NCBI RefSeq assembly: GCF_054482595.1
Contig: NZ_CM137008.1
Reading direction: 5' to 3' (one strand)
Length of the DNA: 64,000 bases
Translations under genes and position numbers: made by a program
Notes under the pieces: model-generated
The model's input: the letters and a program-made list of their open reading frames with translations, nothing else
Databases searched by the model: none
What the model was told of the DNA's origin: nothing
Part shown: positions 1 to 64,000 of the stretch, one piece after another
Position numbering within the stretch: position 1 is the stretch's first letter
How the letters are laid out: each line of letters opens with the position of its first letter

Positions 1-1656
1 CGTGCATTGCGCTGCTGCGGAGTTTGGTTCGACATAGGCCAGGCGTTTACCGGCGAGGCACTGGGTGGATGGCCCTTCAATAATAATGTTCGGGTTCAGA
101 TCGAGATTAATGTGGAACCAGAAAGTTGAACCGCGATTCGGCTGGCTATGGAACGAAATATCGCCGCCCATTTCATTAACCAGTTTTTGTGTAATCACCA
201 GCCCCAGCCCGGTGCCACCATGACGGCGGGAAATACTGGCATCAGCCTGTCGGAAGGCCTGGAATAAGCGCGATTGATCGCGTTCAGGAATACCAATGCC
301 GGTATCCCGAATCTGCACTTCAATCTGCACTTTGGTATTACTCAGCGCACGTTTTTCTACCAGAATATCAATGTTGCCATTCTCGGTGAATTTAATTGCA
401 TTCCCCACCAGGTTAGTGATGATTTGCTGTAATCGCAGTGGGTCGCCGATCACGTTATCAGGCACGTCGCTTTTAATATTGAGCGTCAGTTCCAACCCTT
501 TATCGTGAGAAGAATGTGCCAGCAGAGTAACGACTTCATCCAGCGTGCTGCGTAGTGGGAATGGAATACTTTCCAGAATCAGCTTACCTGCTTCCAGTTT
601 CGAGAAGTCGAGAACATCATTAATAATTGCCAGCAAATTATTTGCCGAACGTTCAATCGTATTCAGGTGATCGCGCTGCGTTGGTGTTAATTCTGTTTTC
701 AGCGTCAGGCGGGTAAAGCCAATAACACCATTCAGTGGTGTACGCAGCTCGTGTGACATATTTGCCAGAAACTCGGATTTAATACGTGCCGCTTCCTGGG
801 CGCGCTTTTTCGCCAGATCCAACTCAACGTTCTGAATTTCCATCTGCTCCAGCGTTTCACGCAGATCGGACGTCGCCTGGTCGATATTGTGCTGCATCTC
901 TTCGTGATAAGCAGCCAGCGACATTGCCATCGAGTTGATACCGTTTTTCAGCATATCCAGCTCGCCGAGCATAAATCCTTCCACCCGGCTGTCGAGTTGC
1001 CCGCGACGGATGCGGTCGACGGTATTCACCATGTTGCGAATCGGACCGGTTACATCGCGCATTAAGCGCCAGCCAAAAATAAGCGCAATACCGATACAAA
1101 ACAGCATCATCACGCTGGAAATAAAGATCTCTTTATATTGCTGCAAGCGAACCGATTTAAGATCCAGCTCAAGCGCAATATATCCCAACATATTTTGACT
1201 ATTTTTGGCATCGCTACTGGGCGATTCGTCGGGGGAGTAACTCTCAGAAATAATCGGCGTGCGGAGGATCATAATATCGCCGTCACGAGTGACAGTGAGC
1301 TGGCGAGGAAACGGCACGTTGCTGCCGAGCTGCATTGATGAGGGATCAAGATGAAAATTGGAGGTGACAAAGAGTCGGTTATTTTCATCATAAACCGAAA
1401 TCGCGCGAACAATATCGGAATGGCGACGATGCAGTACGCTTATTAACTGACCGATAGATTCGCGATTTTGCAGGCTCATGCCATATTCAGTAGAAACTGC
1501 AAGCGGCTCAATAATGCTGGCACCGGCATCTTCCAGTTGACGCTGCAAGTCGTTATAGCGATGCACGACGAAAAAGATACTCAGCAATAAACCAATAAGG
1601 ACGGTCGGTGCCAGGATCAGAATCATCATGCGTGCGCGCAGGCTGTAGTTGGTCAT
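1..1656 (-). CDS. barA: BarA hybrid sensor histidine kinase, N-terminal part; 3' end lies beyond the window start
   Basis: Reverse-strand translation from the ATG (complement of 1654-1656) reads [12 protein letters not shown]..., the BarA N-terminus as I remember it; absent from ORF track because no stop falls in the window. Confidence 0.85.
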
Positions 1657-1712
1657 GGAGTTCCGTTATGGGACAATTAAGGTCACACTGTTAAATTGAG
1701 AAAGTCTCGCCA

Positions 1713-3014
1713 ATGGCGCAATTCTACTCTGCAAAACGACGCACGACGACGCGTCAGATCATAACCGTTTCAGTCAACGACCTCGACTCTTTTGGTCAGG
1801 GCGTGGCGCGACATAACGGCAAAACGCTATTTATCCCCGGATTATTGCCGCAGGAAAACGCGGAAGTTACTGTTACTGAAGATAAAAAACAGTATTCCCG
1901 CGCTAAAGTCGTACGCCGGTTAAGCGATAGCCCGGAACGCGAAACGCCACGCTGTCCTCATTTTGGCGTATGCGGCGGCTGTCAGCAACAACACGCCAGC
2001 GTGGATTTACAGCAGCGAAGCAAAAGTGCGGCACTCGCCCGATTAATGAAACACGAAGTCTCTGAAGTGATCGCCGATGTTCCCTGGGGCTATCGCCGTC
2101 GCGCGCGTTTAAGTCTGAACTACTTACCGAAAACACAGCAACTTCAGATGGGGTTTCGCAAAGCGGGCTCCAGTGACATTGTCGACGTTAAACAATGCCC
2201 CATTTTAGTGCCCCAACTTGAAGCATTGCTGCCCAAAGTCAGGGCATGCCTGGGCAGCTTACAAGCTATGCGCCATCTTGGTCATGTTGAACTAGTACAG
2301 GCAACCAGCGGCACGCTGATGATTTTGCGCCATACCGCACCGCTAAGTTCGGCAGATCGCGAAAAACTGGAACGCTTTTCGCATTCTGAAGGCCTGGATC
2401 TGTATCTCGCCCCCGATAGTGAGATACTCGAAACCGTCTCTGGTGAGATGCCCTGGTATGACTCAAACGGGTTGCGCTTAACTTTTAGCCCGCGCGATTT
2501 TATTCAGGTCAATGCGGGTGTGAACCAAAAAATGGTAGCGCGTGCGTTGGAATGGCTGGATGTGCAACCTGAAGATCGCGTACTGGATCTGTTCTGCGGT
2601 ATGGGCAACTTTACACTGCCATTGGCGACACAAGCAGCCAGTGTGGTGGGTGTAGAAGGTGTTCCGGCGCTGGTGGAAAAAGGCCAGCAGAATGCGCGTC
2701 TTAATGGCTTACAGAATGTGACGTTTTATCATGAAAATCTTGAAGAAGATGTCACAAAGCAGCCGTGGGCGAAAAACGGCTTCGATAAAGTGTTGCTGGA
2801 CCCGGCGCGAGCAGGTGCCGCAGGTGTTATGCAGCAAATTATAAAACTGGAACCTATTCGTATAGTTTATGTATCCTGTAACCCTGCAACGCTGGCTCGG
2901 GATAGCGAAGCGTTATTAAAAGCAGGATATACCATTGCGCGACTGGCGATGCTGGATATGTTCCCACACACGGGACATCTGGAATCGATGGTACTTTTCT
3001 CGCGCGTTAAATAG
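1713..3014 (+). CDS. rlmD: 23S rRNA (uracil1939-C5)-methyltransferase RlmD (RumA)
   Basis: 433 aa ORF starting [21 protein letters not shown]; Cys cluster and SAM-methyltransferase motif (DLFCGMGNF). Confidence 0.93.
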
Positions 3015-3061
3015 TTGCGATTTGCCGATTTCGGCAGGTCTGGTCCCTAAAGGAGAGGACG

Positions 3062-5296
3062 ATGGTTGCGGTAAGAAGTGCACATATCAATAAGGCTGGT
3101 GAATTTGATCCGGAAAAATGGATCGCAAGTCTGGGTATTACCAGCCAGAAGTCGTGTGAGTGCTTAGCCGAAACCTGGGCGTATTGTCTGCAACAGACGC
3201 AGGGGCATCCGGATGCCAGTCTGTTATTGTGGCGTGGTGTTGAGATGGTGGAGATCCTCTCGACATTAAGTATGGACATTGACACGCTGCGGGCGGCGCT
3301 GCTGTTCCCTCTGGCTGATGCCAACGTAGTCAGCGAAGATGTGCTGCGTGAGAGCGTCGGTAAGTCGGTCGTTAACCTTATTCACGGCGTGCGTGATATG
3401 GCGGCGATCCGCCAGCTGAAAGCGACGCACACTGATTCTGTTTCCTCCGAACAGGTCGATAACGTTCGCCGGATGTTATTGGCGATGGTCGATGATTTTC
3501 GCTGCGTGGTCATCAAACTGGCGGAGCGTATTGCTCATCTGCGCGAAGTAAAAGATGCGCCGGAAGATGAACGCGTACTGGCGGCAAAAGAGTGCACCAA
3601 TATCTACGCGCCGTTGGCGAACCGTCTTGGGATTGGGCAACTGAAATGGGAGCTGGAAGATTACTGCTTCCGTTATCTCCACCCGACCGAATACAAACGC
3701 ATCGCAAAACTGCTGCATGAACGCCGTCTCGACCGCGAACACTATATCGAAGAGTTTGTCGGCCATCTGCGCGCTGAGATGAAAGCTGAAGGCGTTAAAG
3801 CTGAAGTGTATGGTCGTCCGAAACACATCTACAGTATCTGGCGCAAAATGCAGAAAAAGAACCTCGCCTTCGATGAGCTGTTTGATGTGCGTGCGGTACG
3901 TATTGTCGCCGAGCGTTTACAGGATTGTTATGCCGCACTGGGGATAGTGCACACTCACTATCGCCACCTGCCGGATGAGTTTGACGATTATGTCGCTAAC
4001 CCGAAACCAAACGGTTATCAGTCTATTCATACCGTGGTTCTGGGGCCAGGTGGCAAAACCGTTGAGATCCAAATCCGCACCAAACAGATGCATGAAGATG
4101 CAGAGTTGGGTGTTGCTGCGCACTGGAAATATAAAGAGGGCGCGGCAGCTGGCGGCGCACGTTCGGGACATGAAGACCGGATTGCCTGGCTGCGTAAACT
4201 GATTGCGTGGCAGGAAGAGATGGCTGATTCCGGCGAAATGCTCGACGAAGTACGCAGCCAGGTCTTTGACGACCGGGTGTATGTCTTTACGCCGAAAGGT
4301 GATGTCGTTGATTTGCCTGCGGGATCAACGCCGCTGGACTTCGCTTACCACATCCACAGTGATGTCGGACACCGCTGCATCGGGGCAAAAATTGGCGGGC
4401 GCATTGTGCCGTTCACCTACCAGCTGCAGATGGGCGACCAGATTGAAATTATCACCCAGAAACAGCCGAACCCCAGCCGTGACTGGTTAAACCCAAACCT
4501 CGGTTACGTCACAACCAGCCGTGGGCGTTCGAAAATTCACGCCTGGTTCCGTAAACAGGACCGTGACAAAAACATTCTGGCTGGGCGGCAAATCCTTGAC
4601 GACGAGCTGGAACATCTGGGGATCAGCCTGAAAGAAGCAGAAAAACATCTGCTGCCGCGTTACAACTTTAATGATGTCGACGAGTTGCTGGCGGCGATTG
4701 GTGGCGGGGATATCCGTCTCAATCAGATGGTGAACTTCCTGCAATCGCAATTTAATAAGCCGAGTGCCGAAGAGCAGGACGCCGCCGCGCTGAAGCAACT
4801 TCAGCAAAAAAGCTACACGCCGCAAAACCGCAGTAAAGATAACGGTCGCGTGGTGGTCGAAGGTGTTGGCAACCTGATGCACCACATCGCGCGCTGCTGC
4901 CAGCCGATTCCTGGAGATGAGATTGTCGGCTTCATTACCCAGGGGCGCGGTATTTCAGTACACCGCGCCGATTGCGAACAACTGGCGGAACTGCGCTCCC
5001 ATGCGCCAGAACGCATTGTTGACGCGGTATGGGGTGAGAGCTACTCCGCCGGATATTCGCTGGTGGTCCGCGTGGTGGCTAATGATCGTAGTGGGTTGTT
5101 ACGTGATATCACGACCATTCTCGCCAACGAGAAGGTGAACGTGCTTGGCGTTGCCAGCCGTAGCGACACCAAACAGCAACTGGCGACCATCGACATGACC
5201 ATTGAGATTTACAACCTGCAAGTGCTGGGGCGCGTGCTGGGTAAACTCAACCAGGTGCCGGATGTTATCGACGCGCGTCGGTTGCACGGGAGTTAG
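3062..5296 (+). CDS. relA: GTP pyrophosphokinase RelA ((p)ppGpp synthetase I)
   Basis: 744 aa ORF starting MVAVRSAHINKAGEFDPEKW; full-length RelA. Confidence 0.95.
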   Translation: MVAVRSAHINKAGEFDPEKWIASLGITSQKSCECLAETWAYCLQQTQGHPDASLLLWRGVEMVEILSTLSMDIDTLRAALLFPLADANVVSEDVLRESVGKSVVNLIHGVRDMAAIRQLKATHTDSVSSEQVDNVRRMLLAMVDDFRCVVIKLAERIAHLREVKDAPEDERVLAAKECTNIYAPLANRLGIGQLKWELEDYCFRYLHPTEYKRIAKLLHERRLDREHYIEEFVGHLRAEMKAEGVKAEVYGRPKHIYSIWRKMQKKNLAFDELFDVRAVRIVAERLQDCYAALGIVHTHYRHLPDEFDDYVANPKPNGYQSIHTVVLGPGGKTVEIQIRTKQMHEDAELGVAAHWKYKEGAAAGGARSGHEDRIAWLRKLIAWQEEMADSGEMLDEVRSQVFDDRVYVFTPKGDVVDLPAGSTPLDFAYHIHSDVGHRCIGAKIGGRIVPFTYQLQMGDQIEIITQKQPNPSRDWLNPNLGYVTTSRGRSKIHAWFRKQDRDKNILAGRQILDDELEHLGISLKEAEKHLLPRYNFNDVDELLAAIGGGDIRLNQMVNFLQSQFNKPSAEEQDAAALKQLQQKSYTPQNRSKDNGRVVVEGVGNLMHHIARCCQPIPGDEIVGFITQGRGISVHRADCEQLAELRSHAPERIVDAVWGESYSAGYSLVVRVVANDRSGLLRDITTILANEKVNVLGVASRSDTKQQLATIDMTIEIYNLQVLGRVLGKLNQVPDVIDARRLHGS

Positions 5297-5309
5297 GCCG
5301 AAATTTGCT

Positions 5310-5352
5310 CGTATCTACAATGTAGATTGATATATACTGTATCTACATATGA
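5310..5352 (+). promoter_or_regulatory. mazEF promoter/operator region with palindromic repeats
   Basis: atctacaatgtagat palindrome and second tgtatctacatatgata copy directly upstream of mazE; matches the autoregulated mazEF operator known from K-12. Confidence 0.5.
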
Positions 5353-5373
5353 TAGCGGTTTGAGGAAAGGGTT

Positions 5374-5622
5374 ATGATCCACAGTAGCGTAAAGCGTTGG
5401 GGAAATTCACCGGCGGTGCGGATCCCGGTTACGTTAATGCAGGCGCTCAATCTGAATATTGATGATGAAGTGAAGATTGACCTGGTGGATGGCAAATTAA
5501 TTATTGAGCCAGTGCGTAAAGAGCCCGTATTTACGCTTGCTGAACTGGTCAACGACATCACGCCGGAAAACCTCCACGAGAATATCGACTGGGGAGAGCC
5601 GAAAGATAAGGAAGTCTGGTAA
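5374..5622 (+). CDS. mazE: MazE antitoxin
   Basis: 82 aa [30 protein letters not shown]; overlaps mazF start. Confidence 0.95.
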
Positions 5623-5957
5623 TGGTAAGCCGATACGTACCCGATATGGGCGATCTGATTTGGGTTGATTTTGACCCGACAAAAGGTAGCGAGCAAGCTG
5701 GACATCGTCCAGCTGTTGTCCTGAGTCCTTTCATGTACAACAACAAAACAGGTATGTGTCTGTGTGTTCCTTATACAACGCAATCAAAAGGATATCCGTT
5801 CGAAGTTGTTTTATCCGGTCAGGAACGTGATGGCGTAGCGTTAGCTGATCAGGTAAAAAGTATCGCCTGGCGGGCAAGAGGAGCAACGAAGAAAGGAACA
5901 GTTGCCCCAGAGGAATTACAACTCATTAAAGCCAAAATTAACGTACTGATTGGGTAG
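5622..5957 (+). CDS. mazF: MazF mRNA interferase toxin
   Basis: 111 aa [38 protein letters not shown]. Confidence 0.95.
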   Translation: MVSRYVPDMGDLIWVDFDPTKGSEQAGHRPAVVLSPFMYNNKTGMCLCVPYTTQSKGYPFEVVLSGQERDGVALADQVKSIAWRARGATKKGTVAPEELQLIKAKINVLIG

Positions 5958-6027
5958 TGTTACTAACTCACTTCTATTCTGGTCACAGGTTTCCACCTGA
6001 CAGACCCGCAATTTTCAGGACAATTCA

Positions 6028-6819
6028 ATGAATCAAATCGACCGTTTGCTCACTATTATGCAGCGCCTGCGCGATCCGGAAAACGGCTGCCCGTGGGATA
6101 AAGAGCAGACATTTGCCACCATTGCGCCTTACACCCTTGAAGAAACCTACGAAGTGCTGGACGCCATCGCCCGTGAAGATTTTGACGATCTTCGCGGTGA
6201 ACTGGGCGATCTGCTATTCCAGGTGGTGTTTTACGCGCAAATGGCTCAGGAAGAAGGGCGCTTTGACTTTAATGATATTTGCGCTGCTATTAGCGATAAA
6301 TTAGAGCGTCGCCATCCGCATGTTTTTGCTGATAGTTCTGCCGAAAACAGTAGTGAAGTGCTTGCCCGTTGGGAGCAAATCAAAACCGAAGAGCGCGCGC
6401 AGAAAGCGCAGCATTCGGCGCTGGACGATATTCCTCGTAGTTTACCGGCTTTAATGCGTGCGCAAAAAATCCAGAAACGTTGCGCCAACGTTGGCTTCGA
6501 CTGGACGACGCTTGGCCCAGTGGTTGATAAAGTCTACGAAGAGATCGACGAGGTGATGTACGAGGCACGGCAGGCTGTTATCGACCAGGCTAAACTGGAG
6601 GAGGAAATGGGTGACCTGCTGTTTGCCACGGTCAATCTGGCTCGTCATTTAGGGACAAAAGCGGAAATCGCATTGCAAAAAGCGAACGAAAAATTCGAGC
6701 GTCGTTTTCGCGAAGTGGAGCGTATTGTTGCCGCGCGTGGATTGGAAATGACAGGTGTTGACCTCGAAACAATGGAAGAAGTCTGGCAACAGGTAAAACG
6801 GCAGGAAATTGATCTCTAA
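6028..6819 (+). CDS. mazG: Nucleoside triphosphate pyrophosphohydrolase MazG
   Basis: 263 aa ORF MNQIDRLLTIMQRLRDPENGCPWDKEQTF. Confidence 0.93.
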   Translation: MNQIDRLLTIMQRLRDPENGCPWDKEQTFATIAPYTLEETYEVLDAIAREDFDDLRGELGDLLFQVVFYAQMAQEEGRFDFNDICAAISDKLERRHPHVFADSSAENSSEVLARWEQIKTEERAQKAQHSALDDIPRSLPALMRAQKIQKRCANVGFDWTTLGPVVDKVYEEIDEVMYEARQAVIDQAKLEEEMGDLLFATVNLARHLGTKAEIALQKANEKFERRFREVERIVAARGLEMTGVDLETMEEVWQQVKRQEIDL

Positions 6820-6832
6820 GGGAATTACGCGG

Positions 6833-6874
6833 TCAAGCGCCATTTGTGTCATTTTTTAAATGACAAGCGCTTGA
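6833..6874 (+). terminator. Nested imperfect hairpin downstream of mazG (possible terminator or protein-binding palindrome)
   Basis: tcaagcgc ... tgtcattt ttt aaatgaca ... gcgcttga; outer 8-bp and inner 8-bp arms; only a short T-run follows. Confidence 0.35.
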
Positions 6875-7031
6875 TTTGCGTCAAAAACATTTACCCCAAA
6901 GGGGCTATTTTCTCACTCCTGATTTCAATAGTGCGCTGGCGAAGAGGAGGGATAATGAAAGTTTGTGGCACAGGTCATGTTCGGGTATACTGCTTTCCCG
7001 TCCTGGTTATTCCATCGTCTTTTCAACCTAA

Positions 7032-8684
<1,653 letters not shown>

Positions 8685-8756
8685 GTAAAAAAGTTAGAAC
8701 GGCAACGCGTACCCTGGGTACGCGTTGTTTGTCTGGAGTTTCAGTTTAACTAGTGA

Positions 8757-10070
<1,314 letters not shown>

Positions 10071-10090
10071 GACTGACTTTATCTGATTTA

Positions 10091-10121
10091 AAAATGCCAG
10101 CCTCCGGGCTGGCATTTTTTA
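10091..10121. terminator. Rho-independent terminator shared by convergent eno and TPM operon
   Basis: aaaaa tgccagcc tccg ggctggca tttttt; GC stem flanked by A-run and T-run, so it works in both directions. Confidence 0.8.
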
Positions 10122-10129
10122 TGGTTGAG

Positions 10130-11023
10130 TTACCAGCGGCCGGATGCGCCGCCACCTCCAGAAGAACCGCCCCCGCCGCTAAATCCGCCGCCACTTGAGC
10201 CTCCACCGGAAGAGGATGAAGAAGAACCTTTTCTTGAAGCTCTTTCTTTACTGAGTTTTTTGTATTTGGCGCGTAGCTTTTTATTGACGATAAGCCAAAA
10301 AATAACCAGTGGTACGATCGCAAAAGGCGTTAACATACCGCAGGCAACGATTAAATTGGTCCATGGTCCTGGCTCGGCAACATAGAGGAATACCATCCCG
10401 TAAATGGCGCCAGTGAGAGTGATCCAGGGTAAATTCGACGGATCGGTAAAAACAATAAAATATGAAAGTACCGCCAGCAATATAATTACAGCAAGCGATA
10501 ATGGAATAGGGGGATTGATACTGTAATAATCCCCCCTGTCTTCCGGTAATTCACCATTTAACAGAAGCGCGCCGATATTTTCGCTTGCCAGTGTTAATCC
10601 ACCCATCAGGTCATCACTTTTGAAGGCAGGGATCAATATATCCCTGATAATCTTCGCCGCTTGCAGGTCGGTAACCACCCCTTCCAGCCCGTAGCCAACC
10701 TCAATACGAACAGCATGATCCTCCCAGGCAACCAGAAGTAAAATACCATCGTTTCTCTGCTTATCTCCCAGTTTCCAGCTATCAAAAACCCTTGTAGCAT
10801 ATTGTTCAATGGAATCGTCTCCGGTGGACGGCACTACTAATACAGCGACCTGCGCCCGTGTTTTATGTGTAATATCCTGCAGTTGCTGTGTCAGTGATTG
10901 TTGTTCAGAAGTGCTTAACGTACCAGTAATATCGGTCACCTGTTGGCGCAGTTCCGGCACAGCAATTTGCTGGGCAAGCCCAGGAAGACACCACAAAGTG
11001 AATAGAATAAAGATTAAGCGCAT
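10130..11023 (-). CDS. ygcG: TPM-domain (YgcG-like) membrane protein, paralog 1, with Gly/Ser-rich C-terminal tail
   Basis: ORF 10130..11035; likely ATG at 11021-11023 giving MRLIFILFTLWCLPGLA signal peptide; TPM core GILLLVAWEDHAVRIEVGYGLEG; predicted TM helices; tail SGGGGSSGGGGASGRW. Confidence 0.8.
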   Translation of the reverse strand: MRLIFILFTLWCLPGLAQQIAVPELRQQVTDITGTLSTSEQQSLTQQLQDITHKTRAQVAVLVVPSTGDDSIEQYATRVFDSWKLGDKQRNDGILLLVAWEDHAVRIEVGYGLEGVVTDLQAAKIIRDILIPAFKSDDLMGGLTLASENIGALLLNGELPEDRGDYYSINPPIPLSLAVIILLAVLSYFIVFTDPSNLPWITLTGAIYGMVFLYVAEPGPWTNLIVACGMLTPFAIVPLVIFWLIVNKKLRAKYKKLSKERASRKGSSSSSSGGGSSGGGFSGGGGSSGGGGASGRW

Positions 11024-11028
11024 TACGA

Positions 11029-12177
11029 TCACCAACGGCCGGATGAACCGCCGCCTCCTGAAGAACCGCCACCACCGCGGAAAGAATTTCTCGACGAAGA
11101 GCGAGAGTGAGCATTACGATTCCCCGTTTTCCTGTTGCTTTTTTCTCCTGATCCCAGCTTAAGATTGCCAGTAAATTTGGCCACAATGATCAGCAGAACG
11201 ATGCCAGCAATGGTTATTGGACCGATAAAATGATCAATTAACCCAATAATTGTTGAGATGAATGCAATATCTTTAATACTGGCGAACACCAGGCACCATC
11301 CCACAATAATTATCAGCATCACGACAAACAATGAATTTCGTCCTGATTCACGAACCTGCGGAGTCTTCTTTTGTTTTTTCACTTTAGCGTTTTTATTTTT
11401 TGGGGCCAGCATCATAGGAAATACGCGGCACAAATTAAAAACTACCGCGAGACGCTGCTTGCAGGTTGTTGCTAACAATAAACTAAAACAAACGATCGAC
11501 ACCCGCCGAATGATGACATCGTCCTGAAAGGAGAAAAACCAGACCATAGGGGTAATCATCGATATCATCCATATGCCACGCCGTGGGCGGCTGGCAAATC
11601 GCCAGAGGACAACGATGGCAACGATCATCAGCAGTGTCCAGGCAAGACATGGCAGCGAACGTTGCGGATTAGCAAACAGATGATTGGCTAAAGCATCCAA
11701 AGGGCTAAGGTTCGCTTTGATATGGGTAAACTGTGCGATGCTTTCAATTCCGCCCGTTAATCCAGCAAAGAGATTGTTTTTTTCGAATTCTGGCTGCATA
11801 TGGTAACGAACAATTTGCGCAGCTTGTTCCGGCGGCAACATCTGTTCCAGTCCATGTCCAATCTTCATTGACGCCAGCCCTTCCGGCCATACGACGAGAA
11901 TTAAGATACCTTCGCCATATCGCTTCTCTCCAACGGGTTTCCAGTGATATACCCCGTATCTCTGCGAGGCTGCAAGTTTAATGTTTTTGCCCCCTGTGGT
12001 CGGCGTAACCAACACGGCCACCTGGAAGTGGTTTTGCTGCTCGAGAGTCTGTAATTGTTGAGTTAAAGCAGTTTGTTCTTCTGTCGTTAATGTCCCGGTT
12101 AAGTCAGTCACTGAAGGCAATCGTTCAGCGAATACCTGAAAACCGCATAGCATCAGAAGTAAGAGAAAAATACGCAT
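11029..12177 (-). CDS. TPM-domain membrane protein, paralog 2 (382 aa, extended membrane region)
   Basis: MRIFLLLLMLCGFQVFA signal peptide; TPM core GILILVVWPEGLASMKIGHGLEQ; several hydrophobic segments; Lys-rich linker; tail GGGGSSGGGGSSGRW; stop 5 nt from paralog 1 start. Confidence 0.75.
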   Translation of the reverse strand: MRIFLLLLMLCGFQVFAERLPSVTDLTGTLTTEEQTALTQQLQTLEQQNHFQVAVLVTPTTGGKNIKLAASQRYGVYHWKPVGEKRYGEGILILVVWPEGLASMKIGHGLEQMLPPEQAAQIVRYHMQPEFEKNNLFAGLTGGIESIAQFTHIKANLSPLDALANHLFANPQRSLPCLAWTLLMIVAIVVLWRFASRPRRGIWMISMITPMVWFFSFQDDVIIRRVSIVCFSLLLATTCKQRLAVVFNLCRVFPMMLAPKNKNAKVKKQKKTPQVRESGRNSLFVVMLIIIVGWCLVFASIKDIAFISTIIGLIDHFIGPITIAGIVLLIIVAKFTGNLKLGSGEKSNRKTGNRNAHSRSSSRNSFRGGGGSSGGGGSSGRW

Positions 12178-12191
12178 ATCAATTCCTTTTG

Positions 12192-13115
12192 TTACCAGCG
12201 CCCGGAAGCGCCACCGCCACCAGATGAACCGCCACCACCGCTAAAATTGTCATTGTCGAATGAAGAGGATGACGATGATGAATAGTGGGAGAAAGAATTG
12301 CTTCTTGTATGGCGTGATGGCTGGTTGGCATCACGCATCAAATCCCGAACTTTTTTGCCGAAGGGGGTAAAAGCGATGGCGACAGCCAGGAACGGTGTGG
12401 CGAAGCAGAGTAATGTTGTGAGTACTCCCCAGCTTCCGCTGAAACCTGCTATAGGTAAAACAAAGGCCAGTACAATAGCTGCGAAGCAAATTACTCCCAG
12501 CGTTTTGATATATCCTCTGGCAGAAATAAACGTCAGTACTATCGCCCAGGCTAACAAGGCCCACCAACCGCTAAAAGGTAAAGGGTGATCGGCCGGTGCT
12601 ATCGTCGCTAAATTATTCCCTGCCAAACGGTTTTCAATATCGCTGAGTCCCTTTTGCAAGCCGCCAGCAAGATCACCATTTTTAAATGCCGGAATAATAC
12701 TGTTGCGAATAATTTGCCCGGACTGCGCATCCGTAATAATACCTTCCAGTCCGTAACCGATTTCAATACGCACGGTATGATCCTGCCAGGCGACTAACAG
12801 TAGAACGCCATCATCGCTGTCTTTATCACCCGGTTTCCAGCTATCGAATACCCGCGTTGCGTACTGCTCGATGGTTTCATCGCCTGTTGTATCAACCACT
12901 AACACGACCAACTGTGCGTGGTTTTTTTGCGTCAGGGCTTTAATCTGGTTGGTCAGGGTGTTTACTTCGCTGTTTGTTAATGTGCCGGTTAAGTCATTCA
13001 CATACTTGGGGGATTCAGGTACTGGAATTTGTGTGGCAAACACAGATGAACAGAAGAAAGCCATAAGGAAGATAAAATTTCGCACAGAACTTCCCCGCTT
13101 AATGAGCATTAGCAT
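12192..13115 (-). CDS. TPM-domain membrane protein, paralog 3
   Basis: 307 aa ORF; TPM core GVLLLVAWQDHTVRIEIGYGLEG; TM helices; tail SGGGGSSGGGGASGRW; start ATG at 13115 or 13109, overlapping the lemA 3' end. Confidence 0.75.
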   Translation of the reverse strand: MLMLIKRGSSVRNFIFLMAFFCSSVFATQIPVPESPKYVNDLTGTLTNSEVNTLTNQIKALTQKNHAQLVVLVVDTTGDETIEQYATRVFDSWKPGDKDSDDGVLLLVAWQDHTVRIEIGYGLEGIITDAQSGQIIRNSIIPAFKNGDLAGGLQKGLSDIENRLAGNNLATIAPADHPLPFSGWWALLAWAIVLTFISARGYIKTLGVICFAAIVLAFVLPIAGFSGSWGVLTTLLCFATPFLAVAIAFTPFGKKVRDLMRDANQPSRHTRSNSFSHYSSSSSSSFDNDNFSGGGGSSGGGGASGRW

Positions 13116-13701
13116 TCTGGCTAAAATCTATTGTTGGGGCTTTACTTACTGCGGCGACATCATCCGGTAAATAATTTTTCTTTGGCGTGTAATCCATGAC
13201 CTTTGCGGTTAATACAGCGGGGAATTTGCGGATAGTGACATTATATTGTTCAATGGCTTTAATATATCTTCCTCGCGCAACGGCAATTCTATTTTCACTT
13301 CCTTCGAGCTGTACCATTAAGTTTTGATAGAGTTCCTGAGATTTTAACTCAGGGTAACGCTCACTAATTATCGTTAACTGACCGAGAGTGCGAGTCACCT
13401 GCGCTTGAGCCTGTTGCCAGGCTTGTAATTTTTGTTCATCTCCCGGAGTTTGCTGAAGATCGCTACTGGCGCGATTAGCCTGGCTACGAGCCAATGTTAC
13501 GGCTTCCAGTACATCTCGTTCATGGCTGGAATAACCTTTAATGCTGGCGACAAGATTAGGAATAAGATCGGCGCGACGTTGATATTGATTCAATACCTCA
13601 GACCAGGAGGCGTTAACCTGCTCATCATAGGTTTGAATATCGTTATATCCACAGCCTGATAAATTGAAAATAAATATAATTACGATGAATATTCTGAGCA
13701 T
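13099..13701 (-). CDS. LemA-family protein, probable lipoprotein
   Basis: 200 aa ORF MLRIFIVIIFIFNLSGC with lipobox LSGC; LemA-like helical region; first gene of lemA-TPM-TPM-TPM operon. Confidence 0.75.
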   Translation of the reverse strand: MLRIFIVIIFIFNLSGCGYNDIQTYDEQVNASWSEVLNQYQRRADLIPNLVASIKGYSSHERDVLEAVTLARSQANRASSDLQQTPGDEQKLQAWQQAQAQVTRTLGQLTIISERYPELKSQELYQNLMVQLEGSENRIAVARGRYIKAIEQYNVTIRKFPAVLTAKVMDYTPKKNYLPDDVAAVSKAPTIDFSQNANAH

Positions 13702-13873
13702 GTTTAAATCCCTTTTAATTAATTCCTTAAAACATAATACTCTGCTTCATTTTATTCTTTATGATCTAATCCACTTTTTGCCATAAACCTGCCTGTAACA
13801 GAATGTTAATAAGACATGATTGTTGTGGCAGGATCTGCAATAATTAACAATTATCCACTTCACAGAGAATGCT

Positions 13874-14545
13874 ATGCAGTACCCGATTAACGAGATGTTC
13901 CAGACCCTGCAAGGTGAGGGTTACTTTACCGGCGTCCCCGCCATTTTTATTCGTTTACAGGGATGCCCGGTTGGCTGTGCCTGGTGCGACACCAAACACA
14001 CCTGGGAAAAGCTTGAGGATCGGGAAGTCTCCCTTTTCAGCATTCTGGCGAAGACCAAAGAGAGTGATAAGTGGGGGGCGGCGAGCAGTGAAGACTTGCT
14101 GGCTGTCATTGGTCGCCAGGGATATACCGCGCGGCATGTGGTGATTACGGGTGGTGAGCCTTGCATTCATGATTTGCTGCCACTGACTGACCTGCTCGAA
14201 AAGAACGGTTTTAGCTGCCAGATCGAAACCAGTGGTACTCATGAGGTACGCTGCACACCGAATACCTGGGTTACCGTATCGCCAAAGCTGAACATGCGCG
14301 GCGGCTATGAAGTGTTGTCACAGGCACTGGAGCGAGCCAACGAAATCAAGCATCCAGTGGGGCGCGTACGTGATATTGAAGCACTGGATGAACTTTTGGC
14401 GACGCTGACCGATGATAAACCGCGAGTCATTGCACTGCAGCCGATTAGCCAAAAGGATGATGCCACACGTTTGTGCATTGAAACCTGCATTGCGCGTAAT
14501 TGGCGTTTGTCGATGCAAACCCATAAATATTTAAATATTGCCTGA
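13874..14545 (+). CDS. queE: 7-carboxy-7-deazaguanine synthase QueE (YgcF)
   Basis: 223 aa ORF MQYPINEMFQTLQGEGYFTGVPAIFIRLQGCPVGCAWCDTKH; radical-SAM Cys motif. Confidence 0.93.
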   Translation: MQYPINEMFQTLQGEGYFTGVPAIFIRLQGCPVGCAWCDTKHTWEKLEDREVSLFSILAKTKESDKWGAASSEDLLAVIGRQGYTARHVVITGGEPCIHDLLPLTDLLEKNGFSCQIETSGTHEVRCTPNTWVTVSPKLNMRGGYEVLSQALERANEIKHPVGRVRDIEALDELLATLTDDKPRVIALQPISQKDDATRLCIETCIARNWRLSMQTHKYLNIA

Positions 14546-14883
14546 TTAAACATTTATAAGCGTTATAAATGGGTGGAACCTGTAAAGACTTCTACTCATT
14601 TATATTCTTTGTCGTCTCTGAAAAACCTCCATTTTGCCCATCCTGAACTAATCATTATCATTCTCTACAAATTCTGTGGCGTTAATTTTTCGCTGGAGTG
14701 AAAATTATTGCGGTAAAGTTTGGTAGATTTTAGTTTGTATAGAGTTATTTTAAATATTTACCTTTTTAATCAATTGGTTAAGTGCTCTTTAACATAATGG
14801 ATGTGTTGTTTGTGTGATACTGTAAAGTTGGTAGATTGTGACTGGCTTAAAAAATCATTAATTAATAATAGGTTATGTTTAGA
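14546..14883 (+). promoter_or_regulatory. AT-rich CRISPR leader for array A
   Basis: AT-rich segment ending ...ctggcttaaaaaatcattaattaataataggttatgtttaga immediately before first repeat; same ttaga junction as the cas2-proximal leader. Confidence 0.75.
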
Positions 14884-15339
14884 GAGTTCCCCGCGCCAGC
14901 GGGGATAAACCGGCCTGGCGATTTCTCGTCAGGCCTTGCGGTGTGAGTTCCCCGCGCCAGCGGGGATAAACCGTCAGTAAAGCGGCGCCCACTGATATCG
15001 GATTAGAGTTCCCCGCGCCAGCGGGGATAAACCGAGGGGCAGGGAGTGACGCTGGAGCAGGCGATCGAGTTCCCCGCGCCAGCGGGGATAAACCGGGAAA
15101 TTAGGCAAATGTGAACACGGCGGCCCCGAGTTCCCCGCGCCAGCGGGGATAAACCGCCAGTATTTTGTCGTGGATTGCGGGATCACCAGAGTTCCCCGCG
15201 CCAGCGGGGATAAACCGTTGAGTTTGTTCGTAACAACGCGGGTCATCTGGAGTTCCCCGCGGCAGCGGGGATAAACCGGGTACAAAAGAGGCCCCATTCT
15301 GGCAGGGCTCAAGTTCCCCGCGCCAGTGGGGATAAACCA
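14884..15339 (+). CRISPR. Type I-E CRISPR array A: 8 repeats, 7 spacers of 32 nt
   Basis: Repeat gagttccccgcgccagcggggataaaccg at 14884, 14945, 15006, 15067, 15128, 15189, 15250 (c13g variant), 15311 (degenerate terminal); exact 61-bp period. Confidence 0.97.
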
Positions 15340-15793
15340 CCATATAACCCGTTATCTCTTTCTCAAGTTTTTATATTAGCAGTACTCGTAATAAGCAACA
15401 TATCCACGTAACACCTCATGTTCAAAATAGTTCCCCATGCCAGATAAGTTCACAATTATCGATACAAAAAATCAAATTTAATCAAAGTGTTATTTGTATA
15501 ATCCTTAAACCGTTAAGAAATTTTAATGTATTATTTTTTTTAATATTAATTAATGCCTGTTAATTTTTTCTTTAGAATAACAGTGTGTTTTTTAAGCTTG
15601 TTATTCATTGATTAAGTAATAAATCTGGAAATTTGTCTTTGTTTTGAGGCTAATGAGTGGTTTTACATAACCGCCTCTATACGCTGTTGATGAATGGTTC
15701 TTATGAATAAAGATATCCAGTTCATACTTTAAGTGTAAATTGATAAAGTGCGATTCGTATTGTCTTTTATTCTAAAGACATCGAGTGTAGTTA

Positions 15794-15932
15794 ATATTCC
15801 TTGTAAAAACAGGGATAAACCGAACTAGTTAAAGTTTTTATTATGTTCCCTGCATCAGCGGGGATAAACCGGACTTGTTATCATTTTTTAAGTTGTCGAA
15901 CTTATGTTCCCCGCGTCAGCGGGGATAACCAT
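15794..15932 (+). CRISPR. Decayed CRISPR remnant (3 degenerate repeats)
   Basis: Degenerate repeats at about 15794, 15843 (atgttccctgcatcagcggggataaaccg) and 15904 (atgttccccgcgtcagcggggataaccat); spacers 20 and 32 nt. Confidence 0.7.
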
Positions 15933-15977
15933 TCAGGTATGTTCAGGCCGGGCTGTTTCCCGCCCGGCCTTCCTCAC

Positions 15978-17456
15978 TTACGCATTCGACCAGCTCTGGA
16001 TCGAATCCGCATTTCCCAATTCCCCATGCATCACTTCATACGATTTTTTCAGAATCACATCAGTATGTTTGGTTAGGTCTTTGAAAATGCCTTTATTCAT
16101 CGCGTCGTAGCGTTTGGCATTGCTCTCAATCGGTATAAAGATATCTTTCACGCGAACCATTTTATCGACAGCCGTTGCGTAATCCGGGTATAGCCCCAGA
16201 CCTACCGCTGTATTAATCGCTGCCCCCAGGCTTGCACAACCGTTAATGGCGTTACGTCGTGCCGGAAGGTTGAACACGTCGGCAAAAATCTGCATAAACA
16301 GATCGCTGTTCGAACCGCCGCCAGTAATGATTACATGCTTCGCAAAGTGATTCATTTCATTACACATATTGTCGTAATTGTTCTTCAGCGTCAGCGCCAC
16401 GCTTTCCAGTATCGAACGATATATCCATGCGTAATCCATGCTGGAATCAAAGCCGATCATAATCCCGCGTTTGTACGGTTCCCACGGATTGGTCAGCCAG
16501 TCCAGCACCGTCATCAGCCCATTACAGCCAGGTGGCACACTAGAGGCTTTCTTGTTGAGTAAATCTTCCGGTGAAAGATCCTGCGCCCTGGCATCCTGAA
16601 TTAACGACTCGCCTAACATGTCGCGCAGCCAGCTCACCGTCCACATGCCTTTGCGAATACCGTAACCTTCATACAGCAATGTTTGCGGAATAGAAGACAT
16701 AATCGGCCAGTACGCCACCGGATCTTTCGGCAAGGCTTTGCCGTTCATCATCAATGCGATGTAAGTGCCAAGAGAAATTACCGCAGTTTCATCATCCAGT
16801 AATCCGGCCCCCAGAGCTTCTACCGGTTTATCACTGGTGGTACAAACAACCGGCAGTCCTGCCGGGAAATGTGTCGCCAGTGCGGCTTGTGGTGTGATCT
16901 GTCCAAGGACGGTGCCAGGCATTTGCACATCAAACAGCATATGACGGGGGATATTAAACTTATCCATTACCGCAGCATCTTCACTCCATGCCCAGGTCTT
17001 ATAATCCACCGGCCACTGACCAAAATAGTTGGCGATATTGTCTTTAAACTCGCCGGTTAAGCGATGCGTCAGATAACCCGAAAAAGAGGTGACATAGGCC
17101 ACGTCAGGATTAGTGTGTTCGTAGGGACGCGTTACGCGTGCATCCTGCCAGCTAATCAATGGCGCAGCTGGCGTGCCATCGGCTTTCAATAACGCACGGC
17201 AGCAACGGATGGATCCCAGACCAATACCGACAATATCTTCTTTATTCCCGGCAAACTGACTCATCAAATCGTGACCGGCAAAACATAATGATGCCCATAA
17301 ATCGTCGTCAGGATGTTCTGCGGTATCGGCATCTGGCGTGTGCATCGGCTGCAATAAACCTTTGCCTTCGCAAACCACGTTACCTTCCAGATCGTACATC
17401 ACCACTTTTGTGCTCTGACTTCCGCCATCAATCCCTATGATGTATTTCTTCGACAT
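15978..17456 (-). CDS. ygcE: FGGY-family carbohydrate kinase YgcE
   Basis: 492 aa ORF MSKKYIIGIDGGSQSTKVVMYDLEGNVV. Confidence 0.9.
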   Translation of the reverse strand: MSKKYIIGIDGGSQSTKVVMYDLEGNVVCEGKGLLQPMHTPDADTAEHPDDDLWASLCFAGHDLMSQFAGNKEDIVGIGLGSIRCCRALLKADGTPAAPLISWQDARVTRPYEHTNPDVAYVTSFSGYLTHRLTGEFKDNIANYFGQWPVDYKTWAWSEDAAVMDKFNIPRHMLFDVQMPGTVLGQITPQAALATHFPAGLPVVCTTSDKPVEALGAGLLDDETAVISLGTYIALMMNGKALPKDPVAYWPIMSSIPQTLLYEGYGIRKGMWTVSWLRDMLGESLIQDARAQDLSPEDLLNKKASSVPPGCNGLMTVLDWLTNPWEPYKRGIMIGFDSSMDYAWIYRSILESVALTLKNNYDNMCNEMNHFAKHVIITGGGSNSDLFMQIFADVFNLPARRNAINGCASLGAAINTAVGLGLYPDYATAVDKMVRVKDIFIPIESNAKRYDAMNKGIFKDLTKHTDVILKKSYEVMHGELGNADSIQSWSNA

Positions 17457-17482
17457 GATTTTTCTCCTGTAATTTTCCTGGC

Positions 17483-18760
17483 TTACTTGCTGCTAGCCAT
17501 TGCGGGGGCGCTATCAGCAGTACGAATTTTTTGGAACAGCAAAAAGGTAAAGACAATCACCATGGCAAGCGCCGCCATGCCCATCAGCCACATATTGCGG
17601 TAGGCTTCTGCTGCGGGCAGGGTGTCTTGCCAGTGGCCGATAATTGGGTAAACGAAGACATCCGGCAGGAATCCAATCACCGAGCAAATACCTACCGTGG
17701 TGCCCATAATGTAAGACGGTGTTCTCGCTTCGCCAGGGCAGGCCCAGTACAGCCCGCGTGAGGCGTAACAGGTGAATCCCAGCAGTAAAATCAGGCCAAT
17801 CCCCATCGCGACCGATTGCGGGTTAGAGTTCGTGACGAGCAGGGCAGTTAACGCCAGCAGGCCGAGTACGGAAAGGATTTGGATCACGCGGGTAGGGGAT
17901 TTCACTTTGCTGTAGGTGGTGATTATGCCGCCAAGTGGGCCGCACAGCGCGCGGAAGATTTTGTTGATCACAATCCCCATGTAGCTCGCCGCCACCAGCG
18001 ACATGCCGTACATTTCGGTCAGATAGTTGGTGGAGTAACTCAGAATGGCGTAGATGGTGAAGACACCAAAAATCACCATGCTGCAATACCAGGTGGTACT
18101 GATACGCAAAACGGCCAGGATATCGCTAAGCTGGAATGACTGTTTTTCTTCGTTATTGGCACTGCGCAGGTTGTTGTTATCGCTAACAAAAAACCAGCAC
18201 AGAAGCCCCAACAAGATGTAAACCACACTGTAGATGATAATGACCGTTTTCAGGCTGGCGCTGTCATCCGGTGCAAAGCGAGAAAAGACCCACATGGTAA
18301 ACACCGCCAGCGACATTACACCGACGCCGCGCAGCCCTTCCATCCAGCCCATAATTTTCCCTTGCTCGCTATGATCGCCAAGCAACGATGCGGCTTTAAT
18401 CGACACCGACCACAGCATTAAAATCGTCGTTATCGCAAAGGCGACCTGAATACAGAGCATTACCCACAGCGGTGGATACGTTGCCATTAACAGACCCAGT
18501 AATCCGGTAATGATCATCGCGGAAGTAATCATTTTGCGATGTGAGAATTTATCAGCAATAACGCCGCTGGGGGCATAAAGAATAATAGCTGCAATACCAA
18601 AGGTACTCATTATTAAACCTATCTCGGTATTGCTGAATCCCATAAATTTCGCCATGGGAATTTGATAAATATAACGTAAATAAGCCAGGTCGAAACTAAC
18701 GCCGCCGCTAAAACTAATTATCGCGAGGGTTATCCAACGGCGATATGAGTTGTGTTGCAT
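17483..18760 (-). CDS. yqcE: MFS transporter YqcE
   Basis: 425 aa ORF, strongly hydrophobic, about 12 predicted TM helices; co-oriented upstream of ygcE. Confidence 0.88.
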   Translation of the reverse strand: MQHNSYRRWITLAIISFSGGVSFDLAYLRYIYQIPMAKFMGFSNTEIGLIMSTFGIAAIILYAPSGVIADKFSHRKMITSAMIITGLLGLLMATYPPLWVMLCIQVAFAITTILMLWSVSIKAASLLGDHSEQGKIMGWMEGLRGVGVMSLAVFTMWVFSRFAPDDSASLKTVIIIYSVVYILLGLLCWFFVSDNNNLRSANNEEKQSFQLSDILAVLRISTTWYCSMVIFGVFTIYAILSYSTNYLTEMYGMSLVAASYMGIVINKIFRALCGPLGGIITTYSKVKSPTRVIQILSVLGLLALTALLVTNSNPQSVAMGIGLILLLGFTCYASRGLYWACPGEARTPSYIMGTTVGICSVIGFLPDVFVYPIIGHWQDTLPAAEAYRNMWLMGMAALAMVIVFTFLLFQKIRTADSAPAMASSK

Positions 18761-19006
18761 ATCGTATTCCCATTTGTAATAGACAAAAAAAAGAGAAAAG
18801 TAAGCCGCCCTTTCAGGTGGATTACTTTTCTCAGGTCTCTAGTAATTGAAATAATAAATAACATGGAAAGCAGAGGTGTTGTGTGAGAGTAATCACGCTT
18901 CTGCTTTTTAAAACTATTTGATAATGCGAATATCACACTGTGATTACGATCACATTAGCAGTTATGCCCTTATGCTAAAAATTATCTCCAGTTACCAGAG
19001 ATAATG

Positions 19007-19054
19007 AGAAAGGTAACTTCCCTCTCGCGGGGGAAGTTACCTTTCTTTTTTTTT
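19007..19054 (+). terminator. Intrinsic terminator-like hairpin in ygcW 5' leader (candidate attenuator)
   Basis: 18-bp stem 19007-19024 / 19029-19046 (one G-U), 4-nt loop tcgc, then 8 T; ends 24 nt before ygcW ATG. Confidence 0.6.
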
Positions 19055-19078
19055 GCCTTACGGAAATTGGAGCTAACT

Positions 19079-19864
19079 ATGTCAATCGAATCTCTCAATG
19101 CGTTCTCAATGGATTTTTTCTCCCTGAAAGGTAAAACCGCAATTGTTACCGGCGGGAATAGCGGTTTAGGCCAGGCATTTGCCATGGCGTTGGCCAAAGC
19201 AGGCGCAAATGTCTTTATTCCTAGCTTCGTCAAAGATAACGGCGAAACAAAGGAAATGATTGAAAAACAGGGTGTTGAAGTTGATTTTATGCAGGTGGAT
19301 ATCACCGCAGAAGGCGCGCCGCAGAAGATTATCGCTGCTTGCTGTGAGCGTTTCGGAACAGTTGATATTCTGGTTAACAATGCCGGTATTTGTAAGCTGA
19401 ATAAGGTGCTGGACTTTGGTCGAGCCGACTGGGACCCGATGATTGATGTGAACCTGACCGCCGCATTCGAGTTAAGCTACGAAGCGGCAAAAATTATGAT
19501 CCCGCAGAAAAGCGGTAAAATTATTAATATCTGTTCATTGTTCTCTTACTTAGGTGGACAATGGTCACCTGCATATTCTGCCACTAAACATGCTCTTGCC
19601 GGATTCACCAAAGCTTATTGTGATGAACTAGGTCAATATAATATTCAGGTAAATGGTATCGCCCCTGGCTATTATGCAACAGATATTACGCTGGCGACAC
19701 GCAGTAATCCAGAAACCAATCAGCGCGTTCTTGATCATATTCCGGCAAACCGTTGGGGCGATACTCAGGATTTAATGGGCGCAGCCGTGTTTCTCGCAAG
19801 TCAGGCATCGAATTATGTCAACGGGCATTTATTAGTGGTCGATGGCGGTTATTTAGTGCGCTAA
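19079..19864 (+). CDS. ygcW: Short-chain dehydrogenase/reductase YgcW
   Basis: Start MSIESLNAF at 19079 with GGAG 8 nt upstream; TGGNSGLG Rossmann motif; ORF-track start 19004 is an in-frame upstream extension through the hairpin. Confidence 0.9.
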   Translation: MSIESLNAFSMDFFSLKGKTAIVTGGNSGLGQAFAMALAKAGANVFIPSFVKDNGETKEMIEKQGVEVDFMQVDITAEGAPQKIIAACCERFGTVDILVNNAGICKLNKVLDFGRADWDPMIDVNLTAAFELSYEAAKIMIPQKSGKIINICSLFSYLGGQWSPAYSATKHALAGFTKAYCDELGQYNIQVNGIAPGYYATDITLATRSNPETNQRVLDHIPANRWGDTQDLMGAAVFLASQASNYVNGHLLVVDGGYLVR

Positions 19865-19933
19865 CCCATAACGGTGGTTTCTGTTTTCTCTTATTAATGA
19901 TTATTCCATTTTTATTATCAGGAAGGAATTACT

Positions 19934-21388
19934 ATGTCTTTATCTCGCGCAGCGATTGTCGACCAGCTAAAGGAAATTGTTGGTGCAGATCGCGTAATTA
20001 CCGATGAAACAGTATTAAAGAAGAACAGTATTGACCGTTTTCGTAAATTTCCGGATATTCATGGCATTTATACTTTGCCGATTCCGGCAGCGGTCGTAAA
20101 ACTCGGTTCCACAGAACAAGTCTCCCGTGTGCTGAATTTTATGAATGCGCACAAAATTAACGGTGTGCCGCGTACCGGTGCTTCCGCCACCGAAGGTGGG
20201 CTGGAAACTGTTGTAGAAAACTCGGTGGTGCTCGACGGCTCCGCCATGAATCAAATCATTAATATTGATATTGAGAATATGCAGGCGACGGCGCAATGTG
20301 GCGTTCCCCTGGAAGTGCTGGAAAACGCGTTGCGTGAAAAAGGTTACACCACGGGGCATTCTCCGCAGTCAAAGCCGCTGGCGCAGATGGGCGGCCTGGT
20401 AGCAACCCGCAGTATCGGGCAGTTCTCCACACTCTACGGCGCAATCGAAGATATGGTCGTTGGTCTGGAAGCAGTATTGGCTGATGGCACCGTCACACGC
20501 ATTAAAAACGTGCCACGCCGCGCGGCTGGCCCGGACATTCGTCACATCATCATCGGCAACGAAGGTGCATTGTGCTATATCACTGAAGTAACAGTGAAAA
20601 TCTTTAAATTCACCCCGAAAAACAACCTCTTCTACGGCTATATCCTGGAAGACATGAAAACCGGCTTCAACATCCTGCGTGAAATCATGGTGGAAGGGTA
20701 TCGTCCGTCGATCGCTCGTTTGTATGACGCTGAAGATGGCACCCAACACTTCACCCATTTTGCCGACGGAAAATGTGTGCTGATCTTTATGGCTGAAGGT
20801 AACCCTCGCATTGCGAAGGCGACGGGCGAAGGGATTGCGGAAATCGTTGCCCGCTACCCGCAGTGCCAGCGCGTGGACAGCAAACTGATCGAAACCTGGT
20901 TTAACAACCTGAACTGGGGACCGGATAAAGTGGCTGCCGAACGTGTGCAAATCCTCAAAACCGGCAACATGGGCTTTACCACTGAAGTGTCCGGCTGCTG
21001 GAGCTGCATCCACGAAATCTACGAAAGCGTTATTAACCGTATTCGTATCGAGTTCCCGCACGCCGACGACATCACTATGCTGGGTGGTCACTCCTCTCAT
21101 AGCTATCAGAACGGCACCAACATGTACTTCGTCTACGACTACAACGTTGTCAACTGTAAGCCGGAAGAGGAAATCGACAAGTACCACAATCCGCTCAACA
21201 AAATCATCTGCGAAGAAACCATTCGCCTCGGCGGTTCGATGGTGCACCACCACGGCATTGGTAAACATCGCGTTCACTGGAGCAAGCTGGAACACGGCAG
21301 CGCGTGGGCGTTGCTGGAAGGGCTGAAAAAGCAATTCGATCCTAACGGCATTATGAATACGGGTACTATCTATCCGATTGAAAAATAA
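19934..21388 (+). CDS. ygcU: FAD-linked oxidase YgcU
   Basis: 484 aa ORF MSLSRAAIVDQLKEIVGADRVITDETVLKKNSIDRF. Confidence 0.9.
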   Translation: MSLSRAAIVDQLKEIVGADRVITDETVLKKNSIDRFRKFPDIHGIYTLPIPAAVVKLGSTEQVSRVLNFMNAHKINGVPRTGASATEGGLETVVENSVVLDGSAMNQIINIDIENMQATAQCGVPLEVLENALREKGYTTGHSPQSKPLAQMGGLVATRSIGQFSTLYGAIEDMVVGLEAVLADGTVTRIKNVPRRAAGPDIRHIIIGNEGALCYITEVTVKIFKFTPKNNLFYGYILEDMKTGFNILREIMVEGYRPSIARLYDAEDGTQHFTHFADGKCVLIFMAEGNPRIAKATGEGIAEIVARYPQCQRVDSKLIETWFNNLNWGPDKVAAERVQILKTGNMGFTTEVSGCWSCIHEIYESVINRIRIEFPHADDITMLGGHSSHSYQNGTNMYFVYDYNVVNCKPEEEIDKYHNPLNKIICEETIRLGGSMVHHHGIGKHRVHWSKLEHGSAWALLEGLKKQFDPNGIMNTGTIYPIEK

Positions 21389-21481
21389 TGTGTCAGGCAG
21401 CGTTCCGCGATGATGGGGCGTTGCCTTTTCGGCTTCTCAGGCGAGAAGCCGTTCTTATTACCGGACAATGAAGGGGTAAAG

Positions 21482-22819
21482 ATGAACACTTCACCGGTGC
21501 GAATGGATGATTTACCGCTTAACCGTTTTCACTGTCGAATTGCTGCGCTCACTTTCGGCGCACACCTGACCGACGGTTATGTTCTCGGCGTCATTGGTTA
21601 CGCCATTATTCAACTTACGCCCGCCATGCAACTGACGCCGTTTATGGCGGGAATGATCGGCGGCTCGGCGCTCCTTGGTTTGTTTCTTGGCAGCCTGGTT
21701 CTTGGGTGGATCTCCGACCATATTGGTCGGCAAAAAATCTTCACCTTCAGCTTTTTGCTGATTACGCTCGCTTCGTTCCTGCAATTTTTTGCCACCACGC
21801 CAGAGCATCTTATTGGACTGCGCATTTTGATCGGCATTGGTCTGGGAGGCGATTACTCAGTAGGTCACACCTTGCTGGCTGAATTTTCCCCGCGCCGCCA
21901 TCGCGGTGTTTTGCTGGGCGCATTCAGCGTGGTGTGGACCGTAGGCTATGTGTTAGCAAGTATTGCCGGACATCACTTTATTAGCGAAAGCCCGGAGGCC
22001 TGGCGCTGGCTGCTGGCATCGGCAGCTATGCCCGCGTTGTTGATTACGTTATTACGCTGGGGAACGCCAGAATCGCCACGCTGGCTACTGCGCCAGGGGC
22101 GTTTTGCAGAAGCTCACGCTATCGTGCATCGCTATTTTGGTCCCCATGTTTTACTGGGCGATGAAGTGGCAACGGCGACCCATAAACACATCAAAACCTT
22201 GTTCTCTTCGCGCTACTGGCGGCGCACGGCGTTTAACAGCGTCTTCTTTGTCTGCCTCGTAATCCCATGGTTTGTGATTTATACCTGGCTGCCAACTATC
22301 GCCCAGACTATTGGTCTAGAAGATGCGCTGACTGCCAGCCTGATGCTTAATGCGTTGTTAATTGTGGGCGCGCTGCTGGGATTAGTTCTGACGCACCTGC
22401 TGGCACATCGCAAATTTTTGCTGGGAAGTTTTTTGCTGCTGGCGGCAACGCTGGTAGTAGTGGCCTGTTTGCCTTCCGGCAGTTCATTAACGCTGCTGCT
22501 TTTTGTTCTCTTCAGCACCACCATTTCGGCAGTCAGTAATCTGGTGGGCATTTTGCCTGCGGAAAGTTTTCCTACTGACATTCGCTCGCTGGGCGTCGGT
22601 TTTGCCACCGCCATGAGCCGGTTGGGCGCGGCGGTAAGTACTGGCCTGCTGCCGTGGGTGCTGGCGCAGTGGGGAATGCAAGTTACCTTATTGATCCTGG
22701 CGGCAGTGTTGTTGGTTGGTTTTGTTGTGACCTGGCTATGGGCACCAGAAACCAAAGCACTCCCGCTGGTGGCGGCGGGAAATGTAGGAGGTGCGAATGA
22801 ACATTCTGTTAGCGTTTAA
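21482..22819 (+). CDS. ygcS: MFS sugar-type transporter YgcS
   Basis: Start MNTSPVRMDDLPLNRF inside ORF 21410..22819; sugar-transporter-like PESPRWL motif. Confidence 0.88.
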   Translation: MNTSPVRMDDLPLNRFHCRIAALTFGAHLTDGYVLGVIGYAIIQLTPAMQLTPFMAGMIGGSALLGLFLGSLVLGWISDHIGRQKIFTFSFLLITLASFLQFFATTPEHLIGLRILIGIGLGGDYSVGHTLLAEFSPRRHRGVLLGAFSVVWTVGYVLASIAGHHFISESPEAWRWLLASAAMPALLITLLRWGTPESPRWLLRQGRFAEAHAIVHRYFGPHVLLGDEVATATHKHIKTLFSSRYWRRTAFNSVFFVCLVIPWFVIYTWLPTIAQTIGLEDALTASLMLNALLIVGALLGLVLTHLLAHRKFLLGSFLLLAATLVVVACLPSGSSLTLLLFVLFSTTISAVSNLVGILPAESFPTDIRSLGVGFATAMSRLGAAVSTGLLPWVLAQWGMQVTLLILAAVLLVGFVVTWLWAPETKALPLVAAGNVGGANEHSVSV

Positions 22820-23576
22820 AGCCGAACCGGATGCCGGAATGCTGGCGGAAAAAGAGTGGCAGGCGGCGGCTCAGGGTAATAGCGGACCGGATGTTTCGCT
22901 ACTGCGAAGTTTACTCGGTGCTGATGAACAGGCTGCCGCCGCGCTGCTGTTGGCGCAGAGAAAAAACGGTACGCCGATGTCTTTAACCGCGTTGAGCATG
23001 GGGGATGAACGGGCGTTACACTGGCTGCGCTATCTCATGGCTCTTGGGTTTGAGGAAGCTGTATTGCTGGAGACGGCGGCAGATCTGCGCTTTGCGTCGG
23101 AATTTGTCGCTCGCCATATTGCCGAATGGCAGCGTCAGAATCCGCTGGATCTGATAATTACCGGCTGCCAAAGCAGCGAAGGGCAGAATGGGCAAACGCC
23201 ATTTTTGCTGGCGGAAACGCTGGGCTGGCCCTGCTTCACCCAGGTGGAGCGTTTCACTCTCGACGCGCTGTTTATCACCCTCGAACAGCGTACTGAACAT
23301 GGGCTGCGCTGTTGCCGGGTTCGCTTGCCTGCGGTGATTGCCGTGCGCCAGTGCGGTGAAGTGGCCTTGCCAGTACCGGGAATGCGCCAGCGAATGGCTG
23401 CGGGGAAAGCGGAAATTATCCGTAAAACTGTTGCTGCCGAATTGCCAGCGATGCAGTGTCTGCAACTGGCAAGAGCAGAGCAACGACGCGGAGCGACGCT
23501 GATTGATGGGCAAACGGTAGCAGAAAAAGCGCAAAAGCTATGGCAGGACTATTTACGCCAAAGGATGCAGCCATGA
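22797..23576 (+). CDS. ygcR: Electron-transfer-flavoprotein beta-like (FixA-like) YgcR
   Basis: ATG at 22797 (MNILLAFKAEPDAG); overlaps ygcS 3' end and ygcQ start. Confidence 0.85.
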   Translation: MNILLAFKAEPDAGMLAEKEWQAAAQGNSGPDVSLLRSLLGADEQAAAALLLAQRKNGTPMSLTALSMGDERALHWLRYLMALGFEEAVLLETAADLRFASEFVARHIAEWQRQNPLDLIITGCQSSEGQNGQTPFLLAETLGWPCFTQVERFTLDALFITLEQRTEHGLRCCRVRLPAVIAVRQCGEVALPVPGMRQRMAAGKAEIIRKTVAAELPAMQCLQLARAEQRRGATLIDGQTVAEKAQKLWQDYLRQRMQP

Positions 23577-24433
23577 ATATCGCAATTGTGACAATAAATC
23601 AGGAGAATGCCGCAATAGCAAGCTGGCTGGCGGCGCAGGATTTCAGCGGTTGTACCCTGGCGCACTGGCAGATTGAACCTCAGCCCGTAGTGGCGGAACA
23701 GGTGCTGGATGCGCTGGTGGAACAGTGGCAGCGAACGCCTGCGAACGTTGTTCTCTTTCCGCCGGGAACGTTTGGCGATGAACTGTCGACCCGGCTGGCC
23801 TGGCGTTTACATGGTGCAAGCATCTGCCAGGTGACTTCGTTAGAGATTCCAACCGTAAGCGTGCGCAAATCCCACTGGGGAAATGCGCTAACGGCGACGC
23901 TGCAAACAGAAAAACGCCCGCTATGCCTTTCCCTGGCGCGTCAGGCGGGAGCAGCGAAAAACGCCACGTTGCCCTCTGGAATGCAACAACTGAACATTGT
24001 CCCGGGTGCGCTTCCGGACTGGCTGGTTAGCATAGAGAACCTGAAAAATGTTACCCGCGACCCATTAGCTGAGGCCAGACGGGTGTTGGTGGTGGGGCAG
24101 GGCGGAGAGGCAGATAACCAGGAAATCGCTATGCTGGCAGAAAAGCTGGGAGCCGAAGTGGGCTACAGTCGGGCGCGAGTGATGAACGGTGGCGTTGATG
24201 CTGAAAAAGTGATTGGTATTTCCGGACATCTGCTGGCACCTGAGGTGTGTATTGTTGTTGGCGCTTCTGGCGCAGCAGCGTTAATGGCGGGCGTACGCAA
24301 TAGCAAGTTTGTGGTGGCGATTAATCATGACGCCAGCGCAGCGGTATTTTCACAGGCAGATGTTGGCGTGGTTGATGACTGGAAAGTGGTGCTGGAGGCA
24401 CTGGTGACAAACATTGACGCAGATTGCCAATAA
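23573..24433 (+). CDS. ygcQ: Electron-transfer-flavoprotein alpha-like (FixB-like) YgcQ
   Basis: ATG at 23573 (MNIAIVTINQENAAIASWL); C-terminal FAD-binding-like region. Confidence 0.85.
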   Translation: MNIAIVTINQENAAIASWLAAQDFSGCTLAHWQIEPQPVVAEQVLDALVEQWQRTPANVVLFPPGTFGDELSTRLAWRLHGASICQVTSLEIPTVSVRKSHWGNALTATLQTEKRPLCLSLARQAGAAKNATLPSGMQQLNIVPGALPDWLVSIENLKNVTRDPLAEARRVLVVGQGGEADNQEIAMLAEKLGAEVGYSRARVMNGGVDAEKVIGISGHLLAPEVCIVVGASGAAALMAGVRNSKFVVAINHDASAAVFSQADVGVVDDWKVVLEALVTNIDADCQ

Positions 24434-24439
24434 CGTGTT

Positions 24440-24545
24440 GCCGGATGATCCTGCCTACGGTTCTGGACTGGGGACCTGTAGGCCTGATAAGACGCGTTAA
24501 GCGTCGCATCAGGCGCTGAATGTCGGATGTGGCGTGCGGCCTACA
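24440..24545. repeat. REP/BIME palindromic units between convergent ygcQ and ygcP
   Basis: ggcctgataagacgcgttaagcgtcgcatcaggc plus gatgtggcgtgcggcctac; classic enterobacterial REP sequence. Confidence 0.8.
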
Positions 24546-24580
24546 AATCAAACCAAATTCAATTGGTTACGATTATCCCG

Positions 24581-25156
24581 TCAAAGCAATTTTTTCGCTA
24601 ACGTCCAGACTCCGGTATTCGTGGTGGAAAGCGCCACGACACCCGCGTTAATCGCATTACGCGCATCTTCTTCATCGCATACCAGCCCGCCAGCAATCAG
24701 CGGTTGGCGGATTTTTTCCGTCACCCAGCCCAGCACTTTGGGCATGCAGCCTGGCAGGATCTCAATACAATCCGGATTCGATTGCGCAACTTGCTTATCA
24801 ATGTTGTGAAACGAAATCGAATCAACAATAAACAGGCGATGAATACAGAAAAAACCTTCCGCTCTTGCCGCTTTCAACATTGAGGCTTTGGTACTGATAA
24901 TGCCGTCCGCCTCGGTCACCAGTTTCAAAAACTGAATCACGACTTCTTTATTTGACGCGCCTTCCAGCAAATCAACATGAATAAAAGCATATTTCCCGGC
25001 GTTCTTAATCTTTTTAACGATATTACTGATGGTGCAGATATTGCCGTACAACACGGAAATAAACTGGCATTCAGAGTCGATTGCCAGTTGTAGGCTGGCA
25101 TTATCTTTAACGGCAGCAATCACCGGATTCTGGCGGAGCAGGTGTAAGAGGGGCAT
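24581..25156 (-). CDS. ygcP: GlpP-family antiterminator-like protein YgcP
   Basis: 191 aa ORF MPLLHLLRQNPVIAAVKDNASLQLAIDSECQFISVLYGNI; GlpP-family assignment recalled from annotation, not derived here. Confidence 0.8.
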   Translation of the reverse strand: MPLLHLLRQNPVIAAVKDNASLQLAIDSECQFISVLYGNICTISNIVKKIKNAGKYAFIHVDLLEGASNKEVVIQFLKLVTEADGIISTKASMLKAARAEGFFCIHRLFIVDSISFHNIDKQVAQSNPDCIEILPGCMPKVLGWVTEKIRQPLIAGGLVCDEEDARNAINAGVVALSTTNTGVWTLAKKLL

Positions 25157-25172
25157 AAATTATCCTTATTAT

Positions 25173-25433
25173 TTATCCAAAACGGTAGGTGATGCCGAAT
25201 CCGGAAGGCGGATAGCGCCACTGTTGTAGTGTTGATTCGTCGCACAGCAAACGGCAGGTGCCACACTCCAGGCAACTGCGATAGTCAATACGTAAGTCAC
25301 CTTCCGGTGTGAGCGAAAAAAGACCTGCCGGACAGGCGTTAATCAACCGTTCTGCCGTCTGGCGCTCAACGGAGTCAGCCGGAACAATATGTGGCGCATC
25401 AGCAGCGCGCCAGAGATTACGGGCTACAGACAT
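25173..25433 (-). CDS. ygcO: Ferredoxin-like protein YgcO (FixX-like)
   Basis: Start MSVARNLWRAAD inside ORF 25173..25469; CxxCxxC motif (CLECGTCRLLC). Confidence 0.85.
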   Translation of the reverse strand: MSVARNLWRAADAPHIVPADSVERQTAERLINACPAGLFSLTPEGDLRIDYRSCLECGTCRLLCDESTLQQWRYPPSGFGITYRFG

Positions 25434-26695
25434 CGCAGACTCCTGATAACGTCGCCCGCCAGATGCCACAGGCCGTGACGACGTAAATGACGCCAGAATA
25501 ACTGGCGCAGCGGTGGAACAGGTTTATCACCCTGATCCCATAAATCGCGGGAAATATCCTGCATTAACGCAGGCCACGCCCAATACCAGCCAGGGCGTTG
25601 CAAAAGCGCCGGAACATGCTGATAACGCTGTAGAACATCCCACAGCAGGCTGCGCTCGACGTTGTGATGATAAAGCGGAAACAGATTTTGCGGCTCGCAG
25701 TGCTGGCAGGCGCTTATCAGCGTTTGTGCCGCCGCCTGTGCGCCAGTCAGCGCCATATCCATGCCGCGCACGGAGATTCCGGTATTGACGCAACTGCGTA
25801 ACGCATCGCCCACCAGCAGCCAGCCGTTACCGGCGTATTGCACTGGCATACTGTGCAAGCCACCTTCTGGCACCAGATGCGCACCATACTCCAGTGATTC
25901 CGTGTTTTTGATAAGCGGGCGCACTGCCGGATACGTTTTAAAGCGAGCCAGCAGCTCGCTTGCCGGAACACGACTTTGCGTAAGGGAAGAGAGCGGGCAA
26001 ACAATCCCTAACGAGAGCGTTTGTTGATTAGTATAAAGAAATGCGCCGCCGGGAAAGTCATCACAGATTCCGCCGCTGAACAGCAACGCTGCGCCTTCGT
26101 TATTCTCCAGATGAAAACGTTCTTCAATAGCGGATGTTTCCAGCGACAGCACTTCTTTGATCCCCAACGCCATCGCTTCGCCAGCAGGACGAGTCACTAA
26201 TCCGTGACGTTCAGCCAGGACGCTGTTGGCACCTTCTGCCAGCACCACATAACGGGCGCGGAGAATATCGTCACCACAAATGACACCACACACTCTGCCG
26301 TTTTCTTCATACAGTGCATCCACCGTCGCTCCGGGGATACATTCGACACCTTCTTTTTCGGCTTCGGCAACCAGCCACGGATCGAACCGTGCACGTAATA
26401 CACTCCAGGATTCACCGCCGGGCTGTAAGCTGGAAAACGTCGTTGCGCCATCCGGCGTTAACAGGGAAAGGCTTTCGTGAGTGATGCGTCGTTCAAGAGG
26501 CGCGGTCAGATGAAACTGAGGGAGGAGTTCCGCGAGTGCATGGGTATATAACCGCCCGCCGGAAAGATTTTTGCTGCCGGGGATTTCAGCGCGTTCCAGT
26601 AACAAAACGGATAAACCCGCTCGCGCGCAGCGTAACGCGCAAGCGGTGCCTGCAATACCGGCACCAATAATAATAATGTCGCAGTCGTCTTCCAT
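25424..26695 (-). CDS. ygcN: FAD-dependent oxidoreductase YgcN (FixC-like)
   Basis: Start MEDDCDIIIIGAGIAGTACA inside ORF 25424..26725; N-terminal FAD dinucleotide-binding motif. Confidence 0.87.
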   Translation of the reverse strand: MEDDCDIIIIGAGIAGTACALRCARAGLSVLLLERAEIPGSKNLSGGRLYTHALAELLPQFHLTAPLERRITHESLSLLTPDGATTFSSLQPGGESWSVLRARFDPWLVAEAEKEGVECIPGATVDALYEENGRVCGVICGDDILRARYVVLAEGANSVLAERHGLVTRPAGEAMALGIKEVLSLETSAIEERFHLENNEGAALLFSGGICDDFPGGAFLYTNQQTLSLGIVCPLSSLTQSRVPASELLARFKTYPAVRPLIKNTESLEYGAHLVPEGGLHSMPVQYAGNGWLLVGDALRSCVNTGISVRGMDMALTGAQAAAQTLISACQHCEPQNLFPLYHHNVERSLLWDVLQRYQHVPALLQRPGWYWAWPALMQDISRDLWDQGDKPVPPLRQLFWRHLRRHGLWHLAGDVIRSLRCL

Positions 26696-26772
26696 GTCAT
26701 GCCCCAGATATCCTGAACACAACACCCTAACATAGCGTTACTTAAGGGAAATTGACCGCCGACACACTCTTA

Positions 26773-27138
26773 TCATTCGCCGCGATAGATACAACCAGCG
26801 GTGCAGGTTTCTTTTACCATCACCGCACTTAACAGCGGCACAACGGGTTTAACCTGATCCCAAATCCATTTTGCTAAAACTTCGCTGGTCGGGTTTTCCA
26901 GACCTGGAATATCATTGAGATAATGGTGATCGAGGCGCTCATAAGTTGGCTTAAACGCCGCTTTCAGTTCAGCGAAATCGATAATCCAGCCCGTATGCGG
27001 ATCGACTTCCCCGGTAATTTCCAGTCGCACCATAAAGGAATGCCCGTGCAGGCGACCACATTTATGCCCTTCCGGGACGTGTGGTAAGCGGTGAGCGGCT
27101 TCGAAGGTGAAATCTTTAAATAACGTGGTGGACATCAT
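26773..27138 (-). CDS. queD: 6-carboxy-5,6,7,8-tetrahydropterin synthase QueD (YgcM)
   Basis: Start [33 protein letters not shown] inside ORF 26773..27222; 121 aa. Confidence 0.9.
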
Positions 27139-27222
27139 AATTTCTCTACAGGACGATAAAACCGCCGTAGAGTACCGGAAAGGCTGTTTTTTCGCATTAT
27201 CTAAAACGACTTTGTTGCGCAA

Positions 27223-27453
27223 AATCGCTGATTTATCTTAATGATTGGCTAAATTCATTTGTTTTTCATTAGGTTGGTTAATCTATTTTGTTGTTAAAGA
27301 CTATTGCTAAAACAGGTTAGTCGATTTGGTTATTAGTTATCGCTATCCCGTCTTTAATCCACACCGTTCACCCCGTTAACCTTACCTTCTCTTCTGTTTT
27401 ATGGGCGCTGACAGGGCGCAGAAACAGCTTTGCTTACTGGAACATAACGACGC
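27223..27453 (+). promoter_or_regulatory. cysJIH promoter region (CysB-activated in K-12)
   Basis: 231-bp AT-rich region between divergent queD and cysJ; regulation assigned from knowledge of cysJIH, no site mapped here. Confidence 0.45.
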
Positions 27454-29253
27454 ATGACGACACAGGTCCCACCTTCCGCGTTGCTTCCGTTGAACCCGGA
27501 GCAACTGGCACGCCTTCAGGCGGCCACGACCGATTTAACTCCCACCCAGCTTGCCTGGGTTTCTGGCTATTTCTGGGGCGTGCTCAATCAGCAGCCTGCT
27601 GCGCTTGCAGCGACGCCAGCGCCAGCCGCAGAAATGCCGGGTATAACTATTATCTCTGCTTCGCAAACCGGCAATGCGCGCCGGGTTGCTGAAGCATTAC
27701 GCGATGATTTATTAGCAGAAAAACTGAACGTTAAGCTGGTGAACGCGGGCGACTATAAATTCAAACAAATCGCCAGCGAAAAACTGCTCATCGTAGTGAC
27801 GTCAACGCAAGGGGAAGGGGAACCGCCGGAAGAAGCCGTCGCGCTGCATAAGTTCCTGTTCTCCAAAAAAGCGCCGAAGCTGGAAAATACCGCTTTTGCC
27901 GTGTTTAGCCTCGGCGATAGTTCTTATGAATTTTTCTGCCAGTCCGGGAAAGATTTCGACAGCAAGCTGGCGGAACTGGGCGGTGAACGCCTGCTCGACC
28001 GTGTCGACGCCGACGTTGAATACCAGGCTGCTGCCAGCGAGTGGCGCGCCCGCGTGGTTGATGCGCTTAAATCGCGTGCGCCTGTCGCGGCACCTTCGCA
28101 ATCCGTCGCTACTGGCGCGGTAAATGAAATCCACACCAGCCCGTACAGCAAAGACGCGCCGCTGGTGGCTAGCCTCTCTGTTAACCAGAAAATTACCGGG
28201 CGTAACTCTGAAAAAGACGTTCGCCATATCGAAATTGACTTAGGTGACTCGGGCCTGCGCTATCAGCCGGGCGACGCGCTGGGCGTGTGGTATCAGAACG
28301 ATCCGGCACTGGTGAAAGAACTTGTCGAACTGCTGTGGCTGAAAGGCGATGAAACTGTCACCGTTGACGGCAAAACGCTGACCCTGCGCGAAGCGCTACA
28401 GTGGCACTTCGAACTGACGGTTAACACCGCCAATATCGTTGAGAACTATGCCACGCTTACCCGCAGTGAAACGCTGCTGCCGCTGGTGGGCGATAAAGCG
28501 AAGTTGCAGCATTACGCCGCGACCACGCCGATTGTCGATATGGTGCGTTTCTCTCCGGCACAGCTTGATGCTGAAGCGCTGATTAACCTGCTGCGCCCGC
28601 TGACGCCGCGCCTCTATTCCATCGCCTCATCGCAGGCTGAAGTGGAAAGTGAAGTGCACGTCACCGTTGGTGTCGTTCGTTATGACATTGAAGGCCGCGC
28701 CCGTGCGGGTGGTGCCTCCAGCTTCCTCGCGGACCGCGTGGAAGAAGAGGGTGAAGTCCGCGTCTTTATCGAACATAACGATAACTTCCGCCTGCCCGCT
28801 AACCCGGAAACCCCGGTGATTATGATTGGCCCAGGCACCGGTATCGCGCCGTTCCGCGCCTTTATGCAGCAACGTGCTGCCGATGAAGCACCGGGTAAAA
28901 ACTGGCTGTTCTTTGGCAACCCGCATTTTACGGAAGATTTCCTCTACCAGGTGGAGTGGCAGCGCTACGTCAAAGAGGGTGTGCTGACGCGGATCGATCT
29001 CGCCTGGTCGCGCGATCAAAAAGAAAAAGTTTACGTACAAGACAAACTGCGCGAACAGGGCGCGGAGCTGTGGCGCTGGATCAATGACGGTGCCCACATT
29101 TATGTCTGCGGCGACGCTAATCGCATGGCGAAAGACGTTGAGCAGGCACTTCTGGAAGTGATTGCCGAATTTGGTGGCATGGACACCGAAGCGGCGGATG
29201 AATTTTTAAGTGAGCTGCGCGTAGAGCGCCGTTATCAGCGAGATGTCTACTAA
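27454..29253 (+). CDS. cysJ: Sulfite reductase flavoprotein alpha subunit
   Basis: 599 aa [33 protein letters not shown]. Confidence 0.95.
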
Positions 29254-30965
29254 TGAGCGAAAAACATCCAGGGCCTTTAGTGGTTGAAGGAAAACTGACA
29301 GACGCCGAGCGCATGAAGCTTGAAAGCAACTACCTGCGCGGCACCATTGCGGAAGATTTAAACGACGGCCTGACCGGCGGCTTTAAGGGCGATAACTTCC
29401 TGCTGATCCGCTTCCACGGCATGTATCAGCAGGATGACCGCGACATCCGCGCCGAACGTGCTGAACAGAAGCTGGAGCCGCGCCACGCGATGCTGCTTCG
29501 CTGTCGTCTGCCGGGGGGAGTGATTACCACTAAACAGTGGCAGGCGATCGACAAATTTGCCGGTGAAAACACCATCTATGGCAGCATTCGCCTGACCAAC
29601 CGCCAGACGTTTCAGTTCCACGGCATTCTGAAAAAGAACGTCAAACCGGTGCACCAGATGCTGCACTCGGTCGGTCTTGATGCGCTGGCGACCGCTAACG
29701 ACATGAACCGTAACGTACTCTGCACCTCGAACCCTTACGAGTCGCAGCTGCACGCAGAAGCGTACGAGTGGGCGAAGAAAATCTCTGAACATCTGCTGCC
29801 TCGTACCCGCGCGTATGCGGAGATCTGGCTCGATCAGGAAAAAGTCGCCACCACTGATGAAGAACCGATCCTCGGCCAGACCTACCTGCCGCGTAAATTC
29901 AAAACCACGGTAGTGATCCCGCCACAGAACGATATCGATCTGCACGCCAACGACATGAACTTCGTGGCGATCGCCGAAAACGGCAAGCTGGTGGGCTTTA
30001 ACCTGTTGGTGGGCGGTGGGCTTTCTATCGAACACGGCAACAAGAAAACCTACGCCCGCACGGCGAGTGAGTTTGGCTATCTGCCGCTAGAGCATACGCT
30101 AGCGGTGGCGGAAGCCGTCGTGACAACTCAGCGTGACTGGGGTAACCGAACCGATCGTAAAAATGCCAAAACCAAATACACGCTGGAGCGAGTGGGAGTT
30201 GAGACGTTTAAAGCGGAAGTGGAGCGTCGCGCGGGGATCAAATTTGAACCGATCCGTCCGTATGAGTTCACCGGACGTGGAGATCGTATTGGCTGGGTTA
30301 AGGGCATTGATGATAACTGGCACCTGACGCTGTTTATCGAAAATGGTCGCATCCTTGATTATCCGGGGCGTCCGCTGAAAACCGGCCTGCTGGAGATCGC
30401 GAAGATCCACAAAGGTGATTTCCGCATTACGGCGAACCAGAATCTGATCATCGCCGGTGTGCCGGAAAGCGAGAAAGCGAAGATCGAGAAGATCGCCAAA
30501 GAGAGCGGGTTAATGAATGCCGTCACGCCGCAGCGTGAAAACTCAATGGCCTGCGTCTCGTTCCCGACTTGCCCGCTGGCGATGGCGGAAGCGGAGCGTT
30601 TCCTGCCGTCTTTTATCGACAACATCGATAATTTAATGGCGAAACATGGTGTCAGCGATGAGCATATCGTGATGCGTGTAACAGGCTGCCCGAACGGTTG
30701 TGGTCGCGCGATGCTGGCGGAAGTGGGCCTGGTGGGTAAAGCGCCGGGTCGCTACAACCTGCATCTTGGCGGCAACCGTATTGGGACACGTATCCCACGG
30801 ATGTATAAAGAAAACATCACCAAGCCGGAAATCCTGGCGTCGCTTGATGAACTGATAGGGCGCTGGGCGAAAGAGCGCGAAGCGGGTGAAGGCTTCGGCG
30901 ACTTTACGGTGCGTGCGGGCATCATTCGCCCGGTGCTCGATCCGGCGCGCGATTTGTGGGATTAA
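29253..30965 (+). CDS. cysI: Sulfite reductase hemoprotein beta subunit
   Basis: 570 aa [33 protein letters not shown]; start overlaps cysJ stop. Confidence 0.95.
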
Positions 30966-30974
30966 CCATCAGCC

Positions 30975-31022
30975 CGGTCTTGTAGGCCTGATAAGACGCG
31001 TGAGCGTCGCATCAGGCAAGGC
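30975..31022. repeat. REP element in cysI-cysH intergenic region
   Basis: tgtaggcctgataagacgcgtgagcgtcgcatcaggc. Confidence 0.8.
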
Positions 31023-31038
31023 AAACAGTGAGGAATCT

Positions 31039-31773
31039 ATGTCCAAACTCGATCTAAACGCCCTGAACGAACTGCCGAAGGTAGATCGCATTCTGGCGCT
31101 GGCGGAAACTAACGCCCAACTGGAAAAACTGGACGCTGAAGGCCGCGTAGCCTGGGCGCTGGATAATCTGCCCGGTGAATATGTGCTTTCTTCCAGCTTC
31201 GGCATTCAGGCGGCGGTGAGCCTGCATCTGGTGAATCAGATTCGCCCGGATATTCCAGTGATCCTCACCGATACCGGTTACTTGTTCCCGGAAACCTACC
31301 GCTTTATCGATGAGTTAACGGACAAACTCAAGCTCAACCTGAAAGTGTACCGTGCTACCGAAAGCGCAGCCTGGCAGGAAGCACGCTACGGAAAACTGTG
31401 GGAACAGGGCGTTGAAGGCATTGAAAAGTACAATGACATCAACAAAGTCGAACCGATGAACCGGGCGCTGAAAGAACTTAACGCGCAAACGTGGTTTGCT
31501 GGCCTGCGCCGTGAACAATCCGGCAGCCGCGCCAATTTACCGGTGCTGGCAATTCAGCGTGGCGTATTTAAAGTGCTGCCGATTATCGACTGGGATAACC
31601 GAACGATATATCAGTATCTGCAAAAGCATGGCCTGAAATATCACCCATTATGGGACGAAGGATATTTATCGGTGGGCGATACCCATACAACCCGTAAATG
31701 GGAACCCGGCATGGCGGAAGAAGAAACGCGTTTCTTTGGCTTAAAAAGGGAATGTGGGTTACACGAAGGGTAA
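31039..31773 (+). CDS. cysH: Phosphoadenosine phosphosulfate reductase
   Basis: Start [21 protein letters not shown] inside ORF 30886..31773; 244 aa. Confidence 0.93.
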
Positions 31774-31790
31774 ATATTGCCGGATAAATT

Positions 31791-31830
31791 AAACGCCTCT
31801 GTCAGAAATGATGGGGGCGTTTTTATTTTG
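31791..31830 (+). terminator. cysJIH rho-independent terminator
   Basis: aacgcc ... ggcgtt hairpin followed by tttttatttt. Confidence 0.7.
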
Positions 31831-32130
31831 CGAGCAGCATTCCTGATTTTAAACGTGAACGCCGCTGGAAGAATTATCAGGTATAGAATGGCGTCGGGTG
31901 CTTGAGGCTGTCTGGCGTTAAGCATTCGCGAGGTTCCAGATGGACAAAAGCCCCAGGCGATATTTCTATCAACCTGAGGCTCGCGTTCGAACGTAGCAAT
32001 TCGGATGTTAGTCTCTTCTTTGCAGGGAGGCAAGACATGTGTATATCACTGTAATTCGATATTTATGAGCAGCATCGAAAAATAGCCCGCTGATATCATC
32101 GATAATACTAAAAAAACAGGGAGGCTATTA

Positions 32131-34797
32131 ATGGAACCTTTTAAATATATATGCCATTACTGGGGAAAATCCTCAAAAAGCCTGACGAAAGGAAATGATA
32201 TTCATCTGTTAATTTATCATTGCCTTGATGTTGCTGCTGTTGCAGATTGCTGGTGGGATCAATCAGTCGTACTGCAAAATACTTTTTGCCGAAATGAAAT
32301 GCTATCAAAACAGAGGGTGAAGGCCTGGCTGTTATTTTTCATTGCTCTTCATGATATTGGAAAGTTTGATATACGATTCCAATATAAATCAGCAGAAAGT
32401 TGGCTGAAATTAAATCCTGCAACGCCATCACTTAATGGTCCATCAACACAAATGTGCCGTAAATTTAATCATGGTGCAGCCGGTCTGTATTGGTTTAACC
32501 AGGATTCACTTTCAGAGCAATCTCCCGGGGATTTTTTCAGTTTTTTTGATGCCGCTCCTCATCCTTATGAGTCCTGGTTTCCATGGGTAGAGGCCGTTAC
32601 AGGACATCATGGTTTTATATTACATTCCCAGGATCAAGATAAGTCGCGTTGGGAAATGCCAGCTTCTCTGGCATCTTATGCTGCGCAAGATAAACAGGCT
32701 CGTGAGGAGTGGATATCTGTACTCGAAGCATTATTTTTAACGCCAGCCGGGTTATCTATAAACGATATACCACCTGATTGTTCATCACTGTTAGCAGGTT
32801 TTTGCTCGCTTGCTGACTGGTTAGGTTCCTGGACCACAACGGATACCTTTCTTTTCAAAGAAGATGCACCTTCAGGAATACAAGCGCTAAGAACATATTT
32901 TCAGGATAGACAGCAGGATGCGTGTCGGGTACTGGCGCTGAGTGGCCTTGTATCAAATAAGCGTCGTTATGACGGTGTACATGCCTTACTGGACAATGGC
33001 TATCAACCAAGACAATTACAGGTGTTGGTCGATGCTCTTCCTACAGCTCCCGGGCTGACGGTGATTGAGGCACCTACGGGATCAGGTAAAACCGAAACAG
33101 CGCTGGCCTATGCCTGGAAACTTATTGACCAACAACTTGCGGAGAGTGTTATTTTTGCCCTCCCTACACAAGCTACTGCAAATACAATGCTCAGCAGAAT
33201 GGAAGCGAACGCGAGCCGTTTATTTACCTCCCCAAATCTTATTCTTGCTCATGGTAATTCACGTTTTAACCACCTTTTTCAATCAATAAAATCACGCGCA
33301 TTTACTGAGCAGGGGCAAGAAGAAGCGTGGGTTCAGTGTTGTCAGTGGTTGTCACAAAGCAATAAGAAAGTGTTTCTTGGGCAAATCGGCGTTTGCACTA
33401 TTGATCAGGTGTTGATATCGGTATTGCCAGTTAAACACCGCTTTATCCGTGGTTTGGGAATTGGTCGAAGTGTTTTAATTGTTGATGAAGTTCATGCTTA
33501 CGACACCTATATGAACGGCTTGCTGGAGGCAGTGCTCAAGGCTCAGGCTGATGTGGGAGGGAGTGTTATTCTTCTTTCCGCAACCCTACCAATGAAACAA
33601 AAACAGAAACTTCTGGATACTTATGGTCTGCATACAGATCCAGTGGAAAATAACTCCGCATATCCACTTATTAACTGGCGAGGTGTGAATGGTGCGCAAC
33701 GTTTTGATCTGCCAGCTCATCCAGAACAACTCCCGCCCCGCTTTTCGATTCAGCCAGAACCTATTTATTTAGCTGACATGTTACCTGACCTTACGATGTT
33801 AGAGCGAATGATCGCAGCGGCAAACGCGGGTGCACAAGTCTGCCTCATTTGCAATTTGGTTGACGTTGCACAACTATGCTTCCAACGGCTAAAGGAACTA
33901 AATGACACGCAAGTAGATATAGATTTGTTTCATGCGCGCTTTACGCTGAACGATCGTCGTGAAAAAGAGAATCGTGTCATTAGCAATTTCGGAAAAAATG
34001 GGGAGCGAAATGTTGGACGAATACTTGTCGCCACCCAGGTCGTGGAACAATCACTCGATGTAGATTTTGATTGGTTAATTACCCAGCATTGTCCCGCTGA
34101 TTTGCTTTTCCAACGATTAGGCCGTTTACATCGCCATCATCGTAAATATCGTCCCGCCGGTTTTGAGATTCCTCTGGCAACCGTTTTGCTGCCTGATGGC
34201 GAAGGTTACGGACGACATGAGCATATTTATAGCAACGTTAGAGTCATGTGGCGGACGCAGCAACATATTGAGGAACTTAATGGAGCATCCTTATTTTTCC
34301 CTGATGCCTACCGGCAATGGCTGGATAGCATTTACGATGATGCTGAAATGGATGAGCCAGAATGGGTCATCAAAGGCATGGATAAGTTTGAAAGCGCTGA
34401 GTGTGAAAAGAGGTTCAAGGCTCGCAAGGTTCTGCAGTGGGCTGAAGAATATAGTTTGCAGGATAACGATGAAACCATTCTTGCGGTAACGAGGGATGGG
34501 GAAATGAGCCTGCCATTATTGCCTTATGTACAAACGTCTTCAGGTAAACAACTGCTCGATGGCCAGGTCTACGAGGACCTAAGTCATGAACAGCAGTATG
34601 AGGCTTTAGCACTTAATCGCGTCAATGTGCCATTTACCTGGAAACGTAGTTTTTCTGAAGTAGTCGATGAAGATGGGTTACTTTGGCTGGAAGGAAGGCA
34701 GAATCAGGATGGATGGATCTGGCAGGGTAACAGTATTGTTATTACCTACACTCGGGATGAAGGGATGACCAGAGTCATCCCTGCAAATCCCAAATAA
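32131..34797 (+). CDS. cas3: Cas3 helicase-nuclease (type I-E)
   Basis: 888 aa ORF MEPFKYICHYWGKSS; HD motif region (HDIGKF), Walker A APTGSGKT, DEVH box (VLIVDEVHAYD). Confidence 0.96.
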   Translation: MEPFKYICHYWGKSSKSLTKGNDIHLLIYHCLDVAAVADCWWDQSVVLQNTFCRNEMLSKQRVKAWLLFFIALHDIGKFDIRFQYKSAESWLKLNPATPSLNGPSTQMCRKFNHGAAGLYWFNQDSLSEQSPGDFFSFFDAAPHPYESWFPWVEAVTGHHGFILHSQDQDKSRWEMPASLASYAAQDKQAREEWISVLEALFLTPAGLSINDIPPDCSSLLAGFCSLADWLGSWTTTDTFLFKEDAPSGIQALRTYFQDRQQDACRVLALSGLVSNKRRYDGVHALLDNGYQPRQLQVLVDALPTAPGLTVIEAPTGSGKTETALAYAWKLIDQQLAESVIFALPTQATANTMLSRMEANASRLFTSPNLILAHGNSRFNHLFQSIKSRAFTEQGQEEAWVQCCQWLSQSNKKVFLGQIGVCTIDQVLISVLPVKHRFIRGLGIGRSVLIVDEVHAYDTYMNGLLEAVLKAQADVGGSVILLSATLPMKQKQKLLDTYGLHTDPVENNSAYPLINWRGVNGAQRFDLPAHPEQLPPRFSIQPEPIYLADMLPDLTMLERMIAAANAGAQVCLICNLVDVAQLCFQRLKELNDTQVDIDLFHARFTLNDRREKENRVISNFGKNGERNVGRILVATQVVEQSLDVDFDWLITQHCPADLLFQRLGRLHRHHRKYRPAGFEIPLATVLLPDGEGYGRHEHIYSNVRVMWRTQQHIEELNGASLFFPDAYRQWLDSIYDDAEMDEPEWVIKGMDKFESAECEKRFKARKVLQWAEEYSLQDNDETILAVTRDGEMSLPLLPYVQTSSGKQLLDGQVYEDLSHEQQYEALALNRVNVPFTWKRSFSEVVDEDGLLWLEGRQNQDGWIWQGNSIVITYTRDEGMTRVIPANPK

Positions 34798-34840
34798 CTT
34801 CGGGAATGATTGGTATCAATGACGATAACAAGACCAATAA

Positions 34841-34869
34841 CGGTTTATCCCTACTTAAGTAGGGAAGGT
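34841..34869 (-). repeat. Orphan degenerate CRISPR repeat-like hairpin, antisense to the arrays
   Basis: Plus strand cggtttatccctacttaagtagggaaggt versus repeat reverse complement cggtttatccccgctggcgcggggaactc: 19/29 identical including first 11 nt; hairpin kept by compensatory pairs. Confidence 0.6.
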
Positions 34870-35211
34870 GCACAATGTACATCTTCTTTTAATTTCCCGG
34901 TATGAGATTTTATATTCGCAGTATGAATATTTTATGTAATAAAATTTATGGTAATTATTATAACTAAAAGTTTCTTTGATAATAAAACGAATAACTTGCA
35001 GATTTGAAATGCATGCATTATTGTCTTTAAACAATTCAACACATCTTAATATATGTATAGGTTAATTGTATTAAACCAATGAATATATTTTTGCAGTGAA
35101 TGTGATTATTGAATTAATTACGCCGTATTTTTTCTTTGTTTTTACCGATAACGGAAGTGTGCCGACGTATAGAAATGCAGGAGAAATGTCGGAGCATATG
35201 AAGGAGAACAA
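34870..35211 (+). promoter_or_regulatory. AT-rich cas3-cse1 intergenic region; Pcas promoter for Cascade operon (H-NS/LeuO-controlled in K-12)
   Basis: Visibly AT-rich block between cas3 stop and cse1 start; role assigned from K-12 literature, promoter elements not mapped here. Confidence 0.55.
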
Positions 35212-36720
35212 ATGAATTTGCTTATTGATAACTGGATCCCTGTACGCCCGCGAAACGGGGGGAAAGTCCAAATCATAAATCTGCAATCGCTATACTGCAG
35301 TAGAGATCAGTGGCGATTAAGTTTGCCCCGTGACGATATGGAACTGGCCGCTTTAGCACTGCTGGTTTGCATTGGGCAAATTATCGACCCGGCAAAAGAT
35401 GACGTTGAATTTCGACATCGCATAATGAATCCGTTCACTGAAGATGGGTTTCAACAACTCATCGCGCCGTGGATAGATATGTTCTACCTTAATCACGCAG
35501 AACATCCCTTTATGCAGACCAAAGGTGTCAAAGCAAATGATGTGACTCCAATGGAAAAACTGTTGGCAGGGGTAAGCGGCGCGACGAATTGTGCTTTTGT
35601 CAATCAACCGGGTCAGGGTGAAGCATTATGTGGTGGATGCACTGCGATTGCGTTATTCAACCAGGCGAATCAGGCACCTGGTTTTGGTGGTGGCTTTAAA
35701 AGTGGTTTACGTGGAGGAACACCTATAACCACCTTCGTACGTGGGATCGATCTTCGCTCGACGGTGTTACTCAATGTCCTCACAATACCTCGTCTTCAAA
35801 AACAATTTCCCAATGAATCACATACGGAAAACCAACCTACCTGGGTTAAGCCTGTCAAACCCAATGAATCTGTGCCAGCTTCGTCAATTGGCTTTGTCCG
35901 CGGCTTATTCTGGCAACCAGCGCATATTGAATTATGCGACCCCATTGGGATTGGAAAATGTTCTTGCTGTGGGCAGGAAAGCAATTTGCGTTATACCGGT
36001 TTTCTTAAGGAAAAATTTACCTTTACAGTTAATGGGCTATGGCCCCATCCGCATTCCCCTTGTCTGGTAACAGTCAAGAAAGGGGAGGTTGAGGAAAAAT
36101 TTCTTGCTTTCACCACCTCCGCACCATCATGGACACAAATCAGCCGAGTTGTGGTAGATAAGATTATTCAAAATGAAAATGGAAATCGCGTGGCGGCGGT
36201 TGTGAATCAATTCAGAAATATTGCGCCGCAAAGTCCTCTTGAATTGATTATGGGGGGATATCGTAATAATCAAGCATCTATTCTTGAACGGCGTCATGAT
36301 GTGTTGATGTTTAATCAGGGGTGGCAACAATACGGCAATGTGATAAACGAAATAGTGACTGTTGGTTTGGGATATAAAACAGCCTTACGCAAGGCGTTAT
36401 ATACCTTTGCAGAAGGGTTTAAAAATAAAGACTTCAAAGGGGCCGGAGTTTCTGTTCATGAGACTGCAGAAAGGCATTTCTATCGACAGAGTGAATTATT
36501 AATTCCCGATGTACTGGCGAATATTAATTTTTCCCAGGCTGATGAGGTAATAGCTGATTTACGAGACAAACTTCATCAATTGTGTGAAATGCTATTTAAT
36601 CAATCTGTAGCTCCCTATGCACATCATCCTAAATTAATAAACACATTAGCGCTTGCCCGCGCCACGCTATACAAACATTTACGGGAGTTAAAACCGCAAG
36701 GAGGGCCATCAAATGGCTGA
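35212..36720 (+). CDS. casA: Cse1 (CasA, Cas8e) Cascade large subunit
   Basis: 502 aa ORF MNLLIDNWIPVRPRNGGKVQIINLQSLY. Confidence 0.95.
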   Translation: MNLLIDNWIPVRPRNGGKVQIINLQSLYCSRDQWRLSLPRDDMELAALALLVCIGQIIDPAKDDVEFRHRIMNPFTEDGFQQLIAPWIDMFYLNHAEHPFMQTKGVKANDVTPMEKLLAGVSGATNCAFVNQPGQGEALCGGCTAIALFNQANQAPGFGGGFKSGLRGGTPITTFVRGIDLRSTVLLNVLTIPRLQKQFPNESHTENQPTWVKPVKPNESVPASSIGFVRGLFWQPAHIELCDPIGIGKCSCCGQESNLRYTGFLKEKFTFTVNGLWPHPHSPCLVTVKKGEVEEKFLAFTTSAPSWTQISRVVVDKIIQNENGNRVAAVVNQFRNIAPQSPLELIMGGYRNNQASILERRHDVLMFNQGWQQYGNVINEIVTVGLGYKTALRKALYTFAEGFKNKDFKGAGVSVHETAERHFYRQSELLIPDVLANINFSQADEVIADLRDKLHQLCEMLFNQSVAPYAHHPKLINTLALARATLYKHLRELKPQGGPSNG

Positions 36721-37195
36721 TGAAATTGATGCAATGGCTTTATATCGAGCCTGGCAACAACTGGATAATGGAGCATGTGCGCAAATTAGACGTGTTTCAG
36801 AACCTGATGAATTACGCGATATCCCTGCGTTTTATAGGCTGGTGCAACCTTTTGGTTGGGAAAACCCACGTCACCAGCAGGCTCTTTTGCGCATGGTGTT
36901 TTGCCTGAGCGCAGGAAAGAATGTCATCCGACATCAGGACAAAAAACCGGAGCAAACAACAGGTATCTCGTTGGGAAGAGCTTTAGCCAATAGTGGAAGA
37001 ATTAACGAGCGCCGTATCTTTCAATTAATTCGGGCTGACAGAACAGCCGATATGGTCCAGTTACGTCGATTACTTACTCACGCCGAACCCGTACTTGACT
37101 GGCCATTAATGGCCAGGATGTTGACCTGGTGGGGAAAGCGCGAACGCCAGCAACTTCTGGAAGATTTTGTATTGACCACAAACAAAAATGCGTAA
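36713..37195 (+). CDS. casB: Cse2 (CasB) Cascade small subunit
   Basis: 160 aa ORF MADEIDAMALYRAWQQLDNG; 8-nt overlap with casA. Confidence 0.95.
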   Translation: MADEIDAMALYRAWQQLDNGACAQIRRVSEPDELRDIPAFYRLVQPFGWENPRHQQALLRMVFCLSAGKNVIRHQDKKPEQTTGISLGRALANSGRINERRIFQLIRADRTADMVQLRRLLTHAEPVLDWPLMARMLTWWGKRERQQLLEDFVLTTNKNA

Positions 37196-37207
37196 GGAAA
37201 CCTTTCT

Positions 37208-38299
37208 ATGTCTAACTTTATCAATATTCATGTTCTGATCTCTCACAGCCCTTCATGTCTGAACCGCGACGATATGAACATGCAGAAAGACGCTATTTTC
37301 GGCGGGAAAAGACGAGTAAGAATTTCAAGTCAAAGCCTTAAACGTGCGATGCGTAAAAGTGATTATTACGCACAAAATATTGGTGAATCCAGTCTCAGAA
37401 CAATTCATCTTGCACAATTACGTGATGTTCTTCGGCAAAAACTTGGTGAACGTTTTGACCAAAAAATCATCGATAAGACATTAGCGCTGCTCTCCGGTAA
37501 ATCAGTTGATGAAGCCGAAAAGATTTCTGCCGATGCGGTTACTCCCTGGGTTGTGGGAGAAATAGCCTGGTTCTGTGAGCAGGTTGCAAAAGCAGAGGCT
37601 GATAATCTGGATGATAAAAAGCTGCTCAAAGTTCTTAAGGAAGATATTGCCGCCATACGTGTGGATTTACAGCAGGGTGTTGATATTGCGCTTAGTGGAA
37701 GAATGGCAACCAGCGGCATGATGAGTGAGTTGGGAAAAGTTGATGGTGCAATGTCCATTGCGCATGCGATCACTACTCATCAGGTTGATTCTGATATTGA
37801 CTGGTTCACCGCTGTAGATGATTTACAGGAACAAGGTTCTGCACATCTGGGAACTCAGGAATTTTCATCGGGTGTTTTTTATCGTTATGCCAACATTAAC
37901 CTCGCTCAACTTCAGGAAAATTTAGGTGGTGCCTCCAGGGAGCAGGCTCTGGAAATTGCAACCCATGTTGTTCATATGCTGGCAACAGAGGTCCCTGGAG
38001 CAAAACAGCGTACTTATGCCGCTTTTAACCCTGCGGATATGGTAATGGTTAATTTCTCCGATATGCCACTTTCTATGGCAAATGCTTTTGAAAAAGCGGT
38101 TAAAGCGAAAGATGGCTTTTTGCAACCGTCTATACAGGCGTTTAATCAATATTGGGATCGCGTTGCCAATGGATATGGTCTGAACGGAGCTGCTGCGCAA
38201 TTCAGCTTATCTGATGTAGACCCAATTACTGCTCAAGTTAAACAAATGCCTACTTTAGAACAGTTAAAATCCTGGGTTCGTAATAATGGCGAGGCGTGA
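37208..38299 (+). CDS. casC: Cas7e (CasC) Cascade backbone subunit
   Basis: 363 aa [36 protein letters not shown]. Confidence 0.95.
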
Positions 38300-38301
38300 A
38301 C

Positions 38302-38976
38302 ATGAGATCTTATTTGATCTTGCGGCTTGCTGGGCCAATGCAAGCCTGGGGGCAGCCGACCTTTGAAGGAACGCGACCTACCGGAAGATTTCCGACCCGA
38401 AGCGGGTTATTAGGGCTACTCGGGGCTTGTCTTGGGATCCAACGTGATGATACTTCTTCATTACAGGCGTTATCAGAGAGTGTGCAATTTGCAGTGCGCT
38501 GCGATGAACTCATTCTTGACGATCGTCGTGTGTCTGTAACGGGGTTGCGTGATTACCATACAGTCCTTGGAGCGCGAGAAGATTACCGTGGTTTGAAAAG
38601 TCATGAAACGATTCAAACATGGCGCGAATATTTATGTGATGCCTCCTTTACCGTCGCTCTCTGGTTAACACCCCATGCAACGATGGTTATCTCAGAACTT
38701 GAAAAAGCAGTATTAAAGCCTCGGTATACACCCTACCTGGGGCGGAGAAGTTGCCCACTAACACACCCGCTTTTTTTGGGGACATGTCAGGCATCGGATC
38801 CTCAGAAGGCGCTATTAAATTATGAGCCCGTTGGCGGCGATATATATAGTGAGGAATCAGTTACAGGGCATCATTTAAAATTTACGGCGCGCGACGAACC
38901 GATGATCACCTTACCTCGACAATTTGCTTCCCGAGAATGGTATGTGATTAAAGGAGGTATGGATGTATCTCAGTAA
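38302..38976 (+). CDS. casD: Cas5e (CasD)
   Basis: ATG at 38302 (MRSYLILRLAGPMQAWGQPTFEG), 224 aa; ORF-track start 38296 is GTG two codons upstream. Confidence 0.93.
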   Translation: MRSYLILRLAGPMQAWGQPTFEGTRPTGRFPTRSGLLGLLGACLGIQRDDTSSLQALSESVQFAVRCDELILDDRRVSVTGLRDYHTVLGAREDYRGLKSHETIQTWREYLCDASFTVALWLTPHATMVISELEKAVLKPRYTPYLGRRSCPLTHPLFLGTCQASDPQKALLNYEPVGGDIYSEESVTGHHLKFTARDEPMITLPRQFASREWYVIKGGMDVSQ

Positions 38977-39562
38977 AGTCATCATTGCCAGGGCCTGGAG
39001 CAGGGATCTTTACCAACTTCACCAGGGATTATGGCATTTATTTCCAAACAGACCGGATGCTGCTCGTGATTTTCTTTTTCATGTTGAGAAGCGAAACACA
39101 CCAGAAGGCTGTCATGTTTTATTGCAGTCAGCGCAAATGCCTGTTTCAACTGCCGTTGCGACAGTCATTAAAACTAAACAGGTTGAATTTCAACTTCAGG
39201 TTGGTGTTCCACTCTATTTTCGGCTTCGGGCAAATCCGATCAAAACTATTCTCGACAATCAAAAGCGCCTGGACAGTAAAGGGAATATTAAACGCTGTCG
39301 GGTTCCGTTAATAAAAGAAGCAGAACAAATCGCGTGGTTGCAACGTAAATTGGGCAATGCGGCGCGCGTTGAAGATGTGCATCCCATATCGGAACGGCCA
39401 CAGTATTTTTCTGGTGATGGTAAAAGTGGAAAGATCCAAACGGTTTGCTTTGAAGGTGTGCTCACCATCAACGACGCGCCAGCGTTAATAGATCTTGTAC
39501 AGCAAGGTATTGGGCCAGCTAAATCGATGGGATGTGGCTTGCTATCTTTGGCTCCACTGTGA
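38963..39562 (+). CDS. casE: Cas6e (CasE) crRNA endoribonuclease
   Basis: 199 aa ORF MYLSKVIIARAWSRDLYQLHQGLWHLF; overlaps casD 3' end. Confidence 0.95.
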   Translation: MYLSKVIIARAWSRDLYQLHQGLWHLFPNRPDAARDFLFHVEKRNTPEGCHVLLQSAQMPVSTAVATVIKTKQVEFQLQVGVPLYFRLRANPIKTILDNQKRLDSKGNIKRCRVPLIKEAEQIAWLQRKLGNAARVEDVHPISERPQYFSGDGKSGKIQTVCFEGVLTINDAPALIDLVQQGIGPAKSMGCGLLSLAPL

Positions 39563-39577
39563 TTGAGGTGTAATAAA

Positions 39578-40780
<1,203 letters not shown>

Positions 40781-40885
40781 AAACAAAGAATTAGCTGATC
40801 TTTAATAATAAGGAAATGTTACATTAAGGTTGGTGGGTTGTTTTTATGGGAAAAAATGCTTTCAGAACAAATGTATACTTTTAGA
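40781..40885 (+). promoter_or_regulatory. CRISPR leader for array B
   Basis: AT-rich, ends ...gggaaaaaatgctttcagaacaaatgtatacttttaga directly before first repeat. Confidence 0.8.
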
Positions 40886-41768
40886 GAGTTCCCCGCGCCA
40901 GCGGGGATAAACCGCATTTAATGCAAAACTAATTGCACAATAAATAGAGTTCCCCGCGCCAGCGGGGATAAACCGGCGATAAACCTCCTCATCGCTGATA
41001 TCAATAAGAGTTCCCCGCGCCAGCGGGGATAAACCGATAAAGGCTCGGCGGCGCAAAAAATGGCACGGGAGTTCCCCGCGCCAGCGGGGATAAACCGCTC
41101 TCGTTGTTGTGCCTCAGTACCGGTGCGCGGAGTTCCCCGCGCCAGCGGGGATAAACCGCACACCGGTGCGACGGGAAACGTTCAGCGGCCGAGTTCCCCG
41201 CGCCAGCGGGGATAAACCGGGAATAGTTAATTTCGGTGATGGCTGCGTAAAGAGTTCCCCGCGGCAGCGGGGATAAACCGAGTAATGCTGCGTTGAGATG
41301 ACCAGGCGGGCTGAGTTCCCCGCGGCAGCGGGGATAAACCGTTGACGCCAGCGGCGACCCGCGCCACGGGCTTGAGTTCCCCGCGCCAGCGGGGATAAAC
41401 CGTAGCCAGACGTACTCGCAATCTGTCGGCGGTCGAGTTCCCCGCGCCAGCGGGGATAAACCACCAGTTCTCCGTATTCTGTGGTTATCGTTGCTGAGTT
41501 CCCCGCGCCAGCGGGGATAAACCGGGAGTTCAGACATAGGTGGAATGATGGACTACGAGTTCCCCGCGTTAGCGGGGATAAACCGCCCGGTAGCCAGGTT
41601 TGCAACGCCTGAACCGAGAGTTCCCCGCGCCAGCAGGGATAAACCGGCAACGACGGTGAGATTTCACGCCTGACGCTGGTGTTCCCCGCGCCAGCGGGGA
41701 TAAACCGGGCGCACTGGATGCGATGATGGATATCACTGAGAATTCCCCGCCCCTGCGGTAGAACACCC
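40886..41768 (+). CRISPR. Type I-E CRISPR array B: 15 repeats, 14 spacers of 32 nt
   Basis: Repeats every 61 bp from 40886 to 41740; variants at repeats 7-8 (c13g), 10 (3' a), 12 (cc to tt), 13 (g to a), 14 (a2t); terminal repeat 41740-41768 degenerate. Confidence 0.97.
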
Positions 41769-41788
41769 AGCTCCCATTTTCCAACCCA

Positions 41789-42826
41789 TCAAGACGCCTT
41801 CGCCAGCTCCTTCACCAACGGTAGCATTATCCGCATAACATCACGGCAGCGACGTTCTATTCTTCCAGGAAGTGCCTTATCAATATGTTGTTGATTATCC
41901 AGTCTTACGTCATGCCAGCTATTTCCCGCCGGGAAGGCAGGTGTTTTTGCGCGTTGCTGATAACCATCCTTATTCCCAAGATTCCAGTTAGTCGCTTCCA
42001 CCGAAAGTACAGCAATGCCCGCTTTGTCGAATATTTCTGCGTCATTACAACACCCAGTGCCTTTCGGATAATTTTTATTCAAACCCGGATTGGTCGTTGC
42101 GGCAATTCCATGACTACGCGCAATTGCCAGCGCCCTGTCGCGCGTTAATTTCCTTACTGCTTCAGGGGTTTTTACACCGCTGTTGAAATACAATTTATCG
42201 CCAACAATTAAGTTATCGAGATTAATCACCAGCAGCGTATTTTTCTTTTCGGTGTCACTCATCCGCTTGAGTAAATTCTCAGCGCCTAATTTCCCTTCCT
42301 CTTCGCCGCTGGTCGCCACAAATCGAATACCATACTCGGTAGGCGTATTTTTCAGGCGTTCTGCCAATTCCAGCATGACACCTAAACCTGCGGCGTTATC
42401 ATCCATTCCTTGTAACGTCAGCCCGCCGAGATTGGCATCGGCGTCAGCATCGCTCAGCGGGGCGTAAGTATCCAGATGCGCCATAATGATGATCTGCTGC
42501 GGGGCTTTGCCTTCATGAGCGGCAATCACCGTACTTCCCGTCACGTTATGCCAGCTCTTACGATTATCGCGGGCGGTATAAATATACCGACTATTAAATG
42601 TCCGAATATCACTGCGATAACCCATTTGCTGAAACTGTTGGCGAATATAATCGGCAGATAACATTTCTGCAGGAGTTCCGGTCATGCGTCCCGGAAAGAA
42701 AGTAGCAATATGTCGTGCCTGAGTATTAGCAAAATCGCCAGGTTTAGGTGACGAGGCGTGTACGGGGAGAATAAAGCATACGCCGAGCGCCAAGGCAGCG
42801 GTACGGTGGCGCAATGCGGAAAACAT
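41789..42826 (-). CDS. iap: Alkaline phosphatase isozyme conversion aminopeptidase
   Basis: 345 aa ORF MFSALRHRTAALALGVCFILPVHA with signal peptide. Confidence 0.92.
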   Translation of the reverse strand: MFSALRHRTAALALGVCFILPVHASSPKPGDFANTQARHIATFFPGRMTGTPAEMLSADYIRQQFQQMGYRSDIRTFNSRYIYTARDNRKSWHNVTGSTVIAAHEGKAPQQIIIMAHLDTYAPLSDADADANLGGLTLQGMDDNAAGLGVMLELAERLKNTPTEYGIRFVATSGEEEGKLGAENLLKRMSDTEKKNTLLVINLDNLIVGDKLYFNSGVKTPEAVRKLTRDRALAIARSHGIAATTNPGLNKNYPKGTGCCNDAEIFDKAGIAVLSVEATNWNLGNKDGYQQRAKTPAFPAGNSWHDVRLDNQQHIDKALPGRIERRCRDVMRIMLPLVKELAKAS

Positions 42827-43077
42827 AGTGAGTCCTTAAATACCATGCAAATTTTTTTACCGCCATAGTATGAAACTGCCGCTGCGCTAAAACAATTTCA
42901 AATCTTCCTAAACGCCCGAAATCCGGTGCCTTAAGCACTTTTTGATATTAGCTTTGCCAAATCGTTATTCCGTTAAGGAACTACTCATTCTAATTGGTAA
43001 TTTCATTCGTTCTCTTACGCTCCCTATAGTCGAAACATCTGATGGCAAGAAAATAGCGGTATTGCAAAGGAACGGTT

Positions 43078-43986
43078 ATGGATCAAAAACGACTTACTCA
43101 CCTGCGGCAACTGGAGGCGGAAAGCATCCACATTATTCGCGAGGTGGCGGCAGAATTCTCAAATCCGGTGATGCTCTACTCTATCGGTAAAGATTCCAGC
43201 GTCATGCTGCATCTGGCGCGCAAGGCGTTTTATCCAGGTACGCTGCCTTTCCCGTTGCTGCATGTTGATACCGGCTGGAAATTCCGCGAGATGTATGAGT
43301 TCCGCGATCGTACTGCTAAAGCCTACGGCTGCGAGCTGCTGGTGCATAAAAACCCGGAAGGCGTGGCGATGGGGATTAATCCATTCATACACGGCAGCGC
43401 GAAACATACCGATATTATGAAAACTGAAGGCCTGAAACAGGCCCTGAACAAATACGGTTTTGATGCCGCCTTCGGTGGTGCGCGCCGTGACGAAGAGAAA
43501 TCCCGCGCAAAAGAGCGAATCTACTCTTTCCGTGACCGCTTCCATCGCTGGGATCCGAAAAATCAGCGCCCGGAGCTGTGGCACAACTACAACGGGCAAA
43601 TTAACAAAGGCGAAAGCATCCGCGTCTTCCCGCTCTCTAACTGGACCGAGCAGGATATCTGGCAATACATCTGGCTGGAAAATATCGACATTGTGCCGCT
43701 GTATCTCGCTGCGGAACGTCCGGTTCTGGAACGCGACGGTATGTTGATGATGATTGATGACAACCGTATCGACCTGCAACCGGGCGAAGTGATCAAAAAA
43801 CGGATGGTGCGTTTCCGTACGCTGGGCTGCTGGCCGCTGACCGGTGCGGTGGAGTCAAATGCACAAACACTGCCGGAAATCATCGAAGAGATGCTGGTTT
43901 CCACCACCAGTGAACGTCAGGGTCGCGTGATTGACCGCGACCAGGCTGGTTCTATGGAGCTGAAAAAACGTCAGGGGTATTTTTAA
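43078..43986 (+). CDS. cysD: Sulfate adenylyltransferase subunit 2
   Basis: 302 aa [30 protein letters not shown]. Confidence 0.95.
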
Positions 43987-43987
43987 G

Positions 43988-45415
43988 ATGAACACCGCAC
44001 TTGCACAACAAATCGCCAATGAAGGCGGCGTCGAAGCCTGGATGATTGCGCAACAACATAAAAGCCTGCTGCGTTTTCTGACCTGTGGTAGCGTCGATGA
44101 CGGCAAAAGTACCCTGATTGGTCGTCTGCTGCACGATACCCGCCAAATCTATGAAGATCAGCTCTCATCGCTGCATAACGACAGCAAACGACACGGTACC
44201 CAGGGCGAGAAACTGGATTTGGCGTTGCTGGTGGATGGCCTGCAAGCTGAACGCGAACAGGGTATTACTATCGACGTGGCTTACCGTTATTTCTCTACCG
44301 AGAAGCGTAAATTTATTATCGCCGACACCCCCGGGCACGAGCAGTATACCCGCAATATGGCGACCGGCGCCTCAACGTGTGAGCTGGCGATCTTATTGAT
44401 CGACGCCCGTAAAGGCGTGCTCGATCAAACCCGTCGTCACAGTTTTATCTCCACGCTGCTGGGGATCAAACATCTGGTCGTAGCGATCAACAAAATGGAT
44501 CTGGTGGATTACAGTGAAGAGACATTCACCCGCATTCGTGAAGACTACCTGACTTTCGCCGAACAGTTACCTGGCAATCTGGATATTCGCTTTGTGCCGC
44601 TCTCTGCGCTGGAAGGCGACAACGTGGCTTCGCAAAGTGAAAGTATGCCGTGGTACAGCGGTCCGACACTGCTCGAAGTGCTGGAAACCGTGGAGATCCA
44701 GCGAGTGGTGGATGTCCAGCCAATGCGCTTCCCAGTGCAGTACGTTAACCGCCCAAATCTCGATTTTCGTGGCTACGCCGGAACGCTGGCATCCGGTCGC
44801 GTGGAAGTCGGGCAACGTGTAAAAGTGCTGCCCTCTGGTGTGGAATCAAACGTCGCGCGGATCGTGACTTTTGATGGTGATCGCGAAGAAGCCTTTGCCG
44901 GAGAAGCGATCACCCTGGTGCTGACGGATGAGATCGACATCAGCCGTGGCGATCTGCTGCTGGCGGCAGACGAAGCGTTACCAGCTGTGCAGAGCGCGTC
45001 GGTGGATGTGGTATGGATGGCGGAACAGCCGCTTTCCCCGGGCCAGAGTTATGACATCAAAATTGCCGGTAAGAAGACGCGTGCTCGTGTTGATGGCATT
45101 CGTTATCAGGTTGATATTAATAACCTTACCCAACGCGAAGTTGAAAACCTGCCGCTGAACGGCATCGGCCTGGTGGATCTCACTTTTGACGAGCCACTGG
45201 TGTTAGATCGTTATCAGCAAAACCCGGTTACCGGTGGGCTGATTTTTATCGATCGCCTGAGCAATGTGACCGTAGGTGCCGGTATGGTGCATGAGCCAGT
45301 TAGCCAGGCAACTGCTGCGCCATCTGAATTTAGTGCATTCGAACTGGAATTGAATGCCCTGGTTCGCCGCCACTTTCCACACTGGGGCGCGCGCGATTTG
45401 CTGGGGGATAAATAA
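43988..45415 (+). CDS. cysN: Sulfate adenylyltransferase subunit 1 (GTPase)
   Basis: 475 aa ORF; GTP-binding motifs GSVDDGKST and DTPGHEQY. Confidence 0.95.
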
Positions 45416-46020
45416 TGGCGCTGCATGACGAAAACGTCGTCTGGCATAGCCATCCGGTCACTGTGCAACAACGCGAGCTACACCACGGTCATCGTGGTGT
45501 AGTGCTGTGGTTTACCGGCCTCTCCGGGTCCGGTAAATCAACGGTCGCCGGGGCGCTGGAGGAGGCGTTACATAAACTCGGCGTTAGTACGTATCTGCTG
45601 GATGGCGATAATGTTCGCCACGGATTATGCAGCGATCTCGGTTTTAGCGATGCCGATCGTAAAGAGAATATCCGTCGCGTCGGTGAAGTGGCGAATTTGA
45701 TGGTTGAAGCCGGACTGGTGGTGCTGACCGCATTTATCTCGCCACACCGCGCCGAACGCCAGATGGTTCGCGAACGCGTAGGAGAAGGGCGCTTTATCGA
45801 AGTGTTTGTCGATACGCCGCTGGCGATTTGCGAAGCCCGCGATCCAAAAGGCTTATATAAGAAAGCGCGTGCCGGTGAACTGCGCAACTTTACGGGAATA
45901 GATTCCGTTTACGAAGCGCCTGAATCGGCAGAAATTCATCTCAATGGTGAACAATTAGTAACAAATTTGGTACAGCAATTATTAGATCTGTTGAGACAGA
46001 ACGATATTATCAGATCCTGA
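45415..46020 (+). CDS. cysC: Adenylylsulfate kinase
   Basis: 201 aa ORF; P-loop GLSGSGKST. Confidence 0.95.
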
Positions 46021-46069
46021 GACACCACCGGGTTTCCATGCCCGGTTCGTCAAAGTAACAGGATCAAAT

Positions 46070-46393
46070 ATGCGTAATAGCCATAACATTACACTAACAA
46101 ATAACGACAGCCTTACTGAGGATGAAGAAACCACATGGTCACTGCCTGGTGCCGTGGTCGGTTTTATCTCCTGGTTATTTGCGCTGGCGATGCCGATGTT
46201 GATTTATGGCTCTAACACGCTGTTCTTCTTTATCTACACCTGGCCTTTCTTTCTGGCACTGATGCCTGTCGCGGTAGTGGTGGGGATTGCGCTGCATTCA
46301 TTGATGGACGGAAAGCTACGCTACAGTATTGTTTTCACCCTGATGACAGTAGGCATTATGTTTGGCGCACTGTTTATGTGGCTACTGGGCTAA
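46070..46393 (+). CDS. ygbE: Small inner-membrane protein YgbE
   Basis: 107 aa hydrophobic ORF MRNSHNITLTNNDSLTEDEETTW. Confidence 0.8.
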   Translation: MRNSHNITLTNNDSLTEDEETTWSLPGAVVGFISWLFALAMPMLIYGSNTLFFFIYTWPFFLALMPVAVVVGIALHSLMDGKLRYSIVFTLMTVGIMFGALFMWLLG

Positions 46394-46586
46394 TTTGTAC
46401 TTTCCCGTCTCCTCTGTTCATAATTCAAACCGTAACTAATAATGAGATTATGTTCTGCACGCCCTGGGTATACGTAACAATGGACAAATGTGGTACATTT
46501 GCCCGCGTTGTCGCGGTATCCCCAACAGAGGATGTAGAGTCGTCTTCGGATGCATGGGATGATGATGCCGTTTTTCAGGGGGCAGG

Positions 46587-46898
46587 ATGGGTAAACTAAC
46601 GCTGCTGTTGCTGGCTATTCTGGTCTGGCTACAGTATTCGCTGTGGTTCGGTAAGAACGGTATACATGACTATACCCGCGTCAATGATGATGTGGCGGCA
46701 CAGCAAGCTACAAACGCGAAACTTAAAGCGCGAAACGATCAACTTTTTGCCGAAATTGACGATCTCAATGGCGGCCAGGAGGCGCTCGAAGAGCGTGCGC
46801 GTAATGAACTCAGCATGACCAGGCCGGGCGAAACTTTTTATCGTCTGGTACCTGACGCGTCGAAGCGCGCACAGTCTGCGGGGCAAAACAATCGATAA
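46587..46898 (+). CDS. ftsB: Cell division protein FtsB
   Basis: 103 aa [32 protein letters not shown]. Confidence 0.93.
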
Positions 46899-46916
46899 AT
46901 CAGCCCGGGAATTAAC

Positions 46917-47627
46917 ATGGCAACCACTCATTTGGATGTTTGCGCCGTGGTTCCGGCGGCCGGATTTGGCCGTCGAATGCAAACGGAATGTCCTAAGCAA
47001 TATCTCTCAATCGGTAATCAAACCATTCTTGAACACTCGGTGCATGCGCTGCTGGCGCATCCCCGGGTGAAACGTGTCGTCATTGCCATAAGTCCTGGCG
47101 ATAGCCGTTTTGCACAACTTCCTCTGGCGAATCATCCGCAAATCACCGTTGTAGATGGCGGTGATGAGCGTGCCGATTCCGTGCTGGCAGGTTTGAAAGC
47201 CGCTGGCGACGCGCAGTGGGTATTGGTGCATGACGCCGCTCGTCCTTGTCTGCATCAGGATGACCTCGCGCGATTGTTGGCGTTGAGCGAAACCAGCCGC
47301 ACGGGAGGGATCCTAGCAGCACCAGTGCGCGATACTATGAAACGTGCCGAACCGGGCAAAAATGCCATTGCTCATACCGTTGATCGCAACGGCTTATGGC
47401 ACGCGCTGACGCCGCAATTTTTCCCTCGTGAGCTGTTACATGACTGTCTGACGCGCGCTCTAAATGAAGGCGCGACTATTACCGACGAAGCCTCGGCGCT
47501 GGAATATTGCGGATTCCATCCTCAGTTGGTCGAAGGCCGTGCGGATAACATTAAAGTCACGCGCCCGGAGGATTTGGCACTGGCCGAGTTTTACCTCACC
47601 CGAACCATCCATCAGGAGAATACATAA
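46917..47627 (+). CDS. ispD: 2-C-methyl-D-erythritol 4-phosphate cytidylyltransferase
   Basis: 236 aa [25 protein letters not shown]. Confidence 0.94.
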
Positions 47628-48106
47628 TGCGAATTGGACACGGTTTTGACGTACACGCCTTTGGCGGTGAAGGCCCAATTATCATTGGTGGCGTACGCAT
47701 TCCTTACGAAAAAGGATTGCTGGCGCATTCTGATGGCGACGTGGCGCTCCATGCGTTGACCGATGCATTGCTTGGCGCGGCGGCGCTGGGGGATATCGGC
47801 AAACTGTTCCCGGATACCGATCCGGCATTTAAAGGTGCCGATAGCCGCGAGCTGCTACGCGAAGCCTGGCGTCGTATTCAGGCGAAGGGTTATACCCTTG
47901 GCAACGTCGATGTCACTATCATAGCTCAGGCACCGAAGATGTTGCCGCACATTCCACAAATGCGCGTGTTTATTGCCGAAGATCTCGGCTGCCATATGGA
48001 TGATGTTAACGTGAAAGCCACTACTACGGAAAAACTTGGATTTACCGGACGTGGGGAAGGGATTGCCTGTGAAGCGGTGGCGCTACTCATTAAGGCAACA
48101 AAATGA
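47627..48106 (+). CDS. ispF: 2-C-methyl-D-erythritol 2,4-cyclodiphosphate synthase
   Basis: 159 aa [42 protein letters not shown]. Confidence 0.95.
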
Positions 48107-49132
48107 TTGAGTTTGATAATCTCACTTACCTCCACGGTAAACCGCAAGGCACCGGGCTGCTGAAAGCCAATCCGGAAGACTTTGTGGTGGTGGAAGATTT
48201 GGGCTTTGAGCCTGATGGTGAAGGTGAGCATATTCTGGTTAGAATCCTCAAAAACGGCTGCAATACCCGTTTTGTGGCGGATGCACTGGCGAAATTCCTG
48301 AAAATTCATGCCCGTGAAGTCAGCTTTGCTGGGCAAAAAGACAAACATGCTGTTACAGAACAGTGGTTATGCGCTCGCGTGCCGGGCAAGGAAATGCCCG
48401 ATCTGAGCGCCTTTCAATTGGAAGGCTGCCAGGTACTGGAGTATGCGCGGCACAAGCGCAAGCTGCGTTTAGGGGCGCTGAAAGGTAACGCCTTTACCCT
48501 GGTTCTGCGCGAAGTGAGCAATCGCGATGACGTTGAACAACGTCTGATCGATATTTGCGTAAAAGGTGTACCGAACTACTTCGGTGCCCAACGTTTTGGG
48601 ATTGGCGGTAGCAACTTGCAGGGCGCGCTGCGCTGGGCGCAAACCAATACTCCGGTGCGCGATCGCAATAAACGGAGTTTTTGGTTGTCGGCAGCCCGCA
48701 GTGCGTTGTTTAATCAGATTGTTGCTGAGCGCCTCAAAAAAGCAGACGTTAATCAAGTTGTTGACGGCGATGCGCTACAATTAGCCGGACGTGGTAGCTG
48801 GTTTGTAGCAACCACCGAAGAATTGGCGGAATTACAGCGTCGCGTCAACGATAAAGAGCTGATGATAACCGCCGCATTGCCGGGCAGTGGCGAATGGGGA
48901 ACTCAGCGTGAAGCGCTGGCATTCGAACAAGCAGCTGTCGCCGCAGAAACTGAATTACAAGCTTTACTGGTGCGCGAAAAAGTTGAAGCCGCGCGCAGAG
49001 CGATGCTGCTGTATCCGCAACAATTAAGCTGGAATTGGTGGGATGACGTCACCGTAGAGATCCGTTTCTGGCTTCCGGCGGGTAGTTTTGCAACCAGCGT
49101 TGTCAGGGAACTTATCAACACAACAGGTGATT

Positions 49133-49152
<20 letters not shown>
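48103..49152 (+). CDS. truD: tRNA pseudouridine13 synthase
   Basis: 349 aa [38 protein letters not shown]. Confidence 0.93.
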
Positions 49153-50514
<1,362 letters not shown>

Positions 50515-50653
50515 AACGTGAGGAAATACCTGGATTTTTCCTGGTTATTTTGCCGCAGGTCAGCGTATCGTGAACATCTTTTCCAGTGTTCAGTATGGTG
50601 CCTTGCACGGTAATTATGTCACTGGTTATTAACCAATTTTTCCTGGGGGATAA

Positions 50654-51793
50654 ATGAGCGCGGGAAGCCCAAAATTCACCGTTCGCCGCATTGCGGCTTT
50701 GTCACTGGTTTCGCTATGGCTGGCAGGCTGTTCTGACACTTCAAATCCACCGGCACCGGTCAGCTCCGTTAATGGCAATGCGCCTGCAAATACCAATTCT
50801 GGTATGTTGATTACGCCGCCGCCGAAAATGGGGACGACGTCTACAGCGCAGCAACCGCAAATTCAGCCGGTACAGCAGCCACAAATTCAGGCTACTCAAC
50901 AACCGCAAATCCAGCCAGTGCAGCCAGTAGCTCAGCAGCCGGTACAGATGGAAAACGGACGAATCGTCTACAACCGTCAGTATGGGAACATTCCGAAAGG
51001 CAGTTATAGCGGCAGTACATACACCGTGAAAAAAGGCGACACACTTTTCTATATCGCCTGGATTACTGGCAACGATTTCCGTGACCTTGCTCAGCGCAAC
51101 AATATTCAGGCACCATACGCGCTGAACGTTGGTCAGACCTTACAGGTGGGGAATGCTTCCGGTACGCCAATCACTGGCGGAAATGCCATTACCCAGGCCG
51201 ACGCAGCAGAGCAAGGAGTTGTGATCAAGCCTGCACAAAATTCCACCGTTGCTGTTGCGTCGCAACCGACAATTACGTATTCTGAGTCTTCGGGTGAACA
51301 GAGTGCTAACAAAATGTTGCCGAACAACAAGCCAACTGCGACCACGGTCACAGCGCCTGTAACGGTACCAACAGCAAGCACAACCGAGCCGACTGTCAGC
51401 AGTACATCAACCAGTACGCCTATCTCCACCTGGCGCTGGCCGACTGAGGGCAAAGTGATCGAAACCTTTGGCGCTTCTGAGGGGGGCAACAAGGGGATTG
51501 ATATCGCAGGCAGCAAAGGACAGGCAATTATCGCGACCGCAGATGGCCGCGTTGTTTATGCTGGTAACGCGCTGCGCGGCTACGGTAATCTGATTATCAT
51601 CAAACATAATGATGATTACCTGAGTGCCTACGCCCATAACGACACAATGCTGGTCCGGGAACAACAAGAAGTGAAGGCGGGGCAAAAAATAGCAACCATG
51701 GGTAGCACCGGAACCAGTTCAACACGCTTGCATTTTGAAATTCGTTACAAGGGGAAATCCGTAAACCCGCTGCGTTATTTGCCGCAGCGATAA
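50654..51793 (+). CDS. nlpD: Lipoprotein NlpD (LysM + M23 peptidase-like)
   Basis: 379 aa ORF with lipobox LAGC and QPQIQ repeats; rpoS promoter/leader lies inside the 3' half in K-12. Confidence 0.93.
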
Positions 51794-51855
51794 ATCGGCG
51801 GAACCAGGCTTTTGCTTGAATGTTCCGTCAAGGGATCACGGGTAGGAGCCACCTT

Positions 51856-52848
51856 ATGAGTCAGAATACGCTGAAAGTTCATGATTTAAATGAAGATGCG
51901 GAATTTGATGAGAACGGAGTTGAGGTTTTTGACGAAAAGGCCTTAGTAGAAGAGGAACCCAGTGATAACGATTTGGCCGAAGAGGAACTGTTATCGCAGG
52001 GAGCCACACAGCGTGTGTTGGACGCGACTCAGCTTTACCTTGGTGAGATTGGTTATTCACCACTGTTAACGGCCGAAGAAGAAGTTTATTTTGCGCGTCG
52101 CGCACTGCGTGGAGATGTCGCCTCTCGCCGCCGGATGATCGAGAGTAACTTGCGTCTGGTGGTAAAAATTGCCCGCCGTTATGGCAATCGTGGTCTGGCG
52201 TTGCTGGACCTTATCGAAGAGGGCAACCTGGGGCTGATCCGCGCGGTAGAGAAGTTTGACCCGGAACGTGGTTTCCGCTTCTCAACATACGCAACCTGGT
52301 GGATTCGCCAGACGATTGAACGGGCGATTATGAACCAAACCCGTACTATTCGTTTGCCGATTCACATCGTAAAGGAGCTGAACGTTTACCTGCGAACCGC
52401 ACGTGAGTTGTCCCATAAGCTGGACCATGAACCAAGTGCGGAAGAGATCGCAGAGCAACTGGATAAGCCAGTTGATGACGTCAGCCGTATGCTTCGTCTT
52501 AACGAGCGCATTACCTCGGTAGACACCCCGCTGGGTGGTGATTCCGAAAAAGCGTTGCTGGACATCCTGGCCGATGAAAAAGAGAACGGTCCGGAAGATA
52601 CCACGCAAGATGACGATATGAAGCAGAGCATCGTCAAATGGCTGTTCGAGCTGAACGCCAAACAGCGTGAAGTACTGGCACGTCGATTCGGTTTGCTGGG
52701 GTACGAAGCGGCAACACTGGAAGATGTAGGTCGTGAAATTGGCCTCACCCGTGAACGTGTTCGCCAGATTCAGGTTGAAGGCCTGCGCCGTTTGCGCGAA
52801 ATCCTGCAAACGCAGGGGCTGAATATCGAAGCGCTGTTCCGCGAATAA
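51856..52848 (+). CDS. rpoS: RNA polymerase sigma factor RpoS (sigma-38), apparently intact
   Basis: ATG at 51856 ([20 protein letters not shown]), 330 aa, no internal stop; ORF-track start 51820 is an upstream extension. Confidence 0.95.
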
Positions 52849-52861
52849 GTAAGCATCTGTC

Positions 52862-52898
52862 AGAAAGGCCAGTCTCAAGCGAGGCTGGCCTTTTTCTT
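52862..52898 (+). terminator. rpoS rho-independent terminator
   Basis: gaaaggccagtctcaagcgaggctggcctttttctttt. Confidence 0.8.
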
Positions 52899-52967
52899 TT
52901 GTTTGGGAAGCTTGTGTTTTTGTCGCCTGGATAAGACACGTCAGCGTCCTACCCGGCAATTTGCATC

Positions 52968-53375
52968 CTATGTGTTCATCATCTTGCGCACCAGCTGCAC
53001 AAACAGCTCCTGCTCTTCTGCACTCAAACGCCCCAAAAATTCCTCATCCACGCTGTCACCAATCGGTATCGCCGCAGCAAGTATCTTTTCTCCTTCGGCA
53101 GTCAGCCAGACAAAGCGACGCCGCTTGTCAGCGGCATCATGTTCACGTCTGACTAAGCCACGATTCTCCATTCTTGCCAACATTTCTGCCAACGTTGCTT
53201 TGGTGCTGACTGCTGCTTCTATCAGTGCCACCTGTTCGATACCAGGCTTATCAGCAATGGCGCGCATCACCGCATACTGTGGTTTGGTCAGGTCAGGTAA
53301 CTCGTGCTGCCAGCGAGCCGTGTGCTGCTGAAAAAGCTGTCGTAACTGATGGAACGCTTTATTTCGTAACGCCAT
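52968..53375 (-). CDS. hosA: MarR/SlyA-family transcriptional regulator (HosA-like)
   Basis: Likely start MALRNKAFHQLRQLFQQ inside ORF 52968..53408; winged-helix MarR-like region; symbol recalled from pathogenic E. coli literature. Confidence 0.75.
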   Translation of the reverse strand: MALRNKAFHQLRQLFQQHTARWQHELPDLTKPQYAVMRAIADKPGIEQVALIEAAVSTKATLAEMLARMENRGLVRREHDAADKRRRFVWLTAEGEKILAAAIPIGDSVDEEFLGRLSAEEQELFVQLVRKMMNT

Positions 53376-53521
53376 GTAAACTCCGGGCAAACTATCTGCC
53401 GCTATCATAGCGGTTTTTCAGTGACGAAGGGGATGTTGTTACTTTTCAGTGCTTGCCGCAATGAGAACAGAGGCGTATTTTAATAATAACGTTCGTATAC
53501 GAACAATTAAGAGAGTAAGCA

Positions 53522-54115
53522 ATGAAACTGATCGTCGGTATGACAGGGGCTACCGGTGCGCCTCTTGGTGTGGCATTACTGCAAGCGCTGCGGGAGATGC
53601 CGAATGTCGAGACTCATCTGGTGATGTCGAAGTGGGCGAAAACCACCATTGAACTGGAAACGCCTTACAGCGCCCGCGATGTTGCTGCCCTCGCTGACTT
53701 CAGCCATAACCCGGCGGATCAGGCGGCGACCATCTCCTCAGGTTCCTTTCGTACCGACGGCATGATCGTTATTCCGTGCAGTATGAAAACGCTCGCCGGT
53801 ATCCGCGCTGGTTACGCTGATGGCCTGGTAGGGCGCGCGGCGGACGTCGTGCTCAAAGAAGGCCGCAAACTGGTGCTGGTGCCGCGTGAAATGCCGCTTA
53901 GCACCATCCATCTCGAAAATATGCTCGCACTTTCACGCATGGGCGTGGCGATGGTGCCGCCGATGCCTGCCTTTTATAACCATCCCGAAACGGTAGATGA
54001 CATTGTCCACCATGTAGTAGCCCGCGTGCTGGATCAATTTGGCCTCGAACATCCCCACGCCAGGCGCTGGCAAGGATTGCCGCAGGTCCGGAATTTTTAT
54101 CAGGAGAATGAATAA
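53522..54115 (+). CDS. ecdB: UbiX-like flavin prenyltransferase (decarboxylase B subunit)
   Basis: 197 aa ORF MKLIVGMTGATGAPLGVALLQALREMPNVETHLVMSKWA. Confidence 0.85.
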   Translation: MKLIVGMTGATGAPLGVALLQALREMPNVETHLVMSKWAKTTIELETPYSARDVAALADFSHNPADQAATISSGSFRTDGMIVIPCSMKTLAGIRAGYADGLVGRAADVVLKEGRKLVLVPREMPLSTIHLENMLALSRMGVAMVPPMPAFYNHPETVDDIVHHVVARVLDQFGLEHPHARRWQGLPQVRNFYQENE

Positions 54116-55542
54116 TGGCATTTGATGATTTACGCAGCTTTTTACAGGCGCTTGATGACCACGGCCAGTTACTGAAAATCAGCGAAGAGGTGAACGCGGA
54201 ACCGGATCTGGCTGCCGCTGCCAACGCCACCGGGCGTATCGGCGATGGTGCACCGGCGCTGTGGTTTGATAATATTCGCGGTTTTACCGATGCCCGCGTG
54301 GCGATGAATACCATCGGTTCCTGGCAGAACCACGCGATTTCCCTGGGCCTGCCGCCAAACACCCCGGTTAAAAAACAGATTGATGAGTTTATCCGCCGCT
54401 GGGATAACTTCCCGATCGCCCCGGAGCGCCGCGCCAATCCAGCCTGGGCGCAGAACACCGTCGATGGTGACGAGATTAATCTGTTCGATATCCTGCCGCT
54501 GTTTCGTTTAAACGACGGTGATGGCGGTTTCTATCTCGACAAAGCGTGCGTGGTTTCCCGCGATCCGCTCGACCCGGATAACTTCGGCAAGCAGAACGTC
54601 GGCATCTACCGCATGGAAGTGAAGGGCAAGCGTAAGCTCGGCCTGCAACCGGTGCCGATGCACGATATCGCCCTGCATCTGCATAAAGCAGAAGAGCGCG
54701 GTGAAGATCTACCTATTGCGATCACGCTCGGTAACGATCCGATCATCACGCTGATGGGCGCAACGCCACTGAAATACGATCAGTCTGAGTATGAAATGGC
54801 AGGCGCGCTGCGTGAAAGCCCGTACCCGATCGCCACCGCCCCGCTGACCGGTTTTGATGTGCCGTGGGGTTCAGAAGTGATCCTCGAAGGGGTCATCGAA
54901 AGCCGTAAACGCGAAATTGAAGGGCCGTTCGGTGAGTTTACCGGACACTACTCCGGCGGGCGTAACATGACCGTGGTGCGCATCGATAAAGTCTCTTACC
55001 GCACCAGGCCGATTTTCGAATCGCTGTACCTCGGCATGCCGTGGACCGAAATCGACTACCTGATGGGGCCAGCCACCTGTGTGCCGCTGTATCAGCAACT
55101 TAAAGCCGAGTTCCCGGAAGTACAGGCGGTGAACGCCATGTACACCCACGGCCTGCTGGCGATTATCTCCACCAAAAAACGCTACGGCGGCTTTGCCCGC
55201 GCGGTGGGCCTGCGTGCGATGACCACGCCGCACGGTCTGGGCTACGTAAAGATGGTGATTATGGTCGATGAAGACGTTGACCCGTTCAACCTGCCGCAGG
55301 TGATGTGGGCGCTCTCCTCGAAAGTAAATCCGGCAGGGGATTTGGTGCAGTTGCCGAATATGTCCGTGCTGGAACTCGACCCTGGCTCAAGCCCGGCGGG
55401 GATCACCGACAAGCTGATTATCGACGCCACCACGCCTGTCGCCCCGGACAACCGTGGTCACTACAGCCAGCCGGTGGTGGATTTGCCGGAAACCAAAGCC
55501 TGGGCTGAAAAACTGACCGCTATGCTGGCCGCACGTAAATAA
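54115..55542 (+). CDS. ecdC: UbiD-family aromatic acid decarboxylase (C subunit)
   Basis: 475 aa ORF MAFDDLRSFLQALDDHGQLLKISEEVNAEPDLAAAANA; start overlaps ecdB stop. Confidence 0.85.
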   Translation: MAFDDLRSFLQALDDHGQLLKISEEVNAEPDLAAAANATGRIGDGAPALWFDNIRGFTDARVAMNTIGSWQNHAISLGLPPNTPVKKQIDEFIRRWDNFPIAPERRANPAWAQNTVDGDEINLFDILPLFRLNDGDGGFYLDKACVVSRDPLDPDNFGKQNVGIYRMEVKGKRKLGLQPVPMHDIALHLHKAEERGEDLPIAITLGNDPIITLMGATPLKYDQSEYEMAGALRESPYPIATAPLTGFDVPWGSEVILEGVIESRKREIEGPFGEFTGHYSGGRNMTVVRIDKVSYRTRPIFESLYLGMPWTEIDYLMGPATCVPLYQQLKAEFPEVQAVNAMYTHGLLAIISTKKRYGGFARAVGLRAMTTPHGLGYVKMVIMVDEDVDPFNLPQVMWALSSKVNPAGDLVQLPNMSVLELDPGSSPAGITDKLIIDATTPVAPDNRGHYSQPVVDLPETKAWAEKLTAMLAARK

Positions 55543-55552
55543 GGAGAACAAG

Positions 55553-55789
55553 ATGATTTGTCCACGTTGTGCCGATGAACAGATTGAAGTGATGGCGAAA
55601 TCGCCGGTGAAAGATGTCTGGACGGTATATCAGTGCCAGCATTGCCTTTATACCTGGCGCGATACCGAACCGCTGCGCCGTACCAGCCGCGAACATTATC
55701 CCGAAGCGTTCCGCATGACGCAGAAAGATATTGATGACGCGCCAATGGTGCCGAGCATCCCGCCGCTGCTGGCGGAAGGTAAGCGCTAA
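55553..55789 (+). CDS. ecdD: Small decarboxylase D subunit with 4-Cys zinc-ribbon-like motif
   Basis: 78 aa ORF MICPRCADEQIEVMAKSPVKDVWTVYQCQHCLYTWRD. Confidence 0.8.
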   Translation: MICPRCADEQIEVMAKSPVKDVWTVYQCQHCLYTWRDTEPLRRTSREHYPEAFRMTQKDIDDAPMVPSIPPLLAEGKR

Positions 55790-55829
55790 TAAAAAGTGCC
55801 GGGTAGTGGCTTTGCTTTACCCGGCCTCA

Positions 55830-56486
55830 TTACTTTATTTTATAAAATGACAGCCGCCCGCTTTTCGGCGATCCGGTATCAATATAAATCTGGTTAGCGA
55901 ACGTCTGAATGTTATCAAACATCATATGTCCAAATATAAAATAATCAGCGCCGTTTATTTGTTGTAACTCGCCATTAAGCGATTTCTGCACACGATCAAC
56001 AGGCCAGAGTAATTCGCTCTCCGCTATTTCTTTACCAAAGAGATATTCACTCCCCGGATAATCTGCATGTGCGATGACATATTTTATGTTGTCGTTAGTG
56101 ATTTCAATAATATGTGGAAGGTGATGGAATTTCAGCAACAGATCTGTAGCTTCTTTTTGCTCTGAATCATTTAAATCGAAAAACCAGTCACCACCGCTGG
56201 CAAGCCACATATTGCCATCGCCGGTCGCGAACGCATCCAGCGCCATTGCTTCGTGGTTGCCTTTAACGGAGATAAACCAGGGCTGGTTTAGCAGGCGCAG
56301 GACGTTAAGACTCTCCGGCCCACGATCAATATTATCGCCGACAGAAATAAGTAAGTCGGTTTCGGGGAAAAAAGAGAGTTGATGTAAGCGGGATTGTAAT
56401 AACTGATATTCACCATGAATATCACCAACGACCCATATATGGCGATAGTGATGGGCATTGATTTTTTGATAGCGTGTAGATGGCAT
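55830..56486 (-). CDS. pphB: Serine/threonine protein phosphatase 2
   Basis: 218 aa ORF MPSTRYQKINAHHYRHIWVVGDIHGEYQLL; metallophosphatase GDxHG motif. Confidence 0.92.
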   Translation of the reverse strand: MPSTRYQKINAHHYRHIWVVGDIHGEYQLLQSRLHQLSFFPETDLLISVGDNIDRGPESLNVLRLLNQPWFISVKGNHEAMALDAFATGDGNMWLASGGDWFFDLNDSEQKEATDLLLKFHHLPHIIEITNDNIKYVIAHADYPGSEYLFGKEIAESELLWPVDRVQKSLNGELQQINGADYFIFGHMMFDNIQTFANQIYIDTGSPKSGRLSFYKIK

Positions 56487-56591
56487 GGTTTTACCCTGTA
56501 AAATAAGCTTTCCTATTATACAGGGTATTTTTATTTGATTCGTCAGTTATCGTTAATATTCCCGATAGCAAAAGACTATCGGGAATTATTA

Positions 56592-59153
56592 TTACACCAG
56601 ACTCTTCAGGCGATAAATCCATTCCAGCGCCTGACGCGGGGTGAGTGAATCCGGATCGAGGTTTTCCAGTGCCTCGACCGCAGGCGAGGTTTCTTCCGGT
56701 ACGGACAGCAAAGACATTTGTGTACCATCCACTTGCGTAGCGGCGGCGTTCGGCGAAATGCTTTCCAGCTCACGCAGTTTTTGCCGTGCGCGCTTAATCA
56801 CCTCTTTTGGCACGCCCGCCAGAGCTGCAACCGCCAGGCCGTAGCTTTTGCTCGCCGCGCCATCCTGCACGCTATGCATAAAGGCAATGGTGTCGCCGTG
56901 CTCCAGTGCATCGAGATGCACGTTGGCGACGCCTTCCATTTTCTCCGGTAACTGGGTCAGCTCGAAATAGTGGGTAGCAAACAGCGTCAATGCCTTAATC
57001 TTATTCGCCAGATTTTCCGCGCACGCCCATGCCAGTGACAGACCATCGTAAGTGGACGTTCCACGCCCGATCTCATCCATTAACACCAGACTGTATTCGG
57101 TGGCGTTATGTAAAATATTGGCGGTTTCAGTCATCTCCACCATAAAGGTTGAGCGCCCGGAAGCCAGGTCATCTGCCGCGCCTACGCGGGTAAAGATGCG
57201 ATCGATAGGTCCAATCTCGACTTTTTGTGCCGGTACATAGCTGCCGATGTAGGCCATCAGCGCAATCAGTGCGGTCTGGCGCATATAGGTACTTTTACCG
57301 CCCATGTTCGGGCCGGTAATAATCAACATCCGGCGCTGCGGTGACAGATTCAGCGGGTTGGCGATAAATGGCTCGTTCAGCACCTGTTCAACCACCGGAT
57401 GGCGGCCTTCGGTAATGCGAATGCCCGGTTTATCAATAAAGGTCGGGCAGGTGTAGTTCAGGGTATAGGCCCGTTCCGCCAGGTTCACCAGCACGTCGAG
57501 TTCCGCCAGCGCGCTCGCGCTCTGTTGCAACGCTTCCAGATGCGGCAACAGCAGGTCGAACAACTCTTCATAAAGCTGTTTTTCCAGTGCCAGTGCTTTG
57601 CCTTTTGAAGTGAGGACTTTGTCTTCGTACTCTTTCAGCTCTGGAATAATGTAACGCTCGGCGTTTTTCAGCGTCTGGCGACGCATGTAGTTGATGGGTG
57701 CCAGATGGCTTTGTCCACGGCTGATTTGAATGTAGTAGCCGTGCACCGCATTAAAGCCAACTTTCAGCGTGTCCAGGCCGGTACGTTCACGCTCGCGGAC
57801 TTCCAGACGCTCCAGATAATCGGTCGCGCCGTCAGCCAGCGCACGCCACTCATCCAGCTCTTCGTTATAGCCCGATGCGATAACACCACCGTCGCGTACC
57901 AGCACCGGCGGTGTGTCGATGATTGCTCGCTCCAGCAGATCGCGCAGCTCGGCAAACTCGCCCATCTTCTCACGCAGCGCCTGTACCGGTGCACTATCGA
58001 CAGTTTCTAACTGCGCACGCAGCTCCGGCAGTTGCTGGAAAGCGTGGCGCATACGGGCCAGATCGCGTGGGCGAGCAGTTCGTAAAGCCAGACGTGCCAG
58101 AATACGTTCCAGGTCGCCGACCTGACGCAGTACCGGCTGTAGCCCGGCGGTGAAATCCTGCAATGCGCCAATAGTTTGCTGGCGCTCAAGCAACACGCGG
58201 GTATCGCGCACTGGCATATGCAGCCAGCGTTTCAGCATACGGCTGCCCATCGGCGTGACGGTGCAGTCGAGCACAGAAGCCAGCGTATTTTCCGCACCAC
58301 CCGCCAGGTTCTGGGTGATTTCCAGATTACGACGCGTCGCGGCATCCATAATGATGCTGTCCTGCTCACGTTCCATGGTGATGGAACGAATATGCGGCAG
58401 AGTCGTACGTTGGGTATCTTTCGCATACTGCAACAGACAACCGGCAGCACAAAGTCCGCGCGGCGCGTTCTCGACGCCAAAACCGACCAGATCGCGGGTG
58501 CCAAATTGCAGATTCAACTGCTGGCGCGCGGTGTCGATTTCAAACTCCCACAGCGGGCGACGGCGCAGGCCGCGACGGCCTTCAATCAGCGACATCTCGG
58601 CGAAATCTTCTGCATACAGCAGTTCCGCCGGATTAGTGCGTTGCAATTCTGCCGCCATCGTTTCGCGGTCGGCCGGTTCGCTAAGGCGAAAACGCCCGGA
58701 ACTGATATCCAGCGTCGCGTAGCCGAAACCTTTGCTGTCCTGCCAGATAGCCGCCAGCAGGTTGTCCTGACGCTCCTGCAACAGGGCTTCATCGCTGATG
58801 GTGCCTGGCGTAACGATACGCACAACTTTGCGCTCAACCGGACCTTTGCTGGTCGCCGGATCGCCAATTTGTTCGCAGATGGCAACGGACTCGCCCTGAT
58901 TCACCAGTTTGGCGAGGTAGTTTTCCACCGCATGGTAGGGGATCCCCGCCATCGGGATCGGCTCTCCCGCTGAAGCACCTCGTTTGGTCAGTGAAATATC
59001 CAGCAGTTGCGACGCGCGTTTTGCGTCGTCATAAAACAGTTCATAAAAATCACCCATCCGGTAAAACAGCAGGATCTCGGGATGCTGGGCTTTCAGCTTG
59101 AGATACTGCTGCATCATGGGCGTATGGGCGTCGAAATTTTCTATTGCACTCAT
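56592..59153 (-). CDS. mutS: DNA mismatch repair protein MutS
   Basis: 853 aa [43 protein letters not shown]; Walker [10 protein letters not shown]. Confidence 0.97.
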
Positions 59154-59391
59154 GGGGTTATGTCCGGTTCCCTGATATTAAATGGGGTGTGATGGTTTTT
59201 ATTTTCGTTGTAATCACATAAGGCGCACATGATACCGGAGTTAATCATTTCAGGGGAAGAAGCGAACGGCGAGTTCTTGATGCTGGTTCCGGGAAAGATG
59301 CTGTTTTGCAGCTTTTGCGTGATGCTTATGAAGCAAGTACGCAAAATTGTATCGGTTGGCGAACCCTTCTTCTTTAGAGTCATAGTGCCCT

Positions 59392-59425
59392 TTAAGATTA
59401 AGTTGTAATATAAATGCATCTTAAT
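59392..59425 (+). promoter_or_regulatory. NsrR-operator-like inverted repeat upstream of ygbA (approximate coordinates)
   Basis: aagttgtaatataaatgcatctt about 20-45 nt upstream of ygbA ATG; right half aaatgcatctt matches NsrR half-site as I remember it. Confidence 0.45.
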
Positions 59426-59439
59426 GAGGTGGAGGCATC

Positions 59440-59793
59440 ATGTCCGGCAAGCGTATCTCTCGTGAAAAACTGACGATTAAAAAAATGATCGATCTTTATC
59501 AAGCGAAATGCCCGCAGGCGTCAGCGGAGCCGAAGCATTACGAGGCGTTGTTTGTTTACGCGCAAAAGCGGCTGGATAAATGTGTGTTCGGCGAAGAGAA
59601 GCCAGCCTGTAAGCAGTGTCCGGTGCACTGTTACCAGCCTGCAAAGCGTGAAGAGATGAAACAGATTATGCGTTGGGCCGGGCCGAGAATGCTGTGGCGT
59701 CATCCGATCTTAACCGTGCGTCATCTCATCGATGACAAGCGTCCGGTGCCAGAACTGCCGGAAAAATATCGTCCGAAAAAACCTCGTGAATAG
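59440..59793 (+). CDS. ygbA: YgbA (NsrR-regulon, Cys-rich small protein)
   Basis: 117 aa ORF MSGKRISREKLTIKKMIDLYQAKCPQASAEPKHYEALFVYAQKRLDKCVFGEEKPACKQCPVHCY. Confidence 0.9.
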   Translation: MSGKRISREKLTIKKMIDLYQAKCPQASAEPKHYEALFVYAQKRLDKCVFGEEKPACKQCPVHCYQPAKREEMKQIMRWAGPRMLWRHPILTVRHLIDDKRPVPELPEKYRPKKPRE

Positions 59794-59829
59794 TATGCCG
59801 GACAGTCAGATCTGTCCGGCAATTTGCAG

Positions 59830-61908
59830 TTAAATCAATGCCGATTTATCAATTCCCAGTCGCTTCATCCGTGACAGCAGGGTCGTGCGTTTCAGCCCCA
59901 GACGTTGCGCAGCGCCTTTAGGCCCGGCAACCACGCCGTTAGTTTCTTTCAGCACGCGAACAATCAACTGATATTCATCTTCGCCCTCCTGAGCGACAAC
60001 CGTTGCGGCAGGCGGCGTTTCAGGCTCCGGTAAAGCAATATCTGGCAATGACAGCTGCAGCACGTTGCCGCGTGTTAGCAATACCGCGCGCTCAATGACG
60101 TTTTCCAGTTCGCGTACGTTACCCGGCCACTCCATATTGCTCAAGGTGCGCAACGTCTCGGCAGGAATGCTGTCGATATTGCGCCCCAGACGACGGGCAA
60201 TTTTGAAGGTAAAGGCTTTCGCCAGCAGCGGAATATCTTCCGGACGCTCGCGTAGTGGCGGAAGGTGAATCGGGAATACGTTCAGGCGGTAATAGAGATC
60301 GCTACGGAACTCACGGTCGGCGACCATTTTTTTCAGATCGCGGTTAGTCGCGGCGATTAGACGCACGTCCGTCTGAATGATTTTGTTGCTGCCGAGGCGT
60401 TCAAACTCCTGTTCCTGCAATACACGCAGCAACTTCGGCTGTAACTCCAGTGGCATATCGCCCACTTCGTCGAGGAACAGGGAGCTTTTATCCGCCAGTT
60501 CAAAACGACCGATACGCTGGGCGCTGGCACCGGTAAAAGCCCCACGCTCATGACCAAACAGATCGCTCTCCAGCAATCCGGCAGGCATCGCCGCGCAGTT
60601 CATTTTGACCATGCGGCGATTATTACGCCCACTGAGATTATGGATAGCACGGGCAATCAGCTCTTTACCCGTGCCAGTTTCACCGAGGATCAGCACGGTA
60701 CTGTCACTTTGCGCCACCATTTCAACTTGTTTAAGCACGCTGTACATGGCTTCGCTGCGGCCAATAATCTCGCCAAATTCACTATCAACATTGTTGAGCT
60801 GCTCGGTCAGGGCGAGGTTTTCATCAACCAGCCGTTCTTTCAGACGATGGATTTCCTGATAGGCGAGGGCGTTATCGACAGCGATTGCCACACGTTCGGC
60901 AATCTGGCGCAGTAAATTCAGATTGGTAGTGGTAAACACTTTCTCTTCACATTGCGCCAGTTTCAGCACGCCCAGCATGGTGTCGCCAGACATCAGCGGT
61001 AACAGGCACAAGGTTTGAATCTGGTTGCCCCAGGTATCGAACAACATGCGTTCATACGGGGCTAAATCATCCCGCTCGTGGAGATTAATCAGCAGCATCT
61101 CTTTACTTTTGAACACGCGTTCGGTGAGGGTTCCGGCTTCATCGACTTCGCTCTGTTCGTGGGCGGGATGCTGTTTATCAAGATAGTGAGTGGAGTAGAT
61201 GTTGAGTTTGTTTTTACGGTGGCTGCGTAAGACGATACTGATATCGTCAATATCGAAATAGTAATGGATTTCTTTGGCGACTTCGCTGACCAGTTCGTCC
61301 ATATCCAGGCGGGAAAGCACCGCGTTGGTGATGGCGACCAGGATGCGGAAGTTATCGCGTTCCCGGCATAACAACTCATAGTCGACATTGTTAACGACGC
61401 GGCTCTGGATTTGTTCGGTGACGACAGAAACGATCTGCGTAAATGTTTGCAGACGATTGAACTCTTTTTCGCTCCAGGGGCGATCGTCATAACGAATAAA
61501 TTCACAGCCACCAAAAATATGCCCTTCCGCCGCCAGTGGCATCAGGCAATAGTGACCAAATTTGGGGTATAGCCCACCTGCGGCCAGCTGCGGCCAGGTT
61601 TCACAAAATTCTTCGTAACTGCAATGCAGCGTATCAGGGCGCGACAAAATGCTGCGTACCGGACCGTGTGCCAGAACAGTTTCGTCTTCATATTTAATGG
61701 GGGTGTCTTTTTCACGCGATGCGTAATAAGACGCACGTTGAGTCTGCGCTTGCCACAACACAATAGCCGCGTTGTCGGCGAGCGCAGAACGCTTTACCAG
61801 TTGCGAAAGAGCCTCACACAGCGAGGCCAGATCGGGCTGCTGCAATAGTGTCCGAGTGATGTCGAACAACCCTTGCTGTCCGAGATCACTCATCGGTGTA
61901 TATGACAT
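59830..61908 (-). CDS. fhlA: Formate hydrogenlyase transcriptional activator FhlA (sigma-54 dependent)
   Basis: Start MSYTPMSDLGQQGLFDITRTLLQ inside ORF 59830..61944; AAA+ sigma-54 activator domain with GESGTGKE; C-terminal HTH. Confidence 0.94.
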   Translation of the reverse strand: MSYTPMSDLGQQGLFDITRTLLQQPDLASLCEALSQLVKRSALADNAAIVLWQAQTQRASYYASREKDTPIKYEDETVLAHGPVRSILSRPDTLHCSYEEFCETWPQLAAGGLYPKFGHYCLMPLAAEGHIFGGCEFIRYDDRPWSEKEFNRLQTFTQIVSVVTEQIQSRVVNNVDYELLCRERDNFRILVAITNAVLSRLDMDELVSEVAKEIHYYFDIDDISIVLRSHRKNKLNIYSTHYLDKQHPAHEQSEVDEAGTLTERVFKSKEMLLINLHERDDLAPYERMLFDTWGNQIQTLCLLPLMSGDTMLGVLKLAQCEEKVFTTTNLNLLRQIAERVAIAVDNALAYQEIHRLKERLVDENLALTEQLNNVDSEFGEIIGRSEAMYSVLKQVEMVAQSDSTVLILGETGTGKELIARAIHNLSGRNNRRMVKMNCAAMPAGLLESDLFGHERGAFTGASAQRIGRFELADKSSLFLDEVGDMPLELQPKLLRVLQEQEFERLGSNKIIQTDVRLIAATNRDLKKMVADREFRSDLYYRLNVFPIHLPPLRERPEDIPLLAKAFTFKIARRLGRNIDSIPAETLRTLSNMEWPGNVRELENVIERAVLLTRGNVLQLSLPDIALPEPETPPAATVVAQEGEDEYQLIVRVLKETNGVVAGPKGAAQRLGLKRTTLLSRMKRLGIDKSALI

Positions 61909-61981
61909 TTTGTTCTTCCAGGAAAGCACCGCAAAGCGGTGCAAAAGGTCATTGACTAACTATAGGAGATTTAGAATTTTA

Positions 61982-62992
61982 TTAGCATATACGCGGAAGC
62001 GGTTCGGCGTGTGGTAAATCGAGGGTTCGTTTCACGCCATATAGACCGGCAAGACGAACACCTTTACGTTCCACCACTTCACCAATCAGCGCCGCGTCTT
62101 TCCCCAGTGGATGGGAATGTAACGCTGCCAGCACTTGCTCTGCCGCGTTGCGTTCAACGGCGATCACCAGTTTGCCTTCGTTGGCAAAGTTCAGGGCGTC
62201 CAGTCCCAGCAATTCGCAAACGCCGCGCACGGCAGGTTTAACCGGCAGCGCTGATTCAGAAATTTCAATACCGCAACCGCAGGCTGCCGCGAACTCATGA
62301 ACCACCGCGTTTACACCACCACGGGTGGCATCACGCAGCGCTTTCACGCCGGGAATGTCACGCAGCGTCTGAATAAGCGGCGTCAGCACCGCGCAGTCGC
62401 TGACCAGTTCGCCATCCAGCCCCAGCTGCTCACGCAGGTTAAGGATAGTCGCCCCGTGGTCGCCGAGTGTACCGCTCACCAGCAATACATCGCCTGCGGT
62501 TAGCGTCTGTGCGCCCCAGTGAATATTCGCCGGAATTGCGCCCATGCCCGCGGTGTTGATAAACAGTTTATCTGCCGCGCCGCGCTGCACCACTTTAGTA
62601 TCGCCAGTAACGATGGCAATGCCTGCCGTGCGGGCGGTTTCTGCCATGCTGGTCACTACGGCTTTCAGTGTCTCCATCGGCAATCCTTCTTCGAGGATAA
62701 AGCCACAGGAGAGATAGCGCGGAATAGCGCCACTGACCGCAACGTCATTGGCGGTGCCGCAAATCGCCAGCTTGCCGATATTACCGCCAGGGAAGAACAG
62801 CGGGTCAATAACGTAACTGTCGGTGGAGAACGCCAGACGGTCGCCTTCCGCTACCAGCTGCGCCAGATCAAGACGTGCCTGATCTTCCTGCTCTGCCAGC
62901 CACGGGTTGGCAAAGGCTTCCATAAACAGGCTGTTGATTAATTGCTGCATCGCCTGGCCGCCGCTGCCGTGGGCGAGTTGGATATTATTCAC
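61982..62992 (-). CDS. hypE: Hydrogenase maturation factor HypE
   Basis: 336 aa ORF MNNIQLAHGSGGQAMQQLINSLFMEAF, ends in Cys (PRIC). Confidence 0.93.
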   Translation of the reverse strand: MNNIQLAHGSGGQAMQQLINSLFMEAFANPWLAEQEDQARLDLAQLVAEGDRLAFSTDSYVIDPLFFPGGNIGKLAICGTANDVAVSGAIPRYLSCGFILEEGLPMETLKAVVTSMAETARTAGIAIVTGDTKVVQRGAADKLFINTAGMGAIPANIHWGAQTLTAGDVLLVSGTLGDHGATILNLREQLGLDGELVSDCAVLTPLIQTLRDIPGVKALRDATRGGVNAVVHEFAAACGCGIEISESALPVKPAVRGVCELLGLDALNFANEGKLVIAVERNAAEQVLAALHSHPLGKDAALIGEVVERKGVRLAGLYGVKRTLDLPHAEPLPRIC

Positions 62993-64000
62993 GCTTCACT
63001 CTCCTGCTGACGATACTGATACCACGCGGCGCACGCTCCTTCGGAGGAAACCATCAGCGCACCAAACGCGGTTTGAGGATTACAGGTGTTACCAAACAGC
63101 GGGCATTGATGCGGCTTACATTTGCCCGTCAAGACTTCGCCACAACGCGCGCGCGGGTCATCGCAGACCTGCTGCGGTGCCGGGCGGAAATGTGCTTCGG
63201 CATCGAATCGTTGATAATCCGGCGTCAGGTGCACGCCAGAAGATTCAATCACGCCTAAGCCGCGCCATTCGCTGTCGCCGTTGACACAGAACACATCGGC
63301 AATCGCCTGTTGCGCCAGCAGGTTACCGGCATCCGGTACCACCCGACGATACTGATTCTCTACCTTGCTGTGGGCCGCTATTTTCTGCTCCACCAGCATC
63401 ACCACGCCTTGCAGTAGATCAAGGGGTTCGAAACCAGCGACCACCAGCGGACGATGAAAATCGCTGGCGATAAAATTATAGGCATCAGTGCCGATAACCA
63501 TACTAACGTGGCCCGGCGCGAGGAACGCGTCGATACCGTTATCCGGCTGTTCCAGCAAACTGCGAAGCGTCGGGATAAGCGTAATGTGCTGGCAGAAGAA
63601 GTAAAAATTCTGCACATCACGCGCTTTCGCCTGTTGCAGAGTGATAGCGGTGGTCGGCATGGTGGTTTCAAAACCTAAGCCGAAGAACACCACTTTGCGG
63701 GTTGGATTCTCCTGCGCCAGTTTCAACGCATCCATCGGCGAATAGACGATGCGCACATCGGCACCGCGTGCTTTTGCCTGCAACAGCGATCCCTGTTTCC
63801 CCGGCACGCGCATGGCGTCGCCAAAGGTACAGAAGATGACTTCCGGATGGCTGGCAATCTCCACGCAGGTGTCGATTCTGCCCATCGGCAGTACGCACAC
63901 CGGGCAACCCGGACCGTGGATAAACTCAACGTTTTCCGGCAGTAACTGGTCGAGGCCGAATTTAAAAATGGCGTGGGTATGACCACCGCACACTTCCATA
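62989..64000 (-). CDS. hypD: Hydrogenase maturation factor HypD, C-terminal part; 5' end beyond window end
   Basis: Translation MEVCGGHTHAIFKFGLDQLLPENVEFIHGPGCPVCVLP with CGGHTH and GPGCPVC motifs; reading frame continues past position 64000. Confidence 0.9.
   Translation of the reverse strand, partial: MEVCGGHTHAIFKFGLDQLLPENVEFIHGPGCPVCVLPMGRIDTCVEIASHPEVIFCTFGDAMRVPGKQGSLLQAKARGADVRIVYSPMDALKLAQENPTRKVVFFGLGFETTMPTTAITLQQAKARDVQNFYFFCQHITLIPTLRSLLEQPDNGIDAFLAPGHVSMVIGTDAYNFIASDFHRPLVVAGFEPLDLLQGVVMLVEQKIAAHSKVENQYRRVVPDAGNLLAQQAIADVFCVNGDSEWRGLGVIESSGVHLTPDYQRFDAEAHFRPAPQQVCDDPRARCGEVLTGKCKPHQCPLFGNTCNPQTAFGALMVSSEGACAAWYQYRQQESEA

Follow-up and report, generated by a model that had tools for sequence, protein, structure and literature searches.

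Gene content and boundaries of the locus

The window analysed here, a stretch of 64,000 nucleotides from contig NZ_CM137008.1 (RefSeq assembly GCF_054482595.1), carries at positions 52968-55789 a module of four genes: hosA on the minus strand and, divergent from it, the genes for the B, C and D subunits of a decarboxylase on the plus strand. The open reading frames lie where a first-pass annotation, made from the sequence, had placed them, and their Pfam and NCBIfam matches exclude chance open reading frames. The left edge of the variable interval is the intrinsic terminator hairpin of rpoS (52862..52895, plus strand), found by a terminator scan; junction comparison and K-12 genome matches identify it as the point at which, ahead of the interval, the sequence ceases to be shared with K-12. 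The conserved flank on the right, outside the module, is pphB (55830..56486, minus strand), encoding a protein serine/threonine phosphatase (NCBIfam PRK09968, 473 bits, cut-off 332). Strain XH990 matches the window at 100% identity and carries a concordant annotation. In an Rfam scan of positions 50000-60000 (E<=0.1), the sole match was a sub-threshold hit to ctRNA_p42d on the rpoS terminator (28.7 against 50 bits), which we treated as chance.

The regulator gene, hosA (52968..53375, minus strand), encodes a MarR-family repressor of 135 aa (Pfam MarR, PF01047, E 7e-12, 45.4 bits against a cut-off of 24.6). The product had been called 'hosA-like'; it shares 133 of its 135 residues with the 'Transcriptional regulator HosA' of PDB 8aga and is thus, by homology, HosA itself. 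The old annotation 'slyA' is a misnomer, as the SlyA model NF002926 scores 30.0 bits against a cut-off of 120. The longest open reading frame of hosA begins at an in-frame ATG at 53408 and would give 146 aa, but this start has no Shine-Dalgarno sequence and falls within a palindrome. The 135-aa start is preceded by a GGAG Shine-Dalgarno and is the one used both by RefSeq (a 408-nt CDS in XH990) and by the PDB chain.

A predicted VdcBCD-type decarboxylase

The B gene (53522..54115, plus strand; pad1/ecdB/vdcB/kpdB type) encodes a UbiX-family flavin prenyltransferase of 197 aa, which exceeds the cut-offs of NCBIfam VdcB (NF041206, 312.3 against 290), of TIGR00421 (246.1 against 108.9) and of the UbiX family model (257.5, cut-off 188), and matches Pfam Flavoprotein at 2e-44. 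It is identical to PDB 1SBZ at 194 of 197 positions, the three mismatches being C-terminal residues (179, 189 and 192) outside the Flavoprotein domain. The C gene (54115..55542, plus strand; yclC/ecdC/vdcC type) encodes a 475-aa protein of the UbiD family, predicted to be a decarboxylase dependent on prenylated FMN (prFMN). It scores 790.5 with NCBIfam VdcC (NF041204, cut-off 650) and 1e-54 with Pfam UbiD, and matches ShVdcC of Sedimentibacter hydroxybenzoicus (PDB 7ae4) at 2e-160, its residues R166, E269, E274 and L421 aligning with the catalytic R168, E273, E278 and L425 of that enzyme. The D gene (55553..55789, plus strand; ecdD/vdcD type) encodes a 78-aa Cys4 zinc ribbon, a putative activator of the C subunit, which scores 121.2 with NCBIfam VdcD (NF041205, cut-off 30) and matches ShVdcD (7ae4_a). 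Its cysteines C3, C6, C28 and C31, arranged in two CXXC knuckles, occupy the Zn-ligand positions given in PMC8379154.

The three genes follow one another in the order B-C-D and form one compact operon: the stop codon of B overlaps the start codon of C (TAATG), and a gap of 10 nt containing an AAGGAG Shine-Dalgarno separates C from D. By homology, B-C-D corresponds to a prFMN-dependent non-oxidative hydroxyarylic acid decarboxylase of the VdcBCD type. The first-pass annotation had recognized a UbiX-like, a UbiD-like and a small Cys4 gene and had predicted a prFMN-dependent decarboxylase from them; all three Vdc models are passed above their curated cut-offs, and together with the structure matches they point to the same enzyme type.

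The same B-C-D set is found in Sedimentibacter hydroxybenzoicus VdcCD and Bacillus subtilis BsdBCD (PMC8379154; PDB 7ae4), which share with the present module the R/E/E/L residues of C and the Cys4 Zn ribbon of D, and presumably the prFMN chemistry as well. In contrast to the Sedimentibacter system, the window has a D subunit 10 residues longer and a different regulator, its C subunit is 54% identical, and the salt-bridge residue R12 of ShVdcD is replaced by E12. For the Sedimentibacter enzyme, VdcD was found to be strictly required for activity, with 4-hydroxybenzoate (4-HBA) and vanillate as substrates (PMC8379154). Any substrate range proposed for the present enzyme is extrapolated from the ligand of HosA and from these Bacillus and Sedimentibacter enzymes, at 54% identity.

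B and C are members of the UbiX and UbiD superfamilies, and C has distant matches (9e-47) to 2idb and 5m1c, structures of E. coli UbiD, so that the two genes could in principle be the housekeeping ubiquinone pair UbiX/UbiD (3-octaprenyl-4-hydroxybenzoate decarboxylase) or its duplicate. We consider this extremely improbable: C reaches 173.7 with the UbiD equivalog model NF008175, far from its cut-off of 788, while passing the VdcC model; the locus also includes a VdcD gene and a repressor that senses 4-HBA; and E. coli chromosomes hold a second, separate place matching C, presumably the true ubiD. Moreover, K-12 has a complete ubiquinone pathway, although the module is wholly absent from it, which argues against a role in that pathway. 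The VdcBCD-type module shares with ubiquinone biosynthesis the superfamilies and the logic of a prFMN maker paired with a prFMN user, but it differs in having a D subunit, in its probably soluble phenolic acid substrates and in being accessory rather than core.

A second question concerns substrate and direction. UbiD enzymes are reversible and have overlapping substrate ranges (PMC8379154), and homologues of B and D boost the protocatechuate decarboxylase AroY (PMC5779730); the enzyme might accordingly act on another phenolic acid (protocatechuate or gallate, as in AroY or LpdC) or work physiologically as a carboxylase that turns phenol into 4-HBA. However, AroY-type structures are far more distant from C (5o3m, 1e-27; 5ny5, 3e-25) than is VdcC, models of phenylphosphate carboxylase stay far under their cut-offs, and the regulator of the operon shows a specific response to 4-HBA, 38-fold in vivo for HosA of O157:H7 (PMC13355054). 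Such a substrate or direction is therefore very unlikely. Phenylphosphate carboxylase and BagM/N were rejected as identities, their NCBIfam models being below cut-off.

In the following scheme for the VdcBCD-type enzyme, what is said of substrate, cofactor chemistry, promoter position and 4-HBA induction comes from the literature or is deduced. The B protein would prenylate reduced FMN to prFMN. With this cofactor and its R-E-E triad, the C protein would catalyse reversible decarboxylation of 4-hydroxybenzoate to phenol and of vanillate to guaiacol, and the D protein would bind C beside the catalytic loops as a Zn-ribbon subunit needed for activity. Placed on a 14-bp palindrome that separates the promoter from the start codon of B, a HosA dimer would block transcription and mediate autoregulation, until binding of 4-hydroxybenzoate to HosA releases it from the DNA.

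The hosA-B intergenic region

The HosA operator GTTCGTATACGAAC, a perfect palindrome of 14 bp, was located by a repeat search at 53491..53504. It ends 17 nt upstream of the ATG of the B gene, is identical with its flanks to the HosA binding-site oligonucleotide in the supplement of PMC6261655, and occurs once in the window even when up to 2 mismatches are allowed. Salmonella has the operator exactly and at equal spacing, and Klebsiella has it, likewise in a conserved position, with 1 mismatch. Relief of DNA binding by 4-hydroxybenzoate is reported for HosA in PMC6261655 (KD 4.7 uM), in bioRxiv 10.1101/2024.04.24.590444 and in PMC13355054. HosA was also reported to repress both its own gene and the operon for the hydroxyarylic acid decarboxylase (HAD), with 4-HBA as inducer and the operator downstream of the transcription start (bioRxiv 10.1101/2024.04.24.590444).

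A candidate sigma-70 promoter for the operon (TTGCCG, 17 nt, TATTTT; 8/12 matches) was read by eye at 53453..53481 on the plus strand. It would put the operator just 3' of the transcription start, in agreement with the HosA report (bioRxiv 10.1101/2024.04.24.590444). The assignment is a weak one, since a sigma-70 scan of the hosA-B intergenic region returned no promoter with at least 9/12 matches, and it was made by hand and marked as inferred because the overall counts of that scan equalled those in shuffled sequence. In the leader of hosA (53399..53413), the repeat search also identified CCGCTAT-c-ATAGCGG, a perfect 7+7 palindrome, and an alignment shows it conserved in one strain that carries the module together with the ygb genes.

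Types of the rpoS-mutS interval in E. coli

In K-12, the same position is occupied by ygbN-ygbM-ygbL-otnK-ltnD-ygbI. K-12 strains match the query over its initial 45 nt alone (window positions 52850-52894, in the rpoS terminator), and comparison with reference genomes places no copy of the module at this position in K-12. In a census of junctions covering 5426 complete genomes of E. coli, four layouts emerged: the K-12 layout (pattern II) in 1944 genomes (36%), the decarboxylase operon plus the ygb genes (pattern IV) in 1593 (29%), the B2 layout (pattern III) in 1041 (19%) and the layout of the window (pattern I) in 805 (15%). The HAD module is absent from K-12-type and B2-type E. coli.

Pattern I, the O157:H7/EHEC-1 type (Ewers 2014), was assessed with the primers and amplicon sizes of Table 1 in PMC4209514. 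In-silico PCR of the window gave products of 1208/8679/361/1318/1393 bp, the exact sizes of O157:H7 EDL933, among them fhlA-nlpD (8679 bp), mutS-yclC (1318 bp) and slyA-nlpD (1393 bp). The window contains no o454/ygbN, as is characteristic of pattern I, and no sites for primers F4, F5, R3 and R5 (the ygbN-ygbI and o347/pattern III primers). Its background is a non-K-12, non-B2 interval of the O157:H7 'pattern I' type. Three points of the first-pass annotation, that this interval is polymorphic in E. coli, that K-12 has other genes here and that the background is not of the K-12 type, are all borne out by the census, the gene content of K-12, the amplicon sizes and the 45-nt limit of the K-12 match.

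Taken together, the locus is almost certainly the HosA-controlled non-oxidative HAD locus in its O157:H7-type pattern I form. This rests directly on gene identities, on the catalytic and Zn-binding residues, on how the operon is built, on the sequence of the operator and on the distribution across the population and genera. The locus goes by several other names, namely slyA/hosA-pad1-yclC-yclD, ecdBCD, kpdBCD-type and vdcBCD-type. In O157:H7 (pad1-yclC-yclD/ecdBCD) it is the identical locus, with strain-level substitutions as the only differences, an identical operator and an ecdD-pphB junction 100% identical to that of the window; overall, the urinary isolate XH990, not O157, gives the best match. 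The known system also comprises HosA of UPEC UMN026 and of EPEC E2348/69 (Roy & Ranjan 2016, Biochemistry 55:1120).

Distribution in other genera and ancestry of the module

Orthologues of the module are found in Klebsiella (kpdBCD), Enterobacter (ecdBCD) and Salmonella, with a C subunit 97-98% identical in protein and 86-87% in DNA, a MarR gene in divergent orientation and an operator whose position is conserved. The Klebsiella flanks differ, comprising DUF4440/MFS/LysR genes and hok, without pphB. For synteny, and for that use only, we included tblastn 'plasmid' records of E. coli and Klebsiella pneumoniae of 4.8-5.4 Mb, which are evidently mislabelled chromosomes, and a 728-kb Salmonella 'plasmid 2' bearing core chromosomal genes (rpoS, nlpD and cysC).

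Parts of the literature (the background of PMC4209514 and the title of bioRxiv 10.1101/2024.04.24.590444) regard the module as inserted or as a product of horizontal acquisition, and both an 'acquired from Shigella' claim and an 'insertion in O157:H7' view would suit a recent arrival. Its GC content (56-60%, against ~51-53% in the left flank) and its close homologues on Pantoea and Rahnella megaplasmids likewise fit a recently acquired, pathogen-specific islet, as opposed to an ancestral segment lost in K-12. Four observations speak against such an origin, which we judge unlikely. The module occupies the rpoS-mutS interval also in Klebsiella, in the same orientation, and in Salmonella, inverted between ygbI and rpoS. 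Its nucleotide identity to Salmonella and Klebsiella is 75-89%, like the 77-93% of nlpD, rpoS and mutS. About 44% of complete E. coli genomes, from all sources and beyond pathogens, carry it. Finally, the 1593 pattern IV genomes hold it together with the ygb genes, so that the K-12 and O157 layouts resemble alternative deletions. As its divergence across genera is about that of the flanking core genes, the module appears to have long resided in the rpoS-mutS interval of enterobacteria and to have been lost from K-12.

The ecdD-pphB spacer

In the pattern I layout, the decarboxylase operon points head-on at pphB-mutS, with a 40-nt spacer between them. This spacer contains a hairpin at 55795..55827 (RNA fold -18.4 kcal/mol, z = -3.1) that is specific to the O157-type junction of the 805 pattern I genomes; pattern IV and K-12 junctions have other spacers. 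Because a T-run comes after it on the minus strand, the hairpin is likely the pphB terminator. The U-tract on the plus strand is weaker, and read-through induced by 4-HBA could for that reason disturb pphB and mutS through antisense effects or transcriptional interference. We attach a very slight probability to this scenario; if true, it would link dietary phenolic acid exposure to mismatch-repair expression, in O157-type strains only.

Significance

The locus, its polymorphism, its regulation by HosA and 4-hydroxybenzoate, the structures and the enzyme mechanism have all been published, and nothing in them is new. Earlier work on the locus, its regulation and its polymorphism includes PMC4209514 and PMC8379154, as well as Roy & Ranjan (2016) as relayed in bioRxiv 10.1101/2024.04.24.590444 and PMC13355054. 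As a discovery the finding carries little weight, the enzyme family having solved structures and a described mechanism, and HosA is already in use as a 4-hydroxybenzoate biosensor. The rpoS-mutS interval is a textbook mosaic locus used in E. coli typing, and the census, with its 5426 complete genomes, brings the frequencies of the four types up to date. As for the history of the module, the cross-genus comparison favours a module that is 'ancestral and repeatedly lost' rather than one 'recently acquired from Shigella'.

A hosA regulator gene and a decarboxylase operon between rpoS and mutS

The presence of hosA and a BCD operon in the rpoS-mutS interval of the window was confirmed. In the ORF listing, truD-surE-pcm-nlpD-rpoS on the plus strand is followed by five genes and then by mutS. 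Beyond the rpoS terminator hairpin (52862-52895) lie a MarR-type gene on the minus strand (52968..53408; 146 aa as the longest ORF), the plus-strand genes B (53522..54115; 197 aa), C (54115..55542; 475 aa) and D (55553..55789; 78 aa) and, again on the minus strand, pphB (55830..56486; 218 aa) and mutS (56592..59153; 853 aa). The segment 52968-55789 delimited by the first-pass annotation corresponds exactly to the outer ends of hosA, B, C and D in this listing. The stop codon of B overlaps the start of C (TAATG), and the 10-nt gap between C and D contains an AAGGAG Shine-Dalgarno motif. BCD is therefore a compact operon with translational coupling, divergent from the regulator gene.

The first-pass annotation had proposed a hosA-like MarR-family regulator and UbiX-like, UbiD-like and small Cys4 subunit genes, and the protein comparisons bear this out. 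In Pfam, the regulator is assigned to MarR and B to Flavoprotein, and C contains three UbiD domains. B, C and D score 312.3, 790.5 and 121.2 against VdcB, VdcC and VdcD, the NCBIfam models for 'non-oxidative hydroxyarylic acid decarboxylase' (HAD) subunits, above the curated cut-offs of 290, 650 and 30, respectively. B is identical to PDB 1SBZ at 194 of 197 positions, the three differences all lying in the C-terminal tail; this entry is Pad1 of E. coli O157:H7, reportedly the structure of Rangarajan et al. from 2004. The regulator is identical at 133 of 135 positions to PDB 8aga and six other entries named 'Transcriptional regulator HosA'; the alignment begins at the Met encoded at 53375, which supports the 135-aa start also chosen by RefSeq. 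C shares 54% identity with Sedimentibacter VdcC (PDB 7ae4), an entry that also contains ShVdcD, the chain matched by D. When the residues named in PMC8379154 were mapped onto both proteins, R166, E269, E274 and L421 of C aligned with the catalytic R168, E273, E278 and L425, and C3, C6, C28 and C31 of D occupied the positions of the four Zn ligands. Other assignments were rejected with NCBIfam: C scores 173.7 against the ubiquinone UbiD equivalog (cut-off 788) and fails the phenylphosphate carboxylase models, and the regulator scores 30 against the SlyA equivalog (cut-off 120).

The HosA operator

The 146-bp intergenic region between the divergent hosA and B contains a perfect 14-bp palindrome, GTTCGTATACGAAC (53491-53504), whose end lies 17 nt upstream of the start codon of B. 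The supplement of PMC6261655 gives an oligonucleotide for HosA binding with the same palindrome and flanks; that study reports a 14-bp palindromic HosA site and release of the protein from it by 4-hydroxybenzoate (4-HBA or 4-HB), with a KD of 4.7 uM. Allowing up to two mismatches, this operator is unique in the 64-kb window. It is identical in one pattern-IV E. coli, where the module is ~96% identical, exact in Salmonella with the same spacing to the B start, and has one mismatch in Klebsiella. According to the summary of Roy & Ranjan (2016) in bioRxiv 10.1101/2024.04.24.590444, HosA represses its own gene and the HAD operon with 4-HBA as inducer, the operator being positioned downstream of the site where transcription starts. 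A weak candidate promoter, TTGCCG-17-TATTTT at 53453-53481, where the threshold of our promoter scan was not reached, would make the operator span roughly +3 to +16. The O157:H7 regulator shows a 38-fold specific in vivo response to 4-HB (2026 study, PMC13355054).

Another perfect palindrome, CCGCTAT-c-ATAGCGG, is present in the hosA leader (53399-53413), followed on the plus strand by TTTTT, and is kept in one pattern-IV strain. It may act as a second site for a regulator, or as a hairpin in the RNA.

Distribution and evolution of the interval

A 2981-bp query across the interval was searched in 5426 complete E. coli genomes. It is 100% identical in strain XH990 (urine, China), where the annotation names a MarR regulator and the B, C and D subunits of HAD, and reaches at least 80% coverage in 2379 of the 5426. 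The interval had been described as polymorphic, with other genes in K-12, and comparison with reference genomes agrees: K-12 carries ygbN..ygbI at this position and lacks the module, its derivatives matching only the first 45 nt of the query, the rpoS terminator.

Annotated genomes show four layouts, the interval types of Ewers et al. 2014 (PMC4209514), which we counted in the same genomes with junction queries (at least 80% coverage). Pattern I (hosA and BCD between rpoS and pphB-mutS; window, XH990, O157:H7) was found in 805 genomes, pattern II (ygbN, ygbM, ygbL, otnK, ltnD, ygbI; K-12) in 1944, pattern III (flavodoxin, MBL hydrolase, then ygbN..ygbI; ST131, phylogroup B2) in 1041 and pattern IV (hosA, BCD, then ygbN..ygbI; MRSN346595) in 1593, summing to 5383/5426. 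The pattern-I junction is 100% identical in O157:H7 genomes. In silico PCR on the window with the primers of PMC4209514 gave products of 1208, 8679, 361, 1318 and 1393 bp, in exact agreement with the EDL933 sizes in that paper's table. The window contains no binding sites for those primers that lie in the ygbN-ygbI cluster or in o347 (the pattern-III gene), and its interval is thus of pattern I. The background section of PMC4209514 dates a description of the 2.9-kb O157:H7 segment to 1999.

Because pattern IV has both gene sets, the interval seems to have been fuller once, K-12 and O157 having lost alternative parts of it. This reading agrees with 'Gene conservation and loss...', as Herbelin et al. 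titled their 2000 paper (cited in PMC4209514). The origin claimed in a 2024 preprint (bioRxiv 10.1101/2024.04.24.590444), 'acquired from Shigella', does not fit it. The module also occupies the rpoS-mutS interval of Klebsiella pneumoniae, oriented as in the window and flanked by other genes, and in Salmonella Senftenberg it is inverted between ygbI and rpoS; its nucleotide identity to these genera (75-89%) is in the same range as that of nlpD, rpoS and mutS (77-93%). The 40-nt ecdD-pphB spacer of pattern I (55790-55829) has its own hairpin (55795-55827; -18.4 kcal/mol, z = -3.1) and is unlike both pattern-IV junctions, with no obvious derivation from either, so that simple loss of the ygb cluster does not account for pattern I.

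Further variants were observed. In strain SJ3 (L009 2174-4255), an IS91-family element replaces surE-3', pcm, nlpD, rpoS, hosA, ecdB and most of ecdC; this is an independent IS91-associated deletion, and SJ3 a natural rpoS-deleted strain with an operon remnant. E. coli 2021CK-01784 (L008 5182-6726) represents a further, divergent pattern-I-like variant, in which pphB is only 85% identical to that of the window and is separated from mutS by an additional tetratricopeptide-repeat gene. Plasmid-collection records of 0.7-5.4 Mb with the core chromosomal genes rpoS, mutS and cysC (Salmonella Senftenberg 'plasmid 2', L006; Klebsiella pneumoniae 'plasmid unnamed2', L007; three E. coli) are evidently chromosomes or chromosome fragments mislabelled as plasmids.

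Other features of the window

Type I-E cas1e (39563-40494) is broken into a pair of ORFs at 39563..40051 and 40048..40494, the same frameshifted pseudogene annotated in the near-identical XH990, so that spacer acquisition is probably disabled. I-E CRISPR array 1 (14886-15339) has 8 repeats plus a degenerate repeat at 15845. Array 2 (40888-41707) has 14 repeats, and its 5 spacer units (305 bp) fewer than XH990 are the main difference between the two upstream of rpoS. Collinearity with XH990 (L004 9825-13396) places a cluster of LemA/TPM-domain genes beside eno at 9800-13700; in XH990, the annotation gives one of its TPM genes as a truncated pseudogene.

Implications

The gene set, the prenylated-FMN (prFMN) mechanism, the 4-HBA/HosA switch with its operator and the rpoS-mutS polymorphism are already fully known, as are the structures of HosA, the B subunit and the Sedimentibacter homologues of C and D. 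That transcription of the induced operon continues into the convergent genes pphB-mutS of pattern-I strains is a speculative and unlikely idea. The first-pass interpretation, a prFMN-dependent reversible decarboxylase for phenolic acids, is supported; its activity and induction are predicted from published work on identical or homologous proteins.

Follow-up and report, generated by a model that had tools for sequence, protein, structure and literature searches.

The site described here lies upstream of ygbA on an Escherichia coli chromosome, within a window of 64,000 nucleotides (the whole stretch of DNA analysed) that carries mutS, ygbA and fhlA in the same layout as K-12. The section from 59100 to 59850 has 100% identity to strain XH990 and is found in 5419 of 5426 complete E. 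coli genomes, annotated there as mutS, ygbA and fhlA, the last of which is spelled flhA in the PGAP annotation. In 1437 records this 751-bp region reaches only 90-95% identity, an unusual degree of divergence for E. coli. An intergenic region of 286 bp separates mutS from ygbA, and the features in and around it are collected in Table 1.

Table 1. Features of the mutS-ygbA-fhlA locus, in window coordinates; predicted elements are marked as such.
Feature	Position	Strand	Basis or remark
mutS	56592-59153	minus	
Predicted weak -35 hexamer TAGTGC, 17-bp spacer	59383-59388	+	2/6 bases match TTGACA
NsrR operator, 11-1-11 imperfect inverted repeat AAGTTGTAATA-T-AAATGCATCTT	59400-59422	not assigned	matrix score, published CFT073 site, conservation
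Left half-site AAGTTGTAATA, degenerate	59400-59410		6.7/15.5 bits; symmetric invariants A1, A2, G6, A8 kept
Predicted sigma-70 -10 hexamer TAATAT (operator positions 7-12)	59406-59411	+	
Right half-site AAATGCATCTT, exact consensus	59412-59422		15.5/15.5 bits
Predicted transcription start, ~7 nt after the -10, within the right half-site	59417-59419	+	geometry from the predicted -10
Shine-Dalgarno GGAGG of ygbA	59431-59435	+	read from sequence; orthologue columns 30-34 G-rich, conserved
ygbA coding sequence, 117 aa + stop codon; regulated gene	59440-59793	+	open reading frame and Pfam match; annotated ygbA in E. coli genomes
fhlA	from 59830	convergent with ygbA	

The product of the 117-aa reading frame matches the Pfam family PF11756 (YgbA_NO) with E = 1.6e-40 and 138.2 bits against a gathering score of 25, covering profile positions 1-104 of 106, and is thus a member of the YgbA family. 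Its translation contains five cysteines (C24, C48, C57, C60 and C64), including the cluster C-K-Q-C-P-V-H-C, which suggests a metal or iron-sulfur site. Downstream of the gene, a GC-rich hairpin, GCCGGACAG-TCAGAT-CTGTCCGGC (59797-59820), occupies most of the 36-bp gap between ygbA and fhlA; a proper T-run follows on neither strand and the terminator scan made no call there, and the hairpin may serve both genes as a terminator or else act as a stabilising stem. The locus also varies in content among strains. For example, some E. coli, such as E138 (locus L083, 1323-1751), have an additional TOBE-domain gene, located between ygbA and fhlA, that is missing from the window, and in E. coli p4A (locus L084, 3130-4841) a deletion takes out ygbA, the operator and the 3' end of fhlA.

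Several further elements were observed in the mutS-ygbA intergenic region. A 59-aa reading frame on the + strand (59229-59408) overlaps the left part of the operator and is annotated by PGAP as 'hypothetical protein' WP_000611933.1 in XH990 and others. In K-12 and Escherichia sp. MOD1-EC7003 a stop codon interrupts this frame, in E138 and E. albertii a shift leads it to an earlier stop, and in Escherichia sp. E1V33 a matching start is missing; the annotation is probably spurious. A weak terminator-like stem, GCTGTTTTGCAGC (59300-59312), followed by TTTTGCG, lies some 100 nt upstream of the operator, in a region where chance alone predicts ~0.8 terminator-like sites. Adjacent to it is a perfect 8-bp inverted repeat, TTTTGCGT / ACGCAAAA, with arms 18 nt apart (59313-59346). 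Farther away in the window, a sok antitoxin RNA (RF01794, 97.5 bits; 31896-32051, + strand) is the only Rfam match above the gathering score, implying a putative chromosomal hok/sok-type locus.

Operator sequence, motif match and conservation

The sequence-only reading had placed an NsrR-type inverted repeat just upstream of ygbA, at approximately 59392-59425, with a right half resembling the NsrR half-site and a degenerate left half, and had proposed a motif scan as a check. The range it gave contains the exact site, and its description of both halves proved correct. The window holds a single copy of the 23-mer AAGTTGTAATATAAATGCATCTT, on the + strand at 59400-59422, which ends 17 nt before the ygbA ATG (59440). 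Its right half attains the maximum possible half-site score and has the same sequence as the corresponding half in the published NsrR sites of ytfE and hmp. In its left half, which gets less than half of that score, 7 of the 11 bases are complementary to the right half.

Because a match to the 11-mer half-site is by itself not significant at this scale (2.2 matches with at most one mismatch are expected by chance in 64 kb), a weight matrix for the full 23-bp site was built. This palindromic matrix derives from 25 published CFT073 NsrR 11-1-11 sites (PMC5320621 Table 4), from which the ygbA site and one duplicate were omitted. Against it, the operator scores 22.6 bits, ranking first in the 64-kb window ahead of a runner-up at 12.0 bits and clearly passing the proposed scan. 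The score exceeds those of 20 of the 25 training sites, which range from 12.4 to 31.3 bits, and was reached in none of 200 random 64-kb windows generated by a first-order Markov model. The operator accordingly presents two 11-bp motifs (AANATGCATTT) in inverted orientation around a 1-bp spacer, with a score within the range of known sites.

The site is conserved well beyond E. coli. Orthologues were scanned in one genome per species, giving 80 ygbA loci from Enterobacteriaceae, including Escherichia, Citrobacter, Salmonella, Enterobacter, Klebsiella, Raoultella, Kluyvera, Lelliottia and Leclercia. In every one of the 80, the best matrix match within 300 nt upstream falls at the operator position, 12-22 nt before the start codon, so that the site accompanies ygbA throughout this set, with the presence of nsrR itself counted in E. 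coli only. The median operator score in these orthologues is 19.9 bits, as against 3.5 bits for the second-best non-overlapping upstream match and 1.7 bits for the best match in the first 300 nt of coding sequence. Furthermore, a site-anchored alignment of 81 sequences resolves a sharp, 23-bp island of conservation, in which A1, A2, G6, T7, A8, A11, T12, T16, C18, A19, T22 and T23 carry 1.6-2.0 bits each and outside which the flanking columns fall to ~0-0.4 bits. The symmetric invariants of the operator are A1/T23, A2/T22, G6/C18 and A8/T16. Even within Escherichia, the operator persists while the intergenic DNA around it diverges.

This pattern bears on the register in which NsrR reads the repeat. 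The protein might use a left half shifted to AAGATTAAGTT (59394-59404), with a 7-bp gap, or the right half-site alone. A repeat search returned a 16-nt dyad (59392-59407 / 59409-59424) with 75% complementarity that would suit the shifted register, and one 11-bp motif can be enough for NsrR (PMC5320621). However, positions 59392-59399 vary already within Escherichia, where AAGAT, AAAAT and ATGAT variants occur, and a dyad register starting at 59392 was rejected on that ground. The left half in the 11-1-11 register, moreover, keeps A1, A2, G6 and A8 in essentially all 81 sequences, arguing against both a shifted register and a lone right half, which we consider very unlikely.

The same alignment speaks to a reading without any repressor, in which the inverted repeat would fold into a hairpin at the RNA or DNA level, such as a leader structure controlling the translation or stability of a transcript begun further upstream. 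The segment 59396-59426 does fold to -6.1 kcal/mol (z = -3.1 relative to shuffled sequences). Among the 65 distinct orthologous sites, however, the variable symmetric positions are complementary in just 26-60%, pair 7/17 in only 18%, and no compensatory pattern is seen; it is because this compensatory symmetry is missing that the hairpin is disfavoured. The conserved bases suit protein contacts and a -10 hexamer but not pairing, and the predicted transcription start falls inside the repeat. We regard the hairpin as an extremely unlikely explanation of the conserved site, and retain the 11-1-11 NsrR operator.

Published regulation and operator alleles

An NsrR site at ygbA and the regulation of this gene by NsrR are already known from the literature. 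Mehta et al. 2015 (PMC5320621) list in their Table 4 a CFT073 ygbA NsrR 11-1-11 site, AAGGTGCATTTATATTACAACTT, with a PatSer ln(P) of -16.65; it is the reverse complement of the window operator except at position 20, where C replaces T. That study was also the sole result of a full-text literature search for 'ygbA promoter', and ygbA is not named among the top 50 genes in its Table 1. ChIP-seq in CFT073 gave no NsrR peak at ygbA, which the authors judge a probable false negative because ygbA is NsrR-regulated and bound in K-12 ChIP-chip (PMC5320621). For regulation they cite Bodenmiller & Spiro 2006, and for the K-12 ChIP-chip binding Partridge et al. 2009. Additionally, ygbA mRNA rises 31.8-fold in a Salmonella nsrR mutant (PMC2884951), and Rodionov et al. 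2005 give the regulation of ygbA by NsrR as a personal communication. For in vivo binding of NsrR in K-12 and for the dependence of expression on NsrR, we thus rely on this literature, in part as cited within it. nsrR lies outside the window and is carried by 5425 of the 5426 complete E. coli genomes. The sequence-only reading had assigned ygbA to the NsrR regulon, in agreement with PMC5320621 and the Salmonella data, and had named the repeat its likely operator, an assignment that now has the support of the matrix score, the published CFT073 site and the conservation in 80 of 80 loci.

At least three alleles of the operator exist in E. coli: that of the window, that of K-12 (AAGATGTAATATAAATACATCTT) and one shared by CFT073 and E138 (...GCACCTT), which in CFT073 reads AAGTTGTAATATAAATGCACCTT. 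All share locus, position and 11-1-11 architecture. The CFT073 site has C where the window has T at position 20, and the K-12 site has A4/A17 where the window has T4/G17. The window allele scores best against the matrix (22.4 bits in this comparison), followed by those of K-12 (21.6 bits) and CFT073 (20.9 bits).

Predicted core promoter and repression of ygbA

The alignment contains a second pattern, which is not symmetric. Besides the invariant T7, A8 and T12, 79 of 81 sequences have A11, and positions 9-10 vary freely (TAATAT, TATTAT, TAGAAT and TAAAAT), giving a conserved TAnnAT. As the central spacer of the NsrR motif, T12 occupies a position that varies among published NsrR sites, and A11 stands where NsrR prefers T. 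The -10 consensus for sigma-70 is TATAAT, and the T7, A8, A11, T12 pattern would be the signature of a -10 hexamer of this class. Exactly 17 bp upstream of TAnnAT, alignment columns -16 to -14 hold a conserved (T/C)TG whose G occurs in 73 of 81 sequences and which fits the first half of a putative -35 element.

A strict consensus promoter scan of 59100-59900 returned no promoter, since the -35 falls short of the strength it requires. Conservation among orthologues was therefore used instead, together with a less stringent sigma-70 model, based on general consensus frequencies, that scanned the 200 nt upstream of ygbA. In 62 of the 81 sequences, this model puts the -10 of the best sigma-70-like promoter at operator positions 7-12. 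The window's own TAGTGC-17-TAATAT is weak, ranking 5th among the sigma-70-like candidates in its 200 nt. A mapped ygbA start was found neither in the accessible supplements of the Cappable-seq study (PMC4782308) and of Kim et al. 2012 (PMC3415461) nor in those of a Salmonella Cappable-seq study (PMC8396566), and the overlap of promoter and operator therefore stays a prediction.

Could the promoter account for the conservation by itself? If so, the conserved block would be the ygbA core promoter only, its likeness to an NsrR site coincidental and the induction by nitric oxide indirect. The near-universal TAnnAT at positions 7-12 with a -35-like TTG 17 bp upstream would be expected on such grounds, as would the CFT073 ChIP-seq data without a ygbA peak (PMC5320621). 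A promoter, however, needs neither the symmetric invariants A1A2/T22T23 and G6/C18 nor the perfect 11-bp NsrR half-site downstream of the -10, and would leave the score of the site against an independent NsrR matrix as well as the K-12 ChIP-chip binding cited in PMC5320621 unexplained. A promoter without an operator is, in our judgement, very unlikely indeed.

The best explanation overall is very probably that an NsrR dimer bound to the 11-1-11 dyad represses ygbA, with promoter occlusion as the proposed step. The dimer would contact the dyad through the perfect right half and the weaker left half, the symmetric pairs A1/T23, A2/T22, G6/C18 and A8/T16 being the contacts expected of a dimeric repressor. 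Given that the operator would hold both the -10 and the likely start (~59418), with the weak -35 just upstream, bound NsrR, covering about -19 to +5, would exclude RNA polymerase; NsrR thus probably blocks the ygbA core promoter, as judged from the arrangement of these elements. Inactivation of the NsrR cluster by nitric oxide, relieving repression, is established for the NsrR family. At ygbA, damage to the cluster would likewise lead the repressor to leave and the gene to be transcribed, from a predicted leader of ~22 nt that carries the GGAGG ribosome-binding sequence.

The embedded -10 would also bear on the shape of the operator, whose left half is probably degenerate because it carries this hexamer as well. 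More tentatively, and with somewhat under even confidence, we propose that operator and core promoter form one fused element, with the -10 (TAnnAT) on positions 7-12 including the base at the dyad centre. Were this true, the degeneracy of the left half would be accounted for in all Enterobacteriaceae examined, and the E. coli alleles could set differing nitric oxide thresholds or basal levels of ygbA expression. The differences among alleles (T4/G17/T20 in the window, A4/A17 in K-12, C20 in CFT073) might then also explain the missing CFT073 ChIP-seq peak.

The importance of these results beyond correct annotation is small, since the ygbA NsrR site and its regulation were already published. The footprint across 80 species, which resolves the operator as a sharp 23-bp island, and the three E. 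coli alleles are small additions to the known site. The coincidence of a conserved putative -10 with the degenerate left half is a modest new point, and offers a promoter model for ygbA.

Comparison with other operators

A different regulator could in principle bind the site, such as another protein of the Rrf2 family, for instance IscR. Nothing specific points to one, beyond the thought that an AT-rich dyad might suit other proteins; the match to the NsrR matrix, the only regulator matrix run, is of top-quartile strength, and published genetics assign control of ygbA to NsrR (PMC5320621, PMC2884951). The chance that some other regulator is responsible is practically negligible. The operators of IscR (type 1) and of Streptomyces coelicolor NsrR are likewise AT-rich dyads overlapping promoters, and both proteins are dimeric winged-helix repressors of the Rrf2 family with an iron-sulfur cluster (in part from PMC9338935 and PMC5411485). 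Their consensus sequences differ from that of the ygbA site, and nothing in the comparison, made with the NsrR matrix, points to IscR.

Close counterparts at other genes are the E. coli NsrR operators of ytfE, hmp and hcp, which share with ygbA the 23-bp 11-1-11 dyad and the consensus AAGATGCATTT-N-AAATGCATCTT. The ytfE site is a perfect palindrome scoring 31.1 bits, whereas at ygbA one half is perfect and the other is degenerate, a difference that likely arises because positions 7-12 of the ygbA operator would double as the -10 hexamer.
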